IMG/VR virus record: IMGVR_UViG_2548876952_000004
Span: 1 to 4,908 of that record
DNA length: 4,908 nucleotides
Direction: 5' to 3' (one strand)
Origin: a virus
Lineage: Duplodnaviria > Heunggongvirae > Uroviricota > Caudoviricetes
Shown piece after piece: positions 1 to 4,908 of this stretch. The translations under genes were made by a program, and so were the position numbers. Under the pieces are notes generated by a model that was not told the DNA's origin, searched no databases, and saw only the letters and a list, made by a program, of their open reading frames with translations. Positions within the stretch are counted from its first letter, which is position 1, and the number at the start of each line of letters is the position of its first letter.

Positions 1-338
1 CCGTTTTCGTCGGTGGTGCCGATGATATTGGAAACGGTCTGCGCGAGTTTCGTTTCTTCGTCGTCGCCGGTGCCGTCTTCCACGCGCACGACAACGGTGA
101 CCGGTTTTGACTGGTCGGCGATAGCCTGCAACGATGCCGCCAGCGTGCCTTTTTTACCGGCCTTTGCAATCGCGCTCTGCACATTGGTAATCAGCACCGG
201 TTTATTGAGGGGAAAGGTTTCCGCATCCGCATCGCTGGCCGTGCAGACCATGCCGACAATGGCAGTGGATACGGTGGAAATGACACGGGTGCCGTCGTTA
301 ATCTCCAGCACCTGCACGCCGTGATGATAGTCACTCAT
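1..338 (-). CDS. FI: Tail sheath protein FI, N-terminal ~112 codons; the gene continues past the window start
   Basis: Minus-strand ATG at 338..336, which I translated by hand as [95 protein letters not shown]..., with no stop before position 1. It matches my recollection of the P2 FI (contractile tail sheath) N-terminus. A GGAG Shine-Dalgarno lies about 8 nt upstream (minus-strand ccacGGAGttaaacggATG). The plus-strand ORF 13..324 in the track is the antisense frame of this gene. Confidence 0.85.
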
Positions 339-435
339 CCGTTTAACTCCGTGGTTAATGGGTGAGTGGTATTTTCTGTTGTGCAGAGCATGAGACGCTA
401 TTTGACCTGGCTGGTCAGTGGATGAAACAACAGAT

Positions 436-458
436 AAAGAAAAGGCGGACAATCCGCC
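436..458 (-). terminator. Possible intrinsic terminator: GC hairpin followed by a T-tract, as read on the minus strand
   Basis: Minus-strand sequence GGCGG-ATTGT-CCGCC (plus 444..458; 5-bp all-GC stem, 5-nt loop) is followed directly by TTTTCTTTAT (plus 443..434). The stem is short and the hairpin lies ~210 bp downstream of the accessory ORF stop, so the assignment is tentative. Confidence 0.3.
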
Positions 459-462
459 CGCC

Positions 463-480
463 TGTCATGATTTGTACACA
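463..480 (-). promoter_or_regulatory. Perfect TGT-N12-ACA dyad; candidate binding site for an Ogr/Delta-type late activator (possible FI late promoter element)
   Basis: Plus 463..480 reads TGT-catgatttgtac-ACA. P2/186 late promoters are known to carry a TGT-N12-ACA dyad centred near -55. The site is ~130 bp upstream of the FI start codon in the correct orientation, but I could not find a convincing -10 element at the expected spacing. Confidence 0.25.
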
Positions 481-525
481 CTCATTTTCCGACTGACAAT
501 TTACATAACCCAAAAGTTATCAAAT

Positions 526-568
526 CTGACAGTCTGCTTTGAGCAAGAAGCGGACATTTGCCTGTCAG
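526..568. repeat. Inverted repeat CTGACAG ... CTGTCAG (7-bp arms, 29-bp spacer)
   Basis: Plus 526..532 ctgacag and plus 562..568 ctgtcag are exact reverse complements. The region sits between the accessory ORF stop and the FI upstream region. Confidence 0.4.
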
Positions 569-668
569 GGTATATGCCGCTCTGCGGTTATTATCCAGAA
601 TCAATAATTCATCTGAGTTGGATTACATATAAAACATAGTTACCCCATGAATAACCATGAGCAGATCA

Positions 669-1262
669 TCAATTATGTAAATCTTTTGTTTCAGGTTTTT
701 TTGGGTGTTGTGACAACAAATGGCTATAGCGTTTAAGCAAAATATTAGAAAGATTAAACTCATTCATGAAGTGTTCTTCTAATAAGTAACCATCAATATC
801 AACTTTAATATCATTACTACTTTTCATCTTCTGTAACGTAGATTTTACACACTCCAGCAGGATGCTTTGCTCATGGTAATAGTCCATAAGAAGAGTAACA
901 TCCTCTTTATCAAGTTTACTTAATTCACTGAAGTAGGCTTTAAAAACTTTATCAGTCTGGTTTAATGCAATCTGTAAGCGAGGCCCTCCTAATGATTTGA
1001 CATTAATGGCAAAAGGCTCGCCAACAAAATGCTCCGAATTTTCGTCAAAGCCAATATTTCTCGTTTTATCAAGAAAAGTGAGAGCGCGATGGTTATTAGC
1101 GATTTCATATGCAAACATTGTTCTGATACTGTCTCTCTCAGCCTCCATGCTTATATCATCACGATGATTCGTATAAAATATATTTCCAATAAAGAGAACC
1201 ATAGCAAGAATCACTGAACTTGCCTCCCAATTAATATTTTTTAATCGTCGCTTAGTAAACAT
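669..1262 (-). CDS. Hypothetical protein, 197 aa, N-terminal membrane anchor; accessory (moron) gene at the G/FI hotspot; function unknown, candidate phage-defence or superinfection-exclusion protein
   Basis: Complete ORF from ATG at 1262..1260 to TGA at 671..669, with an AAGGTG Shine-Dalgarno 6 nt upstream of the ATG. The N-terminus is MFTKRRLKNINWE followed by the hydrophobic stretch ASSVILAMVLFIGNIFYT (aa ~14-31, encoded ~1170..1223), which fits a single-pass N-in membrane anchor with a ~165-aa C-terminal domain. The gene and its flanks are visibly AT-rich compared with the tail genes. I see no Walker A, HxH or other catalytic motif and do not recognise the protein. Confidence 0.6.
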   Translation of the reverse strand: MFTKRRLKNINWEASSVILAMVLFIGNIFYTNHRDDISMEAERDSIRTMFAYEIANNHRALTFLDKTRNIGFDENSEHFVGEPFAINVKSLGGPRLQIALNQTDKVFKAYFSELSKLDKEDVTLLMDYYHEQSILLECVKSTLQKMKSSNDIKVDIDGYLLEEHFMNEFNLSNILLKRYSHLLSQHPKKPETKDLHN

Positions 1263-1408
1263 ACCGCACCTTAATTATCAAAAATATTCCTTCAGTGTTA
1301 TCTGGTTAGCCTAAACCAAGTCATTAAAGTCCGCAGGATATCATATACATAAAATGTATTGATTAGAATTTGCACTAATAAAATAATGCTTTACTAAAAT
1401 CTACTCCA

Positions 1409-1448
1409 GACACAGAGCGGCCTGTCAGATTAGGCTTTACTCTGTGCC
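1409..1448 (-). other. Imperfect nested hairpin downstream of G (possible terminator or RNA structure separating the tail operon from the accessory gene)
   Basis: Plus 1411..1417 cacagag pairs with plus 1440..1446 ctctgtg; an inner pair gcct (1420..1423) / aggc (1432..1435) is also present. On the minus strand it is followed by tctggagtagattttag, which has only a weak T-run. Low confidence. Confidence 0.2.
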
Positions 1449-1483
1449 ATAGATATGTAAGCTCACACCAGAGCTCATACAAC

Positions 1484-2011
1484 TTATTGCGGCATTTCCG
1501 GCCATTCAGGATTTGCAGGATCCACACGACTGACCAGAACGCTGTAACGCTCCCATGCATCCAGTCGGCTACGCTCCTCATCTGTTGCCATATTCAGCCT
1601 GACAGCGCGCTCCAGCGGCACAATCACGGATTCGGCTTCGGAAAGCAAAGTTGCCTTTTGTGATTCTGCCAGTTGCTGCTGTTCGTCTGCCGTATAAATC
1701 CGCTTAATCACGGCACCATCCTTAAACATCCATTTACCTGAGTCATCAGCACGTCGGTTGGCGGTAATATCAGGAACCTCGACAACGCTAAAACCTTCAG
1801 GGTTAAGCGTTGAAGCATCTCTGGTGATGCCGACAATTATATTATTCTCGTCGTAAACAATCTTTATCGTGTCTGCCTGAAAATTACTTACTTCCTCATA
1901 CCAGTTTTTTCCCTCTTCGGACCATAACCAGATAACATCAAAATTTTTTGTCAGTTGATATTGGGCAACAGTTTTTGGATTACCCGCAGTAATATTTTTT
2001 AAATGCTGCAT
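1484..2011 (-). CDS. G: Tail fibre assembly (chaperone) protein G
   Basis: 175-aa [33 protein letters not shown]...[11 protein letters not shown], which matches my recollection of P2 gpG and the Tfa tail-fibre-assembly family. Its start ATG (2011..2009) lies 3 nt after the H stop (2017..2015), with an AGGTG Shine-Dalgarno inside the H 3' end; this tight spacing is typical of an operon. Confidence 0.9.
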
Positions 2012-2014
2012 AAA

Positions 2015-4045
2015 TTACACCTGTGCGACGTTATACCATGTGCCATTGATGTATTTTTGTATTGGTCTGAATACTGCGGGGTCATCACCATCGACTTCAC
2101 CGACAATACCAAGCCCGGTAATTACGTGCCCTGCTTTCTCATACATCACCCCTTTCTGCATGGTCTGGACAACTCGAGTCCCAAGCCGGATATCGCGTAC
2201 ATAACGGGAATCAAAATTACTATAGTTAGATGGTGATACCTGCCCGTTAACAGCAAAAGTGATGCTGTTATCTGTATTTCTCTGACTGTAAAAATGCCAG
2301 CCTGCATCATCACCTAATTCAGCCACCACCGGACGACTTGAGTTTCCCCACAAATTGAATGCGGCTTCCTTCGTGGATGTATTACTGCTGCTGACCGTGA
2401 TTTTTTTCCCGCTACCGGCACGTACTTTGGTACTTGAGACAATATCACCAGTAACACTCAGGCCATGCCCCATTGATACAGCACCCGTGGCATCATTTAT
2501 AATCAGTGGTCTTAAATTATTATAAGTACCTAATCTGTCACCTGATTTAGTCAACATAAAATAAGTGCTGCTGCCATCATTCCTGATAAAGAATCCATAA
2601 TTGCCATAAGCAATGCGCAGACCATTAGCACTGAGTGATGTAATCTCACCTCTTGAACGGAGACCATAAGCGGAGCTGAGTGATAATTCTTCCTGAGCAT
2701 CAGTATTACCAGTCGCCCAGCGAACTACCCCGCCCTGTACTGTTTCATGCCAGATAGTGTCTCCTTCTCCACCACGAAACTTTCTGAGATATTTTTTGCC
2801 GCCTCTGGTGCCTGAACATAAGGCCGTAGACATATAGGCATTCTGGCTTCCGCCATCCTGATTAATCGTTCCGGTCATTGAGTCGCCCTGACGATTCCAG
2901 TCACGACGCCAGCCGGGGGAGTAGCCGTCCCCATGATTAATGTAAGTGAATTGCGCGCTGGTTGTACCGCCACCACTTGATGTTGTCGGCGTGGTCACTC
3001 GGATAGTGATTGCAGATTTAGTTCCCATGACCTCGACGACACAACCAGCCAGGTGGATATCACCACATCCGGTATCCGTAATGATTTTGTTATTTGCATA
3101 TGACCAGGAGCCTTTGCACATCCAGTACGGATGATTAAATGCACCACGGGAATCCAGCCATTCAATAAACTGAGCGGTTGTCCAGTTTCCGGCTTCAGTG
3201 CTCAAAGCGCCGCTATAAGCACGACAGGCACCGATATTTTTCGTGAAGGTATCCTTTCCCGGAATATCCGCACCGTTCTGATCTTTCTGAAGACGTTTTT
3301 CAGCATTGTCATAGGCAGACTTCACTGCTTTTGGCGTTGCCGCGAGGTTTTCAGAATCACTGTTGGTGGCGCTACTGAGCTGGACAAGACCTTTTCGCGC
3401 TGTGGTGGCGTCCTGTGCGGTATATTTCCCGTTAGCCAGGTCATATGCGGCCTTAACCGCTTTCGGCGTTGCAGCCAGTGTTTCAGACGTACTGTTGGTC
3501 GCACTGCTTAACTGAGTAAAACCTTTTGCGGTCAGCGAGGCGTCAGGGTGACGTCGTGACTGTTCGTGCTCTGCAATTTTGTCATCAACGTAATCCTGCG
3601 TCGCCATCACCGTTGTGGTGTCAATGGTCAGCTCCACTGAGGCCACACTGCTGACGATGATGACCATGCGACAGGTCTGCGAACGTCCTGAGCCTTCGGC
3701 AAGGGCTGGCTTATAGCTTTCGGCCATGTTCGCCACGGCAATTAACGTTCCCGCATCATCGTACAGGCCAAGCTCACGCATCCAGAAACCGCCCACCTCC
3801 GGCGGAATAACCAGCTCTGCGATAATATAATTACTGTTTCGTTTGTCCTGGCTGATTTTGTTCAGCGCATGTCGCCAGACTTCATGGATAAGCCCGGTCT
3901 GTCCGGCATCCGGGACAGGCAATTTACCACCGCCATCCCCGACGGCCATCGTGGTAATGTTGACCTTCCGCCCTCCCGGTGCGGTTGCCGCTGCCAGCTT
4001 TGCTGCACCGGCAGTGGTGATAACGGTTTTGAATTTTGTGCTCAT
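2015..4045 (-). CDS. H: Tail fibre protein H
   Basis: 676-aa ORF. The N-terminus MSTKFKTVITTAGAAKLAAATAPGGRKVNITTMAVGDGGGKLPVPDAGQTGLIHEVWRHALNKISQDKRNSNYIIAELVIPPEVGGFWMRELGLYDDAGTLIAVANMAESYKPALAEGSGR... and the C-terminus ...NFDSRYVRDIRLGTRVVQTMQKGVMYEKAGHVITGLGIVGEVDGDDPAVFRPIQKYINGTWYNVAQV both match my recollection of P2 gpH. It contains two copies of a ~32-aa tail-fibre repeat. Length and operon position (I-H-G) agree with P2. Confidence 0.93.
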   Translation of the reverse strand: MSTKFKTVITTAGAAKLAAATAPGGRKVNITTMAVGDGGGKLPVPDAGQTGLIHEVWRHALNKISQDKRNSNYIIAELVIPPEVGGFWMRELGLYDDAGTLIAVANMAESYKPALAEGSGRSQTCRMVIIVSSVASVELTIDTTTVMATQDYVDDKIAEHEQSRRHPDASLTAKGFTQLSSATNSTSETLAATPKAVKAAYDLANGKYTAQDATTARKGLVQLSSATNSDSENLAATPKAVKSAYDNAEKRLQKDQNGADIPGKDTFTKNIGACRAYSGALSTEAGNWTTAQFIEWLDSRGAFNHPYWMCKGSWSYANNKIITDTGCGDIHLAGCVVEVMGTKSAITIRVTTPTTSSGGGTTSAQFTYINHGDGYSPGWRRDWNRQGDSMTGTINQDGGSQNAYMSTALCSGTRGGKKYLRKFRGGEGDTIWHETVQGGVVRWATGNTDAQEELSLSSAYGLRSRGEITSLSANGLRIAYGNYGFFIRNDGSSTYFMLTKSGDRLGTYNNLRPLIINDATGAVSMGHGLSVTGDIVSSTKVRAGSGKKITVSSSNTSTKEAAFNLWGNSSRPVVAELGDDAGWHFYSQRNTDNSITFAVNGQVSPSNYSNFDSRYVRDIRLGTRVVQTMQKGVMYEKAGHVITGLGIVGEVDGDDPAVFRPIQKYINGTWYNVAQV
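3299..3526 (-). repeat. Tandem direct repeat inside H (two copies, period 132 bp / 44 aa) encoding the tail-fibre repeat motif
   Basis: H residues ~174-205 KGFTQLSSATNSTSETLAATPKAVKAAYDLAN and ~218-249 KGLVQLSSATNSDSENLAATPKAVKSAYDNAE. At DNA level, compare plus 3351..3400 cagaatcactgttggtggcgctactgagctggacaagaccttttcgcgc with plus 3483..3530 tcagacgtactgttggtcgcactgcttaactgagtaaaaccttttgcg. Confidence 0.7.
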
Positions 4046-4055
4046 TATTCCTCAC

Positions 4056-4586
4056 TTATCCGGGGTAAACCGTAATTACATCGCCGTCGTAAGCCACACC
4101 ACCGGCGAACAGGTAGCCGGGAATGTCGCGGGAAATGTTCAGGCCAATAAGGTGACGGCTTGCAGGTTTGGCATCAGCAATCAGCCGTTCCATTTCCTGA
4201 TACATTGCCTCTGTGATACCGCTTTCCAGTACACCGATATCAAGCCGGAAGGTGCCGGGCGGGTCACTGGTTTCCCACCACTCCGTCACGTTGATGAGAT
4301 AGCCCAGCGGCTCCACCACACGCCGGATTGCACCTATAGTGCCTTTATGACAGTGGATGAAATAGGCATCGCGGATAACGGCGCGTTTGGTCGCTTCCGG
4401 CCACTTTTCATCCCATCTGTCGACCGAAAACGCCCACGCCAGCCACGGCAGCAGATTTGCCGGGCAGGTGTCCGGGTTCCACAGCTCACGAATACTGACC
4501 GGTGTTTTTTCAATTTCCGCACAGGCTTTTGCGGCGGCGACCTCAAGCGGTGATGAGCCGGTCGGCAGCAGTCGCGAATCACTCAT
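4056..4586 (-). CDS. I: Baseplate assembly protein I
   Basis: 176-aa ORF MSDSRLLPTGSSPLEVAAAKACAEIEKTPVSIRELWNPDTCPANLLPWLAWAFSVDRWDEKWPEATKRAV..., matching my recollection of P2 gpI in sequence and length. It lies between J and H as in P2, and its start overlaps the J stop by 8 nt. Confidence 0.9.
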   Translation of the reverse strand: MSDSRLLPTGSSPLEVAAAKACAEIEKTPVSIRELWNPDTCPANLLPWLAWAFSVDRWDEKWPEATKRAVIRDAYFIHCHKGTIGAIRRVVEPLGYLINVTEWWETSDPPGTFRLDIGVLESGITEAMYQEMERLIADAKPASRHLIGLNISRDIPGYLFAGGVAYDGDVITVYPG

Positions 4587-4908
4587 CCGAGCCTCCGGTC
4601 ACGACGCGGTATTCGGTACAGAAAGACGCCTGCGTACTGTTGAGCACGATGTCGGCCAGTGGTGCGGCCAGCTCGACACGCTGCACGCCTTCCACATGCA
4701 AAGCGGCATAAATGGCAGACAGACGGATGTCGCGCCCCAGCCGGTGCTGTGCCGTGATGTACGCTTCCAGTTTTTTCACGGCGGCAGCGCGTATGGGTTC
4801 GCTTTCGGGACCAGGGTAAAGGTAAAGCGTGGCGTTTATCTGGTATTCAACGATGGCGGCAGACTGCACGGTCACGCGGTCGGCCACCGGCCTGACGTCC
4901 TCGCCATT
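4579..4908 (-). CDS. J: Baseplate assembly protein J, C-terminal ~109 codons; the gene begins beyond the window end
   Basis: The minus-strand frame is open from the window edge (hand translation ...NGEDVRPVADRVTVQSAAIVEYQINATLYLYPGPESEPIRAAAVKKLEAYITAQHRLGRDIRLSAIYAALHVEGVQRVELAAPLADIVLNSTQASFCTEYRVVTGGSDE) to the stop at 4581..4579. The M at 4887 in the ORF track is an in-frame GTG, not the true start. The position immediately upstream of I fits P2 gene order V-W-J-I-H-G. Confidence 0.8.
   Translation of the reverse strand, partial: NGEDVRPVADRVTVQSAAIVEYQINATLYLYPGPESEPIRAAAVKKLEAYITAQHRLGRDIRLSAIYAALHVEGVQRVELAAPLADIVLNSTQASFCTEYRVVTGGSDE

Follow-up and report, generated by a model that had tools for sequence, protein, structure and literature searches.

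Inverted-repeat ends, not a repeated octamer, bound the G/FI cargo slot of a P2-like phage: a putative fossil transposon-like cassette carrier

Introduction

In E. coli, P2-like prophages form a major reservoir of genes for anti-phage defence, and the way in which their hotspots gain and exchange cargo is still discussed. The window analysed here is a stretch of 4,908 nt, positions 1 to 4,908 of IMG/VR virus record IMGVR_UViG_2548876952_000004. An earlier note on this DNA reported an octamer, GCCTGTCA, at three sites around an accessory gene. It suggested direct repeats left by cassette insertion or exchange, binding sites for a phage regulator, or repeated promoter-associated elements. We asked what the octamers are and how the cargo of this slot arrives and is replaced.

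The core finding, inverted repeats that flank the G/FI locus, has been known since 2004. Nilsson et al. 2004 (Mol Biol Evol 21:1), as cited in a review, reported inverted repeats on either side of the Z/fun locus of P2-like coliphages. They share the locus (G/FI) and the sequence with those described here, and the idea of repeats that mediate gene exchange with other enterobacterial replicons is also shared. The review quotes the paper as proposing site-specific recombination. The available passages of Vassallo et al. 2022 (PMC9519451) and of the iLund4u preprint (10.1101/2024.10.15.618418) report variable, defence-enriched cargo between tail genes at the P2 Z/fun defence hotspot, as found here. 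There the hotspot is identified through the genes on either side of it, and those passages make no mention of an inverted repeat or of boundary sequences. For the other P2 hotspot (old/tin), the passages available from Rousset et al. 2022 only speculate on cos-proximal recombination.

Results

Genes of the window. Pfam assigns the products of I, H, G, and FI. The 5' part of FI (tail sheath; Gp18_domIII_N, E 1e-14) is on the minus strand at 3 to 338, with the start codon at 338. At the DNA level it is 93 to 96% identical to the FI genes of P2-like phages. Gene G (tail fibre assembly protein; Caudo_TAP, E 1e-34) is on the minus strand at 1484 to 2011. The accessory DNA between G and FI is the P2-type Z/fun hotspot. 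Positions 300 to 1520 are 97% identical to 13 Peduovirus records, and other records contain different cargo at the same place.

The cargo segment is at 561 to 1393. Its G+C content is 27 to 42%, against 46 to 64% in the flanks (composition profile). It has no DNA similarity to other cargo classes and was present in 203 of 5,426 complete E. coli genomes. The cargo gene (669 to 1262, minus strand; ORF list) encodes 197 aa and is named 'lysogenic conversion protein' in some records. The protein had no Pfam, PADLOC, or NCBIfam match. It belongs to phrog_3829 (unknown function; E 7e-134) and has an apparent hydrophobic stretch near the N-terminus, as read from the sequence.

The octamer. GCCTGTCA is present on the plus strand at 460 to 467 (copy 1), 560 to 567 (copy 2), and 1420 to 1427 (copy 3), and there is no further match on either strand of the whole window. 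The earlier note had these three copies right. The expected count was 0.15, and none of 200 dinucleotide-preserving shuffles reached three. All copies are non-coding, as had been said; they lie outside FI, the cargo ORF, and G, which are all on the minus strand. Copy 3 is 158 nt above the ORF start, close to the 160 bp given before. Two copies had been placed about 100 bp below the ORF stop. This is correct for copy 2 (102 nt, from 567 to 669), and copy 1 is about 200 nt away. The motif is not equally frequent beyond the window; 951 kb of related P2-like loci gave a background of 0.08 per kb on both strands. Enrichment is a local property of this sequence.

The G/FI intervals of relatives mostly lack the octamer (60 of 78), and only 3 of 78 contain three copies. 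Site 1 reads GCCTGTCC in 42 of 77 relatives, GCCTGTCA in 11, and GCCCGTCC in 10. Site 3 reads GACTGTCA in 61 of 77 P2 relatives and GCCTGTCA in 6. At site 2, GCCTGTCA is restricted to seven loci, all of the same cargo class as the window, and a diverged cargo homologue on an Enterobacter plasmid has AGCCTTAT there. The octamer is not conserved as a unit at any of the three sites.

Breakpoints and empty sites. We placed breakpoints by comparison with 12 annotated phages that contain at least 10 different cargos. Homology to the other-cargo phages stops at 547 to 568 (mostly 554 to 559), 1 to 2 nt from copy 2. It restarts at 1396 to 1411, 9 to 24 nt from copy 3. The breakpoints, clustered at 547 to 568 and 1395 to 1411, adjoin a 36-nt inverted repeat (523 to 558 and 1396 to 1431). 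The same arrangement was found in 73 of 80 IMG/VR loci, with about 30 cargo lengths from 762 to 4,657 nt.

Empty sites were retrieved from four phage contigs (L023 and L086 to L088). In these, 465 is joined to 1484 with 2 nt between. The sequence reads ...CCGCCCGCCTGT, then AT, then TTA, with 2 nt separating the stop codon of G from the terminator hairpin. The block from 466 to 1483 is wholly missing, and that junction therefore falls inside copy 1. The expectation that cargo boundaries fall at the motifs thus held for closeness. The true boundary elements are the inverted repeats of about 87 nt described below.

The hairpin is at 443 to 463 on the minus strand. The terminator scan gave a Rho-independent terminator-like structure with a 9-pair stem, six GC pairs, and the T-run tail TTTCTTTATC. 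Its place directly after G in the empty-site phages marks it as the putative ancestral V-operon terminator. An Rfam search of the window returned sub-threshold matches only; STnc630 (RF02052) scored 24.2 bits (E 0.067; 524 to 408, minus strand) against a gathering threshold of 55 bits. The G-FI gap is often 122 to 131 nt in other genera, which equals the empty state, and the ends are missing from 78 of 80 loci of other genera (one genome per species). By this comparison, the empty state in other genera looks ancestral. Both flanks within about 645 bp were found in 0 of 989 E. coli genomes, with a query that contained the arms and so was blind to the true empty state.

The cassette element and its ends. 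The element lies at 474 to 1480, inserted between the stop codon of G and the terminator of the V operon, and has terminal inverted repeats of about 87 nt. End B, on the FI side, is at 474 to 560 (plus strand). It matched an nhmmer profile of 13 ends over model positions 1 to 87 (E 1e-14). Its terminus is GTACACACTCA, its subterminal repeats are ACTGACAA (491 to 498) and ATCTGACAG (524 to 532), and its inner 36-nt arm is at 523 to 558. End A, on the G side, is at 1394 to 1480 (minus strand) and matched the same 13-end profile over positions 1 to 87 (E 1e-16). Its terminus is GTATGAGCTC on the minus strand. Its inner arm (1396 to 1431) has an innermost 15 nt that is degenerate in this cargo class. 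The 'left inverted repeat' of GenBank AJ512679 (101 nt, P2-EC45) spans the final bases of G together with end A.

The terminus of each end reads GTAT..., and each end contains two WATYTGACAG subterminal repeats about 33 nt apart. The 13 ends, plasmid ends included, align without gaps to the consensus GTATTAGCTCAGACTTGAYCTGACAG..., and the WAATCTGACAG column block is nearly invariant. The termini in the window are degenerate, with 72% and 56% identity over the first 25 nt. The outer end parts were not significant as inverted repeats when the window alone was used, because the P2 termini are degenerate. Their kinship emerged only via the plasmid copies. Variability along the P2 ends is 3 to 8% over the first 70 nt and up to 38% in the last 10 nt beside the cargo.

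Two short fillers lie outside the profile matches and are missing from the empty sites. One is 8 nt (CATGATTT, 466 to 473), between the backbone and the FI-side terminus. The other is 3 nt (AAC, 1481 to 1483) and separates the terminus of end A from the stop codon of G. The copy in the window has these 8 + 3 nt at its junctions and a flank identity of 4/8, which is no recognisable target-site duplication. The 8-nt filler is possibly a decayed target-site duplication.

Position of the octamers in the ends. Copy 3 is the reverse complement of the inner subterminal repeat of end A, AATCTGACAGGC. It differs from the usual subterminal repeat by an A-to-C change peculiar to this subclade. Copy 2 shares base 560 with the end B profile match, and the rest of it is the first cargo-class-specific bases. 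Copy 1 spans the junction of backbone and filler. Its GCCTGT is phage backbone (the terminator-stem flank), and its CA is the first 2 nt of the filler. On the minus strand, the copy 1 junction reads AAATCATGACAGGC, which resembles the true subterminal repeat AATCTGACAGGC.

The octamers are thus very probably by-products of the two inverted-repeat ends, with no unit of their own. The lack of conservation suggests that two of the copies are coincidental, and this is argued against a triple occurrence that is statistically unusual. The octamer repeat itself has no demonstrated significance. A candidate origin of copy 2 as the relic of an extra G-side arm (574 to 583) was rejected, with an alignment score no better than that of shuffles.

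The same ends on other replicons. Single genes flanked by these ends were also found on plasmids (Yersinia, Citrobacter, Salmonella, and Klebsiella), in a lambdoid prophage, and in a tRNA-Gly island. Arm-like matches were found on 502 plasmids. A transposase was found in none of the copies. The ORF list shows no tnp gene inside the element of the window, and no invertase or integrase gene in the window. Seven non-P2 copies were compared for 8-bp flanking duplications. The match was 8/8 in four and 6/8 in two, against a null mean of 4.3 and a maximum of 7. The perfect duplications, TATTAGCT, CATTAAGT, ATTTAGTT, and AAATAACG, are AT-rich and lie directly outside the termini. From these ends and duplications, the element is probably transposon-like.

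These copies also bear on the first proposal of the earlier note, in which the octamers are direct repeats left by cassette insertion or exchange. They would then be target duplications or footprints. The three copies do have the same orientation, and each is 0 to 24 nt from a comparative breakpoint. However, the real duplications of the family are 8 bp long, AT-rich, and directly adjacent to the termini on the outside. Copy 1 is 7 nt outside the end B terminus, copy 2 is on the inner edge of that end, and copy 3 is 53 nt inside the end A terminus. Relatives do not conserve the octamers, whether their cargo is the same or different. This proposal is already contradicted and we consider it most improbable.

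Regulation and RNA structure. The Ogr/Delta activator site of late promoters is centred about 55 nt upstream of the late transcription start. We transferred the distances of the P2 annotation (activator site 69 to 97 nt and start site about 25 nt upstream of FI) to the window, where the flank is collinear with 90% identity. This puts the approximate Ogr site of the late promoter PF at 407 to 435 on the minus strand, with transcription predicted to start near 363. The site overlaps none of the three octamers.

Copy 1 is about 25 nt from that mapped region, and TGACAG is like a -35 hexamer, as would suit P2 regulator sites (Ogr, C, or Cox) or repeated promoter elements of the cargo or late operons. 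The plasmids, the lambdoid prophage, and the island have the same ends without P2 regulators, however, and sites 1 and 3 are variable in relatives. A promoter scan gave nothing at the copies. Some classes contain a promoter-like unit just inside the ends, an arm end (-35-like) followed by a TGnTATGTT -10 and a GGGAGCAGGTCA leader, with 18 matches against 2.5 expected. As an inward-facing cargo promoter it was rejected; the genes are oriented to match it in no more than 4 of 7 classes. A regulatory role for the octamers is extremely unlikely.

The arms could instead pair, in read-through RNA or as a DNA cruciform, in a stem of about 36 bp that contains the octamer and insulates or processes cargo RNA, for example by RNase III. 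Predicted duplex energies were about -35 to -40 kcal/mol, where shuffled partners gave -15, and the plus-strand RNA was more stable in 31 of 36 arm pairs. That strand bias stems from a few shared consensus positions, however, and there is no covariation. Arms of the same locus were no more complementary than arms across loci (permutation p 0.90 and 0.53; 30 cargo classes). The arms are 0.8 to 4.6 kb apart, and the repeats are fully accounted for as transposon ends. A functional stem has hardly any credence with us, and transposon-like ends are the preferred account of the arms.

A split ancestral hairpin or terminator with the cargo in its loop was rejected as well, since the real empty site has no arms at all. 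Exact-pattern scans of IMG/VR for adjacent arms gave nothing relevant, and L093 was an unrelated chance match.

Cargo of the slot. More than 30 mutually unrelated cargos, with stacked ones as the exception, occupy the same slot in other Escherichia P2-like phages and share its boundaries at the inner edges of the repeats. They are mostly of defence type. The families across loci include Shedu, an RT plus ATPase, a PARIS-like fusion, and AAA_13. Across the copies, the cargo proteins were of defence type and a transposase was present in none. The homologue of the window cargo on the Enterobacter plasmid sits between the inner parts of both ends (short matches, E 7e-5 and 9e-4). Where cargos are stacked, partial arm ends remain at the joints between them. 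The L053-class cargo has a plasmid-type end nested inside it, with its terminus intact.

It is rather unlikely that cargo is exchanged by site-specific recombination at the ends, with the TGACAG-containing motifs as recombinase-binding sites (attributed to Nilsson et al. 2004). In about 30 classes the cargo stops sharply at the inner edges of the ends, and the partial arm ends at stacked-cargo joints also fit such exchange. However, no recombinase gene that travels with the element was found. The cargo termini across classes have no common site, except for an inner end extension in some classes. Variability climbs gradually towards the cargo with no switch at a fixed crossover point, and the 8-bp duplications elsewhere point to transposition of the whole element. 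As a question by itself, whether exchange is homologous rather than site-specific stands at even odds.

Other segment types were rejected. Inversion between the arms was not seen, with no cargo in both orientations among 38 representatives. A DNA-invertase (Gin/Cin/Hin) segment would also not fit this single orientation, and the window has no invertase gene; the hix/gix core sequence appears to be absent. An integron gene cassette, which would end in an attC site and adjoin an integrase with attI, was set aside on the lack of a common site at the cargo ends of the classes and of an integrase in the window.

Discussion

The slot at the P2 'Z/fun' hotspot appears to be an old, fossil copy of a non-autonomous transposon-like cassette carrier, which we infer in part from sequence comparison. 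That the ends explain the octamers and that the element is transposon-like are together likely. The element would have reached the ancestor of Escherichia P2-like phages by DDE-type transposition, with the transposase supplied in trans. It would then have lost its mobility, as its termini became degenerate and its duplication unrecognisable. The conserved ends may now be where cargo is replaced, through recombination with members of the same family on other replicons. This recombination could be homologous, or site-specific as proposed by Nilsson et al. 2004. Homologous recombination in the tail genes on either side would then spread cargo alleles between phages. Compared with the site-specific recombination attributed to Nilsson et al. 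2004, the data here point to transposition for the arrival, and the mechanism of exchange may be either.

Mobile insertion cassettes and cargo-bearing MITE-like elements are non-autonomous, with IS-type inverted repeats around passenger genes. The element found here shares with them the terminal inverted repeats, the target duplications (around non-P2 copies), the lack of an internal transposase, the one or few passengers, and the copies in unrelated replicons. Unlike them, it has ends of about 87 nt with two internal repeats, and its P2 copy appears to be immobilised and to serve as a fixed slot. The element is absent from the MITE survey PMC11602168.

A wider reading is possible, and we offer it tentatively. 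The ends may define a family of non-autonomous transposon-like cassette carriers, undescribed in modern terms, with inverted ends of about 87 nt, two TGACAG repeats in each, 8-bp target duplications, and no transposase. Such a family would move single anti-phage or accessory genes among plasmids, lambdoid and P2-like prophages, and genomic islands of Enterobacterales. The fossil copy in P2 would be a fixed docking slot, and its ends would be the homology for swaps. If true, the family would account in mechanistic terms for one of the two classic defence hotspots of P2. A G/FI hotspot that is the interior of a transposon-like element would give cargo a concrete route from one replicon to another, and one that can be tested. 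The end profile could locate such cassettes, and candidate defence genes in them, elsewhere.

The IS66 family (ISCro1-like) resembles the element in its 8-bp duplication, its GTA... terminus, and its repeated physical association with the ends. IS66 ends read GTAAGCG..., however, and the ends of the element begin GTATTAGC; the two can be aligned over a few bases only. IS66 elements also encode tnpA, tnpB, and tnpC, and the element of the window has no tnp gene inside it. A Klebsiella plasmid had hinted that the arms are IS66 terminal repeats. This was rejected, as full plasmid copies show separate termini and ISCro1 is an independent insertion. In L180, ISCro1 (ends GTAAGCGTCTC... and GTAAGCGGCTC...) is inserted into one end with its own 8-bp duplication, GCTCAAAG. 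In L177, an IS66 copy abuts an end, which is an event separate from the element.

Window genes and the octamer

The window contains a P2-like phage tail module with its genes on the minus strand. It encodes the end of J (4579-4908), I (4056-4586), the tail fibre gene H (2015-4045), the tail fibre assembly gene G (1484-2011), a 197-aa cargo ORF with no assigned family (669-1262), and the start of the sheath gene FI (338 downward). The octamer GCCTGTCA is found on the plus strand at 460-467, 560-567, and 1420-1427 (copies 1, 2, and 3) and at no other site in the window on either strand. The earlier note had thought chance unlikely, and the shuffles agree: dinucleotide-preserving shuffles averaged 0.15 copies, and 0 of 200 contained three. 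By the gene layout, all copies lie in the G-FI interval, which is the classical P2 Z/fun accessory locus.

The Escherichia coli RM14723 chromosome is 100% identical to the window over 575-1395, and 13 sequenced Peduovirus records share 97% identity with 300-1520. Of 5426 complete E. coli genomes, 203 contain the cargo gene. Its product belongs to phrog_3829, for which the function is not known, and had no match in Pfam, PADLOC, or NCBIfam. It is an uncharacterised candidate lysogenic-conversion or defence gene. As read from the sequence, the protein has a hydrophobic stretch near its N-terminus.

Cargo boundaries and empty sites

Window 1-2100 was set against 12 annotated P2-like phages, which between them carry ten or more different inserts. 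FI-side homology stopped at 522-568 in every case, mostly at 554-559, and G-side homology restarted at 1395-1411 in every case. Base-by-base inspection showed that the insert is flanked on each side by an imperfect inverted repeat of ~36 nt. The FI-side arm (523-558) is AATCTGACAGTCTGCTTTGAGCGAGGAGCGGACATT, and the G-side arm (1396-1431) is AATGTCCGCTCCTTGGCACAGAGCGGACTGTCAGATT. Both flanks were present in 73 of 80 further IMG/VR loci. Between these same arms lay about 30 insert lengths (762-4657 nt), and the inserts, stacked ones excepted, were mutually unrelated at the DNA level.

Four loci (L023 and L086 to L088) were empty. In these, window position 465 is joined to 1484 via two bases, and the terminator hairpin (443-463) directly follows the G stop codon. 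A second sample contained 80 P2-like loci from other species, with one genome per species. Ends were present at the G/FI site only in its two Escherichia loci, L094 (one end detectable) and L095 (both). Where G was recognisable, the G-FI gap frequently measured 122-131 nt, as long as in the empty state. The empty loci and these gaps therefore identify the occupied state as a lineage-specific insertion, a block of ~1 kb between G and its terminator. A Raoultella locus (L142) had one end, located elsewhere in the locus.

Structure of the ends

In complete plasmid copies, the arms are just the inner third of terminal inverted repeats of ~87 nt. The two ends share a terminus, GTATTAGCTCAGACTYGAYCTGRCA, and an inner segment, TAATCTGACAG...GGAGCGGAC, and differ in a middle segment of ~22 nt. 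Each end contains two WATYTGACAG repeats about 33 nt apart. Thirteen ends, including both from the window, aligned without gaps over 90 nt. The resulting profile matched 474-560 on the plus strand (the FI-side end; E 1e-14) and 1480-1394 on the minus strand (the G-side end; E 1e-16), so that the element spans 474-1480. Filler of 8 nt (466-473) and 3 nt (1481-1483) separates the termini from the backbone. The terminal 25 nt of the window copy were 72% and 56% identical to the consensus, compared with 80-92% in plasmid copies, and its flanks agree at 4 of 8 bases. This copy looks old. Rfam gave a weak hit, below threshold, to the enterobacterial sRNA STnc630 (408-524, minus strand; 24 bits against a gathering score of 55; E 0.067); it covers the FI-side terminus, the filler, and the terminator.

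Copy 3, taken as its reverse complement, is the inner subterminal repeat AATCTGACAGGC of the G-side end. Among 77 loci of P2 relatives, 61 have GACTGTCA at this position and 6 have GCCTGTCA. Copy 1 contains six backbone bases, also present in empty sites (GCCTGT|AT), and the first two filler bases. Its site reads GCCTGTCC in 42 of 77 relatives, GCCTGTCA in 11, and GCCCGTCC in 10. The first base of copy 2 is the last profile-matched FI-side base, and the remainder is cargo specific (the profile match ends at 560 and the arm at 558). Copy 2 is restricted to the seven loci with the window's cargo; in an Enterobacter plasmid homologue of that cargo (75% identical) the site is AGCCTTAT. Among 78 related intervals, the octamer was absent from 60, and only 3 had three copies. 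This placement and variation show that copy 3 contains, in its TGACAG core, a genuine repeat of the transposon end and that the three-fold exact octamer is a quirk of one subclade. The suggestion that the octamers bind P2 regulators is unlikely, because the ends are present in replicons without those regulators and the octamers vary.

On the minus strand, the copy 1 junction (AAATCATGACAGGC) resembles the true subterminal repeat. The FI-side junction CCCGCCTGTCATGATTTG (457-474) resembles CCGGCCATTCAGGATTTG (1498-1515), within the 3' end of G, with 78% identity over 18 nt. The latter lies 14 nt past the G-side junction. The likeness could be chance or a trace of junction formation.

Copies outside P2

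The G-side arm matched 129 plasmids and the FI-side arm 502 (Klebsiella, Pantoea, Salmonella, Yersinia, and others). A plasmid-type end of 85 nt had matches covering 80% or more of it in over 1,100 E. coli chromosomes, usually once in each of these complete genomes. Non-P2 copies hold one or a few genes and contain no transposase. Their cargos are a 66-aa protein, a 143-aa protein, a HEPN/RES-N-terminal protein, two unannotated proteins (514 and 335 aa), a TolA-C-terminal-like gene upstream of a lambdoid prophage holin gene, and a gene within a tRNA-Gly island. The lambdoid-prophage copy, 610 bp long, lies in the E. coli M160133 chromosome (L181, 6001-6610); it carries the TolA-C-terminal-domain gene and is directly upstream of the prophage's holin gene, essD.

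Perfect 8-bp direct duplications (TATTAGCT, CATTAAGT, ATTTAGTT, and AAATAACG) flank four of seven non-P2 copies, and the flanks of two more are identical at 6 of 8 bases. Mismatched flank pairs, used as the null, had a mean of 4.3 and a maximum of 7. Inverted ends, 8-bp duplications, and passenger genes are hallmarks of a putative non-autonomous transposable element.

The P2 Z/fun hotspot itself is well known (Vassallo et al. 2022, PMC9519451; iLund4u preprint, 10.1101/2024.10.15.618418). In GenBank AJ512679 (the P2-EC45 Z-region), a 'left inverted repeat' of 101 nt is marked on homologous sequence, and a 2022 review credits a site-specific recombination view to Nilsson et al. 2004. The octamer finding is thus a partial view of a feature already described. 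The full end structure, the 8-bp duplications, the empty sites with their ancestral status, the lambdoid-prophage and island copies, and the variability gradient in the ends may go beyond the 2004 description. If those points are new, the element family would be notable as a vehicle for single defence genes.

Cargo turnover

Between cargo classes, the P2 ends varied by 3-8% across the ~70 nt nearest the terminus; the figure climbed to 17-19% at 70-80 nt and reached 38% in the final 10 nt beside the cargo. The inner arm sequence varies with cargo class. On an Enterobacter cloacae plasmid, the window's cargo has a homologue flanked by the inner ~30 nt of each end. In the L053 class of phage loci, a plasmid-type end whose terminus is intact sits 86 nt inward from the phage's G-side end, and stacked cargos retain partial arm ends at internal joints. 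The gradient, the Enterobacter homologue, the nested end, and the stacked joints suggest that cassettes would arrive pre-packaged between related ends and be exchanged by crossovers inside those ends, either homologous or site-specific. Tail-gene recombination would then spread them among phages. None of the element copies was found to contain a recombinase or transposase.

This third end copy, with terminus GTATTAGCTCAGACC, is present in L053, L055, L060, L063, and L064 (for example, L053 7532-7769 and 9993-10079). With the G-side end it forms a 238-bp end-to-end pair beside a 2.2-kb cargo, which suggests acquisition from another replicon or nested insertion. The cargos have a modular build: that of L003 is contained in the 4.6-kb L017 cargo, that of L059 corresponds to the left 1.5 kb of the L070 cargo, and that of L061 to the right-hand part of the L053 cargo. 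Such overlaps indicate that cassettes are stacked or lost stepwise within the slot.

Assignable cargos encode typical anti-phage functions: Shedu SduA, an AAA ATPase with a reverse transcriptase, an AAA-DUF4435 fusion like PARIS, AAA_13, FRG, and HNH. They agree with the defence enrichment of the hotspot reported in the same two sources (Vassallo et al. 2022; iLund4u).

Alternative roles and IS66 elements

A long-range stem between the arms, in RNA or DNA, is energetically possible. It showed no covariation, and same-locus arms paired no better than different-locus arms (p 0.90 and 0.53). No inversion between the arms was seen.

Some classes contain a promoter-like unit inside the ends. Its parts are the inner end of the arm (..GCGGACNTT), ~27 nt containing a TGnTATGTT element (as TGnTATGTTAAT or TGTGTATTAAT), and then GGGAGCAGGTCA. 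The motif had 18 matches against 2.5 expected. It was found at cargo ends (L009, L020, L028, L043, L059, L065, and L080), internally (L037, L053/L061, L070, L074, and L075), and in plasmid L179 (about 2100-2140). Several cargo classes with no relation to each other have it immediately within the ends, and it is also present at stacked-cargo joints. As a cargo promoter it was rejected, since gene orientation agrees in only 4 of 7 classes. The most likely reading of the unit is that it extends the ends inwards; promoter plus leader and recombination joint are other candidates.

An IS66-family origin of the ends was also rejected once the full ends had been defined; the apparent link came from IS66 copies that abut or interrupt them. 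In Salmonella pIncFII.1 (L180, 2975-5593), an end is interrupted by an ISCro1 copy bounded by a duplication of its own (8 bp, GCTCAAAG). In Klebsiella pINF078-VP (L177, 5998-8701), the tnpC stop codon of an IS66-like element lies inside the terminus of an end. IS66-type elements may have a target preference for these repeats.

Follow-up and report, generated by a model that had tools for sequence, protein, structure and literature searches.

In phage P2, the junction between the tail fibre assembly gene G and the tail sheath gene FI is occupied by fun(Z), whose product excludes phage T5 and makes cells sensitive to FUdR. In P2-like phages, this position has been documented as a hotspot for cargo and defence genes (Vassallo 2022, PMC9519451; NAR 2026, PMC13586616; iLund4u preprint) and, as P2 hotspot #2, it has been the source of fun and of three PD systems (Vassallo 2022, PMC9519451). 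A minor defence hotspot has been described between the primase gene and att in P4-like satellites (NAR 2026, PMC13586616), and defence genes are over-represented at both the Z/fun and the P4 primase-att sites (PMC9519451; PMC13586616). P2 hotspots also hold non-defence cargo, including the cytolethal distending toxin and partition systems (Rousset et al., 2022). Anti-phage genes are well known to accumulate at the G/FI junction, although most of its cargo is unannotated.

The other group of described systems relevant to this locus are the superinfection-exclusion (Sie) proteins, such as P22 SieA, HK97 gp15, T4 Imm and lactococcal Sie2009, which are small, prophage-borne, single-gene inner-membrane proteins (PMC10461980). 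Known Sie proteins are orphan, fast-diverging and host-restricted and have a narrow target range, as exemplified by P22 SieA (PMC10461980).

The cargo gene at the G/FI junction

The window analysed here, i.e., the whole stretch of 4,908 nucleotides, is part of a P2-like prophage, in the course of decay, of E. coli RM14723 and contains the following genes and cargo segment.

3..338, minus strand: tail sheath gene FI, first 112 codons, forming the downstream flank and cut by the window edge (Gp18_domIII_N, 1.1e-14; RefSeq 'phage tail sheath protein')
555..1410, minus strand: AT-rich cargo segment of ~856 bp, in place of the fun(Z) segment of P2 (~2.09 kb) (blastn, GC content)
669..1262, minus strand: 197-codon cargo gene, whose product is predicted to be bitopic in the membrane and to contain a helical-bundle domain (ORF, RefSeq identity, phrog_3829)
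1484..2011, minus strand: tail fibre assembly gene G, forming the upstream flank (PF02413 Caudo_TAP, 1e-34; phrog_136, 2e-79; RefSeq)
2015..4045, minus strand: gene H
4056..4586, minus strand: gene I

The cargo gene starts with an ATG codon and its 197-residue translation, which begins MFTKRRLKNINWEASS, corresponds with 100% identity to the RefSeq CDS WP_032301962.1 of E. coli RM14723. Its GC content is 33.8% and that of the cargo segment 33.9%, as opposed to 52.2% in the left core (1..554) and 51.1% in the right core (1411..4908). When the window was compared with the P2 reference by blastn, homology stopped at position 554 on the FI side and resumed at 1411 on the G side. In the reference, the junction holds fun(Z), and the cargo gene is absent from the P2 genome as judged by tblastn. 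The first-pass annotation had described an AT-rich 197-codon gene between G and FI, at the site of P2 Z/fun, and had called this site a hotspot for anti-phage cargo. The gene is indeed present, on the minus strand (which had not been given), fun(Z) is found at the same place in P2 and the hotspot is documented by the studies cited above. Its proposal of horizontal acquisition is likewise supported by the compositional break, by the cargo bounds at ~555 and ~1410 relative to P2 and by homologues located in unrelated mobile elements.

Around the gene, the junction exhibits several putative signals and two hotspot arms.

443..463, minus strand: G+C-rich core terminator hairpin GGCGGGCGGATTGTCCGCC-TTTT, immediately preceding the late promoter region of FI and outside the cargo (consensus scan)
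518..552, minus strand: FI-side hotspot arm CTCAAAGCAGACTGTCAGATTTGATA, bearing an inverted copy of AATCTGACAG (inverted repeat)
635..659, minus strand: terminator-like hairpin with a T-run, 10 nt past the stop codon (consensus scan; also found alongside the gene in a Pantoea island)
1267..1272, minus strand: Shine-Dalgarno AAGGTG, 4 nt 5' of the ATG (read from the sequence)
1405..1451, minus strand: G-side hotspot arm, a stable stem-loop CACAGAG...CTCTGTG enclosing AATCTGACAG (RNA fold)

The two arms share the inverted repeat I2 (523-541 versus 1413-1431). The G-side arm is kept in five cargo types and the FI-side arm is also kept across cargo types but missing from the empty G/FI junction, a configuration which also exists. 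The core terminator hairpin at 443..463 is present both in P2 and in such an 'empty' junction. At a Pantoea homologue locus (L005) matching positions 526..1284 of the window, upstream identity extends over just 22 nt before the start codon. A sigma-70 consensus scan of the coding strand returned a sole match (1301..1274) and no convincing promoter, this match being rejected as a working promoter because its start would fall inside the Shine-Dalgarno. A search for the TGT-N12-ACA late-promoter dyad gave matches no more frequent than expected by chance. An Rfam match to STnc630 in the core upstream of FI was dismissed as sub-threshold (24 bits versus a gathering score of 55).

A consensus scan from the G stop codon (1484) to the start of the cargo gene (1262) found no terminator-like site, while two lie past the gene (659..635 and 463..443), the first of which has a weak fold, no better than shuffled sequences. 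Since the late V-W-J-I-H-G operon is not closed off from the gene by a canonical terminator, its expression may be mainly late lytic rather than lysogenic. It has to be considered whether the gene is a late lytic accessory, which would be expressed by read-through from this operon and would serve, e.g., late exclusion, protection of the progeny from adsorption to debris or tuning of lysis. The gene is co-oriented with the late tail genes, the annotated V-operon terminator of P2 lies within P2-specific cargo, outside the shared core, and the protein, with its predicted type II topology and helical periplasmic domain, recalls the general layout of i-spanins. However, a stable stem-loop (1405..1451) is located between G and the gene, even if, lacking a proper U-tract, it is not a canonical terminator. 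In addition, homology to P22 Rz is not detected (hhalign probability 0.3%), the prophage already has its LysB/LysC spanins, annotated elsewhere within it, and the gene has no o-spanin partner. The family also occurs where no late tail operon exists, namely on an IncFII plasmid, in P4-like satellites and in non-phage islands, and the gene is lacking from ~89% of P2-type prophages. A late lytic role is consequently regarded as quite improbable.

Family, selection and mobility

The protein matches phrog_3829, a family of unknown function, over its whole length (residues 1-197 of a 197-position profile; E 7.1e-134), as do all 24 of the diverse family members examined (24/24). Many copies bear the NCBI label 'lysogenic conversion protein', which could not be traced to any experiment. 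Profile searches of the protein gave no match in Pfam (above threshold) or NCBIfam, and PADLOC-DB v2, including the PD-T4/T7/lambda and PDC candidates, returned 0 families at E-values up to 10. When the 24 family members were scanned with PADLOC, four unrelated singletons were obtained (best E 0.004-0.013) and no consistent model emerged. Searches of PDB sequences with the protein and the family profile yielded nothing below E 0.29, and in PHROGs no consistent family beyond phrog_3829, no Sie-annotated PHROG and no structural family was matched. Sub-threshold singletons from the 24-member scans of Pfam, PADLOC and PHROGs, e.g., NCH2 (E 0.031) and holin families, were set aside as chance or TM-driven. 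Across 1.84 billion representatives, HMMER found 30 matches, all named sources being Enterobacterales and none having an informative extra domain. In the body of papers searched, neither WP_032301962 nor phrog_3829 is mentioned, and the DefensePredictor supplements contain neither the accession nor the product name 'lysogenic conversion'. The protein is a member of a tiny orphan family restricted to Enterobacterales. In the first-pass annotation it had been called unrecognised: this holds for Pfam, NCBIfam, PADLOC and the PDB, but not for PHROGs, of which it is a full-length family member, nor for NCBI, where it is labelled.

Comparison with homologues gave dN/dS values of 0.08-0.25, synonymous sites being saturated between genera. 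Among 5426 complete E. coli genomes, 203 (~3.7%) have a match to the gene and 201 show the G-gene-FI arrangement at full length. In the same genomes, FI was found at 1921 places versus 209 for the cargo gene, which is consistent with its presence in ~11% of P2-type prophages and its absence from ~89%. Eight distinct isolated P2-like phages also bear the gene. By comparison, fun(Z) occurs in 13 of the 5426 genomes versus 201-203 for the cargo gene and is thus ~15 times rarer. The cargo gene is the commonest single occupant measured at the P2 Z/fun hotspot.

The RM14723 prophage is itself degraded, with frameshifts in gene V and in an AAA ATPase gene and an inserted IS481-family element, and truncated copies of the gene have been found, e.g., 99-aa forms on ~40 contigs. 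Both observations would suit a remnant undergoing decay, or an ORF arisen by chance in AT-rich DNA, devoid of function. This explanation, whose probability is negligible, is effectively refuted by the dN/dS values, which indicate strong purifying selection across genera, by the confident AlphaFold model and by conservation in 201 genomes. Furthermore, the gene is found in viable isolated phages and its architecture is kept among homologues down to 18-30% identity. This is a genuine gene, on which purifying selection acts. It is also dispensable for P2, since it is absent from P2 and from ~89% of FI-bearing prophages and since an empty junction exists. For the same reasons, and as no structural family was matched, the product does not qualify as a structural or morphogenetic protein of P2. 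Among the findings that would contradict its reading, the first-pass annotation had named a match to a structural or morphogenetic protein and a loss of intactness in related prophages. No such match was found in PHROGs, in Pfam or against P22 Rz, and in related prophages the ORF is intact and subject to purifying selection. A tie to a particular tail fibre type, as for a self-receptor mask, was rejected because the gene co-occurs with H genes of ~676-681 and 919 codons and is also found in fibre-less elements.

Eight kinds of homologue context were examined. The neighbours differ at every locus and no partner gene is conserved. In P4-like satellites of Kosakonia and Pantoea, the homologue lies in the primase-to-att minor defence hotspot; in Salmonella, it is located at the end of a lambdoid prophage, immediately upstream of a type II MTase and REase pair; in a Dickeya island, it stands beside SIR2-HerA and in a Serratia island, 4.7 kb from DRT2, these three neighbouring systems being confirmed by PADLOC. 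An IncFII plasmid carries a homologue, and in a Pantoea island an Rhs toxin, which has its own SUKH immunity genes, is located >4 kb away from the homologue. Copies in helper P2-like phages, P4-like satellites, lambdoid prophages and plasmids share 60-70% identity. The gene is an autonomous single-gene cargo module ('moron') moving among the mobile elements of Enterobacterales.

Protein architecture and proposed function

The following segment is the most conserved of the protein.

1170..1229, minus strand: single predicted transmembrane (TM) helix, codons 12-31, WEASSVILAMVLFIGNIFYT (hydropathy, flanking charges, AlphaFold)

Residues 13-31 have a moderate mean Kyte-Doolittle value (1.56 over 19 aa), the next-best segment reaching 0.41, and there is no second hydrophobic stretch. 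The N-terminal tail contains four K/R and no acidic residue. In the AlphaFold model (pLDDT 83.4; 80-83 for all five models), a helix spans residues 12-66, the TM helix continuing uninterrupted into a compact bundle of helices of ~150 residues. Hydropathy and AlphaFold both agree with the earlier description of a basic N-terminus, a single TM helix (aa ~14-31) and a novel C-terminal domain. A single TM segment is found in 23 of 24 diverse family members, the exception (P0063) being apparently N-terminally truncated, and the N-tails of the family contain 1-8 K/R (at least 2 in 21 of 23) and at most 2 acidic residues. By the positive-inside rule alone, these charges favour an N-in/C-out topology. 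The basic N-tail is most likely cytoplasmic and the helical bundle periplasmic, and a C-terminal C-x4-C pair, conserved in three distant branches, would be compatible with a periplasmic disulfide.

The TM helix, within which an S16xxxA20 small-xxx-small pattern and N27 are found, has the lowest column entropy both in the close family (0.48 bits versus 0.66-1.44 elsewhere) and in the wide family (1.52 versus 1.96-2.31 elsewhere). That it is the best-conserved part of the protein is unexpected for a passive anchor and points to a specific intramembrane contact. With Foldseek, de novo designs came on top, with TM-scores <0.5 and E-values of at least 8e-3. Similarities to four-helix bundles, i.e., chemoreceptor periplasmic sensor domains, OspC/Vsp, ClyA and designed bundles, were rejected as generic matches giving no functional lead; compared with these folds, the protein lacks both a second TM helix and a signalling module and shows no similarity in sequence.

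By guilt by association, it is tentatively proposed that the gene encodes a single-gene, envelope-acting superinfection-exclusion protein, a reading which is plausible rather than probable. It is put forward because the gene is real and selected, dispensable for P2, partnerless and repeatedly found in defence hotspots and islands, and because its TM helix is conserved and its family orphan. The product would be a bitopic inner-membrane protein with a cytoplasmic N-tail and a periplasmic bundle. Its conserved TM helix, together with a membrane-proximal conserved face (R47, E53, N57), would bind a membrane component of the host or of the incoming phage. Through this binding, a narrow set of competing phages would be prevented from delivering their genomes, and the cell would not be killed. 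Topology, target and exclusion activity are inferred in this model, as is expression during lysogeny. Somewhat more doubtful is the extension to the whole family, which may represent previously unrecognised single-gene envelope-acting immunity proteins whose TM helix would dock on an inner-membrane component of host or phage and block genome entry.

Lysogen data, rival functions and comparison with known systems

Lysogens of four new P2-like phages have been constructed in E. coli C and challenged with 8 phages, namely lambda, T4, P1, 186cIts, CLB_P2, LF82_P8, AL505_P2 and T7, a panel without T5 (Rousset et al., 2022). Among these four, at least AC1 and SIDE7 have an intact copy of the gene, 94-97% identical (97% for AC1). 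Protection was reported for AC1 only, against lambda and LF82_P8, and was reproduced by the cloned TIR system of the other hotspot (Rousset et al., 2022). These data represent mild evidence against a broad phenotype. Similarly, the gene is not among the systems recovered in the T4, lambda-vir and T7 selection of Vassallo 2022, and the PADLOC models of those systems were unmatched.

The absence of a phage phenotype attributable to the gene in AC1 and SIDE7 lysogens is also what would be expected from a lysogenic conversion unrelated to phages, such as immunity to colicins, tailocins or T6SS effectors, an influence on some envelope machine or tolerance of stress. Besides phages, a plasmid, satellites and islands are among the carriers, so that the benefit may have nothing to do with phages. 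The protein is predicted to reside in the envelope, non-defence cargo is known at P2 hotspots and the NCBI label of the family, whatever its origin, is that of a conversion protein. On the other hand, Pfam, NCBIfam and the PDB revealed no likeness to any immunity, virulence or envelope family, the recurrent neighbours are defence genes and not toxins, and the Z/fun and P4 primase-att sites are defence-enriched. Such a role is judged unlikely.

An abortive-infection effector would, instead, remain idle in the inner membrane until a phage cue triggers oligomerisation of its TM helix through S16xxxA20 and N27, leading to depolarisation or permeabilisation and to death before phage release. The hotspot and island associations with defence genes apply equally to such an effector, and the TM helix, the most conserved segment, bears polar and small residues. 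GxxxG-like and Asn-mediated packing drives the self-association of TM helices. In addition, single-TM proteins are common as effectors of defence systems (Rousset et al., 2022). However, membrane effectors are normally paired with a sensor or a signal-generating partner, and no partner is conserved in any context. The sole sizeable domain is predicted outside the cytoplasm and would thus be unable to sense replication. A single, moderately hydrophobic TM helix would be poorly suited to forming a pore, the similarity to ClyA/NheA does not exceed that to designed four-helix bundles, and the negative AC1 and SIDE7 lysogen data count here too. Of the two mechanisms suggested in the first-pass annotation, the predicted topology, with the N-terminus inside and the bulk of the protein outside the cytoplasm, would favour entry exclusion over cytoplasm-sensing abortive infection, which has a low probability.

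If the exclusion reading is true, the gene, borne by ~1/9 of E. coli P2-type prophages yet missed by PADLOC, would be a common determinant of phage host range in E. coli and, at 594 bp, a very compact one. It would be relevant to phage therapy and to genome-based prediction of susceptibility, and it would provide a tractable exclusion protein whose specificity may lie in the TM helix. If the gene is inactive against phages, it would caution against calling every hotspot occupant a defence gene. As biology, the presence of a moron at a known hotspot is to be expected and causes no surprise, and this gene is a reasonable and testable exclusion candidate.

Among known systems, the i-spanins (lambda/P22 Rz, P2 LysB) share with the cargo protein an N-terminal TM anchor, a topology predicted to be N-in/C-out and an extracytoplasmic part made up entirely of helices. 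The cargo protein differs by its predicted compact bundle instead of an extended coiled coil, by having no adjacent o-spanin or lipoprotein and by its location outside the lysis cassette. Identity with an Rz/LysB i-spanin is contradicted by the predicted fold, by the hhalign result against P22 Rz and by the presence of LysB/LysC elsewhere in the prophage. With PD-T4, PD-T7 and PD-lambda (Vassallo 2022), the gene shares its native context in P2 hotspot #2, but no PADLOC model of these or of other PADLOC/DefenseFinder systems consistently matches its family.

P2 Fun(Z) occupies the same G/FI slot, between the same conserved arms, and both genes are AT-rich, non-essential and horizontally acquired cargo. 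In contrast, Fun(Z) is a 528-aa protein encoded on the opposite strand and annotated in RefSeq as 'P-loop ATPase, Sll1717 family', and hhalign gave a probability of 0.15% (E 0.4) between the two proteins. Comparison with the Sie proteins by hhalign gave probabilities of 0.5% for P22 SieA and 0.8% for SieB. SieA is predicted to have three TM segments, as opposed to a single one in the cargo protein, which in addition has a helical bundle that is large and soluble. One predicted TM helix is conserved throughout the family of the cargo protein. Nevertheless, like the Sie proteins, it is small, mobile-element-borne, partnerless, orphan, fast-diverging and host-restricted.

Gene order in the window and the state of its host prophage

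The window matches, at 100% identity, a section of a P2-like prophage that is integrated beside fieF in the E. coli RM14723 chromosome (NZ_CP027103.1). Every gene of the window is encoded on the minus strand:

3'-terminal part in the window, minus strand, J
4056..4586, minus strand, I (Tail_P2_I, 6e-56)
2015..4045, minus strand, H, tail fibre
1484..2011, minus strand, G, tail fibre assembly (Caudo_TAP, 1e-34; phrog_136, 2e-79)
669..1262, minus strand, the ORF under study (ATG start, 197 residues)
338..3, minus strand, FI, tail sheath, first 112 codons

The first-pass annotation had described an AT-rich 197-codon ORF between G and FI, an observation which is right in every particular; its location also stands, with the strand, which had been left out, being minus. 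The G+C content of the ORF is 33.8%, whereas the flanking core DNA has 52.2% and 51.1%, and AAGGTG is found 4 bases 5' of its ATG.

The tail fibre H (2015-4045) is a mosaic: its N-terminus is a P2 collar, and it further contains two fibre repeats and a trimerisation domain like that of T4 gp34 (PF21446, 1.5e-25). It spans 676 codons in the window by ORF, the RefSeq start being placed later, and reaches 681 codons in AC1 and 919 in P24E6b, SIDE7 and PhiR44_1. Since H differs between carriers, the cargo gene follows more than one type of fibre. Beyond the window, the prophage that hosts it (NZ_CP027103.1, 196060-236653) is decaying: the baseplate gene V is frameshifted and the other hotspot (A/Q, tin-old) contains both a frameshifted AAA family ATPase and an inserted IS481-family transposase. 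The cargo ORF is intact despite this decay.

A fixed frame around variable cargo

On the side of FI, P2 homology ends at window position 554, and on the side of G it restarts at 1411; the cargo delimited in this way (~856 bp) stands in place of a ~2.09 kb segment in P2, which carries fun(Z) (528 codons) on the opposite strand. The FI-proximal core, common to the window and P2, holds the pF region and a G+C-rich terminator hairpin (463..443). In all five cargo types examined, two conserved arms bracket the variable DNA; the loci concerned are the window, P2 (L003) and L016-L019:

1405-1451, G-side arm, stem-loop CACAGAG-TAAAGCCTAATCTGACAGTCC-GCTCTGTG
518-552, FI-side arm, CTCGCTCAAAGCAGACTGTCAGATTTGATAGC

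An inverted repeat of 10-12 nt, AATCTGACAG(TC) / (GA)CTGTCAGATT, is shared out between the two arms. The variable cargo of the hotspot thus sits within a fixed frame. In E. coli EC581, an "empty" junction of 129 bp from the G stop to the FI start has neither arm, the core terminator hairpin following directly. Cargo swapping may use the arms as recombination anchors, or they may represent the two ends of an ancestral insertion. Only the cargo type of the window has a direct repeat of 9 nt, CTGACAGGC, at both cargo joints (560-568 / 1420-1428), accompanied by the inverted pair GCCGCTCTG / CAGAGCGGC (576-584 / 1413-1421); these repeats may be a scar of cargo arrival or may have arisen by chance.

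In some phage records, a 38-codon ORF (FIG00643520; L001 4788-4904, L015 2288-2404) is annotated antisense to the promoter region of FI. The matching plus-strand ORF of the window (362-496) overlaps both the core terminator and the pF region, and it probably does not represent a gene; an Rfam STnc630 match in this stretch is sub-threshold (24 bits versus 55).

Prevalence, relatives and genomic contexts of the family

Of 5426 complete E. coli genomes, 203 have a match to the ORF at ≥95% identity, every time on the chromosome, and 201 of these have the complete G-ORF-FI arrangement. P2-type FI was counted at 1921 sites spread over 1669 genomes, which means that ~11% of P2-type prophages contain this cargo. 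Counted in the same way, fun(Z) is present in 13 of the 5426 genomes, which makes the textbook occupant of the hotspot a rare variant. The ORF is also found in eight distinct P2-like phage isolates (13 phage records; 94-97% protein identity), among which are AC1 and SIDE7 (Rousset et al. 2022). Pairwise Nei-Gojobori comparison of the window with its closest E. coli homologues gives a dN/dS of 0.23-0.26; comparisons between genera give 0.08-0.16, with synonymous sites saturated and protein identity still at 58-72%. The ORF is a real gene under selection, and a common one; that it is a remnant or a chance ORF can practically be discounted.

The deposited annotations of AC1 (L002 4049-4594) and SIDE7 (L014 1549-2094) use an internal GTG start giving 181 residues, and the protein collection holds a 149-member cluster of such 181-aa calls. 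Starting there would cut into the transmembrane helix, with loss of its first part and of the basic N-tail. The ATG is favoured by the N-terminal INWEASS motif, which is invariant.

The earlier statement that the C-terminal domain has no recognisable motif is borne out by the family databases. Whether the query was the protein, its profile or each of 24 members in turn, Pfam returned no match above threshold, and NCBIfam, PADLOC and PDB sequences gave none. The only consistent match is phrog_3829, of which the protein is a full-length member and which is labelled "unknown function". When 1.84 billion representatives were scanned exhaustively with HMMER, 30 proteins in total were recovered, many of them fragments; sources naming an organism are Enterobacterales only (Escherichia, Salmonella, Pantoea, Kosakonia, Pluralibacter, Enterobacter, Dickeya and Serratia). 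Many copies are labelled "lysogenic conversion protein" by NCBI, a name for which we found no underlying experiment and which we suspect was carried over from the fun(Z) position.

The spread of the family over genomic contexts is the most informative result of this analysis. In the contexts examined outside E. coli, the gene is absent from P2-like phages and is found as follows:

Kosakonia and Pantoea ananatis (L011 7001-7591, L012 5402-6001), end of a P4-like satellite, directly after the alpha primase
Salmonella, end of a lambdoid prophage, directly upstream of a type II methyltransferase and restriction enzyme
Dickeya, beside SIR2-HerA, an IS110 element and ArdC
Serratia, 4.7 kb from a DRT2 reverse transcriptase
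Two Pantoea islands, near AlpA, or near Antirestriction and RadC genes
Enterobacter, IncFII plasmid, adjoining IS91 and a PIN toxin module

No neighbour is common to these contexts, which makes the gene a one-gene module. A Pantoea island and the window have in common a terminator-like hairpin after the stop and, upstream of the start, only 22 bases. The satellite-borne copies share 64% protein identity with the P2-borne copy. According to a 2026 survey, P2 and P4 do not exchange defence genes mutually (>85% identity criterion); the phrog_3829 family is common to both at a deeper level.

Predicted architecture and candidate function

Hydropathy analysis across the protein revealed a single hydrophobic segment, at residues 13-31 (mean Kyte-Doolittle 1.56). 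The N-tail of the ORF contains four K/R and no acidic residue, while those of 23 diverse members with a transmembrane segment contain 1-8 K/R (≥2 in 21 of 23) and no more than two acidic residues; past the helix, the next 20 residues are about neutral. By the positive-inside rule, these charges favour an N-in/C-out topology, with the bulk of the protein predicted to be periplasmic. A C-terminal C-x4-C pair (e.g., CEYPGC) is conserved in three distant family branches, its carriers (P0058, P0064, P0068 and P0082-P0087; 18-30% identical; e.g., CEYPGCF) deriving from Salmonella, Dickeya and metagenomes; the E. coli type is without it. This pair may form a periplasmic disulfide loop and is consistent with an oxidising compartment.

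AlphaFold, run with a 24-sequence alignment, returned a confident model (pLDDT 83.4, pTM 0.72; all five models 80-83) in which a long helix (12-66) crosses the membrane and runs on into the soluble part, followed by a loop (67-91) and helices 92-100, 105-116, 119-148 and 151-178, predicted to pack as a compact bundle. Family-wide conserved residues are few (S16, R47, A51, E53, I54, N57, L117, Y129) and exhibit no recognisable catalytic pattern. The transmembrane helix, which holds a small-xxx-small pair (S16/A20) and N27, is the most conserved segment, with a column entropy of 0.48 bits versus 0.66-1.44 elsewhere in the close family and 1.52 versus 1.96-2.31 in the wide family. As a passive anchor would be expected to drift, we infer that this helix specifically contacts either another membrane protein or a second copy of itself within the membrane.

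Collectively, these data fit a moron acting at the cell envelope in mobile-element conflicts. Superinfection exclusion at the inner membrane or periplasm is tentatively favoured, since the protein would act alone, as a single gene, has a predicted outside domain and an interface-like helix, and belongs to an orphan, host-restricted family. Its large predicted extracytoplasmic domain could meet an incoming injection apparatus and would be unable to sense replication, while the conserved helix would serve as interface; an Abi-type membrane effector is considered unlikely. The main evidence against exclusion is indirect and comes from lysogens of four new P2-like phages challenged with eight phages, a panel without T5-, T1- and HK97-like phages: only AC1 was reported to be protective, its protection was reproduced by a cloned TIR system from the other hotspot (Rousset et al. 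2022), and at least two of the four (AC1 and SIDE7) carry the ORF. An envelope function without relation to phage is given little weight. Also counted against exclusion, a promoter search found no assignable ORF promoter, and no canonical terminator separates the late tail operon from the ORF, although a stable stem-loop does intervene; expression in the lysogen thus stays putative. A late lytic-cycle accessory is judged quite improbable, the remaining probability being assigned to something else.

The G/FI hotspot is already well known (PMC9519451; PMC13586616; iLund4u preprint); an unannotated gene at this site is expected, and the family had been catalogued without function. What is new is its prevalence, its confident predicted fold, its unusually conserved transmembrane helix and its spread over P2-like phages, P4-like satellites, a lambdoid prophage, islands and a plasmid. 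The ORF is not surprising but a cheap and good experimental target.

Regarding named systems, the ORF is unrelated to P2 fun(Z) (hhalign probability 0.15%), whose product (L003 676-2262) is now designated "P-loop ATPase, Sll1717 family" in RefSeq, and direct profile comparisons with P22 SieA, SieB and Rz were negative. Characterised Sie proteins, such as P22 SieA, exclude narrow phage groups only and, like the present family, are orphan and host-restricted (PMC10461980).
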